Below, piece after piece: positions 1 to 64,000 of a stretch of DNA of 64,000 nt; the stretch's first letter is position 1, and the number at the start of each line of letters is the position of its first letter. The stretch comes from an uncultured Chloroflexia bacterium (lineage in GTDB: Bacteria; Chloroflexota; Anaerolineae; B4-G1; SLSP01), in NCBI GenBank assembly GCA_963751345.1, contig CAVVUS010000010.1, forward strand, positions 160,001 to 224,000, read 5' to 3'. A model generated the notes under the pieces. It made no database searches. It was not told the DNA's origin and saw only the letters and a program-made list of their open reading frames with translations. The translations under genes were made by a program, and so were the position numbers.

Positions 1-338
1 CACTTATCAACAACATGGTTACTGGGGTTACTGAGGGGTTCAGCAAGATACTGGAGATTCGCGGTACCGGTTATCGTGCAGAACTCCAGGGCGCCAATCT
101 GGTAATGAATCTCGGGTTCTCGCATTCCGTGGTGGTCAAGCCACCTGAGGGAATCGAGTTTGAGACTAATCCGCGTGCCAGCACGGTTACCGTGAAGGGA
201 TACGACAAGGAAATGGTCGGGCGCATTGCGGCTGAGATTCGCGCTTGGCGCCCTGTTGAGCCCTATCTGGGCAAAGGTATCCGATATCAGGGCGAGGTCG
301 TGCGGCGCAAGGCCGGGAAGACCGGGCAGGCTATCTAG
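1..338 (+). CDS. rplF: 50S ribosomal protein L6 (5'-truncated by window edge)
   Basis: GTGYRA...LGFSH and PYLGKGIRY motifs; spc operon position. Confidence 0.97.
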
Positions 339-372
339 CCTTGGTCTCTGTTGAGAACGTGGTACTGAGGGT

Positions 373-750
373 GTGAAGATAATGAAACCAGAAGTAGATC
401 GTGAAAAAGCCCGGGCTCGGCGTCATGTGCATATCCGCAAGCGTGTGGAAGGTACGCCGGAACGTCCACGTCTAAACGTTTTTCGCAGTCTGAGCCATAT
501 CTACGCTCAGGTGATTGATGACAGCGTTGGTGTGACGCTGGCGTCCGCTTCCACTGTCGATCGCGATGTCCGTGATCAGGTCGCCGGGCTTGAAAAGGCT
601 GAACAGGCAAGCATCGTCGGCAAGATCGTCGCTGAGCGTGCGATGGCTAAAGGCATTCAGACAGTCGTTTTCGATCGGGGTGGTTACAAGTACCACGGTC
701 GCGTGAAAGCTCTTGCCGAGGCGGCTCGCAAGGCCGGCCTTGATTTCTAG
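373..750 (+). CDS. rplR: 50S ribosomal protein L18
   Basis: [27 protein letters not shown]; start could be ATG at 382. Confidence 0.97.
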
Positions 751-803
751 TGGCGGTTATCTGACGGCGCGCCTCACCAAGGTTGCGTCCGGCTGGAGGA
801 AGT

Positions 804-1349
804 ATGGCAGAAAGTAGAAGGCCCCGAGGTCGTAGAGTTGAGGAAGAGAAGGACGAACTTGACGAGCGCGTGGTTGATATCACGCGAGTGGCGAAGGTTG
901 TCAAGGGTGGCCGTACGTTTGGTTTCCGGGTTACGGCTGTCGTCGGCGACAACAGTGGCCAGGTGGGGATTGGCATTGGCAAGGCTCGAACCGTGCCCGA
1001 TGCGATCGCCAAGGCTACCCTGCGCGCCCGCAAGGATATGAGAGCAGTGCCTCTCGAGGGGACCACAATTCCCCACGAGGTGCTCGGCGTCTGTGGCGGT
1101 GCGCGCGTCTTGCTCCGCCCGGCGACGCAGGGTACCGGTGTCATCGCCGGTGGTGGTGTTCGTGCTGTCTTGGGCGCGGCAGGCGTTCACGACGTACTGA
1201 CGAAGTCAATGGGAAGCTCAACTGCAGTGAACGTCGTCCAGGCGACGATGGATGCCTTGGATCAGCTGCGGCGTGTTGAGCAGGTCGCCGAGGATCGTGG
1301 CAAGCCCGTAGCTGAGGTCATGCCCTTCTGGCGCCGGAGGAAGGCGTAA
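804..1349 (+). CDS. rpsE: 30S ribosomal protein S5
   Basis: [18 protein letters not shown]; ATG 804 after GGAGG. Confidence 0.97.
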
Positions 1350-1537
1350 TGGTTAAGCGGTTGCGCATTACCTTAGTCCGCAGTCCCATCGGCTATTCCG
1401 TGCGACAGAAATGCACGGTAGAGGCTCTTGGACTGCGCAAGCTACGGCAGACCGTCGAGCGTCCTGACAACTCCGCTGTGCGTGGAATGGTGGAGTCTGT
1501 CACTCACCTCCTTGAGGTCGAGGAATTCGAGGCTTAG
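1349..1537 (+). CDS. rpmD: 50S ribosomal protein L30
   Basis: ITLVRSPIG...LGLRK; synteny. Confidence 0.95.
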   Translation: MVKRLRITLVRSPIGYSVRQKCTVEALGLRKLRQTVERPDNSAVRGMVESVTHLLEVEEFEA

Positions 1538-1555
1538 TGGGTTGGAGGTTATCGG

Positions 1556-2038
1556 ATGAAGTTGCATGACTTGCATCCCGCAAAGGGTGCCAAGAAAAAC
1601 CGCAAGCGTGTCGGGCGCGGCATTTCCGCCGGGCAGGGCAAGACTGCCGGTCGTGGTACAAAGGGGCAGAATGCGCGCAGCGGTGGTGGTGTTCCTGCCT
1701 ATTTCGAGGGTGGGCAGCTGCCACTTGTGCGGAAGCTCCCGTTCGTGCGCGGATACAGTTTCTTCAACCCCTATAAGGTTGAATTCGAGCCGGTGAACGT
1801 GAGTGAGTTGGTCGAGCGGTTCGAGGCCGGGGCTGAGATCACACCGGATGCCCTGCATAGTGTCGGCCTGATCGGTGATGCCGAAGAACTCGTGGTGGTT
1901 CTGGGACGTGGTGAGGTCGATCGGCCGCTTCATATCAAGGTGCATCGCGTTTCGAAATCGGCACAGGAGAAGATCGAGGCCGCTGGGGGTTCGGTGGAGC
2001 TGTTGTCTTGGGAGCGTGGCGGCTTCCGAACTCGTTAG
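1556..2038 (+). CDS. rplO: 50S ribosomal protein L15
   Basis: RVGRGISAGQGKTAGRGTKGQ, FEGGQLPL. Confidence 0.97.
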   Translation: MKLHDLHPAKGAKKNRKRVGRGISAGQGKTAGRGTKGQNARSGGGVPAYFEGGQLPLVRKLPFVRGYSFFNPYKVEFEPVNVSELVERFEAGAEITPDALHSVGLIGDAEELVVVLGRGEVDRPLHIKVHRVSKSAQEKIEAAGGSVELLSWERGGFRTR

Positions 2039-2109
2039 CGACGCCTGCGGGTGGTCGTTAAGGGAACCGTGGCCGGTATCAGGCCTGGTCCCAGACTAAA
2101 TGGAGGGGA

Positions 2110-3426
2110 TTGATGATTGAGGCCCTGCGGAATGCATTCAAGCTGCCGGATCTGCGCCGGCGGATGTTATACACGCTCCTGATTCTGGTGATCTTCAGGA
2201 TGGCGTCAAACATTCCGGTACCTGGTGTGGATCGACAGGCGTTGAGCGCTTTCTTTAGTTCCGCGACCGCCACCAGCCAGTTAGCGGGTCTGATGGACCT
2301 GTTGTCGGGCGGTGCTGTCTCCAAGTTCTCGGTCCTGGCTGCAGGGGTCTACCCATACGTGACCGCACAGCTTGTTGTCCAGTTGCTGCTCCCCATCTTT
2401 CCCAAGTTGGAGCAACGGATTCAAGAAGAGGGCGAAGAAGGCCAGCGCAAGATGAATCAGTGGGTCTTCTATATCACGGTGCCCTTGGCAGCTCTGTCGG
2501 CCTTTGGCCAGGCACAGCTCTTCCGGTCGGCATCTGCTGGTAGCCGTCCGATTCTTCCTAACTTTGGATGGGGCCCAGGTAATATCCTGCCCACGATAAC
2601 AATGTTGTTGACGATGACAGCCGGGACGATGTTTGCGATCTGGCTGGGTGAACTCATCACCGAACAAGGGATTGGCAACGGCCTCTCTCTGATCATCTTT
2701 GGTGGCATCGTCGCGCGCGTACCTTCAAACGTACGAAGTATCGCACAGACTGACAAGCTGCTGGGTGTCGTGGTGTTCGTGCTCATCACGGTGCTTACGA
2801 TGCTCTTCATTGTCTTCGTGCAAGACGGAGAGCGCCGCGTTCGCGTGCAGTACGGCAAACGCGTGCGTGGAATGAAGGTCTATGGGGGTGGGAGCACGTA
2901 TATCCCGTTGAAGATTAACACTGCCGGGATGATCCCCCTGATTTTCGCCCAGTCCATTCTCACCTTTCCGGCCGTGGTCGCGCAGTTCTTTCTGGCAAGT
3001 ACCAATCCGTCGGTGCGAAACATCGCTAATGCGGCGATTGGCTTCTTCAGCGGGAAGAATGCATGGTATGCGCCCGTCTATTTCGCGGCAGTCGTAGGAT
3101 TCACTTACTTCTACACTTTCGTCCAGGTAGAGCAGCAGAACCTGGCGGAGACGCTGCAAAAGCAGGGCGGGTTCATTCCGGGTGTCCGGCCGGGTCATCG
3201 CACGGAGGAGTTCATCCTGGGCATCTACAAGCGCATTACGCTGGTTGGTGCTCTCTTTCTGGGACTGGTGGCAGTACTGCCCTATATCATTGGTCTCTTT
3301 ATGAACTCGAACCAGATGCTTATCCAGAGCTCAGGTCTGCTGATCGTGGTCGGCACCGTGATGGATACGATGCGGCAGTTGGAGTCCCAGCTCATGATGC
3401 GCAACTACGAGGGATTCCTGCGCTAG
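2110..3426 (+). CDS. secY: Preprotein translocase subunit SecY
   Basis: Multi-TM protein with IPVPG, GIGNGLSLII, GGFIPGVRPG motifs. Confidence 0.98.
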   Translation: MMIEALRNAFKLPDLRRRMLYTLLILVIFRMASNIPVPGVDRQALSAFFSSATATSQLAGLMDLLSGGAVSKFSVLAAGVYPYVTAQLVVQLLLPIFPKLEQRIQEEGEEGQRKMNQWVFYITVPLAALSAFGQAQLFRSASAGSRPILPNFGWGPGNILPTITMLLTMTAGTMFAIWLGELITEQGIGNGLSLIIFGGIVARVPSNVRSIAQTDKLLGVVVFVLITVLTMLFIVFVQDGERRVRVQYGKRVRGMKVYGGGSTYIPLKINTAGMIPLIFAQSILTFPAVVAQFFLASTNPSVRNIANAAIGFFSGKNAWYAPVYFAAVVGFTYFYTFVQVEQQNLAETLQKQGGFIPGVRPGHRTEEFILGIYKRITLVGALFLGLVAVLPYIIGLFMNSNQMLIQSSGLLIVVGTVMDTMRQLESQLMMRNYEGFLR

Positions 3427-3453
3427 ACGCAGAGGCTGATGACGACCGGAATG

Positions 3454-3462
3454 TGGTATAAT
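3454..3462 (+). promoter_or_regulatory. Extended -10 promoter (TGgTATAAT) for the rpmJ-alpha operon
   Basis: TGGTATAAT in the secY-rpmJ gap. Confidence 0.55.
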
Positions 3463-3561
3463 GTAGGACTGCGTTGTGCGCTATCAGATTGCGCACCCGC
3501 CTGACGATGATCGGAAGAGACTGCAGATCGCGTCTGTCTAGAGGATTAAGGAGTCATAGCG

Positions 3562-3675
3562 ATGAAGGTATCACCATCAGTGAAGAAGCGCTGTCCGAAG
3601 TGCAAGATCATTCGGCGACGAGGAGTTGTGCGGGTTATCTGTGAGAACCCCAAGCATAAGCAGCGTCAGGGGTAG
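3562..3675 (+). CDS. rpmJ: 50S ribosomal protein L36, zinc-binding form (not in ORF track)
   Basis: Translated by hand: [37 protein letters not shown]; AAGGAG RBS. Confidence 0.97.
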
Positions 3676-3718
3676 GATTCGCTCCTGTCAGAAGCGTAGT
3701 ATAGAGGAGGTTTAGAGC

Positions 3719-4108
3719 ATGGTTCGTATTGCAGGGATTGACCTGCCACGAAACAAGCGCATTGAGGTCGGACTCACCTACATCTATGGAGTTGGTCGCA
3801 AGACCAGCAACAACATCCTGGAACGTGCCGGCGTGGATCCGGATAAGCGTGATACTGACTTGACCGAAGCTGAGGTCAGCTCAATCCGCGACATCATCGA
3901 GAGAGAGCTTATCGTCGAAGGTGATCTGCGACGTGATGTTCAGATGAACATCAAGCGCCTGATCGAGATTGGTTCCTATCGCGGATTGCGGCATCGCCGG
4001 AATCTACCCGTACGTGGTCAGCGGACGCGCACGAATGCGCGCACCAAGCGTGGCCCCAAGCGCACCGTACCTGGGCGTGGGCGACGGCGTGGTTCCAAGA
4101 AGAAGTAA
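3719..4108 (+). CDS. rpsM: 30S ribosomal protein S13
   Basis: [22 protein letters not shown]. Confidence 0.98.
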
Positions 4109-4182
4109 TCTGACTGAGCCAAGTCAAACCTGACACGGTCAGGCCTGAACACGACAGGGTACAAGAGGTATGAGGAGGTTCC

Positions 4183-4602
4183 ATGGCTAAACGTGAAAGT
4201 CGACAGGCACAGCGAGGTGCGCGAGCAAGTCGGACGCGACGTGTACACCGAAACGTGCCTCGCGGGTGTATTCATATTAACACTTCGTTCAATAACACGA
4301 TCATAACCGTGACCGATCCTGAGGGCAACGTACTGCGCTGGTTAACCCCAGGGGTAGTGGGCTTCCATGGCACGCGCAAGAGCACGCCTTTCGCGGCCCG
4401 GATTGCGGCGGAGCGAGCCGCTCAGGATTCGATGAACAACGACGGGATGCGTGAGGTGGATGTCTTTGTGAAGGGTGCTGGCCCAGGACGTGAGGCTTCC
4501 CTGCGCGCCATCGCCGCTGCGGGATTGCGGGTTCGCTCGATCGTTGATGCGACCCCGATTCCACACAATGGGTGCCGTCCTCCGAAGCGTCGGCGCATCT
4601 AG
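4183..4602 (+). CDS. rpsK: 30S ribosomal protein S11
   Basis: [29 protein letters not shown]. Confidence 0.98.
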
Positions 4603-4626
4603 GTCGGGGGAGAAATAGGAGAAAGT

Positions 4627-5265
4627 ATGGCAAGATATACCGGGCCTGTTTGTAAGCTCTGCCGACGTGAAGGGGCGAAGCTTTATCTCAAGGGCGAGAA
4701 GTGCTATACGGACAAATGCCCGTTTGAGCGGCGTTCTTATCCTCCTGGTCAGCATGGTAAGCAGGCCAGTTTCCAGCGGCGACGATCATCCGACTACACG
4801 CTGCAGTTGCGTGCGAAGCAGCAGGCACGTCGAATCTACGGCGTGCTGGAGCGCCAGTTCCGGCGCTACCTGCGGATGGCTGAGGGACGCGAAGGTCTGA
4901 CCGGTGAGAACCTGATCATTGTGTTGGAGCAGCGTCTGGACAATGTTGTTTACCGATTGGGCTTGGCTGATTCCCGAGCACAGGCGCGGCAACTGGTTCA
5001 GCACGGCCATATCACGGTTAACGGGCGCAAGACCAACATCCCGTCCTACCTGGTGAGATCCGAGGACGTCTTGGCTGTTCGTACTGAAAGCCGTCGTGCG
5101 ACGTACTTCCGGCAACGCCGCGACCTTCTGGGACAACGGGAAGTTCCTGCTTGGTTGAGTTTGAACGAAGAAGAACTCTCCGGGCGGGTGCTTGCATTGC
5201 CGACTCGTCAAGAAATCGACATACCAGTCGACGAGCAGATGATTGTCGAGTTCTACTCGCGCTAA
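4627..5265 (+). CDS. rpsD: 30S ribosomal protein S4
   Basis: [29 protein letters not shown]. Confidence 0.98.
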
Positions 5266-5344
5266 TACTCCTCACGCCAATTCGCCGGAGTTCATCGAAG
5301 GCGTCGATTGGGGTGGAGGAGTTTTAGTTCAGACAGGAGGCAAC

Positions 5345-6301
5345 GTGCTAGCAGCGCCAGTTCTGCCAAAGGTAGAAGTTGATGTAAACGCCGAGCAGTA
5401 CGGCCGATACGTGATCGGCCCACTGGAGAGCGGTTATGGTGTGACGCTAGGGAATTCAATGCGACGGGTTCTGCTTGCGTCCCTGGAGGGAGCAGCGATC
5501 ACGGCCGTGCGGATTATGGATATTCCGCATGAGTTCACCACCATCCCCGGCGTCAGAGAGGATGTTATACAAGTCATCCTCCGACTCAAGCAGATCCGTC
5601 TGTCATTGGAGGGCGAGGGCCCCCAGTATATGACGCTTCGCATCGAGGGCGAGGGTGTAGTTACCGCAGGAGATATCATCGCTCCTCCGGAGATCGAGAT
5701 TCTTAATCCGGATGTCTACCTGTTCACGGTGGATGCCGAGGATGTGCATCTGGATTTCGAGTTCACGGTCGAGAAGGGACGGGGATATCTGCCGGCAGAG
5801 GATCGTGGGCGTATGCCCATCGGAGTGCTGCCGGTTGATGCGATTTTCAGCCCGATTCGTCGGGTGAACTTCCGAGTCGATCAGGCGCGCGTTGGTCAGT
5901 TGACCAACTACGATCGCTTGACGATGGAGATTTGGACTGATGGGCGCATCCCACCTCTTGATGCGCTGAAGGAATCCGCGCGGATTCTGGTGACGCACCT
6001 CCGGCTGATTGCCGGCGCGGAACTGGAAGAGAATGTGGAAATCGAAGTGACGGAAGAGGAAGAGGAGATTCCGCATCAGGCGTATGCTACCCCCATCGAG
6101 GACTTGGGGCTCGGCGTGCGCGTCTACAATGCGCTAAAGCGTACGGGAATCTCCAATGTGGGCGAAGTACTGGAGATGCTTGCGCGGGGCACCGATGCGC
6201 TGCTGTCCATCCGCAACTTCGGTGAGAAGTCGCTCACAGAGCTCGTCGAACAGCTTGAGGCCAAGGGGTTCTGGGCCGAGGAAGACGAAGGCGAGGAGTA
6301 G
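5345..6301 (+). CDS. rpoA: RNA polymerase alpha subunit
   Basis: PLESGYGVTLGNSMRRVLL, RNFGEKS; GTG start after AGGAGG. Confidence 0.98.
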   Translation: MLAAPVLPKVEVDVNAEQYGRYVIGPLESGYGVTLGNSMRRVLLASLEGAAITAVRIMDIPHEFTTIPGVREDVIQVILRLKQIRLSLEGEGPQYMTLRIEGEGVVTAGDIIAPPEIEILNPDVYLFTVDAEDVHLDFEFTVEKGRGYLPAEDRGRMPIGVLPVDAIFSPIRRVNFRVDQARVGQLTNYDRLTMEIWTDGRIPPLDALKESARILVTHLRLIAGAELEENVEIEVTEEEEEIPHQAYATPIEDLGLGVRVYNALKRTGISNVGEVLEMLARGTDALLSIRNFGEKSLTELVEQLEAKGFWAEEDEGEE

Positions 6302-6375
6302 CACACGGGTGCGCTCTTCGCTATCATCGACCTGGCCGGATTCTCTGACCGATTCAATGATCAGGAGGTTGAGGC

Positions 6376-6765
6376 ATGCGACATCGTGTCGCGGGTAAGA
6401 GACTAAACCAAACATCGGGGCAGCGGCGCGCCCTGCGGCGGAATCTGGTGACGGAGTTGATCCGCCACGAGCGGATTCGTACGACGCGGGCCAAGGCGCA
6501 GGCCATCCAGGGCCAGGCAGAGAAACTGATAACGTTGGCGAAGCGTGGGCTTATCGCTGCGGAGCAGGAGCCGGCCAAGGAGGTCTTTGCGCGCCGTCGG
6601 GCGGCTGCGCAGCTGAATGATCCCACGGTCGTCCAGAAGCTATTCTCTGATATTGCGCCCCGTTACTTGGACCGCCCTGGCGGTTATACGCGAATGCTCA
6701 GGCTGGGCCTGCGCAAGGGTGACGCGGCGCAGATGGTGGTTCTGGAGTTGGTTGAGGAGGCTTGA
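6376..6765 (+). CDS. rplQ: 50S ribosomal protein L17
   Basis: MRHR, EKLITLAK, RPGGYTR. Confidence 0.98.
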   Translation: MRHRVAGKRLNQTSGQRRALRRNLVTELIRHERIRTTRAKAQAIQGQAEKLITLAKRGLIAAEQEPAKEVFARRRAAAQLNDPTVVQKLFSDIAPRYLDRPGGYTRMLRLGLRKGDAAQMVVLELVEEA

Positions 6766-6774
6766 TCGCTAAGG

Positions 6775-7524
6775 GTGCGGATCAAGGCAATCATAGGCTA
6801 TGACGGTACGGGGTACGGGGGATTTCAGATCCAGGAGAATGCCCCCACTATCCAGGCCGCAGTAGAAGACGTTCTGGTTCGATTGACAGGTGTCTCGACC
6901 AGGATTCTGGCAGCAGGGAGAACAGACGCGGGGGTTCACGCGGAGGGTCAGGTCATCGCCTTTGATACGGCGTGGCGGCATGCGCTCTCTGATCTGCAAC
7001 GGGGTATGAATGCGTTGCTTCCAGAGCAGATCGCCGTTTTTGAACTGAATGAGGTCGATCCTGAGTTTCACCCGCGTTTTGATGCGTTGAGCCGGACCTA
7101 TCAGTATACGATTTACCAGGCTGCTGTAAGGCATCCGTTCTATACACGGTATAGCCTGCATATAGCGCGGAATCTGGATGTCGGAGCGATGCAGGACGCG
7201 ACGTGTTGTTTGGTGGGCGTGCATGATTTCTTGGCGTTTGGCTCACCCCCTCAGGGGCACAATTCGACGCGTGAAGTCATCCGGGCGGCCTGGTCTCTTG
7301 AGGAGCCTTGGCTGAGGTTCGATATTGAGGCCAACGCCTTCTTATATCGTATGGTAAGGATGCTTGTGGGGACGCTGCTTCGGGTTGGGACTGGAGCTTT
7401 GACGCCAGACGACTTCCGAGAGATTCTTGAGACGCGGAATCGAGATGGTGCCGGGCCGGCGGTCGCTGCTGAGGGCCTTCGCCTGAAGTCGGTTGCTTAT
7501 GACCAGGGACGTAAGGAAGTGTGA
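6775..7524 (+). CDS. truA: tRNA pseudouridine(38-40) synthase
   Basis: YDGTGYGGFQ, AGRTDAGVHA, FLYRMVR. Confidence 0.96.
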   Translation: MRIKAIIGYDGTGYGGFQIQENAPTIQAAVEDVLVRLTGVSTRILAAGRTDAGVHAEGQVIAFDTAWRHALSDLQRGMNALLPEQIAVFELNEVDPEFHPRFDALSRTYQYTIYQAAVRHPFYTRYSLHIARNLDVGAMQDATCCLVGVHDFLAFGSPPQGHNSTREVIRAAWSLEEPWLRFDIEANAFLYRMVRMLVGTLLRVGTGALTPDDFREILETRNRDGAGPAVAAEGLRLKSVAYDQGRKEV

Positions 7525-7585
7525 ATGAGCGTCTTCACAGTAAGTGTCTGTGAACGGGCTCTTATTCCGATACGGGAGTTTTGAA

Positions 7586-8044
7586 ATGGTGAAGAACATA
7601 GGAATACACAAGACTTATGTCGCCAAGCCGGGAGAGGTCGAGCGAAGCTGGTACATTGTCGATGCGACCGGACTGACCCTCGGCAGGTTGGCGACGCAGA
7701 TCGCGAGCGTTTTGCGGGGAAAGAACAAACCCCACTATACACCTCACGAGGATGTTGGGGACTTTGTGATCGTCGTGAACGCCGAGAAGGTCGCGGTTAC
7801 CGGACGTAAGATGGACCAGAAGAAGTACTACTGGCACACGGGTTATCCTGGTGGTATTCGGGAGATTACCCTGCGCCGGCAACTCGAACTGCACCCCGAC
7901 CGCGTGATTCTTCATGCCGTCAAGGGGATGCTGCCTCGCGGCCCTCTGGGCCGACGCCAGTTGCGAAAGCTCAGAGTCTATCGAGGTATGGAGCACCCTC
8001 ATGGGGCCCAATTACCGCAGCCGTTAGCTTTGAACAGCCGCTAG
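7586..8044 (+). CDS. rplM: 50S ribosomal protein L13
   Basis: [27 protein letters not shown]; start uncertain. Confidence 0.96.
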
Positions 8045-8066
8045 AGCTTGCTTGAAGGAGATGTGA

Positions 8067-8453
8067 ATGTATTACGAAGGTTTGGGACGTCGCAAGACAT
8101 CAACGGCGCGTGTTCGCCTGCATCCTGAAGGCACCGGCCAGATTGTGGTGAACGGTAAGCCCTACCGGGAGTATTTCGGCCGCGAGGATGATTGGTCGAA
8201 TGTCATGCAACCCCTGGAAGCCACCCAGACGGAAGGTCGCTTTGATGTGACTGTTCTGGTGCAGGGTGGCGGGATTACGGGGCAGGCGGGGGCAATCCAG
8301 ATGGGCATGGCTCGAGCGCTACTGGAGGTCAATCCCGACTTCCGCCCGGTATTGCGCAAGGGGGGTCTGCTAACGCGTGATGCGCGTATGAAGGAACGGA
8401 AAAAGCCTGGTCTCAAGCGGGCCCGCAAGGCACCACAGTACACGAAGCGCTAG
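8067..8453 (+). CDS. rpsI: 30S ribosomal protein S9
   Basis: [29 protein letters not shown]. Confidence 0.98.
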
Positions 8454-8626
8454 GTTTCACGTATCAGCTTGGTGGATCGCGCTCCGAGGGCGCAGTTCTG
8501 ATGGGTGCTTCCGGGCAGATGTGGATCAGCGCCGAGCGGCTTTGAGTCGTTTGGCCAAGATGAATTGACACGTACAGGTAGGCAGGATTAGCTTCTGCCT
8601 ACCTTTTTGTTTTTCCGGGGGGACGT

Positions 8627-10108
8627 ATGCCGCAAATTACCATCGTGGGCCTGGGACCTGGTTCCGTAGGCGATCTGACGCGGGATGCCTGGCAGATTCT
8701 GTCGGATGCGCCGGAGATCTGGCTGCGCACGCTGCACCATCCTGTCGTGCCCGATCTGCCGAATCAGTCGACTCTGCACGCCTTCGACGAGGTGTATGAG
8801 CGCGCCGATACCTTTCAGGATGTCTATGCGGAGATCTGCTCCCGCGTACTCGCCCTCGGTCGGCGGCCTCAAGGGGTCGTCTATGCGGTTCCCGGACATC
8901 CTATGGTGGGAGAGTCCACCGTCACGCGTATCGTTGAAGCGGCCCGCAGCGAGGCCCTGCCGGTCCATATTGTCAGCGGGCTGAGTTTCGTGGAGCCGTC
9001 GTTGACTGCCATCGGCCTGGATGGCCTCGACGGACTACAAGTGGTCGACGCGCTTGATATCGTGGCGCTGCATCATCCGCCGCTGAACCCAGATATGCCG
9101 TCCTTGATTGCCCAGGTCTACAGTCGTGCGGTCGCCTCTGAACTGAAGTTGGTCTTGATGAATCAGTATCCCGACGAGCATCCAACGGTGCTGCTTGATG
9201 GTGCGGGTACCGGCAGGGAGCGGGTTATGGAGCTTCCGCTCTATGAAATCGACCGCTACGACGCTACGCCGCTCACGTCGCTCTATGTGTCGCCGATGCC
9301 GGTCATCTCCGGCTTTGAAGGTTTTCAAGAGACGATCGCGCGGCTGAGATCACCCGAGGGATGTCCCTGGGATCGCGAGCAGACCCACCAGAGCTTGCGC
9401 ACAAACCTGTTGGAGGAGTCTTATGAGGTCCTAGCTGCGATTGATGAGAACGATCCTGATTCCCTCAGAGAGGAGCTCGGCGATCTTCTGCTGCAAGTTG
9501 TCCTTCATGCGCAGATAGCGGTCGAGGAAGGCGAGTTCCGTATGGCGGAGGTCATCGCCCAGATCGATGCGAAACTCAAGCGTCGGCACCCGCATGTCTG
9601 GGACAACCTGGAAGTCGAGGGCGTGGACGAGGTCATCTCGAACTGGGAGGTCATCAAGCGCCGTGAGCGTGCCGAAAAGGGCACCCCGGAGCGTTCGTTG
9701 TTAGGCGGCATCCCGTCGGCTCTTCCGGCCTTGGCTCAGGCGGCTGCCTACACCGACCGTGCCGGGCGTATCGGCTTCGACCGTGTCTGGGCTGATGGCG
9801 TCTGGGTTACGCTGGGTCGACCTGAGAGGGAAAGGCTAGCGGGGTTGCTGGACGCGCTCTCAGAGGTGATCGCCGACCAACCGGCACCGGAAGCTCACGT
9901 CCAGCTTCTGGGAGACATACTGCTCGTCATCGCGGACTGGGCCAGAAGCGTAGAGATCGATCCGGAAAGCGCGCTGCGCGAGGCAAACACGCGGTTCGCG
10001 CGACGATTCGCGGTCCTGGAGAGTGCCTCACGGGAGAGCGGGGAATCCCTGGAGAAGATTCCGGTAGAGCTTATCCGGAAACTGTGGCGCGAGGCCGGGC
10101 TCCTCTAG
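8627..10108 (+). CDS. mazG: YabN-type tetrapyrrole-methylase-like/MazG nucleoside triphosphate pyrophosphohydrolase
   Basis: N-terminal IVGLGPG...YAVPGHP; GCPWDREQTH, EELGDLLLQ. Confidence 0.9.
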   Translation: MPQITIVGLGPGSVGDLTRDAWQILSDAPEIWLRTLHHPVVPDLPNQSTLHAFDEVYERADTFQDVYAEICSRVLALGRRPQGVVYAVPGHPMVGESTVTRIVEAARSEALPVHIVSGLSFVEPSLTAIGLDGLDGLQVVDALDIVALHHPPLNPDMPSLIAQVYSRAVASELKLVLMNQYPDEHPTVLLDGAGTGRERVMELPLYEIDRYDATPLTSLYVSPMPVISGFEGFQETIARLRSPEGCPWDREQTHQSLRTNLLEESYEVLAAIDENDPDSLREELGDLLLQVVLHAQIAVEEGEFRMAEVIAQIDAKLKRRHPHVWDNLEVEGVDEVISNWEVIKRRERAEKGTPERSLLGGIPSALPALAQAAAYTDRAGRIGFDRVWADGVWVTLGRPERERLAGLLDALSEVIADQPAPEAHVQLLGDILLVIADWARSVEIDPESALREANTRFARRFAVLESASRESGESLEKIPVELIRKLWREAGLL

Positions 10109-10145
10109 GTGACTCACACCTTCGCCCGGCCCCTGCACTTACGGG

Positions 10146-10469
10146 TTAGTCGAGGTAAGGCTCGAGTTCCTTCTCCAGCGCACGCCTGGACTGGTTGCCG
10201 ACGAGCCGCTTCGCCTCTTCACCATCTTTGAAGACGATCATCGTCGGGATATTCATCACACCATACTTCGTGGCCAGGCTGGACTTGTCCACATTGACCT
10301 TGACGATCAACAATCGTCCGTCCATATCCTCGGCCAACGATTCCAGTGTTGGCCCCAACCTCTTGCACGGGGGACACCATTCGGCGAAGAAGTCCACCAG
10401 CACAGGTACAGAGCTGCCATCGATAACGTCCTGGAAGTTGCCTTCGTCAACCTGCTGTAAGTTGCTCAT
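10146..10469 (-). CDS. trxA: Thioredoxin
   Basis: VLVDFFAEWCPPCK, IPTM. Confidence 0.92.
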   Translation of the reverse strand: MSNLQQVDEGNFQDVIDGSSVPVLVDFFAEWCPPCKRLGPTLESLAEDMDGRLLIVKVNVDKSSLATKYGVMNIPTMIVFKDGEEAKRLVGNQSRRALEKELEPYLD

Positions 10470-10631
10470 TTCTAGCTTTATCTCCTGTGCTTTTCCGGTG
10501 GTGTGGTTTCACTGCGCCGGATTATCGCATGCCCAATGACGATGTCAAGCGCCACGATGGTCATGTTCGTTAGCGGTGGTTGCGGTCTACCTGTGGCTGT
10601 GCTATAATGAAGGTGATGGCGGAGGTATGAG

Positions 10632-11966
10632 ATGTGTGGGCCCCAGCCTTTCTATGGACTGGCTCAGGCCCAGGTAGGTGATCTTCGTTTCTACGAGTTG
10701 CCTGTCGCTACTTATCCGCTTATCAAACCTATGACAGACGAATCAGACAGCGTGGACGCTAGTCCACCAAACTCTGGCCAGGGATCCAGCCCAGTTGCGA
10801 CGGGTGATCCCTGCCGAGAACAGCCCGATTTCATTGGGTGCGCCATAGCTCAGCTCACAGCGACCGTCTGGCGATGGGGACATGACCGCCAGTCTGTGGC
10901 GGCGTTTGTGGGACGCAGTAGCGCGCATCTGGCGATCATTGTGTTGGCCGTGATGATCGGCCTCGTAGGTCGCGTCGCGCTCAATCCGATGCAGGTCACC
11001 GGGTTCTCCACCTCACAATCACTCTCCTTGCCCGCTGCCGCCGAGCCCGTCGCCACGCCAACGGCTCTCGACGATGATGCCATGTCCTATGAGTTGCAGC
11101 GCCCGAGGGCCGTCGTGCGGGAAGCCAACCCCCTGACGACAATTCCGGAGCGGGTTCGCCTGGAAGTGATCACCTACACGGTACAAACGGGCGACAACAT
11201 CTTCTTCATTGCGGACAGGTTCAAGCTTGACTACACGACGATCGTCTGGTCCAACATGGAGACGTTGCAGGGAGCCCCCTGGCTGATACAGCCTGGGCTT
11301 ACGCTATCTATCCCTCCCGTCGATGGCGCTTACCACACGGTGATGGAGGGGGAAACCGTGGCCTCCCTCGCCGAGCAGTATCAAGTTTCCGCTGCTGCTC
11401 TGTACAATATGTGGAATGATATTGAGCCGGGAGCACCTCTGGCTGAGGGCAGACTGCTGGTTATCCCAGACGGCGTCGGAGAGGACTTCGACCTCGAACC
11501 GCCGCCTCCGGAACCAAGTGCACCAGCCGTGGGGGCTGCCTCGGGTAGCTGGGGGTACTGTGGCGATACGGCTGTAGCGGGGTATGGCGCCAACGGCTGG
11601 TTCATTCTTCCCACAGGCTCCTACGCGGTGTCAGGATGGACGTTCCACGATCCACGCAATCCCGGACACATTGGCCTCGACTACCGTTGTTCGCTGGGCG
11701 ATCCCATTTACGCCTCTGACGCCGGTGTGGTGGTGTGGGCAGGGTGGAACGGCGGCTACGGCAACCTCGTTCGTGTTCGCCACGGCAACGGGTTCGAGAC
11801 CTACTACGCTCACTTCAGTGCCTACGCGGTCGGTTGTGGCGATCCGGTCTATCAGGGCCAGGTTGTGGGATATTGTGGGACGACGGGATGGTCGACGGGC
11901 CCGCATCTTCACTACGAGATTCGGCTGAATGGCGCACCTCAGAATCCCAGGCTGTATGAGCCCTAG
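10632..11966 (+). CDS. Membrane-anchored LysM-LysM-M23 peptidoglycan endopeptidase
   Basis: YTVQTGD LysM repeats; HIGLD, YYAH and HLHYEIR M23 motifs; start may be ATG 10731. Confidence 0.88.
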   Translation: MCGPQPFYGLAQAQVGDLRFYELPVATYPLIKPMTDESDSVDASPPNSGQGSSPVATGDPCREQPDFIGCAIAQLTATVWRWGHDRQSVAAFVGRSSAHLAIIVLAVMIGLVGRVALNPMQVTGFSTSQSLSLPAAAEPVATPTALDDDAMSYELQRPRAVVREANPLTTIPERVRLEVITYTVQTGDNIFFIADRFKLDYTTIVWSNMETLQGAPWLIQPGLTLSIPPVDGAYHTVMEGETVASLAEQYQVSAAALYNMWNDIEPGAPLAEGRLLVIPDGVGEDFDLEPPPPEPSAPAVGAASGSWGYCGDTAVAGYGANGWFILPTGSYAVSGWTFHDPRNPGHIGLDYRCSLGDPIYASDAGVVVWAGWNGGYGNLVRVRHGNGFETYYAHFSAYAVGCGDPVYQGQVVGYCGTTGWSTGPHLHYEIRLNGAPQNPRLYEP

Positions 11967-13108
11967 ATGACATCGACACGACCGACGTCTCAGGAGCACC
12001 GCGCTCGCCCTTTGGAGTTGCAGCGCCCACTGCTGCTTCGCGCTGTAGCTCGCCTGGTAGCGTTTGTCTGGCGGTGGAGCGGTGATCGTGTGGGGCAGCG
12101 CCCCACGATCGGACGAATCACAGCCCACACCGGGCTCTTCATCGTGCTTGCTCTTCTCATCGTTCTAGGAAGCCTCCGGTTGGACTCTCCCTCCTCCCTG
12201 ATGAGGATGGTAGACGCGACCATCCTCGACGGGTTCGTCCAGAACGTTGATGCTGCGTCATCTCCGGCGGAGATCGTGGAACGGCCCTACGACCGCGGGC
12301 AGTCGCAGGTGGGCATCGCACGTCAGGCTCAAGCCCACACTGCTATTCCGGATCGACCGCGATTGGAGATCATCACCTATACCGTGCAGGCGGGAGATAC
12401 CGCAGACAAGATCGCCGCGAGCTTTCGGCCTGCAGCCGACCACGCTGCTCTGGTCCAATCCGGAAATGGAGAAGATGCCTGACCTGCTTCGCGTGGGCCA
12501 GGTCCTGACTATTCTGCCGCTTGATGGTGCCTACTACACTGTCGGCGTGAGTGATACGCTCGAGAGCATCGCCGACGTCTACAGCGTCGACGTCAGCGAT
12601 ATCGCGAATTGTCCCTTCAATGAGATTCCGCAGGGTGGGACTTTGGCCGAGGGCCTGCAGCTCGTCGTGCCCGGTGGAACGAAGCCTTACGAGTCGCGCG
12701 ACGTCATTACGGCTTATGACGGCCCCGTTCCTGAGGATGCCCAGGTGTTGGGGCTGTTCTCGTGGCCGACCTCGGGTGTCTTGACCCAGGGGTATTGGTA
12801 CGGACATCGGGCGATTGACATCGGTGGGTTCATCGGCGAGGCTATCAGAGCCTCGGACGGCGGATACGTGAGCTACGCAGGGTGGACCGATATCGGCTAT
12901 GGTTACTCTGATCGTCCTCGATCATCAGAACGGATTCCAGACGTATTACGCGCACCTGAGCAACATCCTCGTGAATGAGGGGCAGACGGTCGCTGCGACG
13001 CAGGTCATCGGCGAGATGGGCAGCACGGGCAACTCGACCGGTCCGCATCTGCACTTCGAGATACGCTACGACGGGTATCCTACAAACCCGTTGATTTACC
13101 TTCCGTAA
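11967..13108 (+). CDS. Second LysM-LysM-M23 endopeptidase, split by two +1 frameshifts (~12423, ~12907)
   Basis: ORFs 11967-12482, 12247-12978 and 12899-13108 carry consecutive LysM, HRAID and HLHFEIR segments. Confidence 0.82.
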
Positions 13109-13152
13109 TCGCCTTCAACATTTCAGAGGCCGGGCCGGAGCTGAAGATACCT

Positions 13153-13176
13153 GCGAGCCGCAAGGCTCGCGTTTTT
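13153..13176 (+). terminator. Intrinsic terminator after the M23 genes
   Basis: GCGAGCC-GCAA-GGCTCGC followed by GTTTTT. Confidence 0.7.
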
Positions 13177-13197
13177 GTTACCTACAAGGAGACGCTC

Positions 13198-13836
13198 TTG
13201 GAACTCACCATCGAGGAGGTCCGCCCACTGTATGGTGAGGCGGACAGTGTTCACGACTTCGACCATATTCTGCGCGTCCTTACACTGGCCGAGCGCATCG
13301 CCAAGTCGGAGGGCGCCGATCTGTCTATAGTGCGTACTGCGGCGCTACTCCACGACTGGGGACGCGCCGAGGCGCAGACCGGTGGACTCAACCACGCCCG
13401 GGTCGCAGCGGATCGCGCGGAATCTTACCTGCGGAGTCGGGGAGGGGCCGAAGCGATGCTCCAAGCCGTCTGTCACGCCATACTGGCGCACCGGTTCCGG
13501 GCCGAACCGATGCCGGAGACGTTGGAGGCCAAGACGCTCTTCGATGCGGATAAGCTCGATGCAATCGGGGCGATTGGCATCGCGCGGGCGTTCGCCTATG
13601 GCGGGGCTCACAACCAGCGACTCTGGGCCCCCCGTGATGCCGTCGACGTCGCACGTTGGCAGCAGATGGGGGACGATCCGGATGCCCACACGCCGGTGCA
13701 CGAGTTTGTCGTGAAGCTGGCGCGGATCAAGGATCAGCTTTACACGGCGGAAGGCCGGCGCATTGCCGAGGAACGGCACCGCTATATGGCTGCCTTCTAC
13801 GATCGCCTGGATGCCGAGGTCCGCGGGGAGATGTGA
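13198..13836 (+). CDS. HD-domain phosphohydrolase (YedJ-like)
   Basis: HDFDHILRV, ALLHD, DADKLDAIGAIGIAR. Confidence 0.88.
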   Translation: MELTIEEVRPLYGEADSVHDFDHILRVLTLAERIAKSEGADLSIVRTAALLHDWGRAEAQTGGLNHARVAADRAESYLRSRGGAEAMLQAVCHAILAHRFRAEPMPETLEAKTLFDADKLDAIGAIGIARAFAYGGAHNQRLWAPRDAVDVARWQQMGDDPDAHTPVHEFVVKLARIKDQLYTAEGRRIAEERHRYMAAFYDRLDAEVRGEM

Positions 13837-13890
13837 GGCTGAGGAGATTGGTCCAATCTGTCGCTGGATTGGACCAATCTTGAGTCTTCT

Positions 13891-15401
13891 TTACTCGCGC
13901 GGACGTAGGTGCGGGTAGAGCAAGACGTCGCGAATTGAGTGGTTATCGGTGAACAACATCGCCAGGCGGTCGATCCCCACGCCAAAGCCCCCGTTGGGGG
14001 GCATGCCGTATTTCATCGCCCGCAGGTAGTCCTCGTCCATCGGCTGGGCCTCTTGGTCTCCCGCGTCCATCTCGCGGCCCTGCTGCAGGAAGCGCTGCTC
14101 CTGCTCAAAGGGATCGTTGAGCTCGGTGAAAGCATTGCCCAGCTCTAGGCCACCGATGAACAGCTCGAAGCGCTCAACGTGTGTCGCGTCGTCAGGCTTC
14201 TGTTTGGCGAGCGGCGAGATCTCTACGGGATAGTCGTGGACGAAGGTGGGCGCGATCAGGCCTGGCTCCGCCTCTCCCGAGCAGATTGTCGACCAGGTGC
14301 CCCCAAGTGGCGTCGCCGGCAGCATCGAACCCCCGGTCGCGCATGACACCCCGCAAGTGCGTCCGCATCGGGGAAGGCCGTGTAGTCGATGCCTGTCCGC
14401 TCAAGAATAGCCTCACGCAGCGTCATGCGGCGCCAGGGAGGCGTCAGGTCGATCTCATGGCCGGCATAGGTAAGGTGTGTCGATCCGAGCGTCCGCTCCG
14501 CCGCATACGAGAGCAACTGCTCTACGGTCTCCATGACGTGGTAGAGGTCGGCGTAAGCGCAGTAGAACTCGAGTTGGGTGAACTCGGGGTTGTGCTTGTA
14601 GGAAACGCCCTCATTCCGGAAGTCGCGCCCAATCTCGTAGACCCGCTCGTACATCCCGACCAGCAGCCGCTTGAGGTAGAGCTCAAAGGAGATCCGCAGA
14701 TATAGATCCTGCTTGAGCTGGTTGTGATAGGTGGTGAAGGGACGTGCCGCAGCGCCGCCGTAGATGGGCTGGAGTACAGGTGTCTCGACCTCAAGATAGC
14801 CATGCTCATCAAGCCAGGAACGTAAGGCTGTGATCATGCGCGAACGAACTCGAAAGTCCTCGCGCACCTTCGGGTTGACTGCGAGGTCCGCATATCGCTG
14901 CCGATAGCGCTCCTCAACATCGGAGAACGCGCCAAAACGCCTGACGTTGCCTTGCTCATCCTCGACTTCTTTGGAGATGGGGAGGGGGGTGATGGCCTTG
15001 GCCAGCATACGCAGGGTCGTCGTCTGGACGCTTATCTCGCCCGACCGGGTGCGCATCATCGTGCCACCGGCTTCGATGAAATCGCCCAAGTCCACGGTGG
15101 TCTTGAAGAGCTCGTAGGGCTCCTCGCCAAGGTCGTTACGTCGGACGAACAACTGCAGCCGGCCACTGCCATCCTCGATATGGGCGAAGGTGAGTCTGCC
15201 CATATCTCGCATGCTGATGACCCTTCCCGTGACCGTTACCTGCGGAGCGGCTGTTCCGTCGGCCTCGGTGGCGTCAAACTCCTGGATGGCTTGATGGATG
15301 GTGTGTGTGCGATATGAGCGATGGGGGTAGGGTGAGATGCCGGCCGAAAGCAGCCGGTTCATCTTCTCCAGGCGTTGTTTCTCTAGATCGTTGAGCTCCA
15401 T
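13891..15401 (-). CDS. lysS: Lysine--tRNA ligase, class II; frameshift near 14350
   Basis: [21 protein letters not shown] in the first ORF; [21 protein letters not shown] in the second. Confidence 0.93.
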
Positions 15402-15411
15402 ATCGAGGCAC

Positions 15412-15888
15412 CTAGCTGATCGTGATAATCTCGAAGACGAGATCTCCATCCGGTGCCCGGACCACGGCCTTGTCGCCGACTCGTTTCCCAATGAGCGCCT
15501 TTCCGAGCGGCGATTCGTTGGAAATGCGGCCATTCTTGGGATCGGCCTCAGAAGAGCCTACGACAAAGTACTCCTCGTCGGTGGCGGCTCCATCCTCTTT
15601 GACTTTGACGGTGTTGCCAATGCCGACCGTATCAGTATCCACTCCCGATTTCGCGATAATGTGCGCCTTACGCAGGCTCTCCTCGAGATCCAGGATCCTG
15701 CCTTCCACGAACGCTTGTTCGCTTCGGGCTATCTCCAGCTCGGCATTCTCAATCAGTTCGCCTTCGCCAAGTGCGTTGTGTAGTCTCTCCGCAACTTCCT
15801 GGCGGCGAACTGATTTCAGGTACTCCAACTCCTCTTCAAGAGCCGTGTATCCTTCTTGGGTCAGGTATACTACAGCACGACTACTCAT
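15412..15888 (-). CDS. greA: Transcription elongation factor GreA
   Basis: LTQEGY, GELIENAEL, ISNESPLGKALIG; GGAGGA RBS. Confidence 0.95.
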   Translation of the reverse strand: MSSRAVVYLTQEGYTALEEELEYLKSVRRQEVAERLHNALGEGELIENAELEIARSEQAFVEGRILDLEESLRKAHIIAKSGVDTDTVGIGNTVKVKEDGAATDEEYFVVGSSEADPKNGRISNESPLGKALIGKRVGDKAVVRAPDGDLVFEIITIS

Positions 15889-15935
15889 TGCACACATTCC
15901 TCCGGGCCGCTGTCCGTGAAGTGTCAGGGCCATGA

Positions 15936-16006
15936 TAAAAACAAAACCCGAGAGCCCCGGGGCTCACAGGTTCGGCCATTATACCATTGATTCTAGGGTT
16001 TGTAAA
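15936..16006 (-). promoter_or_regulatory. greA promoter (TTTACA-N17-TATAAT) followed by a leader terminator-like hairpin
   Basis: -35 at 16001-16006, -10 at 15978-15983; hairpin 15945-15972 with U-tract. Confidence 0.6.
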
Positions 16007-16088
16007 GTCAGACAAAAGTAAGAAACTGTCGACACCCTGTAGGATGGGGCTGCGTCCGCCCCGCCCGGCCGGATTGTAGGGAGTTGCC

Positions 16089-17327
16089 TCACGCCTCCGT
16101 ATCCGCTAGTATGACGGGAAGCGTGAAATAGAACGTGCTCCCCTTGTCTTCCTCGCTTTCGCCCCAGATTTGACCTCGATGTGCTTCGACGATCTGGCGG
16201 GCCACGACTAAGCCCAACCCCGTACCACTTGCTTCCAATTCGCTCCCGCGAAGCCGGTGGAATTTCTGAAAGAGCTGTGGTAACTGATCCGCCGGGATGC
16301 CTGGCCCCGTGTCTGTGACACTCACTTTGATCGTGTCCCCATCGCTTGCAGCCCCGACGGATATCGTGTCGCCCGGGTCGGAGTACTTGATGGCATTGTT
16401 CAGCAGGTTGAGCAGCACTTGATGTAGACGTGCACGATCCCCCACCGTCGGCGGCAAGGGCTCATGGACGTCGACGTGCACGACCCGATCTAGTTGTTCT
16501 GCATTGGGTCGGATGACGCTCACGGCACGATCGATCAATTCATCCATTCGTATGATATCTCGCGCCATGCTGATGCGACCTGATTCCAGGCGTGCCAGGT
16601 CGAGGAACTGGCTCGCCAGACTGCTCACCCGCTCCGTCTCTTGTTGGATCGTGACGACAAATCGCTCACGCGTCTGCTCGTCAAGATCGGGGCGCAGCAA
16701 CAGATCTGCATATGATAGGATAGCGGTCAGCGGCGTCCTGATCTCGTGGACGACTTCAGCCACCCAGTCACTTTGCTGAAACAGCCGGGCATTCTCGACG
16801 GCCACAGCGGCCACACCCGCCAGCGTTTCTATGGTCTCCTGATCCTGCTGCGTGAAAGTGTGGCGAGACTTGGTGGTCACGGATTCGAGGACGCCGATCA
16901 CCCGATCCCCGAAGATCATTGGCATAGCGATCATCGATTGGGTGGCATCGATAGCACGGATGCTATAGACGCGGGAGTCAGCCTGGGCGTCCTCAAGCAC
17001 AGCCATCTCACCATGGCGCACGACCCAGCCGGCCAGACTGTTCTGCATAGGCACTTCGGTCCCGTCGAGGATTCCAGACTCCGGGCCCGTGGCAGCTGCA
17101 AATCGCAGGGTCCCCTCCCCCTCCATAAGCAGGATGGAAGCACCATCAGCGTTCGTGAGGTCCCTCGCGGACTCAACGATCTGCAACAGCAGGGGCCGCA
17201 TCTCAAGTGTGGAGTTGAGTCGGCGACTAACGCTCAGCAGCCGCTCAAGGATGGTGATGGTCTCTCGAAGCGTCACCGCCTGGTCTTCTGGCTCCGCGAC
17301 TTCCCGCTGGTACATTGTACTCATCAT
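16089..17327 (-). CDS. GAF-domain sensor histidine kinase
   Basis: GAF (AAVAVENARL), HEIRTPL, NLLNNAIKY, DTGPGI, GTGLGL; start approximate. Confidence 0.9.
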   Translation of the reverse strand: MMSTMYQREVAEPEDQAVTLRETITILERLLSVSRRLNSTLEMRPLLLQIVESARDLTNADGASILLMEGEGTLRFAAATGPESGILDGTEVPMQNSLAGWVVRHGEMAVLEDAQADSRVYSIRAIDATQSMIAMPMIFGDRVIGVLESVTTKSRHTFTQQDQETIETLAGVAAVAVENARLFQQSDWVAEVVHEIRTPLTAILSYADLLLRPDLDEQTRERFVVTIQQETERVSSLASQFLDLARLESGRISMARDIIRMDELIDRAVSVIRPNAEQLDRVVHVDVHEPLPPTVGDRARLHQVLLNLLNNAIKYSDPGDTISVGAASDGDTIKVSVTDTGPGIPADQLPQLFQKFHRLRGSELEASGTGLGLVVARQIVEAHRGQIWGESEEDKGSTFYFTLPVILADTEA

Positions 17328-17349
17328 CCGGAGGCGGCGGCGACGATGC

Positions 17350-18498
17350 TCAGTCCCCGACGATGGCCTGGACGACCCGCCGAACCTGTTGAGCCACGAG
17401 ACCATGTGGCTGAATTTCCACCATCGGTTTGCCATTCTCCACACTCTCGTAGGCAAGATCCGGCATCAGCGGAATCCCGGCGATCATCTCACGGTGGAGC
17501 GTTTGCTCGATCACATAGCGGTTCAACGCGCCGGCAGCGGGGACGCGGTGGATCAACACGACGCGGGTTTTCTCCCTGCCGATGCCGAGCACATCCAAGG
17601 CGTCTAGCATCGCCTGCGCTAGCGCAAAGCCGATGCGGCTGGGCTCAAGTGTGATGATGATGAGATCACACATGCTAAGAGCTTCCCGACAGCCTCCATC
17701 AAGTCGGCAGGGAAGGTCAAGCAACATGTAGTCGTACTCCGTGCTCAAGTATCTCAGGATGGTGTGTGCCAGCCCTTTGTTGAGCCCCGGCCCCGAGCCT
17801 ACCGGTCTTGGAGATGCAAGCAGAGCACGCAAACCGGTTGGGTGCTCGACCATGTGCTCGCGCAGGGTTTCCTTGGTGATGTAGGACAATGGCTTGTTCA
17901 GCAGGACGGAGAGCCCAAACTCTGCCTCCGCAGCGGGGTCGAGACCGAGCTGTAGCCCCAAGGTGCCGTTCCCTTCGAGGAGCTCAACCACTGCGCTGGA
18001 AGCGTTCTGGTGCATCCGAGCTAGCTCGATAGCGGTATTGAGCACGAGGGTGCTGGTGCCCAGTCCGCCCTTTGTCGGGAGGAATCCGATGATGTCGCTT
18101 CGCTTCGACTCTTCGTCGGGGTGGGTCTGACGAGCCAAGAGGGCTTCAACCCGCGTAATCAGCTCGCCAGGACGTACCGGCTTCGTCAGGTAGTCATCCG
18201 CGCCGGCCTGGAATCCGGCGATCCTATCATTGACTGCGTTCCTGGCAGAGAACATCAGAATGGGGATCGACTCAGTGGCCGGATGGCTGCGCAGTTTGGC
18301 CGCGACCTCGTAACCACTTATGTCGGGCATCATCACATCGAGAATCACAAGTGCAGGATGAGCCTCGATTGCTTTGTCCAGCGCTTGTTGGCCATTCGAG
18401 GCAGCGAGGATCTGGTAGCCTTGGCGCTCGAGCATCAAGCCTATGAGTCTGAGGGCATCGACATCATCATCGGCAATCAGGATCTGGCGAGGTTCCAT
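17350..18498 (-). CDS. Response regulator fused to a CpaE/MinD-like ATPase domain
   Basis: REC domain (DVMMP, DYLTKP) followed by deviant Walker KGGLGTST. Confidence 0.8.
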   Translation of the reverse strand: MEPRQILIADDDVDALRLIGLMLERQGYQILAASNGQQALDKAIEAHPALVILDVMMPDISGYEVAAKLRSHPATESIPILMFSARNAVNDRIAGFQAGADDYLTKPVRPGELITRVEALLARQTHPDEESKRSDIIGFLPTKGGLGTSTLVLNTAIELARMHQNASSAVVELLEGNGTLGLQLGLDPAAEAEFGLSVLLNKPLSYITKETLREHMVEHPTGLRALLASPRPVGSGPGLNKGLAHTILRYLSTEYDYMLLDLPCRLDGGCREALSMCDLIIITLEPSRIGFALAQAMLDALDVLGIGREKTRVVLIHRVPAAGALNRYVIEQTLHREMIAGIPLMPDLAYESVENGKPMVEIQPHGLVAQQVRRVVQAIVGD

Positions 18499-18581
18499 AG
18501 AGTGCTCTCACTTTCTTGACCTGGGCCAATCCCATTATAATGTGAAGGCTGTCATACCTCAAGTTCGCGCAGACTTGACGG

Positions 18582-20115
18582 CTAGAACGCGAAACGTGCG
18601 AAGAGGTAGCCGATAACGGCAATGATCGCGATGATGATGAGGCCAAACTCTGTCGTGCGGCGAAGCGCCTCACTCTCGCCTCCGCTTAGCCCTACCGTGC
18701 TGCATCCCACGATGATCTTCGCAGGTGCGAAAATGGAGCCCACGGCGGCACCGGCGTTGTGAAGCGCCAGGATGAGCGGGGCAAATAAGCCCAAGGTCTC
18801 GGCGACCTGGAGCTGAAAGGCGCCCAGTAGGACATTGGAGTTCGTGTTGCTGCCGGTCATAAATGCCCCCATCGCTCCAATGAAGGGCGAAATCAGGGGG
18901 AAGAGGCCACCGGCCAGGGCGGCCATTGCCGTCGCAAGCGTCGAGACCATTCCGGAGGTCTGCATTGTCGTGGCCATCGCCATCATGGCCAGGATGCCCA
19001 GGGTCGACTTTACCCCGCTTTTCAGCACTCCATTGCGGATCTTCGTGCCGCTTCCAGGCGGTAGTCGATCCTGTAGTTTGGCCAAGGCCGAGCGAGATCA
19101 CCGCGGCATAGACCAATTGGGCGCCCGGGTGACCCAGGATGGAGATAGCCTTGGTCTTGCCGGCCGGAATCACCGTGCCATCCCTAAGGGTTAGTGAAGG
19201 CATGTTGAACTGGAGCACCCAGTGGTTTAGCAGCGTATCGATGAACGGAACGAAGTTGACCACCATAATGATCGAGATCAGCAAGACATAGGGCAGAAGA
19301 CGCAAAGCCAGCTGTTGTGCCGGAACCTTCTCGCCGTCGTCGGCTGCCGAGCGCCTTCGCAGAACTGCCCACAAAGCGCCAACGAGAAGGCCCGCAAGGG
19401 CTCCCAGCATAGCAGCAATGTTGGGCACTCCGACCCGCACAGCCAGATATTGGCCGATGCTCATTGCCAGGGCCATCGAGATCATCGGCCCCAATTCCTG
19501 CCAGGGGTGGTCCTTGTCTCTACCAATACGCAGGACGATGAAACCGACCTGAAAACAGACAATGCCCAGCATGACCGCCATCCAGGGAGCGATGACTGCG
19601 CCATTCACTCCCGTCGCCGAGATGAGCGCCTCATATGAAGCTCCCAGCGAGCCAAACGAGACGGCCCAGCCGTGTCCCAGGGAGGGCATCACAACCGCGT
19701 CCAGCGCGGGGAACCCTAGCGTCACGAGAATTGGGGCCACGACTGCCACCGGCACACCGAAGCCGCCTACACCTTGGAGGAACGAAGCAAAGCCCCATGC
19801 AAGCAGCAGTACCTGCAGCGTCCGCCCTGGTGCCAGACGCTGCAGCAATTCGCTCATAGCCTTCAGCGTTCCGTCCGCTTCGGTGACGCGGAAGAAGAGC
19901 AGCGCACCCCAGATGATGTACAGGACGTACGCAGCCCGGAAAAAGCCTTCGATCTGTGCCCAAAGAAGGACGTTGGGACTTGCCCCGAAGCGTAAGCCCG
20001 CAATCAGCAGTGCCGCGATCCAGCCGGCGGCGCCCGCCTTTGAGCCGCCCCACTTGAAACCCGCCATGAGGACGAGAATGATAACCAACGGTATCGTAGC
20101 CAGGAAGATATCCAT
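18582..20115 (-). CDS. lctP: L-lactate permease family transporter; frameshift near 19088
   Basis: GGFGVPVAV, SFGSLG, GAFMTGSNTNSN motifs over two frames. Confidence 0.8.
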
Positions 20116-20284
20116 GGAGATTCGCCTTATCTGTGGACCAAAGCCGCGTCACCCTTCAAGAGGAAGCTGGGCGACACGCATTCACACGAGGTTATTGGGC
20201 TCAACACGAGGCTATTCTAGCACAGAGAATCAAGAATCGAAAAATGGAGAATCTTAGATTCTTCGATTCTCCATTCTTCGACTC

Positions 20285-21628
20285 TTAGTTTTCGCCGTAG
20301 AGCTGGCCTTTGAGCAACATCATTTCGCGCTTGAATTGGTCGTCCTGCTCCAAGCGCACGCGCACGCGCTCATACCCATAGAGCACGGTTGTGTGGTCGC
20401 GCCCGCCCAGCTCGGCGCCAATCTGTGGAAGCGAAGCATCCGTCTCCTCGCGCATAAGGTACATCACGATCTGGCGAGGTTGAGCAATCCGACGCGTCCG
20501 TCGACTTCCCCGGAGTTCCTCGGGGGTGACGCCGAAGAAACTACCGACGGCCTTGACGATATCGTCGGCAGAGACCTCCGGGCGGTTCGGCAGCAAATCG
20601 GCCAGCGCTTTCTCGGCAACCTGTTTGTTCAGGGGGAGATCGGTCAGGCGGCTCATTGCCAGAACGCGATTCAGCGCGCCCTCCAGTTCTCGGATGTTGC
20701 TCTCGATATTCGTCGCGATGTAGCTGAGGAGGTCATTGGGGACCACGACGTTGATGCGCTCTGCCTTGGATTGGAGAATGGCCATACGCGTCTCATAGTC
20801 GGGCGGTTGGATGTCGACGATCAGGCCCCACTCGAATCTTGACCGTAGTCTTTCCTCGAGTGTGACCATAGCTTTGGGTACTCGGTCGCTGCTCAGGACG
20901 ATCTGGCGACCATTATCTCGCAGGGCGTTGAAGGTGTGAAAGAACTCCTCCTGTGTGCTCTCTTTCCCCGCGATGAACTGGATATCGTCGACCAGCAGCA
21001 CGTCTGCCGTCCGATACTTCTCCCGGAACTGCTCGGTCGTATGGGTCCGGATCGACTCGATCAACCCATTGGTGAACGTCTCGGACGTGATATAGAGCAC
21101 CTGCATTCCCCTGCAATAGCAGAGGTGCCCGATGGCATGCAACAAGTGGGTCTTGCCCAGCCCCACGCCGCCGTGGATGAAGAGCGGATTGTACGCGCGA
21201 GCCGGAGACTCGGCGACGGCTTGCGATGCCGCCTGAGCGAGCCGATTGCTCGGACCGACGACGAAGGATTCGAACGTGTAGTCGCTGTTGAGGCCAGGAT
21301 CTCGCGGCAGTTCTTGCGGCATCGTATTCTCTTCTTGGAAGATCACGGGAACGCTATTGTCTGTCTGCTTGGCGTCCCACACCACGAAGCGAGCTTCCAT
21401 ATCGCCGCCCGTGAGCCGGGCCAGAGTGCGCTTGATAACGGGATAAAGACGGTTCTCCAACCACTCTACGGCATAGCCATTCTTGACGCCAATGACCAAC
21501 GTGCCTTCATTCTCGACACCAATACAATGAGTATCTCGCAACCACGTATCAAACGTCGCCCGAGCCATCTTGAGCTCCAGCTCGCCCAGCGTGGCCTGCC
21601 ATATTCTTTGAGGATTGAGATCGTTCAT
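20285..21628 (-). CDS. dnaA: Chromosomal replication initiator DnaA
   Basis: [36 protein letters not shown]; ATG 21628 after AAGGAG. Confidence 0.98.
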
Positions 21629-21736
21629 GCAGATCTCCTTGTGTTTGAGTGACGCAAAACGTCTCCTTACCAGCAACAGATCACTGCCGAAGAAATGTAT
21701 CTGAGACTCTCCAGCATCCGCTGGAGAAATCCTGAG

Positions 21737-21891
21737 GTGGTATCCGGCCGGCCGGAGGTCCTGATCTTGCCGCAACCCGGTGCCGGGGATGGTTTTCCCC
21801 AAGAAGCTTCCGCGTTGCCCCCCCACCCTTAACTGTTCTCAGGACGGTTGGGACTATCCTGAAGGCCCTAGGGCTCTTGCCAGATCACCAC
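21737..21891 (-). ncRNA. Candidate 155-nt structured RNA in the dnaA leader (6S-like or cis-leader)
   Basis: 5' GTGGTGATCTGGC pairs with 3' GCCGGATACCAC; begins at the predicted TSS. Confidence 0.35.
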
Positions 21892-21895
21892 TGAC

Positions 21896-21924
21896 ATTCT
21901 ACCAAAAAGCGGGCCTTCATGCAA
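21896..21924 (-). promoter_or_regulatory. Sigma70-type promoter upstream of dnaA
   Basis: TTGCAT-N17-TAGAAT with TG extension on the minus strand. Confidence 0.65.
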
Positions 21925-21981
21925 TAACACTTCGGCATCTCTGCCTTAAAAACCGATAAACTTTAATACTGCGAAATCCGC

Positions 21982-22099
21982 TGTGGACAGCAACTATTAT
22001 TATCAGTGCATGTGCCATATGACGGGCGAGGAGACACTAGATCCGGTGTCCGGGCTGTGAGTATCTCTGTGGATAACGCCGCATGATTTGTGTGGACAG
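21982..22099. promoter_or_regulatory. DnaA-box cluster (autoregulation and/or oriC)
   Basis: Perfect TGTGGATAA at 22068-22076; TGTGGACAG at 21982 and 22091; AT-rich stretch ~21945-21970. Confidence 0.65.
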
Positions 22100-22127
22100 C
22101 GTATTTTGAGCTCCATTTGGCCACCGT

Positions 22128-22874
22128 CTAGTCCTGGGCCTTCGCAATCTGCCGGTAGTAGCAGCAGATATCCCTCAGGGGGCAGGCCTCGCACTGCGGA
22201 TTCCGTGCCCTGCAGAGCGTGCGTCCGTGCTCAATGAGGTTGAGATGGAAGACGTAATAGAGCTCCTCAGGCAGGAGCTCCTCCAGCAGGGTGTGCGCCT
22301 TCTCCCGGGACGTCTTTGGGGGAATCAGGCCAAGTCGCCGTGTGACACGGTGAACGTGGGTATCGACCGGGAACGCAGGGCGTCCCATAGCAAACAAGAG
22401 TACAATCGCTGCGGTCTTGGGCCCAACGCCGTCCAGGTCGAGGAGCCACGACCTGGCTTCCTCAAGGGGCATGTCGCGTAGGAAATCCAATGAAATCTTG
22501 CCCTGTGATTCAGTGATCTTCTGAAGGGCCTTCTGTATGCGGGGAGCCTTGGTAGGAGCCAGCCCCGCCGGTGTCACGGCTTCAGCGATCTGCGCTTCCG
22601 GCGCGTCTCGCACCTCTTCCCAGGATGGAAATCGCTCTCGGAGGCGCTGGTAGGCGATGTCCCGATTGTGGTCGTTTGTGTTTTGGCTGAGAATTGTGTT
22701 GACCAACGTCGCAACCGGATCGCTTTCGTCGCCGGCGTCCCTGCGTTTGTCACCGTAGGTCTTCACCAGCCGGCGATGCACTTCGAGCGCTTTCTCGGCC
22801 AGGCGTGCGCTATGCTCGGCTCCTCCCTGGGTTATCGTATCGACTCCCACGCGCGCCGAGCGCGCTTGACCCAC
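22128..22874 (-). CDS. nth: Endonuclease III-like HhH-GPD DNA glycosylase
   Basis: LSQNT, LDGVGPKTA, FPVDTHVHR, C-terminal CxxxxxxCxxCxxxxxC. Confidence 0.88.
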   Translation of the reverse strand: MGQARSARVGVDTITQGGAEHSARLAEKALEVHRRLVKTYGDKRRDAGDESDPVATLVNTILSQNTNDHNRDIAYQRLRERFPSWEEVRDAPEAQIAEAVTPAGLAPTKAPRIQKALQKITESQGKISLDFLRDMPLEEARSWLLDLDGVGPKTAAIVLLFAMGRPAFPVDTHVHRVTRRLGLIPPKTSREKAHTLLEELLPEELYYVFHLNLIEHGRTLCRARNPQCEACPLRDICCYYRQIAKAQD

Positions 22875-23275
22875 TCCCGCTCTGCCTCAAAGGTCAGATG
22901 CTCTTCCAGCTCGGACCACGGCACCCAGACCGTGAAGAACTGCTTCTCGTCGGCCGGTGGGCGCTTGGTGCGTTCCGGCGACTTTATGCGCATAAGGAAG
23001 TAGCGTTCGGTTCGATCGATTTCATTCTCGTCCAACAGGAAGGTGACCATCAGCTCGCCAAGGTCCGCAATCACCTCGAGGTCGCCATACCCGGTTTCCT
23101 CTTGCACTTCCCTCAGAGCGGCAGCCACAGGCTCTTCGTCGCGCTCGATATGTCCTTTGGGAAGCCGCACTTCATCGCGGCTTGGACGTATCAGCAGAAG
23201 GACTTGATCGCCTGATTCATCCAGGACTATACCGCCCGCAGACCTATACTTGACGCGTTCCTCTGAGTTACCCAT
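22832..23275 (-). CDS. NUDIX hydrolase
   Basis: LPKGHIE...ALREVQEETGY Nudix box. Confidence 0.9.
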   Translation of the reverse strand: MGNSEERVKYRSAGGIVLDESGDQVLLLIRPSRDEVRLPKGHIERDEEPVAAALREVQEETGYGDLEVIADLGELMVTFLLDENEIDRTERYFLMRIKSPERTKRPPADEKQFFTVWVPWSELEEHLTFEAEREWVKRARRAWESIR

Positions 23276-23332
23276 GGGTTCGTATGCTCCTCAGTGCTTG
23301 CCGTGCGACGTTATCTCCGGATGACAACGCCC

Positions 23333-26300
23333 TTAAGTTCCCAACAACCTTCGATTCAGTTCCTGCACCCACGTCGTATATTGGTTGAGATCTTCCCGAA
23401 GCTGTGCCACGTCGGCCCCATAGTGCATACGACGCGCCAGGAAGGCAAAAGCCTCCGAGTCGACGGGGGGTACCGTCAGGTCCTTTGCATTGCCGCGGAC
23501 CATCCGTAGCCCATCGATCAGCCACCGCAGGAACGTGTGGGCCTTCCGGAGCTTGACGTAGTCTCGCTCTGATAGGAAACCGGCCTCGGCCAGAGCTTGC
23601 ATCACGTCACGAATATTCGTGCTCCGCAGCGCCGGGTCCCCGTGGCCATGCGTGATCTGCAGTCCCTGGACGAGATATTCCACGTCGACCAGGCCTCCGA
23701 GGCTATACTTCGCGTTGAACGTTCCGCCGGTGACGAGATGCCGGACTTGTCGTTCGCGCATCGCACGCATCGCCGTCACATCAAAGGCACTTCCATCGTA
23801 TACATATCGATCCCGCCAGGCTGCGATCTCTTCTCCCAGTTCAGGACTGCCGGCGATAGGTCTGAGCTTGACCAGTGCCTGGCGCTCATAGGCCCACGCG
23901 GGTCCATCCGGCGCGAAGTACCGCCGGAAGGCCTCCAAGGAGACGGCCATACTGCCGGCCTTGCCGTAAGGTCGAAGTTGCAGGTCAATCTCGAAGATGC
24001 CCGCCCTCTTCGCTTCGATAGCCTGAATGAAGATCTGGACGAGTTTCTCGTAGAATTCCGCTGTCGTGATGATGTGTGGCCCTGAGGTCTTGCCGTTGCC
24101 GGTGTAGATGAACATGAGCTCGATATCCGAGGCAAATCCAAGCTCGCGTCCGCCGCACTTGCCCAGGGCCACGACGGCCATGTCGCTGATCTCCCCGTTC
24201 TCCAGGTACGGGGTACCGTACTGCGTGCGCAGGTCCTCGTGGCAGAGGTGGTATGCCGAATTCACGATCACCTCGGCCAGTGCGGTCAGTTCCTCTGAGA
24301 AGTCCCAGAATTCCTGCGTATGGCCGAGAATGTGCCGCATGTCGATACGGAACATTTCACGGTCTTTGAAGGCATTCAGAGGCCTCTCGCCACGGGCCCT
24401 CCGAGGATGGAGCTTGAGGACCCTTGTGTACGACAGCCAAAGCCGCTTCCAGCTCGGCCTGAAGCCGCGTTCGCGTCTTCTTGGTGTCCAGCGCATCCAC
24501 GTCTCGCACAATGGGAAAGAGGTTGGAGTATTGCATCCGCAGAAAGTCGTCCCAGAGGAACTCGCTGACGCCCAGCAAATGTGCTAAGGCGTTCAGGACT
24601 TCGGGATTCTCAAGCGAAGCGAGTTCATCGGGCCAGTTGGGCTGGCGGAAGAGATGGTTGACGAACTCCCGGAAATGGAGCAGCGCAGTCTCGGGATCGG
24701 GCGTGTGGGGCAGCAAATGGGTGAAGTGTTTGATCAGCACTACTGCGGCGCGGAGCTCTCGCTGTCGATCGGGAGACACGATTTTGCGTCCATTGACATC
24801 GGTTACGAAGAGCGTGTCGTGGGCTCGATCGCCGAAGGACTCTACGCTGACCCGGCCGATGTAGGTGCGGCTGTAAGCCAGGGCGTTGGTGAGTTCGTAG
24901 AGGAACCCTACGGTGTCCGGGGCCGTGATGTGCAGGACGGTGTAGTGCAGGGAGGTCTCGTTATCGATCCGGATGTCCACCGGGTAGAGGGTCGGTTCGC
25001 TGTCGGCGGCGCCTGCGATGGCCGATGCGACGCGTTTGGCCAGGACCCCCCGTGCTTCCTGTCCCTGATCGCCGTGCGAGAGGCGAAGCAGACCCAGCAA
25101 ATCCTCTGCGTAGGCTCGCCACGTCCCGGCGGTGACTTCACCTCGAACTGCACGCACCGTGAAAGCGTCGACGATCTTGCGTCGTTCGCGCATCGCGGTT
25201 CGGACCGATGCCTGGTCCGCAGAGGGCTCATAGGTGAAGACCTGGCCCTCCTCGATTGATAGACCGTAGACAAACAGCAGCCCGCAAATCAGCGAGAGCT
25301 CGCCCGGATAGTCATATCCGACGAGCGTCACTCGCCACCGCTCGTCGTCGAGCATGGCCGCCTCGACCTCGATGAGATTCTCAGGGTCGAGACGCGCCGC
25401 CAGAAGGGCGTGTCGCTGGATTTCCTGCGGTGCGAAGACTTCCGTGTACGAAGCATCCATCCGGGCGATATGGGCGGTGCTTGGGTCCGCCATCGCCGGC
25501 TCCGAAAACAACGCGTTCATAGGCTGTTCTCCCAGGAATCTTAGGTAGACGGCCCGGATTGCTGATCGATGTTGTTCGTATCGCGCTGTAAACTGCTCGC
25601 CCGCGGCGTCTCCTTCGAACCCGAGCCGGTAGGCCAATCGGCCCAGGGCGCGCGGGTCGTCAGGCAGCTTGTGGGTCTGCCGGTAGTGCATCATCTGCAG
25701 ATAATGCTCAATCGTGCGGAGGAAGACGTAGCCCTCGGTCAAGGTACGGGCGTCGCGTCGCGAGAGGTATCCGTTGGTCGAGAGCCGGTTCAAGGCGTCC
25801 AGCGTGTTATGACTGCGGATAGCAGGATCTGCGGCGCCGTGCGCCAACTGCAGATACTGTGTGACGAACTCCACATCCCTGATTGAGCCCTCGCCCAGCT
25901 TGACCTCGCCCCATTCATGCCCCTGTTGTCGCAAATAGCTCTCGGTCAAGCGTTTCATCGTGCTCACACTCTTCCGCGCATCGCTCTCCGTGACGCCGAA
26001 GATGATGGGGGCGGTCTGTTCCAGGAAGGCCTCCCCAATGCGCCGATCTCCTGCCACGACACGCCCCTTGAGCAGGGCCTGTTTCTCCCATACGCGCGCG
26101 TGGTTTTCGAGATAGGCCATATAACCCCGTGTGGATGTCACCAGGGGCCCGGACCTTCCCCACGGGCGCAGACGCATGTCCACTCGATAGAGAAAACCCT
26201 CTCCGGTAACCTTGGTCAGACCTTCGATCAGGCGCTCGCCCAGGCGAGTGTAGACGTCCAGACTGCTCTCAGCCAGGAACAGCAGATCGATGTCCGAGCT

Positions 26301-27012
26301 GTAATTCAGCTCGTGTCCCCCGAGTTTTCCCAGAGCCAGCACCACGAAGCCAGGAGTATCCTCTGCAACGAGCTCTAGCTCGATCGGCTGCCATGCTCAG
26401 GCATGCCTGGACCAAGCTGTCGGCCAGGTTGGAGAGTTGGGCGGTGACGACGGGGAGATCGAAGAGGTCCAGCAAGTCGCACGTGCCGATGCGCAGAAAC
26501 TCCCATCGCTGGAAACGGCGGAGGGCGTCGAGGTGATCCGTCTCGCAGAGAGCCTCGCTGTCGACGAAAGCCTCCTCGCAGAACTGCTCGACTGTCTTTG
26601 CGCGCGCGAGGTTGTGGTGTTCCACGAGAAGGCTTGCGTACTCGGGATTGCGTAACAAGATCTCCGTCAGGAACTGGCTGCCGGAAAAGAGCCTTACGAG
26701 AATCTCGGTTGCGCGCAGATTGCGCGAAAGCCATACCAATTCCTTCCCCATCGATGGCGCGCTCTGGAGAAATCGCTCCAGGTTGACCAGGACCCTGTCA
26801 GGGTTGCCGGTCTCCGAGAGCATCGTCAGGAGATAAGGCATGAGGTCGGCAAAGGCACGTGTGGCCCCGGATCTCTCCGATATCCGTTTCAGGCGACGAT
26901 AGGTCACTTCCCAATCCGCAAAGCCGGCGGGGAGTAACCACTGCCGTATCCGCTCGGCGGTCGGCTGGTCATACAGGAGTTCGCGCGACTCCTGGAATAG
27001 ATTCGCGTCCAT
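23333..27012 (-). CDS. glnE: Glutamine synthetase adenylyltransferase with internal ACT-domain pair; frameshifts near 26350 and 24400
   Basis: Two nucleotidyltransferase motifs (LGKLGGHELNYSSDID; LGKCGGRELGFASDIE), each with DxxLRPxG; divergent from glnA. Confidence 0.88.
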
Positions 27013-27197
27013 GGGGACCCATTATAGGAAGCGGCCAACCGGTTGTCAACGCCTCAAGGCGCCGCCTCATTCCCTTTCCATCGAATATGGCCCATTTGGG
27101 TAATAGACAGGTACCTCGGTCTCGTCTACCATGACTTCTGTAATATCGCTGGCCGTTGAGTTCGCATCGACGAACTATAGACTAAAGGAGATACGCA

Positions 27198-28607
27198 ATG
27201 TTAGAGACTGTTGCCGACGTACTGAAGATGGGCAAGGATGTGGAGATGGTCGACCTCCGCTTCACCGATCTTCTTGGCATGTGGCATCACTTCACGCTTC
27301 CGGCTCGAGAGCTGTCCGAGGAGCTCTTCACGGAGGGGATTGGCTTTGACGGGTCCTCCATCCGAGCTTTCCAGGAGATCCACGAGTCAGACATGATCTT
27401 GATCCCGGATGCATCGACGGCTTTCATGGATCAGATCTTCGAAGTTCCTACGCTTATCATCATCTGCGATATCTACGATCCTGTGACGCTGCAGCCCTAT
27501 ACGCGTGATGCGCGGTATGTTGCCAAGAAGGCGGAAGCGTATCTCAAGCAGACGGGTATCGCCGAAATCAGCTATTGGGGACCCGAGGCTGAGTTCTTCC
27601 TGTTCGATAGCGTCCGATACGGCGGGGGGACCAATAGCGCCTTCCACTACATTGACAGTGCCGAGGCCTGGTGGAACAGCGGCAATGAAGGCGGCAAGGG
27701 TGGGCAGATCGGCCCGAAGCGGGGCTATTTCCCTGTGCCTCCCGCGGACAGCAAGCAGGATGTCCGCAGCAAGATCGTGATGGCCCTGGAGGCCACCGGG
27801 GTGCCGGTGGAGGTCCACCACCACGAGGTCGCGACAGCGGGACAGTCAGAGATAGATTTGCATTACGCCCCATTGGTACGAATGGGAGATAGTATCCAGA
27901 TCTACAAATACCTGGTGAAGAGTGTCGCGCGCCAGAACGGGCTGACGGCTACTTTCATGCCCAAGCCCCTGTTCGAGGACAACGGCAGCGGCATGCACGT
28001 CCACCAGAGCCTGTGGCGCGGAGAGGAGAACGTCTTCTTCGACGAGGCGGGTTACGCTCAGTTGTCAGATACTGCAAAGTACTACATTGGCGGATTGCTG
28101 GCTCACGCTCCGGCTTTGCTGGCCATCGTGGCGCCCACGACCAACTCCTATCGTCGCCTGGTGCCCGGCTTTGAGGCACCCGTGAATCTGGCCTACTCGC
28201 AGCGCAACCGGTCGGCCGTGTGCCGCATCCCGATGTACTCGAAGAGCCCGAAGGCGAAGCGTGTCGAGTTCCGTGCACCCGACCCCTCCTGCAATCCGTA
28301 TCTCTGCTTCGCAGCGCTGCTGATGGCCGGTCTGGATGGTGTCCAGAACCAGATCGATCCCGGTGAGCCGATGGACAAGGATCTCTACGATCTTCCGGCA
28401 GAGGAAGCCGCCAAGGTCAAGCAGGTCCCGGGCTCGCTCTCTGCAGTCCTGGCAGCCCTCGAGGACGATCACGATTTCTTGCTCCAGGGGGACGTGTTCA
28501 CGCCGGACCTGCTGGAGGCCTACATCAAGTACAAGAAGACAGCGGAGGTCGATCCCATTCGGATGCGCCCGCATCCCTATGAGTTCACACTCTACTACGA
28601 TATCTAG
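27198..28607 (+). CDS. glnA: Glutamine synthetase type I (adenylylatable)
   Basis: FDGSSI, HHEVA, TFMPKP, GSGMHVH, DKDLYDLP adenylylation Tyr. Confidence 0.98.
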   Translation: MLETVADVLKMGKDVEMVDLRFTDLLGMWHHFTLPARELSEELFTEGIGFDGSSIRAFQEIHESDMILIPDASTAFMDQIFEVPTLIIICDIYDPVTLQPYTRDARYVAKKAEAYLKQTGIAEISYWGPEAEFFLFDSVRYGGGTNSAFHYIDSAEAWWNSGNEGGKGGQIGPKRGYFPVPPADSKQDVRSKIVMALEATGVPVEVHHHEVATAGQSEIDLHYAPLVRMGDSIQIYKYLVKSVARQNGLTATFMPKPLFEDNGSGMHVHQSLWRGEENVFFDEAGYAQLSDTAKYYIGGLLAHAPALLAIVAPTTNSYRRLVPGFEAPVNLAYSQRNRSAVCRIPMYSKSPKAKRVEFRAPDPSCNPYLCFAALLMAGLDGVQNQIDPGEPMDKDLYDLPAEEAAKVKQVPGSLSAVLAALEDDHDFLLQGDVFTPDLLEAYIKYKKTAEVDPIRMRPHPYEFTLYYDI

Positions 28608-28629
28608 GCTCGACAGGTAGGTCTGCGAG

Positions 28630-28660
28630 CGGCAGTCCGCCGGCATATCCGGCGGACTGC
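28630..28660 (+). terminator. GC hairpin downstream of glnA
   Basis: GGCAGTCCGCCGG-CATAT-CCGGCGGACTGCC; no U-tract. Confidence 0.45.
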
Positions 28661-28867
28661 CGGATACGCCGGCGGGGAGCGTAGCTTATCTCGCTGTCCC
28701 GGTCCTGGGCGGGTCTTGCCAAGACGACCATCCGATGCTGGCCTTTTGGGGGAAAGGGTGGAGGAGGAGAAGTGCTCGATAGCAACGGTCGGTCTTGGCA
28801 GACCCGCCTAGGTGTTTCTCTGGGATCATGATTGTTTTGCATCATGATCCTGTTAGAATCTCGCTAG

Positions 28868-31141
28868 ATGTCGAGCTTCACAGATTCAGACCTGGTCCAA
28901 GGCGATCCCCGAATCCTTGAGGCGCTGTCCAGTCTCAACCGGATCGGTGTTGCCATCAACCGCCTCACGCCACGGGCTAACATCAGCGTTGACGTAGCCA
29001 GCGTGGGGGCCACGCTGCGTCTGATCGCGGAGAGCGTCGTCAAGGTGATGGACGATGCGGTTGCCGTGATCTACACCTACGACGCCGCGAAACAGGAGTT
29101 TGATCTCTCCTCTGAGGTCTCGGCGGGGGAATCCGGCAGCGGCGACCTCTACGATCCTCCACGTCCCAATGGCATCGGGATGCGCGCCATTCGGCAACGC
29201 CGGCGCGTTCTTTCCTACGAAGAGCCCGATCTGGCAATCCATCCGCGAGCTGAGAAGGCCGGTGCCGGGACGGTAGCCTGTTTCCCACTCGTCGTTGCCG
29301 ATCAACCCGTCGGAGCCCTCTACGTCTACCTGCGCCGGCGAGAGCCGTTCGCCGAATTCGAATTGCTGATCATTGAGAGCATGGTCAACCATGCAGCGAT
29401 GGCGATTTACCAGGCGCGCCGTGTGTCAGATATCCAACGTGACCTTGCGCGCAGTGAGGAAGCAGTGGATCGGCTGTGGCGTGCGGGCATGCTGATCTCA
29501 TCCCGATTGGGCCTCGACGAGACGCTTGAGGCGATCCTCCAGATGGCGCTCGGGGTCACGGGAGCGCATCACGGGATCTTCCGCTTGGTGAACGATGTGG
29601 GGACGCATCTGGTGACCCGGGCTATTGCAGGTGCGCCCGGTCGCCCCCAGATGGGTGACCTGCTCGTCGATGGTTCCAGCATTATGGGATGGGTCGCAGC
29701 GCATCGTCAGCCGCTTTGTATTCACGATCTGGAAGCCGCACCGTGGGTGCGGCTTTACCATCCTCTGGATGCCGACTTGCGGATGCGCTCCGAGTTGGCG
29801 GTTCCACTTGTGGGGGCCAGCGGTCGGCTGGAGGGTGTGCTCAATCTGGAAAGCCCTCAAATCGGTGCGTTTGGTGACCAGGATCGTCATCTACTGCAGT
29901 CATTGGCCACGCAGGCGGTGATCGCCATCCAGGAAGCTCGGCTGTTGGATGCGCTGCTCGGCGTGGCGCGATTGCTGCTCCTGGAACCGACCCACCGTGT
30001 ACTGGACCATCTGGTGATGCAGTCCTCCGATCTGTTGAGCGCGTCGACAAGCGCTATCTGGACCCTGGAGGGCCAGGAATTGGCTCTACAGGCTACCACC
30101 GAGGGGCTGCAGCGCGGCGACCGGCTTCCGCTCGAGGGCAGCCTCACGGGGCTGGCCGTGCTCAACCGTGCCCCGGTGGTCTCGGAGGACGTGCGTCAGG
30201 ATGCACGCTTCTACCGGGCGGATCTGGCGCGCAGCCAGTCGTGGACCCGGGCGCTCATCGTGCCATTGCTGTCCAGCGAGGATGGCGAGGCCATCGGCGC
30301 ATTCAGTGTCTACGGCGTCCAGGGCGACCCGGGGCTCTTTACCGAGTCGGAATGGGATCAGAAGGTGCTGACCTGTCTGGCGTACTATGCGACCCTGGCG
30401 TTGCAGAATGCCGACCACCAGCGGGCGCTGCGCATAGCGCAGGAGCGTCACGCGGTGGCGGAGACATTCGCCGCCGTCGGCGATGTGGCTGCCAATGTGC
30501 TGCATCACCTCAACAACAAGGTCGGCACGATACCGGTCAGGGTCCAGGGCATCCAGGACAAGTGCAAGCCCTCGTTGGCGGCAGATGAGTATCTTGCTTC
30601 AAACCTCACGGAGATTGAGCGGAGCGCCAGGGAGGCCATGGATGCCGTCCGCGACAGTCTCGTCTACCTGCGTCCTATCAACCCGGCCCCGGTCACGGTG
30701 GCCGGGTGTGTAAGTGCAGCTCTGGATGATGCTCATCTCTCACCCTCTGTTCACGTCCGTACGGAGGGGTTGGAAGCGCTTCCCCAGGTTGTTGCCAGCC
30801 AACGCAGTCTCGTCTTCGTTTTCACGAATCTGTTGGAAAATGCGGCCGCCGCGATGGAGGGTGCGGGCCAGATCGTCATTCGCGGAGAGGCGGTCGGGCC
30901 ATGGGTCGAGGTGGCGGTCATCGACGATGGCCCGGGGATTCCGGCCGCGCTTCACGAGCGCATCTTCGAATTCAGCCTTCCCAACCATACATCGCGACGC
31001 AACGGTAGTCTGGGGTTTGGCCTATGGTGGGTCAAGACGCTGCTTATGCGGTTAGGGGGTGGGGTGACGGTAGAGAGTGATGGCGCGCACGGAACACAGT
31101 TCCAGCTTCGGTTGCCACGCGTCGGAGCAGACGATGCCTAA
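28868..31141 (+). CDS. Multi-GAF cytoplasmic sensor histidine kinase
   Basis: Three GAF-like repeats; HHLNN, NLLENA, DDGPGI, GFGL. Confidence 0.88.
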   Translation: MSSFTDSDLVQGDPRILEALSSLNRIGVAINRLTPRANISVDVASVGATLRLIAESVVKVMDDAVAVIYTYDAAKQEFDLSSEVSAGESGSGDLYDPPRPNGIGMRAIRQRRRVLSYEEPDLAIHPRAEKAGAGTVACFPLVVADQPVGALYVYLRRREPFAEFELLIIESMVNHAAMAIYQARRVSDIQRDLARSEEAVDRLWRAGMLISSRLGLDETLEAILQMALGVTGAHHGIFRLVNDVGTHLVTRAIAGAPGRPQMGDLLVDGSSIMGWVAAHRQPLCIHDLEAAPWVRLYHPLDADLRMRSELAVPLVGASGRLEGVLNLESPQIGAFGDQDRHLLQSLATQAVIAIQEARLLDALLGVARLLLLEPTHRVLDHLVMQSSDLLSASTSAIWTLEGQELALQATTEGLQRGDRLPLEGSLTGLAVLNRAPVVSEDVRQDARFYRADLARSQSWTRALIVPLLSSEDGEAIGAFSVYGVQGDPGLFTESEWDQKVLTCLAYYATLALQNADHQRALRIAQERHAVAETFAAVGDVAANVLHHLNNKVGTIPVRVQGIQDKCKPSLAADEYLASNLTEIERSAREAMDAVRDSLVYLRPINPAPVTVAGCVSAALDDAHLSPSVHVRTEGLEALPQVVASQRSLVFVFTNLLENAAAAMEGAGQIVIRGEAVGPWVEVAVIDDGPGIPAALHERIFEFSLPNHTSRRNGSLGFGLWWVKTLLMRLGGGVTVESDGAHGTQFQLRLPRVGADDA

Positions 31142-32249
31142 GAGCCGGATACCAAGGGCGCTGGTCGTCGAGGATGAGCCTGCGTGGCAGCAGATTGTAA
31201 GCGAGATCCTTCAGGATTGCGGCCTTGAGGTTGACGTTGCCGGGAATCTTGAGGAGGCGGTCTTCCTTCTGCGTCAGGCTCCCCATCGCCTGGCGGTTGT
31301 CGATCTGTCTCTGGGCGACGAGATGGCTGCGAATCAGGATGGGCTGCGGGTTCTGGAGTCCGTCGAGCTTCAAGATCCCGGCTGCACGACACTCCTGCTC
31401 ACGGGCTATGCCACGGTTGAGCTGGCGGTGAGCGTCCTGACCGACTATGGCGCGATGAGTTGCTTACAGAAGGCCACCTTCGATCGCGCCGAGTTTCGAG
31501 CGTTGGTCCGGCGTGCGCTGTCGGTCCCACCGGTCTACGAGGAGACACAGGAACGCGCTGCTCCTCGGTCAGCCCTGCCCCGACGTTCCGGGTCCGATCA
31601 CGACGTTCCGTCGGCATCGACTGCGGTCCTGGTCGTCGAAGATGACGCGGGCTGGCGCGGTATCCTTGCGGAGCTGCTCTCAGAGGCGGGGTACCATGTC
31701 CGGCTGTGCAATAGCTATGGTGAGGCTGTCGGGTGTTTGCGCCGCGAACCCTACGCATTGGCCATCGTGGATCTCTCCCTCACCGATGCGCCTCGCCCCG
31801 ATGCGGATGATTCACAGGACCTCGGGGGCTACCAGCTTCTGGCCCTGGCGGGCGAAGAGGGCGTTGCGACGATCGTAGTCAGTGGCGTAGCCAATCTGAG
31901 TGACATCGAACGTGCATACAATGAGTTCGGTGTCTATTCGTACCTGGAGAAACAATCGTTCGACCGACGCGCCTTTCTGCAGACCGTGGCAGAAGCTCGA
32001 GAGACCAGTGCATCGACCCGCGAGGTCGAAGGACTGACGTCGCGCGAGCTTGAGGTGCTGGCCCTTATTGCCCAGGGCATGACCAATCGCGGGATTGCGG
32101 AGGCCCTTGTCATCTCGACGAACACGGTCAAACGTCACCTCAAATCCGTCTTCGACAAGCTGGGCGTTCACACACGTGCCGCTGCCGCCGCCAAGGCGAT
32201 CAGCGTTGGTATTCCCCCCGATGCGTCCTCTTACGAGGGTGTGAATTGA
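31134..32249 (+). CDS. Response regulator with two REC domains and a LuxR HTH
   Basis: Two LVVED...VDLSL repeats; LTSRELEVL...TVKRHL. Confidence 0.9.
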   Translation: MPKSRIPRALVVEDEPAWQQIVSEILQDCGLEVDVAGNLEEAVFLLRQAPHRLAVVDLSLGDEMAANQDGLRVLESVELQDPGCTTLLLTGYATVELAVSVLTDYGAMSCLQKATFDRAEFRALVRRALSVPPVYEETQERAAPRSALPRRSGSDHDVPSASTAVLVVEDDAGWRGILAELLSEAGYHVRLCNSYGEAVGCLRREPYALAIVDLSLTDAPRPDADDSQDLGGYQLLALAGEEGVATIVVSGVANLSDIERAYNEFGVYSYLEKQSFDRRAFLQTVAEARETSASTREVEGLTSRELEVLALIAQGMTNRGIAEALVISTNTVKRHLKSVFDKLGVHTRAAAAAKAISVGIPPDASSYEGVN

Positions 32250-32315
32250 GCTATGTCCTGATCTTCCGAGAAGGGACGTAGACGCCCTTCCCTCTTCTGT
32301 GTATAATGCGTCGCG

Positions 32316-33194
32316 ATGACCACGATCAAGCCATCGCCCCGCATCGCCGCCCTTCCGGACCGGACCCGTGCCGTGCTCGCGCTCGTGCTGACGGCGTCCC
32401 TATGGAGCACCAGTGGCGTCCTCATCAAGGTCCTCGACTGGCAGCCCATGTCCATCCTGTGCGGGCGCAGCATCTTCGCGATCTTTGTCTTCCTGATCTA
32501 CCTGCGTGGCACGCGCCTGCGCATCACCTGGATGCACGTGCTGGGTGCGGCAGCCTTCCTGGTCACCCAGATCCTCTATATCTCGGCCACCAAGATGACG
32601 ACCGCCGCAAACGCCATTTTCCTGCAATACACCGCGCCCATCTACGTCATCTTGTTGAGCGTGTGGTGGCTCAAGGAGCGCCCCGAACGCGCCGATTGGC
32701 TGGTCCTCGCCGTGATCCTTGCCGGCATGGGCTGCTTCTTTGGTGAGCGGCTGAGCTTCACGGGGTTAGCGGGCAACGTGCTGGCCTTGGTCAGCGGCGC
32801 CACCATGGCCCTGATGAACATGACGATGCGGAAGATCTCGATTGGTAGCGACGGGAACACCGCCCAGGGCCAGACGATTCTCCTCTCCTTCATTGCAGGT
32901 TCCCTGGTCGGGCTCCCCTCGATGGTGCACGAGAGCTTCGCCCCCCGCAACGTGGCGATGATCGTCTTCCTGGGTATCTTCCAGATCGGCTTGGCCTTCG
33001 CACTCTACGCGTCGGCGATGCGCCACGTGCGTGCGCTGGAGGCGACCCTCATCCTCGGGCTGGAGCCCATCCTCAACCCAATCTGGGTCTTCCTCGCCAT
33101 TGGCGAGACCCCCGGGCCGGTCGCCCTTCTCGGCTGCACGCTGGTCATCGGCGCTGTGGCGCTCCGCGCTTTCCTGAGCGCTCGGGCGGCGTAA
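32316..33194 (+). CDS. DMT/EamA family transporter
   Basis: ~10 TM segments; LQYTAPIYV, LEPILNPIWV. Confidence 0.88.
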   Translation: MTTIKPSPRIAALPDRTRAVLALVLTASLWSTSGVLIKVLDWQPMSILCGRSIFAIFVFLIYLRGTRLRITWMHVLGAAAFLVTQILYISATKMTTAANAIFLQYTAPIYVILLSVWWLKERPERADWLVLAVILAGMGCFFGERLSFTGLAGNVLALVSGATMALMNMTMRKISIGSDGNTAQGQTILLSFIAGSLVGLPSMVHESFAPRNVAMIVFLGIFQIGLAFALYASAMRHVRALEATLILGLEPILNPIWVFLAIGETPGPVALLGCTLVIGAVALRAFLSARAA

Positions 33195-33490
33195 GGGGGC
33201 CGACAGCGGAGTCCTGCTCCGCTGCCGCGATCTGTGAGAACACCTCAAATGGTTTGCTGCTGCTCCACACGCCCAACGCCGGCGCCGGCGTCATCATACC
33301 CCTATACTTGCTCAGACGGTGAAGGAAGGTATACTTCGCCCTACGATTCGATGCCGTAGGCTCACAGCAAGTCGGTGTGAGCCTACGCTAGCGCTAGAGC
33401 TTGGGGGCAGGGACGCGGGCCCGATGGCTTCCGGGTGTGTCGCGGGTCCTGCATAGCTAAGCGATTCGGTCGCCTTCGTCTGGTATTGGC

Positions 33491-34066
33491 ATGCCGATCT
33501 ACGAATACTATTGTCGTTCGTGTCGTGTCCGGTTCAGCCATCTGGCCCGTAGGCTGAATGCCGGCGCTCCTGCCTGCCCTCGATGTGGGGGTGACGAGGT
33601 GGAGCGATTGATCTCCGCGGCTCACTTTGTCCGGGGAGAGGGAGATCACCGGCGCGAACTACACCAGGATGCGTCACGGGTGGGTGGTGAAGATCCACAG
33701 GCGATGGCGAGGTTTCTCAAGGAATCGGGGCGGTTGGAGGATGCTGCCGGGCTATACGGAAGCAAGGCGTATCGCGAGCTAATCGAGCGCCGCATCCAGG
33801 GCGCGACCGATGCAGATCTTGCCGATCTCGTGGGCGATCTCACCGATGAGATGGCCTCCAATGAGCTGACACAATTGGCCGGCGCGGTGGCCCTATCCGA
33901 GCAAGTTGAGAACCGCATGGCAGCCGAGGGGCCGCCGCACGAACACGGTGCAGTGGAAGCCGAGCCTGAAAGCCGTGGGGATACAGACCGTACGATCGCC
34001 GATGCTGAGTCCGGACCCAGAGAGACGCACTCGCGCAGAAGTGCCCCCGATTTGGGTTGGGGTTAG
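33491..34066 (+). CDS. FmdB-family zinc-ribbon protein with C-terminal extension
   Basis: MPIYEYYCRSC...CPRCG. Confidence 0.85.
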   Translation: MPIYEYYCRSCRVRFSHLARRLNAGAPACPRCGGDEVERLISAAHFVRGEGDHRRELHQDASRVGGEDPQAMARFLKESGRLEDAAGLYGSKAYRELIERRIQGATDADLADLVGDLTDEMASNELTQLAGAVALSEQVENRMAAEGPPHEHGAVEAEPESRGDTDRTIADAESGPRETHSRRSAPDLGWG

Positions 34067-34096
34067 CCACGGCGTGTTTGATTCTATGGGGGTGGT

Positions 34097-35491
34097 ATGC
34101 AGAATCCGTTTTGGCAGCACTTGAAGGACCTCTTTTCTAGACTTTCGGGACGATCGCTGATCGGTGCCGGTGTTGTATGGATTGTGCTGATGGCCATAGG
34201 GTTGTCCTGCGCGTTTGGGGTCATCGACCTTCCTGCCCTGTCCGCGAAATCTACCCCAAACATTCCTACCCAGATACCTACACCTGGCGATCCGTTTTCT
34301 CCCGGAGTTGTGACCGTTCCGCCGGATGCTACGCCGACCACCGGCGCATCTATTTCACTGCCCACACCGACACCCAGTGTTACGGATAGCGCCAGCACCT
34401 TGCCGCCCTTGCCCTGGGGGGACTTCGGGTACGGCATCGCGGCCCATGGCATCGGCATGCCGGACTATACGATGGATCAGATCAAGAATCAGTTGGGGCT
34501 TTCTTGGGTGAAGCAGCAGGTTCGCTGGGACGATTTCTCCACCGCGCCCGGGCAGATGGACTGGAGCGGCTATGATGCGATGGTCCTCTACGCGACCGAG
34601 CGAGGCCTCAACGTGATGATGAGCATCGTGGGGGCTCCCGACTGGTCGCGCTCCTATTTCGATGCCAATCCCCAGGCTGCGCCGCCCGACGACCTATCGC
34701 TGTACGTCAGCTTCGTCGGCGAACTGGTTGATCGGTACAAGGGCCAGGTCCAGGCGATTGAGGTCTGGAACGAGCAGAATCTGGATCGAGAGTGGGACAC
34801 CGAAGAGGGTGTGAACGCAGATCGATATGTCGAGATGCTGCGCCTGACCTACCAGGCCATTAAGAGCCGCGACCCCAGTATCATCGTGATCAGCGGCGCG
34901 CTATCTCCTACGGGCGTGACCTCCACCGACCCACAGAATCCCAATCGTTACACGGTCATGGACGATTACGCCTACTTCCAGCAGATGATCGAGGCCGGGT
35001 TCCTGAACTATGCCGACTGCGTCGGGGCGCATCACAATGGCTATAATATGCCGCCCGACGTTACCTGGGACGAGGGGTACAACGATCCCACGGCCACCTA
35101 CCGGGGACCCTTTGACTCGCCGCATCATTCCTGGTCGTTCAAGAGCACGCTCTGGGACTATCATAATATGATCACTGCGGCTCAACGTGATACGCCGATC
35201 TGCGTGACCGAGTTTGGCTGGGCGACGTCCGAAGGCTTCGATGGCACGCCGGCGGGGTTCGAGTTTGCCCAGGATAATACCCTGGCCGAGCAAGCACAGT
35301 GGGATGTCGAAGCATTCCAGTTGATGCGCGAGTGGGGTTTCGTCCGGCTCGCTTTCCTCTGGAACCTGGACTACTCGTATAAGGGCGGCATGGGTGCCCT
35401 GGACCCGAATTCGCCCTACAGCATCCTCGATCTCAAGGGAGCGGCTCGTCCCGCCTATGGCGCGATTGGGTCGATGCCAAAGGTGCCGTAG
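34097..35491 (+). CDS. Membrane-anchored clan GH-A glycoside hydrolase (GH5/GH39-like)
   Basis: N-terminal TM, PT-rich linker, VWNEQN acid/base, TEFGW nucleophile. Confidence 0.75.
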   Translation: MQNPFWQHLKDLFSRLSGRSLIGAGVVWIVLMAIGLSCAFGVIDLPALSAKSTPNIPTQIPTPGDPFSPGVVTVPPDATPTTGASISLPTPTPSVTDSASTLPPLPWGDFGYGIAAHGIGMPDYTMDQIKNQLGLSWVKQQVRWDDFSTAPGQMDWSGYDAMVLYATERGLNVMMSIVGAPDWSRSYFDANPQAAPPDDLSLYVSFVGELVDRYKGQVQAIEVWNEQNLDREWDTEEGVNADRYVEMLRLTYQAIKSRDPSIIVISGALSPTGVTSTDPQNPNRYTVMDDYAYFQQMIEAGFLNYADCVGAHHNGYNMPPDVTWDEGYNDPTATYRGPFDSPHHSWSFKSTLWDYHNMITAAQRDTPICVTEFGWATSEGFDGTPAGFEFAQDNTLAEQAQWDVEAFQLMREWGFVRLAFLWNLDYSYKGGMGALDPNSPYSILDLKGAARPAYGAIGSMPKVP

Positions 35492-35597
35492 GTGTGGGTA
35501 GACGTTACCCAAACGTTTTCTAGCGCTTGATATCAGGCATAACCGGGGGCGGGGCGGCACCCGCCCCGCCGGCCCCACGGATAAGAACGTTACGTCC

Positions 35598-36830
35598 ATG
35601 ACACAGACGCCTCACCATCGCCGCGTGCTTCCTCTGGTGCTCATCCTCGTGGTCATAGCCTACCTGTTTGCCTTTGGCAGCCTTCCCGGCTTTGACCATG
35701 CGAAGCCGCGCCCTCAACCCACACCGGTGCCCACGCCGACCTCCTGGCCCTTGGAAACCAGGCTTCGCTCACCCGAGTATGGCATCAACGTGCATATGTG
35801 GTGGGATCCGTGGGCCGCGATACGTCGTGACTGGCATCTGGTCGAGGATGCAGGTTTCACGTGGGTCAAGCAACGCCTCGCTTGGCAGGATGTGGAAGGG
35901 GCCGGCCCCGGTGCGTACGAATGGCAGGCCGCCGACAGGATCGTCGACGAAGCCGGAGACGCGGGTGTCCAGCTCATCTTCCGGGTGGATCGTCCTCCTG
36001 TTTGGGCCGTGCCTCAGGTGCCTGAAGGGCAGCAACCGGTAGTCCCGGTGTCGCTTGAGGCATTCGGGGATTTCTGCTCCACCCTGGCCTCGCGATACGC
36101 GGGGCGGGTTCGGGGGTATCAGATCTGGAACGAGCCGAACCTGGCCCGCGAGTGGGGCGGCTACGCACCCGATGCCCAAGGCTACGTTGAGTTGCTCAAG
36201 ACCTGCTACGTCGCGATCAAGCGTGCCGATCCCCAGGCTCTCGTCATCTCTGCCGGCTTGGCTCCCACGGGCTCGGCCCCGCCCGATGCGATACCTGACG
36301 TTGATTACCTTGTGGCGCTCTATGAGGCCGGTGCGTCACCCTATTTCGATCTCCTAGGCCTGAACGCACCGGGCTACAAGGCAGCTCCTGAGATATCGCC
36401 TGAAGAAGCGGCAGATCCCGAGAATGGCTATGGCGGCCAATCGTTCTTCTGCTTCCGGCACGTTGAGGAAATGCGGGCGATCATGGTGCACTACGGTGAT
36501 GCGGACAAGCAGGTCGCGATCCTGGAGTTCGGCTGGCATACGGCAACGAGTCCCGAGCATCCGGACTATGCATGGTTTGCCGTAACCCCTGAACAGCAGG
36601 GCGATTATCTTGTGCGCGCGTTTGCTTACGCCCACCAGAATTGGGCTCCTTGGGTCGGCCCGATGTTTGTGTGGAATCTACCTGATTCGAAGTGGACGCC
36701 CGATAACGAGGAATATTGGTGGTCAATTGTCGATCCTTTCTGGTGGGGATTCGACGGTGATTTTGCCGACTGGGCCGGCGGCGCTGTGCGCCCGGCGTAT
36801 GAGGCGCTAAAGGCCATGGAAAAACCATAG
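35598..36830 (+). CDS. Clan GH-A glycoside hydrolase paralog
   Basis: IWNEPNL, LEFGW; signal/TM and PTP linker. Confidence 0.75.
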   Translation: MTQTPHHRRVLPLVLILVVIAYLFAFGSLPGFDHAKPRPQPTPVPTPTSWPLETRLRSPEYGINVHMWWDPWAAIRRDWHLVEDAGFTWVKQRLAWQDVEGAGPGAYEWQAADRIVDEAGDAGVQLIFRVDRPPVWAVPQVPEGQQPVVPVSLEAFGDFCSTLASRYAGRVRGYQIWNEPNLAREWGGYAPDAQGYVELLKTCYVAIKRADPQALVISAGLAPTGSAPPDAIPDVDYLVALYEAGASPYFDLLGLNAPGYKAAPEISPEEAADPENGYGGQSFFCFRHVEEMRAIMVHYGDADKQVAILEFGWHTATSPEHPDYAWFAVTPEQQGDYLVRAFAYAHQNWAPWVGPMFVWNLPDSKWTPDNEEYWWSIVDPFWWGFDGDFADWAGGAVRPAYEALKAMEKP

Positions 36831-36908
36831 AGGGGCTAACCTTCGCAAGGTTTGCGGGGGAGCCCAACTCTTGCTGAATCATTGTTCGGCGGTATAATCG
36901 ATGGGAAC

Positions 36909-36990
36909 GGGGAAGTGTCGGAATTGGCAGACGAGCATGACTTAGGATCATGTGCCGCGAGGCGTGCGGGTTCAAGTCCCGCCTTCCCCA
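36909..36990 (+). tRNA. tRNA-Leu (anticodon TAG); CCA not encoded
   Basis: GGGGAAG/CTTCCCC acceptor stem, CATGA-CTTAGGA-TCATG anticodon arm, long variable arm, GGTTCAAGTCC T-arm; TATAAT upstream. Confidence 0.96.
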
Positions 36991-37056
36991 ACGGAGGGGC
37001 GAGATCGTTCTCGCCCCTTGACTTTGTGGAGCTTGCTTTTTTGAGGAGGTAGTCCC

Positions 37057-37686
37057 GTGACGAGACAGTCTCGGATGAACGGGGGAAGTCAGCTGCCTGA
37101 GGTTCCTCCTGAACTTCAATCATCGGTACGACTCACCACGTTGGATCAAGTCTACGCCTGGGCCCGCAAACGATCACTCTGGCCAATGCTGTTTGGGCTT
37201 GCTTGTTGTGCATTTGAGATGATTGCTATGGCAGCGGCACGATATGATACGGCACGCTTTGGAATGGAGATCATGCGTGCCAGCCCAAGGCAGTCAGATC
37301 TGTTGATTGTCAACGGCACGGTGACGAAGAAGATGGCGCCGCTCCTGGTCCGGCTCTACAACCAGATGGCAGAACCCAAATACGTCATAGCGATGGGGGC
37401 CTGTGCCATTTCCGGCGGGCCGTTTAAGGAAGGCTATAACGTTGTCTCAGGTGTCGATCGCCTGATTCCGGTCGATGTTTATATTCCTGGATGTCCTCCT
37501 CGGCCCGAGGCGTTGCTGCACGGCATTCTCACGCTGCATGCTCGCTTCGATCACGAGACAATCAAGGATATCCGCGCTTTCCAGACCGGCGAGGATGAGG
37601 GGATTCCCGAGCCGACCCTTGGCCTGGATCTCGTTAGCTGGCGCGATTTGGAGGGATTGGTCGGCCCCCGCGAGGAGGACGTCTAG
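37057..37686 (+). CDS. nuoB: NADH-quinone oxidoreductase subunit B
   Basis: [33 protein letters not shown]. Confidence 0.93.
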
Positions 37687-37688
37687 GC

Positions 37689-39560
37689 ATGGCAGAGATG
37701 ATCTACGATATGCCGGCCGATGTGTGGGAGAGCTTGCAGGCCCGGTTCCCCGGAGTCTTGCAGCCGGCTGAGCCGCCCGATCAGGGAGACGCCGAGACCT
37801 ATTCTGAGGGCAAGGAGCACCGGATGACCCGTTCGGTCTCGCGCTCCCAGTTGATGAATCGGCCGCGGTATGAAGGAGTGTTGGTTCACGCTCGGCATCT
37901 GGTGTCCGTGCTCCAGTTCCTGCGGGACGAGCTTGGCTACAACATGCTCTCCAACCTCACGGCTGCCGATTACCCGGAGGCCCTGGATGAGTTCCCGCCG
38001 CACATTGACGTCGTGTACCACCTGTTCCGACAGGCAGGCGGCGGTTATGTCGTGCTCCACGTGCATACTACCCGTGATGGTGCCGTCCTACCATCCGTGA
38101 CGCCTGAGTTCCCATCGGCCAATCTGCAGGAACGCGAAGTCTGGGACATGTTTGGTGTGCGCTTCGAGGGTCACCCGGATCTGCGCCGCCTTCTGATGTG
38201 GGAGGGATTCGACGGATTCCCACTGCGCAAGGACTGGAGAGAGGCTTATTACGAGGAGGAGCACAAGCCATATCGCAGTCGCTTCCCCGATGGCAGCAGT
38301 CCACTCTATGCAGAGGAACGCACCCCGAGCCACGCGAACATCCGGTTCAGCGAGGAATTTGCCGAGAGTTGTCCGCCACCGGCCGAGGATTTCAGCGACG
38401 CTGACGAGTTGCTCTACGAGCGAATGCTGTCCGCAGACCGCACTCCTGACAAGCCCCTCAAGACCGAGGAGATGATCCTCAACATGGGCCCGCATCATCC
38501 CAGCACGCACGGCGTCTTCCGGATGGCCGTGCGGCTGGACGGCGAAACCGTCCAACACCTTGAGCCGGTGTTTGGGTACCTGCATCGCTGCCACGAGAAG
38601 ATCGGTGAGCGCAACACCTGGTTGCAGAACATCCCATACACGGATCGCCTGGACTATCTCAATGGGATGACCAACAACTTGGCCTATTGCCTGGCGATGG
38701 AGAAGCTCCTGGGCTGGGAGGTGCCGGAGCGGGCGGAGTACATTCGTGTCATCATGTCCGAGTTGTCGCGTCTGGTCAACCACATGCTTGCCGCCGGCTT
38801 CTTCAGCAACGAGATAGGGATCTACTTCACCGGCTCCCTGTATGCGCTCGAAGAGCGGGAGCTCGTGCTTGATCTCTTCGAGAGTGTCTCCGGTTCGCGT
38901 ATGATGTTCAACTACATGCGGCCCGGGGGAGTAGTCCGTGACGTTTCGCCCGAGTGGCTGGACCGGGTACGAACGTATCTCCACGACCGTCTCCCCAGCA
39001 AACTTCGCCAGATGCAGGGGTTTCTGCTCGACAATGAAATTGTTCGCGCGAGGAGCATCGACGTCGGCGTTTTGCCGGCGGATGTAGCGGTTGCTTCCGG
39101 GGTCACCGGCCCGATTCTACGCGCGAGCGGTGTTCCCTATGACATTCGGCGCGCTGAGCCGTATAGCATTTACGATCGTTTCGACTTTGACGTCGTAAGC
39201 CGGCAGAACGGGGACGTTTTCGATCGCATCGCGGTGCGCTTTGACGAGGCCTGGGAGAGCATGCGGATCCTTGATCAGGCCCTGGATGGGATACCCGAGG
39301 GTCCGATCCAGTCCAATAGGCTTTCACCAAAGATGCGCATCCCGCCCGGCGAAACCTACGGGCGCATTGAGGCCCCCAAGGGTGAGTTGGGCTTCTATCT
39401 CGTTTCCGACGGTGGTGCAAATCCGTACCGCTATCATATCCGGGCGACGTCGTTGATCAATCTCACGCCGCTGAGTGAACTGACCCGGGGGGGAAAGATC
39501 GCGGATGTGGTCGCTGTCTTGGGCAGCATTGACCTGACTATGGGGGAGGTGGATCGCTAA
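37689..39560 (+). CDS. nuoCD: Fused NuoC/NuoD
   Basis: EREVWDMFG..F.GHPDLRR and PLRKD (C); MGPHHPSTHG, DRLDY, GEVDR (D); no NiFe CxxC. Confidence 0.92.
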   Translation: MAEMIYDMPADVWESLQARFPGVLQPAEPPDQGDAETYSEGKEHRMTRSVSRSQLMNRPRYEGVLVHARHLVSVLQFLRDELGYNMLSNLTAADYPEALDEFPPHIDVVYHLFRQAGGGYVVLHVHTTRDGAVLPSVTPEFPSANLQEREVWDMFGVRFEGHPDLRRLLMWEGFDGFPLRKDWREAYYEEEHKPYRSRFPDGSSPLYAEERTPSHANIRFSEEFAESCPPPAEDFSDADELLYERMLSADRTPDKPLKTEEMILNMGPHHPSTHGVFRMAVRLDGETVQHLEPVFGYLHRCHEKIGERNTWLQNIPYTDRLDYLNGMTNNLAYCLAMEKLLGWEVPERAEYIRVIMSELSRLVNHMLAAGFFSNEIGIYFTGSLYALEERELVLDLFESVSGSRMMFNYMRPGGVVRDVSPEWLDRVRTYLHDRLPSKLRQMQGFLLDNEIVRARSIDVGVLPADVAVASGVTGPILRASGVPYDIRRAEPYSIYDRFDFDVVSRQNGDVFDRIAVRFDEAWESMRILDQALDGIPEGPIQSNRLSPKMRIPPGETYGRIEAPKGELGFYLVSDGGANPYRYHIRATSLINLTPLSELTRGGKIADVVAVLGSIDLTMGEVDR

Positions 39561-40117
39561 TGTACGGTTGGGGGATTATCAAGACATTGGCGAGGACTCT
39601 CTACCATTTCATCCTCACCTACGTTGGCGATGCTCAGGTACTGTGGAGCAAGCTCAGCGGACGCAAAGCCGACTCCGGGGAAACGCGGGCACACGGGCGA
39701 GGTGTTTTCACGATCGAGTACCCCGGCGAGCAGCGAAAGCTTCCCGAGGCCTACCGTAATCTGCCCTTTATGGTTGTTGACGCTGAGACCGGGCAACTGA
39801 GGTGTACTGCGTGTGGCATCTGCGCGCAGGTCTGTCCTGTCCAGTGTATCTGGATCGAGCGCGCCAAGGACCCCGAGACGGGGCGTCCGCGCCGCTATCC
39901 TGTCTCATACTATCTCGACGTCAGCCTATGCATGACCTGCGGATTCTGTGCTGAGTTCTGTCCGTTTGATGCTATCAAGATGGATCACGACTTCGAGGTT
40001 TCTTCTTACCGTCGCCTCGGCTTTCAAAGCGCCAGAGATCTGGCAAAACCCGAGTCCTACCACGCAGCCATTCACCCACTGGCGTACGCAGAAGAGACGA
40101 AGCCCAAGGCTGAGTAG
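39560..40117 (+). CDS. nuoI: NADH-quinone oxidoreductase subunit I (2x[4Fe-4S])
   Basis: TIEYP, CTACGICAQVCP, CMTCGFCAEFCP. Confidence 0.9.
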   Translation: MYGWGIIKTLARTLYHFILTYVGDAQVLWSKLSGRKADSGETRAHGRGVFTIEYPGEQRKLPEAYRNLPFMVVDAETGQLRCTACGICAQVCPVQCIWIERAKDPETGRPRRYPVSYYLDVSLCMTCGFCAEFCPFDAIKMDHDFEVSSYRRLGFQSARDLAKPESYHAAIHPLAYAEETKPKAE

Positions 40118-40178
40118 AGCAAGCGCCCCAAACCCGAGCAGCCTCGAGGGTGGGGCGCTTCTGTATCCGGCGGCTGGA

Positions 40179-41417
40179 TTAGTCTGAAATCACGCCGGCG
40201 CCAACCTGGTGCAGCCGCTCGGTGAGCTCCATACAGGCGCGCCCGTTGTGGTACGGGCACTTCCAGAAGCTCACCTTGGCGTTGTCCTCGTCGACGCCGG
40301 TCGGGCGCGTGTGGTCCCGCTCGACGTACCTGAGCCACTCGCCGTATTCTCGGTCGACCAAGAAGGCCTCGATGAAGTCCCAACTGCCGAGGGATGCTTC
40401 CAGGAAGTGGCCCTCGCCACTTAGCTGGTAGGCGTTGAGAAATCCGACGGCGGCCTCGGCCTGTGGCCACCACTGCTTCGTGGAATCCACGAGTCCCTCG
40501 GGCCCCGATTCGTAGACAATGGCCCCATCCGGATCGAGTCCTTCATCGTAGACGGCCTGTGCCATCTTGACTGCGAGCACTTTTGCCTGCTCGAGGAGCG
40601 CCGGATCGCCGGCAACCTCCGTCGATTCTACCAGAAGCCAGCTTGCCTCGATATCGTGGCCGTAGGAGACATTTCGAGATCTGGGGGCCCAGGTCTCGTC
40701 GAAAAACATCGTCATATGGTACGTTTCCGGGCCGATGATGTGCGTCATCATCACGCCGAGAAGCTCCTTTTGGCGATTCAGAAGCGAATCATCACGCCAG
40801 ACGCGGAGCAGGTTGGTGAAGGCCTCCATGACGTGGAGGTGCGTGTTCATCGACTTCATCTCCGCCATGTCGACGGCGCTCAACCGCACATTTTGCTCCA
40901 GCTTCCAATCGCGCGTGAAGGACTCGAAGTAACCCTTGTGCGTCCGGTCGTAGCTGTGGGCCTCCATCGCCTCATAGATGGCGATGGCTTTCTCGAGAGC
41001 GCTCTCGTTTCCCGTAGCGGCATAGTACTCGGCCAGGGCGTAGATGCCGAAGGCCTGACCGTAGATCTGTTTCCGGGGCACGAGAGGCGTTCCATCGACG
41101 TCCACCATCCAATAGAGCCCACCGTACTCGGAATCCCAGAACCGCTGGATCAGATCCTCAAATGCCCAGTCGGCCATATCCAGATAGGCGGCATTCTGGT
41201 AGCGTCGATAGGCGGAGGCGTAGGTCCACAGAATCCGTGATGTCAGCAGGGCGCCACGTGGAGCATCCGCCTGAACCGCCAGATCGTTGGTGATTTGGCC
41301 ATAGAAGCCACCGCGCTCCTTGTCTACAGCATGTCTCATCCAGAAAGGGAGAATATCCTCTCGCAGCTCGGCTTCCGCCTGCTGCATCATGGCTCGCATT
41401 CTGGCATCATTGGACAT
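40179..41417 (-). CDS. AGE-family cellobiose/mannobiose 2-epimerase
   Basis: RILWTYAS, MNTHLH, SYGHDIEASW, WWPQAE, WKCPYHNGR. Confidence 0.9.
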   Translation of the reverse strand: MSNDARMRAMMQQAEAELREDILPFWMRHAVDKERGGFYGQITNDLAVQADAPRGALLTSRILWTYASAYRRYQNAAYLDMADWAFEDLIQRFWDSEYGGLYWMVDVDGTPLVPRKQIYGQAFGIYALAEYYAATGNESALEKAIAIYEAMEAHSYDRTHKGYFESFTRDWKLEQNVRLSAVDMAEMKSMNTHLHVMEAFTNLLRVWRDDSLLNRQKELLGVMMTHIIGPETYHMTMFFDETWAPRSRNVSYGHDIEASWLLVESTEVAGDPALLEQAKVLAVKMAQAVYDEGLDPDGAIVYESGPEGLVDSTKQWWPQAEAAVGFLNAYQLSGEGHFLEASLGSWDFIEAFLVDREYGEWLRYVERDHTRPTGVDEDNAKVSFWKCPYHNGRACMELTERLHQVGAGVISD

Positions 41418-41553
41418 CGATCACTCCTTTGGCACGGTGAACGCCGCCAACGGAGCCGGCTGGCTCTTCTGGGAATGGGTAGACAGGCAACTCTCAGAAC
41501 GACGACTGCCAACTCGACGGATCCTCTATCGGTCCGTCGACCTGTTTCATAGG

Positions 41554-41626
41554 AGTTGTCATCCTGAACGAAGTGAAGGATCTAAGCCTGCAGCATAGAT
41601 CCTTCACTTCGTTCAGGATGACAACT
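41554..41626. repeat. REP-like palindrome, copy 1 (perfect 31-bp inverted repeat)
   Basis: AGTTGTCATCCTGAACGAAGTGAAGGATCTA ... TAGATCCTTCACTTCGTTCAGGATGACAACT. Confidence 0.9.
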
Positions 41627-41643
41627 TCCAGCTTAACTGACCC

Positions 41644-42411
41644 TTACGCCAGGGCCTCTACGGCGTTCTTGACGATGGCGGCAAAGTCTTCCACTTTGAG
41701 ACTCGCCCCGCCGACCAACGCTCCGTCGATCTCGGGCATCACGATGAAGTCCGCCATGTTGTTGGGCTTCACACTACCGCCGTATTGGACGCGGATGGTC
41801 TGGGCCGTCGCCTGATCGTAGAGGTCCGTCAGGACATCGCGGATGGCCTCGCGGATCGTGCGATCTGCGTCCTCGGGCATCGCCGTGCGGCCGGTGCCGA
41901 TGGCCCAGATGGGCTCGTAAGCTAACACGACCTTCCGGGCGTCGGCCGATGAAAGCCCCGCGAACGCTCCGCGAATCTGCTTCCCCACGAAGTCGACCGT
42001 CTCCCCGGCCTCATTCTGCGCGAGGCTCTCGCCAATGCAGACGATCGGCAGCAATTCGTGGCTCAGGGCAGCCTTGAGCTTCATGTTGACCGTCTCATCG
42101 GTCTCGCCAAAGAGCTGGCGGCGCTCTGAGTGGCCGATGATCACGTAGGTTGCCAGTTCCTTGACCATCAACGGAGAGATCTCCCCGGTGTAGGCACCGC
42201 TCTCCTCCCAGTGCATGTTCTGGGCGCCCACCCCGATGTTGGAGCCGGCCAATGCGTCGCTTACGGCGCTCAACGCGGTCGCGGTGGGGCAGACGGCGAG
42301 GTCCACGCCGGCGACGTCGGCGAGGGCGGCTCTGAGCCCGCGGGCGAGCTGCGTCGCTTCAGCCGCGGTCTTGTGCATCTTCCAGTTTCCGGCAATAAAC
42401 GGTTTGCGCAT
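41644..42411 (-). CDS. tpiA: Triosephosphate isomerase
   Basis: IAGNWKM, GHSERR, AYEPIWAIGTG, LVGGASL. Confidence 0.98.
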   Translation of the reverse strand: MRKPFIAGNWKMHKTAAEATQLARGLRAALADVAGVDLAVCPTATALSAVSDALAGSNIGVGAQNMHWEESGAYTGEISPLMVKELATYVIIGHSERRQLFGETDETVNMKLKAALSHELLPIVCIGESLAQNEAGETVDFVGKQIRGAFAGLSSADARKVVLAYEPIWAIGTGRTAMPEDADRTIREAIRDVLTDLYDQATAQTIRVQYGGSVKPNNMADFIVMPEIDGALVGGASLKVEDFAAIVKNAVEALA

Positions 42412-42486
42412 GGATATTCCCTTTCAGGGGCCGGGCACTGGGATCCCAGTGCCCGGCCTCTCATCTCAATCACGCCGATATGGAGT

Positions 42487-43659
42487 CTACTTGTCGTTGA
42501 GCGCGGCAATGCCGGGCAGCGTTTTCCCCTCAAGGAATTCGAGACTGGCCCCCCCGCCCGTGGACACGTGGCTCACCTTATCCGCGACGCCGGCCTGGTT
42601 CACGGCTGAGGCGGAGTCGCCACCGCCGATGATGGTTACGGCATCAAGGTCCGCCAATGCATGTGCGATAGCGAAGGTGCCCTTGGCGAAGTTGGGCATC
42701 TCGAAGACACCCATCGGGCCGTTCCATACCACGGTCTTGGCATCGGCTAGCTTCCGGATGAAGAGCTCGACGGTCTGGGGACCGATGTCCAGGATCCGCC
42801 AACCCGCCCCGACGTCGTTCACGCTGACCACCTTCGTGGCTGCGTTGTTGTCAAAAGCATCTGCCACGACGGCATCCACCGGGAGCACCAACTTCCCCCC
42901 TGCCTTGGCCATCAGCTCCTTAGCCGTGTCCAGGACATCGTCCTCGACCAGCGAGTCGCCCATCGCCAGTCCCTGGGCCTTGAGGAAGGTGTTGGCCATA
43001 CCTCCCCCGATCAAGATGGCGTCGGCCTTTGAAAGCATGTTCTCGATCACACCGATCTTGTCGGAGATCTTCGCGCCACCCAGGATGACAACGTAGGGAT
43101 GCTCGGCGTCTCCCGTGGCTTTTCCGAGGTACGTGATCTCCTTCTCAATCAGGAAACCGGCCACCGCGGGCAGCCTTTCGGCGACGCCGACGGTGCTGGC
43201 GTGTGCACGGTGGGCGGAACCAAACGCATCGTTGACGTAGACATCGCCCAGGCGGGCCATTTTGTCAGCCAGATCCGGCGCGTTCTTGGTCTCGCCGGGA
43301 TAGAAGCGGGTATTTTCCAGAAGCATGACGTCGCCTGGCTTCATAGCCTTGGCAAGTGCTTCTACCTCATCGCCCACGACATCAGGGGCCATTGTGACCG
43401 TCTTTCCCAGGAGTTCGCCGAGCCGGTCGGCGACGGGCTTCAGGCTGAACTTGGGATCGGGGCCGTTCTTGGGACGGCCGAGGTGCGACATCAAGATGAG
43501 CGATGCGCCGTGATCAAGGATGTAGTTGATCGTCGGCAGCGCCGCTCGAATGCGGGTATCGTCGGTGATCGTGCTGCCCTCAAGGGGCACGTTGAAGTCT
43601 GCCCGCATCAGGACCCGCTTGCCCTGGAGGTCAATGTCACGAACCGTTTTCTTGTCCAT
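42487..43659 (-). CDS. pgk: Phosphoglycerate kinase
   Basis: [33 protein letters not shown]. Confidence 0.98.
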
Positions 43660-43736
43660 AGTGTCTCCTTACCTAGCAAAAAGGGATAAGGAGACTCTCC
43701 TTATCCCTTCCTTACGGATTGCTTGCAGGATTCCTT

Positions 43737-44774
<1,038 letters not shown>

Positions 44775-44840
44775 TTAACTGAGTAGAGATCCAAGATTGA
44801 TGGCTAAACGTACGTGTAGTCATCAATCACACATCCCCAA

Positions 44841-46130
44841 TCACTGTGCGATCAGCGCAAGCAGTATCTTGGCTAGTTTCTCGCTGTCGTGATGCCCGGC
44901 CAACGTCTCATCGACGAGGTCGGCCCGTATGACGCGCACGTGGTCGGACTCGACAAAGTCCGGAACGACCCAATCTATGCCTTCCAGCGCCGGAATCCCG
45001 GTTGGCGTGCGGTCATTGATGATCACAGTGTCGATCACGTCCTCGCCGATATGTTGCTTCAGTGCGTCAAAGTGTTCTTGTGCACAATAGTGATCGGTTT
45101 CACCCGGCTGTGTCGCCACGTTGCATACGTAAACCCTGTGGGCGTCAGTAGCCCTTAGCGCTTCCAGAATTTGCGGCACGAGCAGGTTGGGCAGAATACT
45201 GGTGAAGAGACTGCCGGGCCCGATGACAATCATCTCTGCCGATAGGATGGCCTGTATTACGCCCGGATAGGCGTGCGGGGGGCTTGGATCCAGAGTGACC
45301 CGAAGAATGCGCCCGCCGACCTCAGGAATCCTGGATTCTCCACACACACGGACCGCTGTCTCACCATCCTGGCTGATATCGGCACACAGTACCACGGCTT
45401 GCAGCGTGCTGGGAAGAACTCGACCCTGCACGGCCAGAACCTGACTTGACTCTCTCAGGGCAGCCTCGAAGGACCCCGTGATCCCGGCCATTGCCGTGAT
45501 GAAGAGATTCCCAAAGCTGTGTCCGCTTAGGTCTTTGCCCTGGGCATACCTGTATTGGAAGAGCCGCGTAACAAGCGACTCGTCGTCAGCCAGGGCCGCG
45601 ATGCAGTTACGGAAGTCCCCCGGCGGCAGGATACCGATCTCGCGGCTCAGCCGTCCGGACGATCCGCCGTCGTCAGCCACCGTGACCACAGCCGTCAGAT
45701 TCGACGTGTAGGACTTGAGTCCCCGCAGGGCCGTGGCCTGGCCATGCCCGCCACCGATAACGACCACCTCGGGGCCCCGTTCGCGCCGGCGATAGTCGTG
45801 GAGGACCGTTGGGACGGGCACGTGGTTTCCGACGATGAAGGGCTCGAGGATGGCACGGTTCAAGCCCCAGACCCCGTACGAGAGTACCCAGAGCCCCAGC
45901 ACGAAGGTCAGCCCCGCCCTTAGCCACGGCGGCAAGAATTGGAGCGTCAAATAGTAAAAGTACTGTGGGAGGGGATAGAATGCACGCAGAGCTACCGCAC
46001 CGCTCAGGCTCAGCAGCCCAACACCGAGGGCCAATATGATCAGCCAACGCTTGACGCCGATGCCTGGCGTAAGCCACTGCAGGTGGGTTTGCCAGCTCTG
46101 CGTTGCAGCTTGGAGAACCCTCCGCTTCAT
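44841..46130 (-). CDS. yvcK: YvcK/CofD-like gluconeogenesis factor with N-terminal TM segments
   Basis: [37 protein letters not shown]. Confidence 0.88.
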
Positions 46131-46182
46131 CGCAGAAATTATACCTAGATTAGCAAACGTGTCAAACGAGCGCTAACCAAAC

Positions 46183-46234
46183 AGAGAGCCCAAAGTCACG
46201 CCCGAGCTAGCTCGGGGCATGACTTTGGGCTCTC
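46183..46234 (-). terminator. Long hairpin downstream of rsfS
   Basis: AGAGAGCCCAAAGTCA...TGACTTTGGGCTCTCT. Confidence 0.6.
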
Positions 46235-46261
46235 TGTGGCTTCAAAAGTAGATCTTCACGG

Positions 46262-46612
46262 CTATTGAATGTGAGCGACGACCCGAGCGTTTTTCCAGAG
46301 ATCCTCGAGGCGATAGAAGTCGCGCATTTCGTCGGTAAATAGATGTACGATCACACTGTTGTAGTCGATCAGAATCCATCCCGATTCCGGATCACCTTCC
46401 ACATTGACCGCAAGTTGTCGAACGTCTTCCTGCTTCAGAGCCTCTCGTATCGCGCTCTGCAGAGCATCCAACTGGCGCCGGCTGCCTGCAGTGCAGATGA
46501 CGAAGTAGTCGGTGAAGGTCGTCACCTCAGTCAGGTCAAGGATGAGCGTATCCTCTCCTTGTTTCTCGACAATGATCTCGGCAATCTGGCTGGCTAGTTC
46601 TCTACTCTCCAC
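46262..46612 (-). CDS. rsfS: Ribosome silencing factor
   Basis: TDYFVICT, WILIDY..VIVHLF, RDFYRLEDLW. Confidence 0.93.
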   Translation of the reverse strand: MESRELASQIAEIIVEKQGEDTLILDLTEVTTFTDYFVICTAGSRRQLDALQSAIREALKQEDVRQLAVNVEGDPESGWILIDYNSVIVHLFTDEMRDFYRLEDLWKNARVVAHIQ

Positions 46613-46656
46613 TCCACCTCCTCTGTTTCACAACAGCGTGCGCAGGGCCCAGATCC

Positions 46657-47142
46657 CTACTGCTGTAGCAGCAGCATCTGCACGCGCGTCGTCTGGGACA
46701 AATCGTTGTCCTGCATACTGATGGTCACCCGGCTCTTGCCCATCTGCATGTTGAGCGTTGCCAGATGCCCCATCACAGTTGGCTGGCCCAATGGTTCCCA
46801 ACCCTTGGCCTTGAGTTCAGTCTGGATATAGTCCATTGTTTCAGCGACCATTCCGGGCACGACATAGACGTAGGTACCGGCAGCATCGTTGGCCTGAACG
46901 TCCATGGCATCAGGATGAAGCACGAGGATGTCAGGAAAGGTACTGCTCGCCTCTTCCGCACCGCCGGCGGTATCCGCAGTGGCATCAGGCTGGTCGTCGA
47001 CAACCACAGCCTGGCCGTTGCCGGCAACCGTGTCGCCCTGTGTGGTTGGGCTGCTTGTGGCCCCCCCGGCACAAGCAGCTAACAAGAGGGTGACACCCAT
47101 GACGACCCCCAAAAAGATGCGTAGATTCCTCTTCCTCTCCAT
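46657..47142 (-). CDS. Putative lipoprotein of unknown function
   Basis: Basic N-terminus, hydrophobic core, LLAAC lipobox; ATG 47142. Confidence 0.65.
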   Translation of the reverse strand: MERKRNLRIFLGVVMGVTLLLAACAGGATSSPTTQGDTVAGNGQAVVVDDQPDATADTAGGAEEASSTFPDILVLHPDAMDVQANDAAGTYVYVVPGMVAETMDYIQTELKAKGWEPLGQPTVMGHLATLNMQMGKSRVTISMQDNDLSQTTRVQMLLLQQ

Positions 47143-47281
47143 GACTTTCCTCCTGGCGTGGGACTGAATGGTAACGATCGTATCATAACATAGAATGAAG
47201 GCCGAAACCAACAACTCGACGGCTGCACAAATCGCGGCCGTCGAGGCTACGTCCCTGTGACGAGGAATACCCCTGTATGGG

Positions 47282-48280
47282 CTACATCGGCTCGCTGAGG
47301 AGCGAAAGGAGTACCTCGATGCCGTGCTCGACATCCGCTTCGTCGACCATCTCGGATGTGGAGTGGACGTAGCGACATGGCACACTCAGACAGCCGCTGG
47401 GTATGCCGGATCGCACGAGCTGCATGGCGGCAGCGTCGGTGGTGCCTCCCAGGAGGATCTCCATCTGGTAGGGAACGTGCGCTCGTTCCGCCGCATCGAT
47501 CAGACCATCCCTGACCTTGGGATGGGCAATCATGCCGCCATCTTTGACCTTGATGGCCGGGCCCTCGCCGAGGCTGACGTCCATCGGGAGCGACTTCGGG
47601 AGATCACCGGTCGCCGTGACGTCCACCGAGATCGCGATATCGGGATCGGCTCGGTAAGCTGACGTCCGGGCGCCGGACAGCGTGATCTCCTCCTGCGTCG
47701 TGAAGGCGAAAGCGACGTCGTGAGCGGGTGCTTTTAGCCGGCGCATGACCTCGATCAGGATGTAACACCCAATCCGATCGTCAAGGGCTTTGCTCATCAG
47801 GCGCGTACCTTGCTGGACCAGGGGGCCGACGAAGCTCGCCGTGTCTCCAACGTGGACCGGGCAAGACGCGCGATCCTGAGCACCCACATCGAGATAGAGA
47901 TGGTGCAGGAGCGGCAGCTTGGATGCGTCATCGCGTCGTTCCACATACATAGGGCCCGTGATCCCATTGGCGAATCTTGCTCGCCCGCCAACGCAGTTTA
48001 TGGCTCGGACGCCACCGATGGAGGTGAAGCGCACGAACCCTTTCTCTTCCACGTGGGTTACCATGAGCCCGATCTCGTCCATATGAGCGGCCAGCAGGAT
48101 TCGCTGGCCCCCATCTGTGGATTTTGAAGCCCTGCGATGGGCTACCAGGCTGCCCAAGGCATCCACACGTGTCTCGTCCGCGATTGCCTCAATCGCCGCG
48201 CCGATGACAGCACGGATTTCATCTTCGTAGCCGGATGGCCCGAACGTCTGGGTGAGTTTCTCTAGCAGTGGCAGGTCCAA
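47282..48280 (-). CDS. M42 family (TET) aminopeptidase, third of three
   Basis: AHMDEIG, KALDDR, QEE, GTTDAAA, RYVHS. Confidence 0.9.
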   Translation of the reverse strand: MDLPLLEKLTQTFGPSGYEDEIRAVIGAAIEAIADETRVDALGSLVAHRRASKSTDGGQRILLAAHMDEIGLMVTHVEEKGFVRFTSIGGVRAINCVGGRARFANGITGPMYVERRDDASKLPLLHHLYLDVGAQDRASCPVHVGDTASFVGPLVQQGTRLMSKALDDRIGCYILIEVMRRLKAPAHDVAFAFTTQEEITLSGARTSAYRADPDIAISVDVTATGDLPKSLPMDVSLGEGPAIKVKDGGMIAHPKVRDGLIDAAERAHVPYQMEILLGGTTDAAAMQLVRSGIPSGCLSVPCRYVHSTSEMVDEADVEHGIEVLLSLLSEPM

Positions 48281-48300
48281 AGTTCTCTCCTTGTTTAGTC

Positions 48301-49345
48301 TCAAGCCGTCAGTTCACGCGGGAGCTCACGGATGGCTGCATCAACCAGACGAATGTGCTCAGCCAGGTCGTGTTCGCGCAGCAGTGAGACCGGGCTGTGG
48401 ATGTAGCGACAGGGGATTGCCACGGTAATCGAGGGTACGCCGGCCCTCGTCCGGTGAATGCCGCCCGCGTCGGTCCCGCCGATGCCCGGCTGCTTGATTT
48501 GATACTCAATGCCTTCTGTCTCGGCAACGCGCATAAAGTGCGAAAGCAATCTGGGGGGGGTGATGTACGAGCGGTCCATTGCGGTGATGGCCGGCCCTTT
48601 CCCGAGCTGTGTCGTCGGGCTCACGTCCGTCTCTTCCTTCGGGAGGTCGTCGGCCAAGGTGCCCTCCAGGGCAATACCGACATCAGGCGCCACGGCGTAG
48701 GCGGCAACCTGGGCGCCCCGTAGGCCAACTTCCTCCTGGACGGTGAAGACTCCGAAGAGATCGAACGGATAGGGTGTACCTCGCAGGAGTTCGATCAGCG
48801 CCGTGCAGCCCGCACGATCGTCAAACGCCTTGCCCATACAACTTCGACCCACGGTCTGAAACTGCGTCGCGAAGACAACCGTCCGTACCCATCGGGGCGA
48901 GTCGCTCGGCCTCTTCCCTACCGGCGGCACCGATGTCGACGACAAGTTTGTCGACAGTCGGAGCCTTGTTCAGAGTACCCTTATCCGCACGATGGATGGC
49001 CTGGAGTCCAATGACGCCCGGAAGGGAGTCCTTCCCCACCCGAACCGTCAGGCCTGGGAGCAGCCGCGAGGGGATGCCGCCCACGGTATCCACACGCAGC
49101 CCACCGTCGCTCGTATGGCCGACGACCATGAAGCCAACCTCGTCCATATGTGCCGACACGAGGACTCTCAGCCCCGAAGCTCCTGTTCCGGCTTTGCGCA
49201 CGATGAGATTCCCGATGGCATCGACGTGCATCTCATCGACGTATTCCTCTATCATCGGCCGAATGGCGCGCCGGACCTCGGTCTCGTTCCCCGAGATGCC
49301 GGGGACATTGGAGAGGGTACCCAGGCGATCTGTCAGATCACTCAT
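48301..49345 (-). CDS. M42 family aminopeptidase, second of three; frameshift near 48880
   Basis: AHMDEVG in the 5' ORF; KAFDDR, QEEVG, GTDAG, RYIHS in the 3' ORF. Confidence 0.85.
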
Positions 49346-50445
49346 CCTTCATCCTCCCATTCGGGCCGGTACCCCGGTTCCAGCCGGGTAACGAAGCCTG
49401 ACAATAGGCGCCCGGCTCGCTCGATATCGCGCAGTGCGACCACCTCGACCGGCTGGTGCATATAGCGCACCGGAATCGAGATGAGGCCCGAGGGAACCCC
49501 TTCTCTGGTAAGCTGAATCCCCCACGCATCGGTTCCGCTGGACCCGGAGAGGGGCTCGATCACGAAAGGGACCTCATCCGCCTCGGCGGCTTCCTTAAGA
49601 CGCTTCACCATATCGGGGTGGAAGTTCGGGCCAACGCCAATCGTGGGGCCTTCGCCCAACTCAAACACACCCGGGTCACTATCGCCGTGCTGCTTCGCGA
49701 AGGTCACATCCAGGGCCACGGCGATGTCTGGGTCGATACCATAGGCACTCGTGATCGCCCCTTTGATCCCGACTTCTTCTTGCACGGTGGCGACAGCGTA
49801 GAAATCCCAGGCGTGCTTCCGGTGCCGCAGGGCCTCCAGTGCCAGGGTGAGGGCCGCCACCGAGGCCCGGTTATCGAAAGCCTTGCCGGCAGCGCGCCCG
49901 TTCTTCAAGGCGACCAACGGCTGTCGCACGGTTACATAGTCGCCTACTCTCACACGCGCTTTGACTTCCTCGGCGGAGAGCCCGAGGTCGACGAAGATCT
50001 CGTGCCACGGCAGCACGTCCTGGCGCTCCGAGGCCGGCAGGACGTGGGGCGGACGGCTTCCGATCACGCCTGGCAGGCAGCCTGCAGGTTCGCCTGTCAG
50101 GCCGCCTGACGGTTCGCCGGGCAGATCCTCACGACCGTGCACGCAGACTTCCAGCCCCAGCAGCACGCGCCTGTCCACGCCGCCGAGGGCGTGAAGATGT
50201 AGGAACTCATTCTCGATACCGGTGACGATCAGCCCAATCTCATCGATGTGTGCGGCTGCCATCACGGTCTGTCGTGGTGCGGGCCCGGTGCCTCGCTGTA
50301 CGGCGACGAGACTCCCCATCGCATCAACGCGGATCTCGTCGACGAAGGGCAGCCACAGCTCTCGCACGACGTTGCAGACTGATTCCTCGTATCCGGTAGG
50401 GCCAGTAGCCTCGGACAATAGGGTGAGTAAGTTCAGTGTCTCCAA
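49342..50445 (-). CDS. M42 family aminopeptidase, first of three
   Basis: AHIDEIG, KAFDNR, QEEVG, GTDAW, RYMHQ. Confidence 0.9.
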   Translation of the reverse strand: METLNLLTLLSEATGPTGYEESVCNVVRELWLPFVDEIRVDAMGSLVAVQRGTGPAPRQTVMAAAHIDEIGLIVTGIENEFLHLHALGGVDRRVLLGLEVCVHGREDLPGEPSGGLTGEPAGCLPGVIGSRPPHVLPASERQDVLPWHEIFVDLGLSAEEVKARVRVGDYVTVRQPLVALKNGRAAGKAFDNRASVAALTLALEALRHRKHAWDFYAVATVQEEVGIKGAITSAYGIDPDIAVALDVTFAKQHGDSDPGVFELGEGPTIGVGPNFHPDMVKRLKEAAEADEVPFVIEPLSGSSGTDAWGIQLTREGVPSGLISIPVRYMHQPVEVVALRDIERAGRLLSGFVTRLEPGYRPEWEDEG

Positions 50446-50466
50446 AGGGCTCCTCTCCGGCTTAGC

Positions 50467-51060
50467 TCAGGGTGTGATCACGACCGTGTCGGTAATCGAG
50501 GGGGTCGCGGTGAACGTCGCCGTGGGCAAGGGCGTCCAGGTTGCCGTGGGCAATCCCGTCGTTGGCGTCAAGGTGGGGGTAGGTGTCGGCGTGGATGTGG
50601 ACGTATTCGGTGCAGGGGTCATGGTGAATGTCGGTGATGGTGTAAAGGTTGCCGTGCCTGTGGCCGTTGCTGTAGCCGTGGCCGTTGACGTACCCGTGGG
50701 GAGCGGCGTCTCGGTCGATGTTGGGGTTGGCGTCTCGGTCGGCGTCTCGGTGGCTGTCGGCGTCTCGGTGGCCGTCGGCGTCTCAGTTGACGTTGGGGTC
50801 GCCGTGCGTGTGGGTGGGAACCACTGAGTCGGCGTCGGCTCGAGTGTCTTGTCAGGCGTACCGGTGCCCGGTCCAACTTCAAACGGCGTTGGGCTGGCCG
50901 GTGGCGTCGATGTCGTGGTGGGTGTAGGTGACGCCTCCGGCGTCGCAGAAGGAGGACGAATCGCCAGTGCCACGAATCCGAGGCAATAACACGGAATCGT
51001 GGCGATGATGATAGCGATCAGCACGGTATAGATCGGCTTCTGCTCGCGCAGCTTTTCCAT
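50467..51060 (-). CDS. Membrane-anchored Thr/Pro-rich low-complexity protein
   Basis: N-terminal TM with CYC, then TPTATE-type repeats. Confidence 0.7.
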
Positions 51061-51071
51061 TGGCGGATCGA

Positions 51072-51359
51072 TCAGTCCAGAAGCGTCTGCGCATCGTCGA
51101 TGATGTGCCGGCCCGCGGCTACCTCGTCGACGGAGTGGATCGCGCCTCCCATCTCCTCAATCAGACGCGAGACGACATCGAAGTCGACGGCCTCTCCCTC
51201 AATCGTGATCTTTGCATTCTCGACTTTGCGGTCCATCTCGTAGATGCTGATATTGACGGCGGAAATCCCCTCCAGATCGCTGAGTTGGTCTGCCAGCTCG
51301 ATAATGCTTGGCTCGTGAGGTTTCAGCGTGTCCAATACCAGCCTTCTGATCCTTCCCAT
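51072..51359 (-). CDS. DUF211 family protein
   Basis: [14 protein letters not shown]...[13 protein letters not shown]. Confidence 0.85.
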
Positions 51360-51413
51360 ATCTCTCCTCGCTCTTCTCGACCGATCCACATCTCGCGCGG
51401 CGCTCAGACGTAC

Positions 51414-51548
51414 AAAAAAAGACTCAGTCGTCCGGAGCCCGCATCGCCTGCCGCACCGGACAACAGGATGGCCCTGCTGTTAGGACGGGGCGCCCCTCCG
51501 TTAGTCCCGGTCGCGGTACGCTCGATGCCTTGGCACTTACTGAGTCTT
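51414..51548 (-). ncRNA. Candidate ~130-nt structured RNA upstream of DUF211
   Basis: 10-bp closing stem AAGACTCAGT/ACTGAGTCTT, nested helices, U-run, upstream promoter-like TTGCAT-N16-TATCAT. Confidence 0.4.
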
Positions 51549-51620
51549 CTCACACTTCAATGTGTCCCAATGATAGTACGAATCACGCCAGATGCAAGTA
51601 TTCGCGAGTGGGGGAAACAC

Positions 51621-51651
51621 AAAAAAGCCGTCTGGGGTCTCCAGACGGCTT
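51621..51651 (-). terminator. Intrinsic terminator of csp
   Basis: AAGCCGTCTGG-AGACC-CCAGACGGCTT followed by a T-run on the minus strand. Confidence 0.85.
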
Positions 51652-51678
51652 CACTATAGGCTGGCGCGCGAGATCGCG

Positions 51679-51888
51679 CTACAGGGCAACGACGTTGCTC
51701 GCCTGAAGTCCCTTGTCGGTCTCTTCGAGGGAGAACTCCACCTGCTGGCCCTCCACCAACTTCTTGAAGCCTTCGGACTGAATTGCCGAATAATGTACGA
51801 ACACGTCCTCGTTGCCTTCTCGGGAAATGAAACCGTATCCCTTCGCGGCGTTAAACCACTTGACAACACCAATCTCTCGCTCACTCAT
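51679..51888 (-). CDS. Cold-shock protein (CspA family)
   Basis: [24 protein letters not shown]; TTGACA-N16-TATAAA promoter at 52029-52056 implies a ~130-nt 5'UTR. Confidence 0.96.
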
Positions 51889-52228
51889 CGCTATATGCTT
51901 CCTTTCAACATCGCGAATTTCAGGATGCCTGAGTTCTCCAATCCAGTCCACAGAAAACGCCCGGATTCCGATTAACGCAGATCCAGGCGCTGCCCGACTC
52001 AGGATTTGGCTGCATCCAACTGGCGAGATTTATACCAGATTCAGCCAATCTGTCAACTTGCTGCAAACGCGTTGTTAGGTAGACTCGTGACGGGTACCGT
52101 CAGAAGTGGCAGGCGGTTTGGCCGTGACGTGAGCCGGCTCAGCCTGCCTCTGTTGTTGTTTGTTGGAAGTGGTATCTAATGTCGGTGCCCAAGGATTCTG
52201 TTAAGGCGCGATCAAGGGGGCGAATACT

Positions 52229-53605
52229 GTGATTAGCACGAACACCGGAATCTCTGGAAGGGAATTGCTGCTGAGGACCCTTCGCCATGAGCAGACTGAC
52301 CGCATCCCCTGGGTACCCTTTGCGGGCGTGCACGCCGGCAAGCTCGTGGGGTACTCGGGGCAGGAGCTCCTTACCGATAGTGACAAACTGATCGAGGCTC
52401 TCCTGGCTGTAAATCGTACCTACGACCCCGACGGACAGCCCGTGGTCTTCGACCTACAGATTGAGGCCGAGATCTTGGGGTGTGATCTTCTCTGGGCAGA
52501 CAAAGCGCCCCCCACCGTCGCTTCCCATCCGCTCGCGGCCTCGATGACCCTCCCCGATCGGTTGCCGGAGCCTTCAGATGGGCGCTTACCGATGATCCTG
52601 GACGCGATGCGGAGGATGAAGGCGGAAGTCGGTGGGCGGACGGCGCTCTACGGCTTGGTCACCGGCATCCTGACGCTGGCCTCCCACCTACGGGGCACCG
52701 AGATCTTCATGGATATGTACGATCATCCGGAGTACCTCGGGCAGTTGCTCGCCTTCAGCCGTGACGTCGCCAAGCGCATAGCAGCGTTCTACATCGAAGC
52801 GGGCATGGACGTCATCGCCATCGTGGACCCCCTGGTCTCCCAGATCTCTCCCCGCCATTTCCGAAAGCTGCTCTCCGAGCCCTATCAGGACGTCTTCGAT
52901 TTCATCCGGGAGCAGGGCGTCTTCTCCTCGTTCTTTGTGTGCGGGGATGCCACCAAGAACGTCGAGGTGATGTGCCAGACGGGTCCGGATTCAATCTCAA
53001 TCGACGAGAATATCGATCTCGCGGGGGCCAAGGAGATCACCGACCGCTACAATATCATCATTGGTGGCAATATCCCCCTGACTACCCACATGTTGTTGGG
53101 CAACCAGCAGGACAACATGAAATTCGTGGTTGACCTCCTCGACAAGATCGACCCGCGCAACTTCATCCTGGCACCGGGATGTGATATGCCGTACGACGTG
53201 CCCACCGAGAATGTGGTCGGTGTGGTGCAGGCCGTCAGGGACCCCGAAGGGACCCGGGCGATGCTGGCGAACTACCAGGCCGAGGAAATGGATCTGGACG
53301 CTGTGCATCTGCCCGACTATGCCAACCTTGACAAGCCTCTGGTCGAGGTGTTCACTCTGGATTCGGATACGTGTGCTGCGTGTGGCTACATGAAGGACGC
53401 GGCGCAGCGAGCAGCCCAGGAGTTGGGCGGGCGCGTGAACATGATCGAGTACAAATTCACAGAGAAGGCGAATGTGGCCCGCGTCGTGAAGATGGGAGTC
53501 AAGAACCTCCCGAGCATCTACATCAATGGAGAGTTGGCCTACTCCTCGCTGATCCCGAGCAACCGGGAGTTGGTCGAGAAAATCAAGCACCGTCTTGAGG
53601 AATAG
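52229..53605 (+). CDS. MtaA/CmuA-like (URO-D fold) methyltransferase fused to a C-terminal thioredoxin-like CxxC domain
   Basis: EAEILGC, FVCGD, GGNIP, LAPGCDMP; C-terminal CAAC...NLPS. Confidence 0.75.
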   Translation: MISTNTGISGRELLLRTLRHEQTDRIPWVPFAGVHAGKLVGYSGQELLTDSDKLIEALLAVNRTYDPDGQPVVFDLQIEAEILGCDLLWADKAPPTVASHPLAASMTLPDRLPEPSDGRLPMILDAMRRMKAEVGGRTALYGLVTGILTLASHLRGTEIFMDMYDHPEYLGQLLAFSRDVAKRIAAFYIEAGMDVIAIVDPLVSQISPRHFRKLLSEPYQDVFDFIREQGVFSSFFVCGDATKNVEVMCQTGPDSISIDENIDLAGAKEITDRYNIIIGGNIPLTTHMLLGNQQDNMKFVVDLLDKIDPRNFILAPGCDMPYDVPTENVVGVVQAVRDPEGTRAMLANYQAEEMDLDAVHLPDYANLDKPLVEVFTLDSDTCAACGYMKDAAQRAAQELGGRVNMIEYKFTEKANVARVVKMGVKNLPSIYINGELAYSSLIPSNRELVEKIKHRLEE

Positions 53606-54692
53606 CTTGGATCTACATATCGTTGGGGGATTCCTGGGTAGCGGCAAAACGACCGCGATCATTGGTGCGGCAAAGCATCTCATGGCCCAGGGAAAGCGCG
53701 TTGGTGTCGTTACCAACGATCAAGGTCGGTATCTGGTGGATACGGCGTTCTTCAGGAGCGAGGCCGTTCCCGCCGTGGAGGTCACCGGAGGGTGCTTCTG
53801 CTGCAACTACGCCGACCTCGACGCACAATTGGCCCAACTCAAGGAGACGGCACAGCCGGACGTGATCTTCGCCGAATCGGTCGGGTCGTGTGCTGATATC
53901 GTGGCCACCGTCGTCAAGCCCCTACTGCAACTGCGCGAGTCTGCGGCGGGCACCCCGACCAGCTTCTCGGTCTTCGCCGATGCCCGGCTCCTGCGCCGGC
54001 GGCTGTTGGACCAGCCCATGCCCTTTGGTGACAACGTGACCTATCTCTTCGACAAACAGATCGAGGAAGCCGGGATCCTGGTGATCAATAAGCGGGATCT
54101 TCTCTCTGAGGAGGCTGTGGATGGGGTCGCGGTGTTGGCTCGCGAGCGTTTCCCCCACGCTTTGGTCCGCACGCAGAACTCGCTGGTTGAAGAGGAGGTC
54201 ATGGGGTGGATCGCTGCGATCGCACCGGGGCGAGCTCTATCTCCCGGTCGGTCGCTGGATATCGACTACGAGCGCTATGGTGCCGGTGAGGCGGCGCTGG
54301 CCTGGTTGGATGAGCGCCTGGTCTTTGAGATGTCCGAGGGCCGTGGTCGAGAGGTCGTGATTGGCTTTATGTCCGAATTGCTGCACACGTTGGAGCATCG
54401 CCGCCTCGCCATTGGGCACTTGAAGTTCATGGTGACGAGCGGGGGCGTTGAGGTCAAGATCAGCTTTCCGACGCTGGGCACAGACGATTGGAAGGCGGGA
54501 ATCCCGGAGTTGCCCGGCGGTCACGTCGAACTGATCGTCAATGCGCGCGTCGAGGCTCCTGCGCCGGTGCTGCGCCAACTCGTGCAGCAAGCCGCTGAGA
54601 GCACGGCAAGTGCGTTGGGTGTCACGTGCGAGGTTCACGATGTGGCTTCGTTCCACCCGGGGTTTCCGAGCCCGACACACCGCATCGGCTGA
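53595..54692 (+). CDS. CobW/COG0523-like G3E metallochaperone GTPase
   Basis: GGFLGSGKTT, TNDQG, GGCFCC, ESVGSC, INKRD. Confidence 0.85.
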   Translation: MRNSLDLHIVGGFLGSGKTTAIIGAAKHLMAQGKRVGVVTNDQGRYLVDTAFFRSEAVPAVEVTGGCFCCNYADLDAQLAQLKETAQPDVIFAESVGSCADIVATVVKPLLQLRESAAGTPTSFSVFADARLLRRRLLDQPMPFGDNVTYLFDKQIEEAGILVINKRDLLSEEAVDGVAVLARERFPHALVRTQNSLVEEEVMGWIAAIAPGRALSPGRSLDIDYERYGAGEAALAWLDERLVFEMSEGRGREVVIGFMSELLHTLEHRRLAIGHLKFMVTSGGVEVKISFPTLGTDDWKAGIPELPGGHVELIVNARVEAPAPVLRQLVQQAAESTASALGVTCEVHDVASFHPGFPSPTHRIG

Positions 54693-54871
54693 CCCTCACT
54701 CGTCTGTACCAGAATAGGGCGCGCGGCCCGAGGCGCGAAGGAGGCTACCGGTAGGGATAGATGTTGAGCATCGTGGTGAAGCGGTGGTTTTTGGATTTGA
54801 CTCTATTTGCTATATAATACTGGGCTAATGCTGGCCCGTCGTAAACACATCGGCTATTAGGAGGAAGCAGT

Positions 54872-55510
54872 ATGGCGAACAAGCTAGAAGTCATCCGCGA
54901 AGGCATCATGGATGGAGACATGCATTTGGTCGAAGATACCGTAAATGCAGCCCTGGAGGAGGGGATTTCCGCCCCCGAGATCCTGAACGAGGGTCTGATC
55001 AAGGCTATGGCCGAGGTGGGGCGCCTCTTCGAGGAGGGCGAGTACTTCGTCCCCGAGATGTTGATTGCCGCGCGTGCGATGAAGGCCGGACTGGCCATTC
55101 TCAAGCCAAAGCTGATCGACGCTGACGTCAAGCCCGTCGGCAGAGTGGCTGCCGGGACGGTCAAGGGTGACCTACACGACATCGGCAAGAACCTGGTCTG
55201 CATGATGCTGGAGGGCGCCGGTTTTGAGATCGTCGATCTCGGCACGGACGTCTCGCCTGACCAGTTCGTCGATGCCGTCCAGAACAAGGGCGTGCAGGTC
55301 ATCGCGATGTCGGCGCTGCTGACGACGACGATGCCGAATATGAAGAACACGGTGGATGCCCTGGAAGAGGCCGGGATTCGCGATTCGGTCAAGGTGATGA
55401 TCGGCGGCGCGCCGGTTACCCAAGCCTACGCCGACGAGATCGGCGCTGACGGCTATGCCCCCGACGCCAGCCGCGCTGCGACATTGGCCAAGCAGCTCTT
55501 GGGGGCCTAG
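54872..55510 (+). CDS. Corrinoid (B12-binding) methyltransferase protein
   Basis: GDLHDIGKNLV, SALLTTT, MIGGAPV. Confidence 0.93.
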   Translation: MANKLEVIREGIMDGDMHLVEDTVNAALEEGISAPEILNEGLIKAMAEVGRLFEEGEYFVPEMLIAARAMKAGLAILKPKLIDADVKPVGRVAAGTVKGDLHDIGKNLVCMMLEGAGFEIVDLGTDVSPDQFVDAVQNKGVQVIAMSALLTTTMPNMKNTVDALEEAGIRDSVKVMIGGAPVTQAYADEIGADGYAPDASRAATLAKQLLGA

Positions 55511-55593
55511 GCTCACACTCCCCTGCTTTACGACTCGACCCTGCGAAGGTGACCTGAGCGATCCATCGGGTTACCTTCGCAAGCTTTGTTGTC

Positions 55594-55989
55594 TCAGCCG
55601 GGTACCTGATAGAGCTCCAGTAGCACACCGTGGGCGCTCTTGGGGTGGACAAAGGCATACCGCGTGCCGTCAGGATGTTGCCTGATCTCGCTCACCATGC
55701 GAGCTCCCTCTTGTTCCAGTCGCGCAACGGTGGCCTCGATATCGTCCACCTGTAGGCAGACATGGTGTAGTCCCTCGCCCCGCTTCGCCAGGAAGCGCGC
55801 GATCGAGTTGTCCGGGTCAAGGGGCTCCACCAGCTCCAGTTGTGACTCGCCCATCGGTAGGAAAGCAATCTCGACTCCCTCTACCGGGACCTCGTGACGC
55901 TGCGCGACGTCCGCGCCCAGCGCGTCACGGTAGAACGCCAAGGCGTCGTCCAGGTCCTCGACCGCGATGGCGATGTGGTGGATGTGCAT
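55594..55989 (-). CDS. mce: Methylmalonyl-CoA epimerase (VOC family)
   Basis: HHIAIAV, GEGLHHVC, FVHPKSAHGVLLEL. Confidence 0.85.
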   Translation of the reverse strand: MHIHHIAIAVEDLDDALAFYRDALGADVAQRHEVPVEGVEIAFLPMGESQLELVEPLDPDNSIARFLAKRGEGLHHVCLQVDDIEATVARLEQEGARMVSEIRQHPDGTRYAFVHPKSAHGVLLELYQVPG

Positions 55990-56126
55990 GGTATTCCCTC
56001 CCTCGATGTACGCTGCTTTGCCTCTATCGTAGCCGCCCTCATCGATTGTCAAGGAATGCAAGGGTGCATTTGACTCATGCAGTCCGGGCCTTATACTCCC
56101 CATAGCAACCCAGCGGAGGTGGAGGC

Positions 56127-56780
56127 ATGTTTCATGAGGCCGATCGGGTTCTGGTCGGTGTGATGACCGACACCCGCGATTTCCACGTGGCGCGGGACGA
56201 GGGTTGGTATCGCGTGCCGGTCCGACACGCTCCCGAGTCCGTCATGGATGCTGCCGTGCTGGCATTTTACTTCACGGCCGCATTCGAAGATGAGAAGTGG
56301 GCCATCCACTGGTATGCAGAGGTCAGGGGGCATGAGCTCGTGCTGCGCCGGGACCTTTTCCCCGATGCCGCCGATCACCCGCACGCCGATCATCGTTACT
56401 TCAAGATGCAGATTGGCCCGCTGATCCGGCGTGAGCCCCCCATACCCAGCCTGCGATGGCGTAGGATCAGCTTCATTTCCACAAGTTGGGACAGGTTCTC
56501 CGCGGCGGAAGAGGTCAACGATCTCTACGAGTCAGGGGCGGATGGTCTGTACGTAACGCTCAAGGAGAGCGGATTCTTCCCCGAACGTGAGTATCTGATC
56601 CGAGACGACGCCGAGACCTATACCGCAGATCTGGCCGTGCCCTGCAAGGATGGCGTGGTCAAGGTTGTATGGGGCAGCGGACCCGCCCCCAGCGATGCCC
56701 TCCGCAATCCCAACGCCGACATGGTTCGCCGGGAGGTCGCGCGGCTTGGAGGGCCCCTCATGCCCCCGACGGGCATATAA
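56127..56780 (+). CDS. Hypothetical protein with PUA/EVE-like N-terminal domain
   Basis: LVGVM...GWYRVP...LAFYFT pattern; GGAGG RBS; fold assignment is inferred. Confidence 0.55.
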   Translation: MFHEADRVLVGVMTDTRDFHVARDEGWYRVPVRHAPESVMDAAVLAFYFTAAFEDEKWAIHWYAEVRGHELVLRRDLFPDAADHPHADHRYFKMQIGPLIRREPPIPSLRWRRISFISTSWDRFSAAEEVNDLYESGADGLYVTLKESGFFPEREYLIRDDAETYTADLAVPCKDGVVKVVWGSGPAPSDALRNPNADMVRREVARLGGPLMPPTGI

Positions 56781-56797
56781 GTCGCTCAGCGTTTGCC

Positions 56798-57670
56798 GTG
56801 CCCTTTCGAAATCTCACTCCGACCTGCTGGGTCGCACAAAGCCCCACCTTCGCGACGAATACCGGCCTTTTCATCGCCGACGATGAAGCGTACCTCGTAG
56901 ATCCCGGCATTGCGCCTGCCGAGCTCGATGCAATCGAGGCCTTTGTCGCGGCTCGAGGTGCAGCGGTGCGGGGCATCATATTGACCCACGCGCATTGGGA
57001 CCACCTCTTGGGTCCATCCAGGTTCCCATCCGCTACCGTTATCGCCCACGCGGCCTATGGGGCTGTCGTCCGACAGCATGGGGCGGACCTCCAACGTCAG
57101 GTGATGCATTGGCGATCCTCAATTGCAGGGCCGGGAAAGCTGCAGCCTTTCATACCCCCCAGGCCCGACATCACCTTCCAACAGCGCCTCACGGTGCATC
57201 TGGGCTCTCTTTCACTGACCGTGCTCCACGCGCCGGGGCATGCGCCGGATCACTGTGCGGTCTACGAGCCCTCAGCCGGGCTGTTGTGGGCCGGCGACAT
57301 GCTCAGTGACCTCGAAGTGCCGATGCCTATGTGGCGATTCTCTGCCTATCGTGCCACACTGCGCCACCTCTCGGAGTTGGACGTCAGGATTCTGGTGCCC
57401 GGGCACGGCACGCCAACCGGTGATCCGGACGTCATCTCTGGTCGTTTCAGTCAAGATCAGGCATACTTAGCGGCAGTGCAGACCTGTGTCTCGCGCGAGG
57501 TCGACCGCGCGGCATCTTTGGCTGAGGTTGTGGGGATGTGCTGCGGGGTTCCCTTTGCCCAGCCGGATGACTACCCCCACGCCCGCGAGTGGAATATCGA
57601 GCAAGCGTACCTGGAGGCGGGGGGGAAGGCTGCGGGTGTTGTGGGATGGGAAAAGGACTGGATAACGTAG
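56798..57670 (+). CDS. Metallo-beta-lactamase fold hydrolase
   Basis: THAHWDH, PGHAPDH, AGD, VPGHG. Confidence 0.88.
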   Translation: MPFRNLTPTCWVAQSPTFATNTGLFIADDEAYLVDPGIAPAELDAIEAFVAARGAAVRGIILTHAHWDHLLGPSRFPSATVIAHAAYGAVVRQHGADLQRQVMHWRSSIAGPGKLQPFIPPRPDITFQQRLTVHLGSLSLTVLHAPGHAPDHCAVYEPSAGLLWAGDMLSDLEVPMPMWRFSAYRATLRHLSELDVRILVPGHGTPTGDPDVISGRFSQDQAYLAAVQTCVSREVDRAASLAEVVGMCCGVPFAQPDDYPHAREWNIEQAYLEAGGKAAGVVGWEKDWIT

Positions 57671-57678
57671 GAGAGGGT

Positions 57679-58533
57679 ATGCTGACTTTGGAGCATGTGG
57701 AGGCGTATCGCACACGGACCTATCGTATGACCGATGAACTGCGAGTCAGGTCGAAGGAGGAGGCGATCCGGTTCGTCGACGCGCGTGGATATGTGATGTT
57801 CTGGCCGATCAAGGATATCGTGATGCCGAGCCTTTGGTCTGCGGTGGCGGGCGACCGCCCCGTCGCCGACGCTCACGATGATCCCGGTCACGTGACGTGG
57901 GGCTGGAAAGACTCGCTGCTCAGCGAACGGCGTTGGTACTATGGCAAGGTTCTCCGTCGGAGGGCGACCATCATCTCGCTTGGGGTTGCCCCCCTATTCT
58001 ACGCGCTCAGCGAGAATTTCGGCTCCCCGGAGGAGGACTATCTCGACCAGTACCGCGATGGCACCATGACGGCCGAGGCGAAGAGCATCTACGAGACCCT
58101 GCTGCAGGAGGGGCCGCTCAATTCCGTGGCGCTTCGCCGTGCCGCTTCGATGGCCGGCAACTCGTCGAGTTACCGGTTCAACAAGGGATTGGACGAGCTC
58201 CAGGCAGATTTCAAGGTGCTGCCGATCGGTGTTGCGCAGGCAGGTGCGTGGAACTACGCCTTCATCTACGAATGCGTCCACCGGTACTATCCGGAGCTGC
58301 TCGAACAAGCGCGGGCGTACAAGATCAGTCAGGCCCAGCAGCGACTGCTCAAGCTCTACCTGCGCTCCGTGGGGGCTGCCACCTTTGGGGACATCGTCAA
58401 GGTCTTCTGGTGGCCCAAGCGCGAGGTCGAGAGTGCCCTGGCCGCGCTCTCCGCGGAAGGGCAGGTGGTACGGGATCTGCATATCGACGGGCAGACGGGT
58501 GAGTGGGTGTCGCTTCCCGAGCTTGCATCCTAG
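57679..58533 (+). CDS. Winged-helix YcaQ/AlkZ-like protein
   Basis: PSLW...WGWKD...YYGK and C-terminal wHTH pattern. Confidence 0.6.
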   Translation: MLTLEHVEAYRTRTYRMTDELRVRSKEEAIRFVDARGYVMFWPIKDIVMPSLWSAVAGDRPVADAHDDPGHVTWGWKDSLLSERRWYYGKVLRRRATIISLGVAPLFYALSENFGSPEEDYLDQYRDGTMTAEAKSIYETLLQEGPLNSVALRRAASMAGNSSSYRFNKGLDELQADFKVLPIGVAQAGAWNYAFIYECVHRYYPELLEQARAYKISQAQQRLLKLYLRSVGAATFGDIVKVFWWPKREVESALAALSAEGQVVRDLHIDGQTGEWVSLPELAS

Positions 58534-58560
58534 TGGTCAGCTAAACTGATTCGTGGGGAC

Positions 58561-58631
58561 TGTCATCCTGAACGAAGTGAAGGATCTATGCCTCGCAAGG
58601 GTAAGATCCTTCGCCTGCGGCTCAGGATGAC
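58561..58631. repeat. REP-like palindrome, copy 2
   Basis: 28 nt identical to copy 1 (TGTCATCCTGAACGAAGTGAAGGATCTA) plus a degenerate right arm. Confidence 0.85.
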
Positions 58632-58678
58632 GACTCTAGTCTTCAACCTAACTATCCACTAGCGGTAAGGAGCTGGTC

Positions 58679-59138
58679 ATGGATGACAAGGATGTAGTAG
58701 AGCAGGTCGAACTGCCGGCATCGGAGCCCGTTGCCGGTCGCGGACTAGAGCCCACGGAGGCGCGGACCGCGCAAGGTGAATCTCGATGCGTTGTTCGGGG
58801 CGACGGCCCTGGTATGGATGGGCGTTGTGCTTCTGGCCTCCAACTTGGGCTATCTTGGCTGGTTCACGTACCAGGGCGGAAGGCTGGCGTGGGATCTACC
58901 GTTCCGACCGGCTGCGTGGCGGCTGGTCTTCCTGGGTGTAGCGGTGATTGTCGGGGCTGAGATCGCCGTGCGTTTGCTCGTTCCCCGATATCGCCGGAAT
59001 GTCCTGGGTTACACGATCCTCGTGATTGTCTTCGTCTCGCTTGGCCTGGGCTACGTCAATGTCATCTGGCCGGCGATCCTGATCGTGCTGGGCGCCGCGT
59101 TGATGCTGCGCAGACGACGCGGTAGGTCCGAGGAGTAG
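58679..59138 (+). CDS. Small membrane protein, probably one gene with a frameshift at ~58750-58775
   Basis: AAGGAG RBS before ATG 58679; ~4 TM segments in the 58776-59138 frame. Confidence 0.55.
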
Positions 59139-59260
59139 CGGACCGACCTCGGTACTATCTGGGCGCTCTGGGCATCTATCCGGGAGAGACTATCATCATC
59201 ATTGACGGCGAAGGCGAGCCGGAACGATGAGCGCCGGACAGACGCGCCGTTTTTCGTTGC

Positions 59261-59288
59261 TTGACATCTGGCACGCTGCCCCTATAAT
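59261..59288 (+). promoter_or_regulatory. Consensus sigma70 promoter of the aspS-gatCAB operon
   Basis: TTGACA-N16-TATAAT. Confidence 0.85.
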
Positions 59289-59347
59289 CTAGGCTAATGG
59301 ACTCGGTGGCAGCGAATCGTCCAATTCTCATAGGAGGCACGTGCTCG

Positions 59348-59425
59348 ATGTTGTTGTTGAATCAGTACCAGCAGATCAACGATAACGATAATCCCGGCGT
59401 GCGCCTGTGGGAGGGTCGAGCCTAG
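59348..59425 (+). CDS. Asn/Gln/Asp-rich leader peptide MLLLNQYQQINDNDNPGVRLWEGRA (not in ORF track)
   Basis: AGGAGG at 59332-59337; 9 of codons 5-15 are N, Q or D; overlaps the antiterminator segment. Confidence 0.8.
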   Translation: MLLLNQYQQINDNDNPGVRLWEGRA

Positions 59426-59450
59426 CCGCTCAGAAACTAGCCAAGGACCC

Positions 59451-59486
59451 AAGCCACGGGCGCACGCAGGTGCTCGTGGCTTTTTT
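59451..59486 (+). terminator. Attenuator terminator 1
   Basis: AAGCCACGGGCGC-ACGCAG-GTGCTCGTGGCTT followed by TTTT. Confidence 0.85.
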
Positions 59487-59503
59487 CGTGCTTCAGTCTA
59501 GCG

Positions 59504-59539
59504 AAAGCCACGGACCGGCGTAAGAGCCCGTGGCTTTTT
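59504..59539 (+). terminator. Attenuator terminator 2
   Basis: AAAGCCACGG...CCGTGGCTTT followed by TT. Confidence 0.7.
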
Positions 59540-59571
59540 GCATAACTCGGGCACAAGAGGGGGGATGTCGA

Positions 59572-61348
59572 ATGGAGAAACGGACGCATCGATGCGGGGC
59601 CTTGCGGTCGGAGCACATCGGTCAGCACGTCACGCTGATGGGGTGGGTGCGCACGCGACGTGATCATGGTTGGCTGATCTTCCTCGATCTATGGGATCGC
59701 GAGGGCGTGACCCAGATTGTCGCCGATCCCAACGATTCCGCCGATGCCCACGCGGTGGCTGGGGACCTCAGGGATGAGTATGTCATCGCCGTAAGCGGCG
59801 TGGTGCGCGCGCGACCACAGGGCACGGAGAACCCCAGCCTGGCCACCGGAGAGATCGAGGTGGTCGCCAACGCTATCGAGATCCTGAACGCCACGACGCC
59901 GCTCCCCTTTCCCGTCGAAGATGCGCCGAAGGTGGATGAGGTGGTACGTTACCGTTACCGCTACCTGGACCTTCGGCGTGAGGCGATGCAGCGGAACTTT
60001 CGGCTCCGCCATCGCGTGGTCAAGACGCTGCGTGATTTCCTGGACACAGAGGGCTTCCTGGAGGTTGAGACGCCGGTCTTGACCCGGAGCACGCCCGAGG
60101 GTGCCCGAGACTACCTGGTGCCCAGCAGGATTCATCCCGGTGAGTTCTACGCGTTGCCGCAGTCGCCCCAGCAGATGAAACAGTTGCTGATGGTCGCCGG
60201 CGTGGACCGCTACTATCAGGTGGCGCGCTGCTTTCGCGATGAGGACCTCCGGGCCGACCGCCAGCCCGAGTTCACGCAGTTGGACCTGGAGATGAGCTTT
60301 GTCGAGCAGGAGGACGTCCTTTCCATGGTCGAGGCGATGGTCCGTGAGATCGTCGCGACGGCGGCGCCCGACCGTCCTCTGGCGACGACGCCCTTCCTCC
60401 GGCTGACCTACGACGAGGCGATGGCGCGGTACGGGACGGACAAGCCCGATCTGCGTTTCGGCATGGCCTTCGTCGACTGCTCGGCGATTCTGTCAGAGAG
60501 TGAGGTGCGGATCTTCCGGGACGTCACCGCGGGGGGCGGGGCCGTCAAGGGATTCCGCGCTTCGGGGTACGGCGCGACCTCTGCGACGGAGCTGGAGACG
60601 CTGCAGACGTTGAGCAAGGAGTTGGGCGCCCAGGGCGTGATCTGGTTCCGCGTTCGGGACGGCGGGTTGGACGCTCCTGTTGCGCGCCATCTCAGCGCCG
60701 AGGAGCAGCGGGCGCTGATCGAGGCCTTCGACGCCGGGGATGGGGACCTGCTGCTGCTGGTGGCAGGTGCCCTCGACGTCGTCAACGGCGCGCTCGACGG
60801 GCTGCGTCGGGAAATGGGTCTACGTCTGGGTCTGATCGATTCGGGAGCCCTGGCCTTCGCCTGGGTGGTTGACTTTCCCGCTCTTCAAATGGGACGCAGA
60901 CAATCACCGTTGGGATTCGGAGCACCATCCGTTTACCAGCCCGCGACCGGAGGATCTTGCGACACTTGAGTCGGATCCGGGTGGGGCACGCGCCAGTTGC
61001 TACGATCTGGTCTGTAACGGTTGGGAACTCGGGTCGGGCTCGATCAGGATCCATCAGCGGGCGCTTCAGGAACGCGTGCTCAAGTTGTTGGCTTACACGC
61101 CCGAGGAGGCAGAGGCCAGCTTTGGTCACTTGATGGAGGCCTTCGAGTATGGCGCGCCGCCGCACGGTGGGTTCGCTGTGGGCATCGATCGCCTCGTCGC
61201 GATATTGGCCGGGACTGACACGATCCGGGATGTGATTGCCTTCCCGAAAACGCGTCAAGCCACCGACCTGACGATGCGCGCGCCGGCGCCCGTCACGGCT
61301 GCCCAACTGGAGGAAATCCACATCCGGATTGCAGGACGCCGCCGTTAG
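59572..61348 (+). CDS. aspS: Aspartate--tRNA(Asp/Asn) ligase, non-discriminating type; frameshift near 60875
   Basis: RRDHG and RPQG (His/Gly residues associated with non-discriminating AspRS), [29 protein letters not shown]. Confidence 0.95.
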
Positions 61349-61423
61349 GGGACAGCCCAAAGATCAAGTTAGCTGAGCACCAACGTGGCGGGAGGAAGGG
61401 CATTTAGGGACGAGGAGGTAGAG

Positions 61424-61747
61424 ATGACAACCCCTGACGAAGGGCACGTGATCGATCAAGCGTTGGTCGAGCACGTCGCTTTCCTGATTCGACTGGCGTT
61501 GACGGATGACGAAGTGGAGACCTTTACCGAGCAGTTGAGCACGATCGTGGGGTACTTCGATCGGCTGGCCGAGGTCGATGTGACCGACGTGCCACCGTAT
61601 CGCCAAGCTCAGATGGGACGTGCACGCCTCCGTGACGACGAGGTGAGGCCTTCGATGGCCCGCGAGGACTTCCTGGCAAATGCGCCACAACAACAGGATG
61701 GGTTTGTGCGTGTTCCCGTCGTCCTGGATGTTCCTGACGAAGGCTGA
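61424..61747 (+). CDS. gatC: Asp/Glu-tRNA amidotransferase subunit C
   Basis: VEHVAFLIRL, LRDD, NAP...FVRVP. Confidence 0.9.
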   Translation: MTTPDEGHVIDQALVEHVAFLIRLALTDDEVETFTEQLSTIVGYFDRLAEVDVTDVPPYRQAQMGRARLRDDEVRPSMAREDFLANAPQQQDGFVRVPVVLDVPDEG

Positions 61748-61756
61748 GGAGGCGCC

Positions 61757-63236
<1,480 letters not shown>

Positions 63237-63240
63237 CGCC

Positions 63241-64000
63241 ATGGCGAACGACACATACGAAGTAGTCATAGGGATGGAAATCCACGCCGAGCTGCGGACG
63301 GCCTCAAAGATGTTCTGCGGCTGCCCTGTGGTCGATACGACCGTAGCCGAGCCGAATACCGCCGTCTGCCCCGTTTGCACGGGGCTGCCGGGTGCGATGC
63401 CGGTTGTCAACAAGCGTGCCGTTGAGCAGGCGATGATGGTGGGGCTGGCGCTCAACTGCCGGATCAATGAGTTCACCAGCTTCGCCCGCAAGAACTACTT
63501 CTACCCCGACCTGCCCAAGGGATACCAGATCTCACAGTACGATCATCCCATCGCGACCGACGGCTGGCTCGAGATTCGGACCGATGACGGCGAAACGGTG
63601 CGGGTTGGGATCACGCGCGCGCATCATGGAGGAGGACACGGCCAAGAGCTTCCACCACGGAGCCGGTGGGTACACGCTGATCGACTTCAACCGGTCGAGT
63701 GTGCCGCTGCTCGAGATCGTCTCAGAGCCCGACATGCATTCGGTTGCTGCGGCTCACACCTATGCGACGAAGATCCGCGAGATCCTTCGCTACCTCGGCG
63801 TCAACACGGGTGACATGGAGAAGGGGGTGCTGCGCTTCGAAGCCAACGTCTCCGTGCGCCCACGTCGGCAGCGAGATCCTCGGCACCCGGACGGAGATCA
63901 AGAATCTGAACAGCTTCCGGGCACTGGTGCGGGCATGCGAGTACGAGATCGACCGCCAGATTGACGTCGTCGAATCCGGCGGCATCGTGGCGCAGGAGAC
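63241..64000 (+). CDS. gatB: Asp/Glu-tRNA amidotransferase subunit B (3'-truncated; frameshifts near 63620 and 63865)
   Basis: [40 protein letters not shown]. Confidence 0.94.

What the first reader, a model, noticed from the sequence alone, without database searches (positions are those of the whole stretch)
59261..59571. Asn/Gln/Asp leader-peptide attenuator controlling aspS-gatCAB (tRNA transamidation pathway)
Seen in sequence: a TTGACA-N16-TATAAT promoter, an AGGAGG RBS and an unannotated ORF at 59348-59425 (MLLLNQYQQINDNDNPGVRLWEGRA). Codons 5-15 contain 4 Asn, 3 Gln and 2 Asp. Just downstream of these codons, GCGTGCGCCTGTGG (59397-59410) can form 14 bp (one G-U) with CCACGGGCGCACGC (59454-59467), the 5' arm and loop of a U-tailed terminator. 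It can alternatively fold into a local protector hairpin (TCCC-GGC...GCC-GGGA, 59392-59412). Established: non-discriminating AspRS plus GatCAB make Asp-tRNA(Asp), Asn-tRNA(Asn) and Gln-tRNA(Gln), exactly the three residues enriched here; trp, his and pheM attenuators use this architecture. Inference: ribosome stalling on N/Q/D codons frees the antiterminator and induces the operon, so the leader reads the output of indirect aminoacylation. I know of no described leader-peptide attenuator for gatCAB, but this needs a literature check.
Basis: partly seen in the sequence, partly recalled or inferred. Interest (0 to 1): 0.92.

Follow-up and report, generated by a model that had tools for sequence, protein, structure and literature searches.

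The report
Asparagine-sensing leader peptide attenuator
A tiny upstream reading frame packed with asparagine and glutamine codons, followed by switchable RNA hairpins and two terminators, most likely lets this Anaerolineae bacterium raise expression of its aspartyl-tRNA synthetase and tRNA amidotransferase genes when charged asparagine tRNA runs short; the mechanism is textbook, but this specificity and target appear undescribed.

Summary
A 12/12 promoter, an SD, a 25-codon uORF (59348-59425), a 14-bp antiterminator pairing, a U-tailed terminator and a second terminator sit upstream of aspS-gatCAB.

It is conserved. A covariance model finds it in 39 of 145 genomes of the order, almost all in one Anaerolineae family, and in no other family among 151 genomes sampled from the class.

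In 25 loci it precedes aspS, and 7 of 7 checked continue with gatCAB. In 11 loci of sister genera the same leader precedes asnA, which encodes asparagine synthetase A.

Every parsed uORF holds at least 3 Asn codons just upstream of the antiterminator strand.
- Asn makes up 31% of the sensor residues, against a 2.3% background.
- Gln is enriched about 4-fold, but only in aspS-gatCAB leaders.
- Asp is not enriched.

Antiterminator and terminator both show compensatory changes, and one column covaries with both partners.

The best reading is a classical ribosome-mediated transcription attenuator that senses Asn-tRNA(Asn) and probably Gln-tRNA(Gln).

- Asp is not a signal.
- The conserved anti-antiterminator is the SD region, not the local hairpin.
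- The genus also has AsnRS and GlnRS, so the leader does not read the indirect pathway alone.

I found no expression data and no published description. This is a new variant of a known kind.

The parts
59261..59288 (+). sigma-70-type promoter (TTGACA, 16-nt spacer, TATAAT)
   Evidence: 12 of 12 match. A TTGAYN-N16-18-TANANT site lies at a similar distance in 34 of 36 related leaders.
59325..59341 (+). Region 1. Includes the SD (AGGAGG 59332-59337) of the leader ORF. Proposed anti-antiterminator strand that pairs with region 2.
   Evidence: Pairs with region 2 in the minimum-free-energy fold of the whole leader. 86.7% of cells are paired in 19 sequences and 81.7% in 36. The best upstream partner of region 2 holds an SD-like motif in 32 of 36 loci.
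59348..59425 (+). Leader ORF, 25 codons plus stop
   Evidence: An SD and a start codon (ATG in 34 of 35 parsed loci, GTG in L106) with an open frame are kept in 35 of 36 related leaders parsed by script. The 36th (L118) was read by eye.
59360..59392 (+). Regulatory codon stretch (codons 5-15): 4 Asn, 3 Gln, 2 Asp
   Evidence: An Asn run lies just 5' of region 2 in every parsed leader. Pooled Asn is 116 of 375 residues and Gln 55 of 375 in aspS-type leaders, against backgrounds of 2.25% and 3.69%.
59397..59417 (+). Region 2: antiterminator 5' strand (59397-59410) plus a 5-nt extension (59413-59417)
   Evidence: Nucleotide-invariant within the genus, third codon positions included. Compensatory changes with region 3 appear across genera.
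59446..59467 (+). Region 3: antiterminator 3' strand (extension 59446-59450, core 59454-59467). Also the 5' arm and loop of terminator T1.
   Evidence: The 2:3 helix is -37.3 to -46.3 kcal/mol in 19 loci and is the minimum-free-energy state in 18 of 19 when region 2 is free. 93.2% of cells are paired, with 15 cells changed on both sides.
59451..59488 (+). Intrinsic terminator T1 (regions 3:4) with a T run at 59483-59488
   Evidence: Found by the terminator scan. 92.5% of cells are paired, and 3 pairs show changes on both sides.
59507..59539 (+). Second terminator T2 (regions 5:6). Its arms resemble those of T1, and its 5' arm is complementary to the 3' arm of T1.
   Evidence: Seen in the sequence. 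A T1-like second hairpin with a T run occurs in 19 of 36 leaders by a strict script, and in more by eye. 4:5 pairing is predicted when 2:3 forms.
59572..61348 (+). aspS: bacterial-type AspRS with a GAD domain, the only AspRS found in this genome. Its frame is broken in this assembly.
   Evidence: Pfam finds OB, tRNA-synt_2 and GAD domains over two overlapping ORFs. The break is one extra base in a TTTCCC run at about 60876-60881 compared with two relatives. No other AspRS-like hit was found.
61385..61747 (+). gatC (longest ORF; the true start may lie further downstream)
   Evidence: PF02686, 80.1 bits
61757..63265 (+). gatA
   Evidence: PF01425 Amidase, 516 bits
63241..64000 (+). gatB. It runs off the window, and its frame is broken in this assembly.
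   Evidence: The GatB_N match is split over two ORFs, 63241-63813 and 63467-63964. Comparison with a relative places the frame change after about residue 128.

Best explanation
This is a ribosome-mediated (leader-peptide) transcription attenuator of the aspS-gatCAB operon. It senses the supply of Asn-tRNA(Asn) and probably also of Gln-tRNA(Gln).

**Proposed sequence of events.** Transcription starts at the 59261-59288 promoter. A ribosome loads on the leader ORF.
[quoted passage not shown] Region 2 is then covered, or afterwards re-pairs with the SD region (region 1). Region 3 pairs with region 4, T1 forms, and transcription ends near 59486. T2 acts as a back-up.
- If the ribosome stalls on the Asn or Gln codons (59360-59392), region 1:2 pairing is prevented and region 2 stays free. 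It pairs with region 3 (14 bp plus 5 bp), so T1 cannot form. The freed 3' arm of T1 can then pair with the 5' arm of T2, and RNA polymerase reads into aspS-gatCAB.

**Shown by computation:** the elements, their conservation, the codon bias, the mutually exclusive helices and their covariation.

**Inferred:** translation of the uORF, stalling, the timing, actual termination, and the 4:5 relay.
For: **Conservation**
- The leader DNA matches upstream of aspS in 18 of 21 other genomes of the genus.
- Of the 3 without a match, 2 have aspS or the leader cut by a contig end, and 1 (G009) truly lacks it.
- Covariance model R1 matches in 39 of 145 genomes of the order: 37 of 70 in the family (G000 not counted among the 70), 1 of 48 and 0 of 26 in the two other families.
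- In 151 genomes sampled from the class, only the 2 members of this family match.

**Coding signature**
- An SD, a start codon (ATG in 34, GTG in L106) and an open frame are present in 35 of 36 leaders parsed by script. The 36th (L118) was read by eye.
- Every aspS-type leader has at least 4 Asn codons (25 of 25), and asnA-type leaders have 3 to 7 (10 of 10 parsed).
- Asn identity is kept while the codons vary (AAT 62, AAC 29 in 19 loci).
- Asn is 116 of 375 residues and Gln 55 of 375, against backgrounds of 2.25% and 3.69%.

**RNA signature**
- Regions 2 and 3 are invariant at all codon positions within the genus. The changes that do occur hit first and second codon positions, and one turns the G-U pair into G-C.
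- The peptide encoded across region 2 differs between genera, and one locus reads it in another frame.
- Across 36 leaders the antiterminator is 93.2% paired, with 5 pairs and 15 cells changed on both sides (UA 22 to CG 8; GC 30 to AU 4). None of 500 shuffles reached the observed covariation score.
- T1 is 92.5% paired, with 3 pairs and 11 cells changed on both sides.
- Column 98 of region 3 changes together with its partner in region 2 and its partner in region 4.

**Energetics**
- The antiterminator is -37.3 to -46.3 kcal/mol and T1 is -15.8 to -25.5. With region 2 free, the antiterminator is the minimum-free-energy state in 18 of 19 loci.
- With the ribosome's leading edge at or before 59398 (A site on codon 13 or earlier) the antiterminator wins. 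From 59400 onward T1 wins.

**Functional logic**
- The same leader with an Asn run precedes asnA in 11 loci of sister genera (PF03590 at 336-354 bits for 4 tested; tblastn for all 11).
- One genome carries both kinds of leader (L106 and L112).
- Gln is enriched only where the target includes gatCAB: 14.7% in aspS-type leaders against 5.2% in asnA-type.
- aspS-gatC-gatA-gatB are colinear in 7 of 7 loci checked in three genera.
- tRNA(Asn) and both tRNA(Gln) genes have U1-A72. A paper names this pair as required by bacterial GatCAB (PMC4206432, passages read).
Against: - There are no expression data of any kind. No RNA run was listed. Translation, stalling and termination are therefore untested.
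- The SD-to-ATG spacing of the uORF is long: 10 nt in the window and about 11 in relatives.
- In the edge model, a stall on the last two regulatory codons (codons 14-15) does not give the antiterminator. Part of the conserved Asn run thus lies closer to region 2 than the simple model wants.
- A fold that allows pairs to span a stalled ribosome still prefers 1:2 plus T1 for stalls at codons 5 and 9.
- The sequences are related, so the covariation rests on few independent events.
- For the 1:2 helix, a control slid by 2 columns still pairs 67.8% of cells and reaches a similar covariation score.
- Two aspS-type leaders have no Gln codon. The Gln excess could partly be shared ancestry within one genus.
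- The genus has AsnRS and GlnRS, so the physiological need for induction is inferred.
- In this assembly aspS and gatB are frame-broken. This is probably an assembly error, but it is not proven.
Confidence: 0.8

Rival explanations
1. A protein-mediated attenuator, in the manner of TRAP or PyrR. An RNA-binding protein, activated by asparagine or another signal, binds the AAU/AAC triplet run next to region 2 and decides between antiterminator and terminator. On this reading the uORF is incidental.
For: The conserved feature is a run of A-rich triplets directly beside the antiterminator strand. In one locus (L127) the AAC/AAT triplets are spaced by one codon, as protein-binding triplet repeats can be.
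Against: The triplets are always in frame with a conserved SD and start codon, and the frame is open in 35 of 36 parsed leaders. AAT and AAC interchange as synonymous codons would. Gln codons (CAG) add to the run only before gatCAB. No candidate binding protein was looked for or seen.
Confidence: 0.05
2. A general sensor of translation or of transcription-translation coupling, with no amino-acid specificity. Any slowing of the leader ribosome opens the operon, for example under antibiotics or global starvation. The Asn run merely provides slow codons.
For: The same hairpin 'chassis' (SD region, region 2, T1, T2) occurs with uORFs that lack an Asn run, before unrelated genes. Examples are G000:C10:254637-254739 and loci L119-L126 and L128. 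The chassis as such is therefore not tied to asparagine.
Against: Where the target is aspS-gatCAB or asnA, the uORF always carries an Asn run (35 of 35 parsed). Where the target is something else, it does not. Asn is enriched about 14-fold over background. This match between codons and target is the hallmark of amino-acid-specific attenuators.
Confidence: 0.08
3. The conserved element acts mainly after termination. Either the short terminated leader RNA or the 25-residue peptide works in trans, and control of aspS-gatCAB is secondary.
For: Attenuator RNAs and leader peptides with trans functions are reported for trpL of Sinorhizobium (PMC6614838 and PMC7298713, abstracts seen in the listing). 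Within the genus the C-terminal half of the peptide is conserved.
Against: The C-terminal peptide is not conserved across genera, while the pairing is. Within the genus the conservation includes third codon positions, and the substitutions fall on first and second positions. This indicates constraint on the RNA, not on the protein. The element is always directly upstream of aspS or asnA.
Confidence: 0.04

Closest known systems
Classical leader-peptide transcription attenuators of amino-acid operons (trp, his, leu, thr, ilv, pheA of enterobacteria). Named from my own knowledge; general description in PMC1183508, abstract seen in the listing.
   Same: A promoter-proximal short ORF with a cluster of codons for the pathway's product. 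Mutually exclusive 1:2 / 2:3 / 3:4 hairpins. An intrinsic terminator before the first structural gene. Use of two amino acids, as in thr (Thr and Ile) and ilv.
   Different: The codons are Asn, with or without Gln, for which I found no described attenuator. No Rfam family, leader families included, matches even at E up to 10 apart from two chance hits. Region 1 is the SD region of the uORF rather than the regulatory codons themselves. A second, T1-like terminator follows in many members. The host is an uncultured Anaerolineae lineage.
The pheM leader of pheST in E. coli: an aminoacyl-tRNA synthetase operon under leader-peptide attenuation. Recalled, not read here.
   Same: The target is an aminoacyl-tRNA synthetase operon, and the signal is charging of the cognate tRNA, read by a ribosome.
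   Different: Here the operon couples AspRS with the GatCAB amidotransferase. The codons are not those of the synthetase's own amino acid, because Asp is not enriched. They are the codons of the amide products.
T-box riboswitch control of tRNA-dependent amidation genes in Clostridium acetobutylicum (Saad et al. 2012 and 2013). I saw these only as entries in the reference list of PMC4206432. The papers themselves are not held.
   Same: Going by the titles only, transcription attenuation of an operon for tRNA-dependent Asn-tRNA(Asn) synthesis, in an organism with redundant routes to asparagine.
   Different: The sensor there is an RNA that binds uncharged tRNA directly. Here there is no T-box match, and the sensor is a translated uORF.
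Bacteria with AsnRS, GlnRS and GatCAB together (Thermus, Deinococcus, Bdellovibrio) (PMC4206432, abstract and passages read)
   Same: The genus has AsnRS (21 of 22), GlnRS (21 of 22), GatCAB and, in G000, a single bacterial-type AspRS. tRNA(Asn) has U1-A72.
   Different: That paper concerns enzymology, not regulation. Some members here also have AsnB-type or AsnA enzymes. tRNA-dependent synthesis is therefore not necessarily the only route to asparagine.

Membership tests
Ribosome-mediated (leader-peptide) transcription attenuator | A short ORF with its own SD and start codon, between the promoter and the first structural gene | tested here: met
   Window 59332-59425. Kept in 35 of 36 related leaders parsed by script, and in the 36th by eye. 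The promoter is kept in 34 of 36.
Ribosome-mediated (leader-peptide) transcription attenuator | A cluster of regulatory codons cognate to what the controlled genes produce | tested here: met
   Asn is 30.9% (aspS-type) and 25.9% (asnA-type) of sensor residues, against a 2.25% background. Gln is 14.7% in aspS-gatCAB leaders only. Asp is not enriched.
Ribosome-mediated (leader-peptide) transcription attenuator | An intrinsic terminator upstream of the structural gene | tested here: met
   T1 at 59451-59488. 92.5% paired in 36 leaders, with 3 covarying pairs. T2 at 59507-59539.
Ribosome-mediated (leader-peptide) transcription attenuator | An antiterminator helix that shares a strand with the terminator, so the two are mutually exclusive | tested here: met
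   The 14-bp 2:3 helix overlaps the 5' arm of T1. 93.2% paired, 5 covarying pairs, and none of 500 shuffles as high. One column covaries with both partners.
Ribosome-mediated (leader-peptide) transcription attenuator | An anti-antiterminator (1:2) that sequesters region 2 when the leader is not being translated, or has been fully translated | tested here: inconclusive
   The SD region pairs with region 2 in the fold. 81.7-86.7% of cells are paired, and it is the best upstream partner in 32 of 36 loci. However, a slid control also pairs 67.8%.
Ribosome-mediated (leader-peptide) transcription attenuator | Geometry: a ribosome stalled on the regulatory codons leaves region 2 free, and one that reaches the stop does not | tested here: inconclusive
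   The edge model gives the antiterminator for A-site codons up to 13 and T1 from codon 14 on. The outcome depends on an assumed footprint and ignores kinetics.
Ribosome-mediated (leader-peptide) transcription attenuator | Translation of the leader, and amino-acid-dependent termination, in vivo or in vitro | not testable with these tools
   No RNA run was listed for the stretch.
T-box riboswitch | Stem I with a specifier loop, and the conserved T-box sequence in the antiterminator | tested here: not met
   Rfam scan of 58500-60200 at E up to 10 gave only two chance hits (H19_2 and IRES_Bip) and no T-box.
Rfam amino-acid leader families (His, Leu, Thr, Trp and others) | A match to the family covariance model | tested here: not met
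   No such match at E up to 10.
tRNA-dependent asparagine synthesis (non-discriminating AspRS plus GatCAB) | GatCAB present, and tRNA(Asn) with U1-A72 | tested here: met
   gatC, gatA and gatB lie downstream. tRNA-Asn(GUU) has a U1-A72 acceptor end. The requirement is as stated in PMC4206432.
tRNA-dependent asparagine synthesis (non-discriminating AspRS plus GatCAB) | The AspRS charges tRNA(Asn), that is, it is non-discriminating | not testable with these tools
   It is the only AspRS found in G000. Its specificity needs an aminoacylation assay.

The most novel reading that the evidence does not exclude
The leader is a dual sensor that reads both amide aminoacyl-tRNAs made by GatCAB. It belongs to a modular attenuator 'chassis' that this Anaerolineae family has re-targeted by rewriting only the codons of the uORF:
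- an Asn run alone before asnA;
- Asn plus Gln before aspS-gatCAB;
- other peptides before unrelated genes.

A separate hairpin family carries a Gln/Glu-rich uORF before an accessory gltX.

Read-through also needs a relay through two look-alike terminators. Pairing of 2:3 frees strand 4, which then disarms T2 by pairing with strand 5. One stalling event would thereby open a double lock.
Probability: 0.4. Interest if true: 0.75.

Novelty: new variant of a known kind. Interest (0 to 1): 0.62.

Why it matters
Leader-peptide attenuation is a textbook mechanism. The described cases that I know of or could find concern other amino acids. Seven full-text searches found no asparagine- or glutamine-codon attenuator and no leader-peptide control of gatCAB or asnA. 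If it holds, there are three consequences.

1. It adds Asn, and probably Gln, to the amino acids read by ribosome stalling.
2. It gives a regulatory argument that GatCAB is kept as an inducible route to Asn-tRNA(Asn) in bacteria that also have AsnRS and GlnRS. Why GatCAB is retained there is raised as an open question in PMC4206432.
3. It offers a natural comparison in which the same RNA switch carries different codon sets according to its target. That comparison directly predicts which amino acid each switch senses.

It also shows that an uncultured Chloroflexota lineage uses ribosome-dependent attenuators here, where no T-box was found.

Tried and rejected
- **Rfam.** A scan of 58500-60200 at E up to 10 found nothing relevant.
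- **DNA-level search for spread.** The first DNA-level search found the leader only within the genus. That picture was wrong. The covariance model later found it in other genera of the family.
- **aspS and gatCA in two sister genera (G022, G023).** Neither gene region has this leader. In G022 the leader sits before asnA instead.
- **Either/or distribution of asnA and the aspS leader.** Rejected. All 12 genomes of genus g20 have asnA, yet 5 of them carry the leader before aspS, and 4 of 22 genomes of the window's genus have asnA.
- **GatCAB as the only route to asparagine.** Not supported. A frame-broken AsnB-like gene is present in G000 (141.9 bits, below the cut-off). Full AsnB-type genes are present in 2 of 5 relatives checked.
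- **The local hairpin as protector.** It folds at -8.7 kcal/mol and at -5 or better in 31 of 36 loci. Its pairs differ between loci and it is far weaker than the antiterminator.
- **Pattern scan of named genomes.** It gave 21 records. Of these, 18 are true leaders by the model, in records titled as Anaerolineae, Anaerolineales, Thermoflexales or Chloroflexia MAGs. Three (a Ruegeria, an Acidimicrobiaceae MAG and a Pseudomonadota MAG) have no model match and are chance hits of a G+C-rich pattern.
- **RNA evidence.** No RNA holder was listed for 59200-60400.
- **Papers.** Saad et al. 2012 and 2013 are not held. Naville and Gautheret 2010 (PMC2965389) has no occurrence of aspS, gatC, gatA or asparagin- in its main text. 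Supplementary files of papers were not opened. Supplementary lists of predicted attenuators could hold a related case that I could not see.
- **Not used.** Structure prediction, complex prediction, the protein searches, the metagenome scan and the atlas were not needed.
Full report
**1. The observation**

- Promoter: TTGACA, 16 nt, TATAAT at 59261-59288. It matches 12 of 12 positions.
- SD: AGGAGG at 59332-59337.
- uORF: a 25-codon ORF from ATG 59348 to TAG 59425. Codons 5-15 hold 4 Asn, 3 Gln and 2 Asp.
- Antiterminator: the strand 59397-59410 is complementary over 14 bp (one G-U) to 59454-59467.
- Terminator T1: a hairpin at 59451-59482 followed by six T.
- A second hairpin with a T run at 59507-59539 follows.
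- aspS starts at 59572. gatC, gatA and gatB follow.

The leader folds more stably than all 200 dinucleotide shuffles (z = -3.09). Rfam holds no matching family.

**2. Conservation within the genus**

The 311-nt stretch matches in 18 of 21 other genomes of the genus. At the DNA level it matches in none of 19 genomes of other genera of the order. In all 19 loci, the window's own included, the AspRS N-terminus follows (60-100% identity over 100 residues).

Three genus members have no match.
- In one, the contig ends inside the leader, and the T2 part is still visible.
- In one, aspS itself is cut by a contig end.
- One (G009) has a plain promoter and no leader.

All 19 leaders keep an SD, a start codon and an open frame. 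Each has a run of Asn codons right before a constant segment. Upstream of that segment the nucleotides vary, but Asn identity is kept (AAT 62, AAC 29).

Inside the constant segment the DNA is invariant at third codon positions too. The few changes hit first or second positions. One of them (CTG to CCG in two loci) turns the G-U of the antiterminator into G-C.

The upstream part is therefore under coding constraint. The downstream part is under RNA constraint.

**3. Spread beyond the genus, and what it is attached to**

I built covariance model R1 from region 2 through T1.
- It matches in 39 of 145 genomes of the order: 37 of 70 in the window's family (G000 not counted among the 70), 1 of 48 and 0 of 26 in the other two families, and 12 of 58 genera.
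- Among 151 genomes spread over the class, only the two from this family match.
- Named public records with the motif are titled as Anaerolineae, Anaerolineales, Thermoflexales or Chloroflexia MAGs. Three other pattern hits were chance.

I extracted 36 strong matches.
- 25 lie upstream of aspS. All 7 that I extended, from three genera, continue with gatC, gatA and gatB.
- 11 lie upstream of asnA, which encodes aspartate-ammonia ligase. Four were confirmed by Pfam at 336-354 bits and all 11 by tblastn.
- One genome (G120) has both kinds.

Weaker matches share the hairpin framework but have uORFs without an Asn run. They precede unrelated genes.

**4. Codon content follows the target**

I took the part of each uORF that lies upstream of region 2 and compared it with the composition of 1,938 long ORFs of the genome, where Asn is 2.25%, Gln 3.69% and Asp 6.11%.

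| Leader type | Loci parsed | Asn | Gln | Asp |
|---|---|---|---|---|
| aspS-type | 25 | 116 of 375 (30.9%) | 55 of 375 (14.7%) | 16 of 375 (4.3%) |
| asnA-type | 10 (the 11th read by eye, with eight Asn) | 45 of 174 (25.9%) | 9 of 174 (5.2%) | 3 of 174 (1.7%) |

Asn is enriched more than tenfold in both types. Gln is enriched about fourfold, but only where gatCAB is the target. Asp is not enriched in either type, and 13 of 25 aspS-type leaders have no Asp codon.

These pooled figures ignore relatedness. Two aspS-type leaders have no Gln codon. The Gln signal is therefore likely but not certain. [quoted passage not shown]

**5. The RNA switch**

With region 2 free, the 2:3 helix (-37.3 to -46.3 kcal/mol) beats T1 (-15.8 to -25.5) in 18 of 19 loci. 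Termination therefore requires that region 2 be covered or sequestered.

Pair counts over 36 leaders:

| Helix | Pairs | Cells paired | Change on both sides | Control |
|---|---|---|---|---|
| Antiterminator 2:3 | 14 | 93.2% | 5 pairs, 15 cells (UA 22 / CG 8; GC 30 / AU 4) | 0 of 500 shuffles reach the score; slid controls pair 17-64% |
| Terminator T1 3:4 | 11 | 92.5% | 3 pairs, 11 cells | 0 of 500 shuffles reach the score |

Alignment column 98 in region 3 changes together with its partner in region 2 and with its partner in region 4. That is expected if the strand really alternates between the two helices.

A 5-bp extension of the antiterminator (59413-59417 with 59446-59450) shows GC/AU/GU exchange within the genus.

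The anti-antiterminator is less certain.
- In the full-length fold the SD region (59325-59341) pairs with region 2.
- 81.7-86.7% of cells are paired.
- An SD-containing window is the best upstream partner of region 2 in 32 of 36 loci, with a mean z of -2.6.
- However, a control slid by two columns still pairs 67.8% of cells.

**6. Ribosome geometry (model only)**

I folded only the RNA 3' of an assumed ribosome edge, set at the first nucleotide of the A site plus 12.
- The antiterminator is the minimum-free-energy state for A-site codons up to 13.
- T1 is the minimum-free-energy state from codon 14 on, including positions over region 2 and at the stop codon.

Stalls on most of the Asn and Gln codons therefore predict read-through, and free passage predicts termination. 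The last two regulatory codons lie too close to region 2 for the simple model. If pairs are allowed to span the ribosome, 1:2 plus T1 still wins for early stalls. Kinetics, pausing and queued ribosomes are not modelled.

**7. The second terminator**

T2 has arms that resemble those of T1. The 3' arm of T1 is therefore complementary to the 5' arm of T2. In folds where 2:3 forms, 4:5 forms as well and T2 does not.

A T1-like second hairpin with a T run is found in 19 of 36 leaders by a strict script. By eye it is present in at least seven more. It is missing or degenerate in some, so it is not essential. I read it as a back-up terminator that is disarmed by relay. This is inference.

**8. Physiological setting**

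The genus has AsnRS in 21 of 22 genomes and GlnRS in 21 of 22. G000 has a single, bacterial-type AspRS. It has no AsnA (the genome is 93% complete). It has only a frame-broken AsnB-like gene scoring below the family cut-off. Two of five relatives have a full AsnB-type gene, and 4 of 22 genus members have AsnA.

tRNA(Asn) and both tRNA(Gln) genes have U1-A72. A paper names this pair as needed by bacterial GatCAB (PMC4206432).

The situation resembles Thermus, Deinococcus and Bdellovibrio, which have direct synthetases plus GatCAB (same paper). The leader suggests that the indirect route is induced when charged tRNA(Asn) falls. It does not read the indirect pathway alone.

**9. Comparison with what is known, and novelty**

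The mechanism is that of the classical leader-peptide attenuators. The use of two amino acids has precedents in thr and ilv, and control of a synthetase operon has one in pheM-pheST. These precedents come from my own knowledge.

The nearest regulatory analogue for this pathway is the T-box before tRNA-dependent amidation genes in Clostridium acetobutylicum. I know it here only from a reference list.

Seven full-text searches found no Asn- or Gln-codon leader, and no leader-peptide control of gatCAB or asnA. The library lacks most subscription journals, and I did not see supplementary files.

I rate it a new variant of a known kind, with interest 0.62. It is well supported by comparative evidence, neat in its logic, and without any experimental support so far.

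Noticed in passing
window about 60876-60881 (aspS) and about 63625 (gatB): Both genes are split over two overlapping frames in this assembly. In aspS the cause is one extra base in a TTTCCC run compared with two relatives. This looks like a homopolymer error of the assembly rather than a pseudogene, but it is unproven. An AsnB-like gene on another contig (G000:C23:239320-240639) is broken in the same way.
   Followed up: partly
window 13906-15206, minus strand: Two separate hits to the class II Asp/Lys/Asn synthetase core lie next to each other (G000:C10:173906-174253 and 174487-175206). This may be another synthetase gene (lysS-like?) split by a frame error.
   Followed up: no
G000:C44:54770-54969, minus strand (L059/L060), outside the window: A second, accessory GluRS gene (TIGR00464, 434 bits) is preceded by a promoter, a 23-codon uORF holding four Gln and one Glu in six consecutive codons, and a U-tailed terminator. 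This paralogue exists in only 3 of 22 genomes of the genus (G000, G002, G004), and all three carry a Gln/Glu-rich uORF. It may be a Gln- or Glu-sensing attenuator of a GluRS that serves tRNA(Gln).
   Followed up: partly
G000:C40:25980-26054 (L077), outside the window: A leader related in its 3' half to the gltX leader precedes a citrate synthase gene (TIGR01800, 486 bits). It carries a Pro/Gln-rich uORF and a terminator. Similar DNA is found in most genomes of the genus. Function unknown.
   Followed up: partly
G000:C10:254637-254739, about 30 kb beyond the window's end (L081): A weak paralogue of the leader (31.6 bits) with the same SD region, region 2, T1 and T2 layout. Its uORF has no Asn run, and it precedes a small ORF and an acetyltransferase-like ORF. 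Relatives have the same framework before RsgA-like genes. The hairpin framework seems to be reused with different uORFs.
   Followed up: partly
G000:C7:4546-4675, minus strand (L082): Two tandem U-tailed hairpins lie upstream of an ABC-F-type ATPase gene. This was a weak model hit (27 bits). The gene was identified only from its N-terminal sequence read by eye.
   Followed up: no
L057 and L058 (sister genera G023, G022), upstream of gatC: Where gatC-gatA are not joined to aspS, they have their own promoter and a conserved-looking hairpin (ATGCGTGA...TCACGCAT) in the 5' leader. There is no uORF with an Asn run.
   Followed up: no
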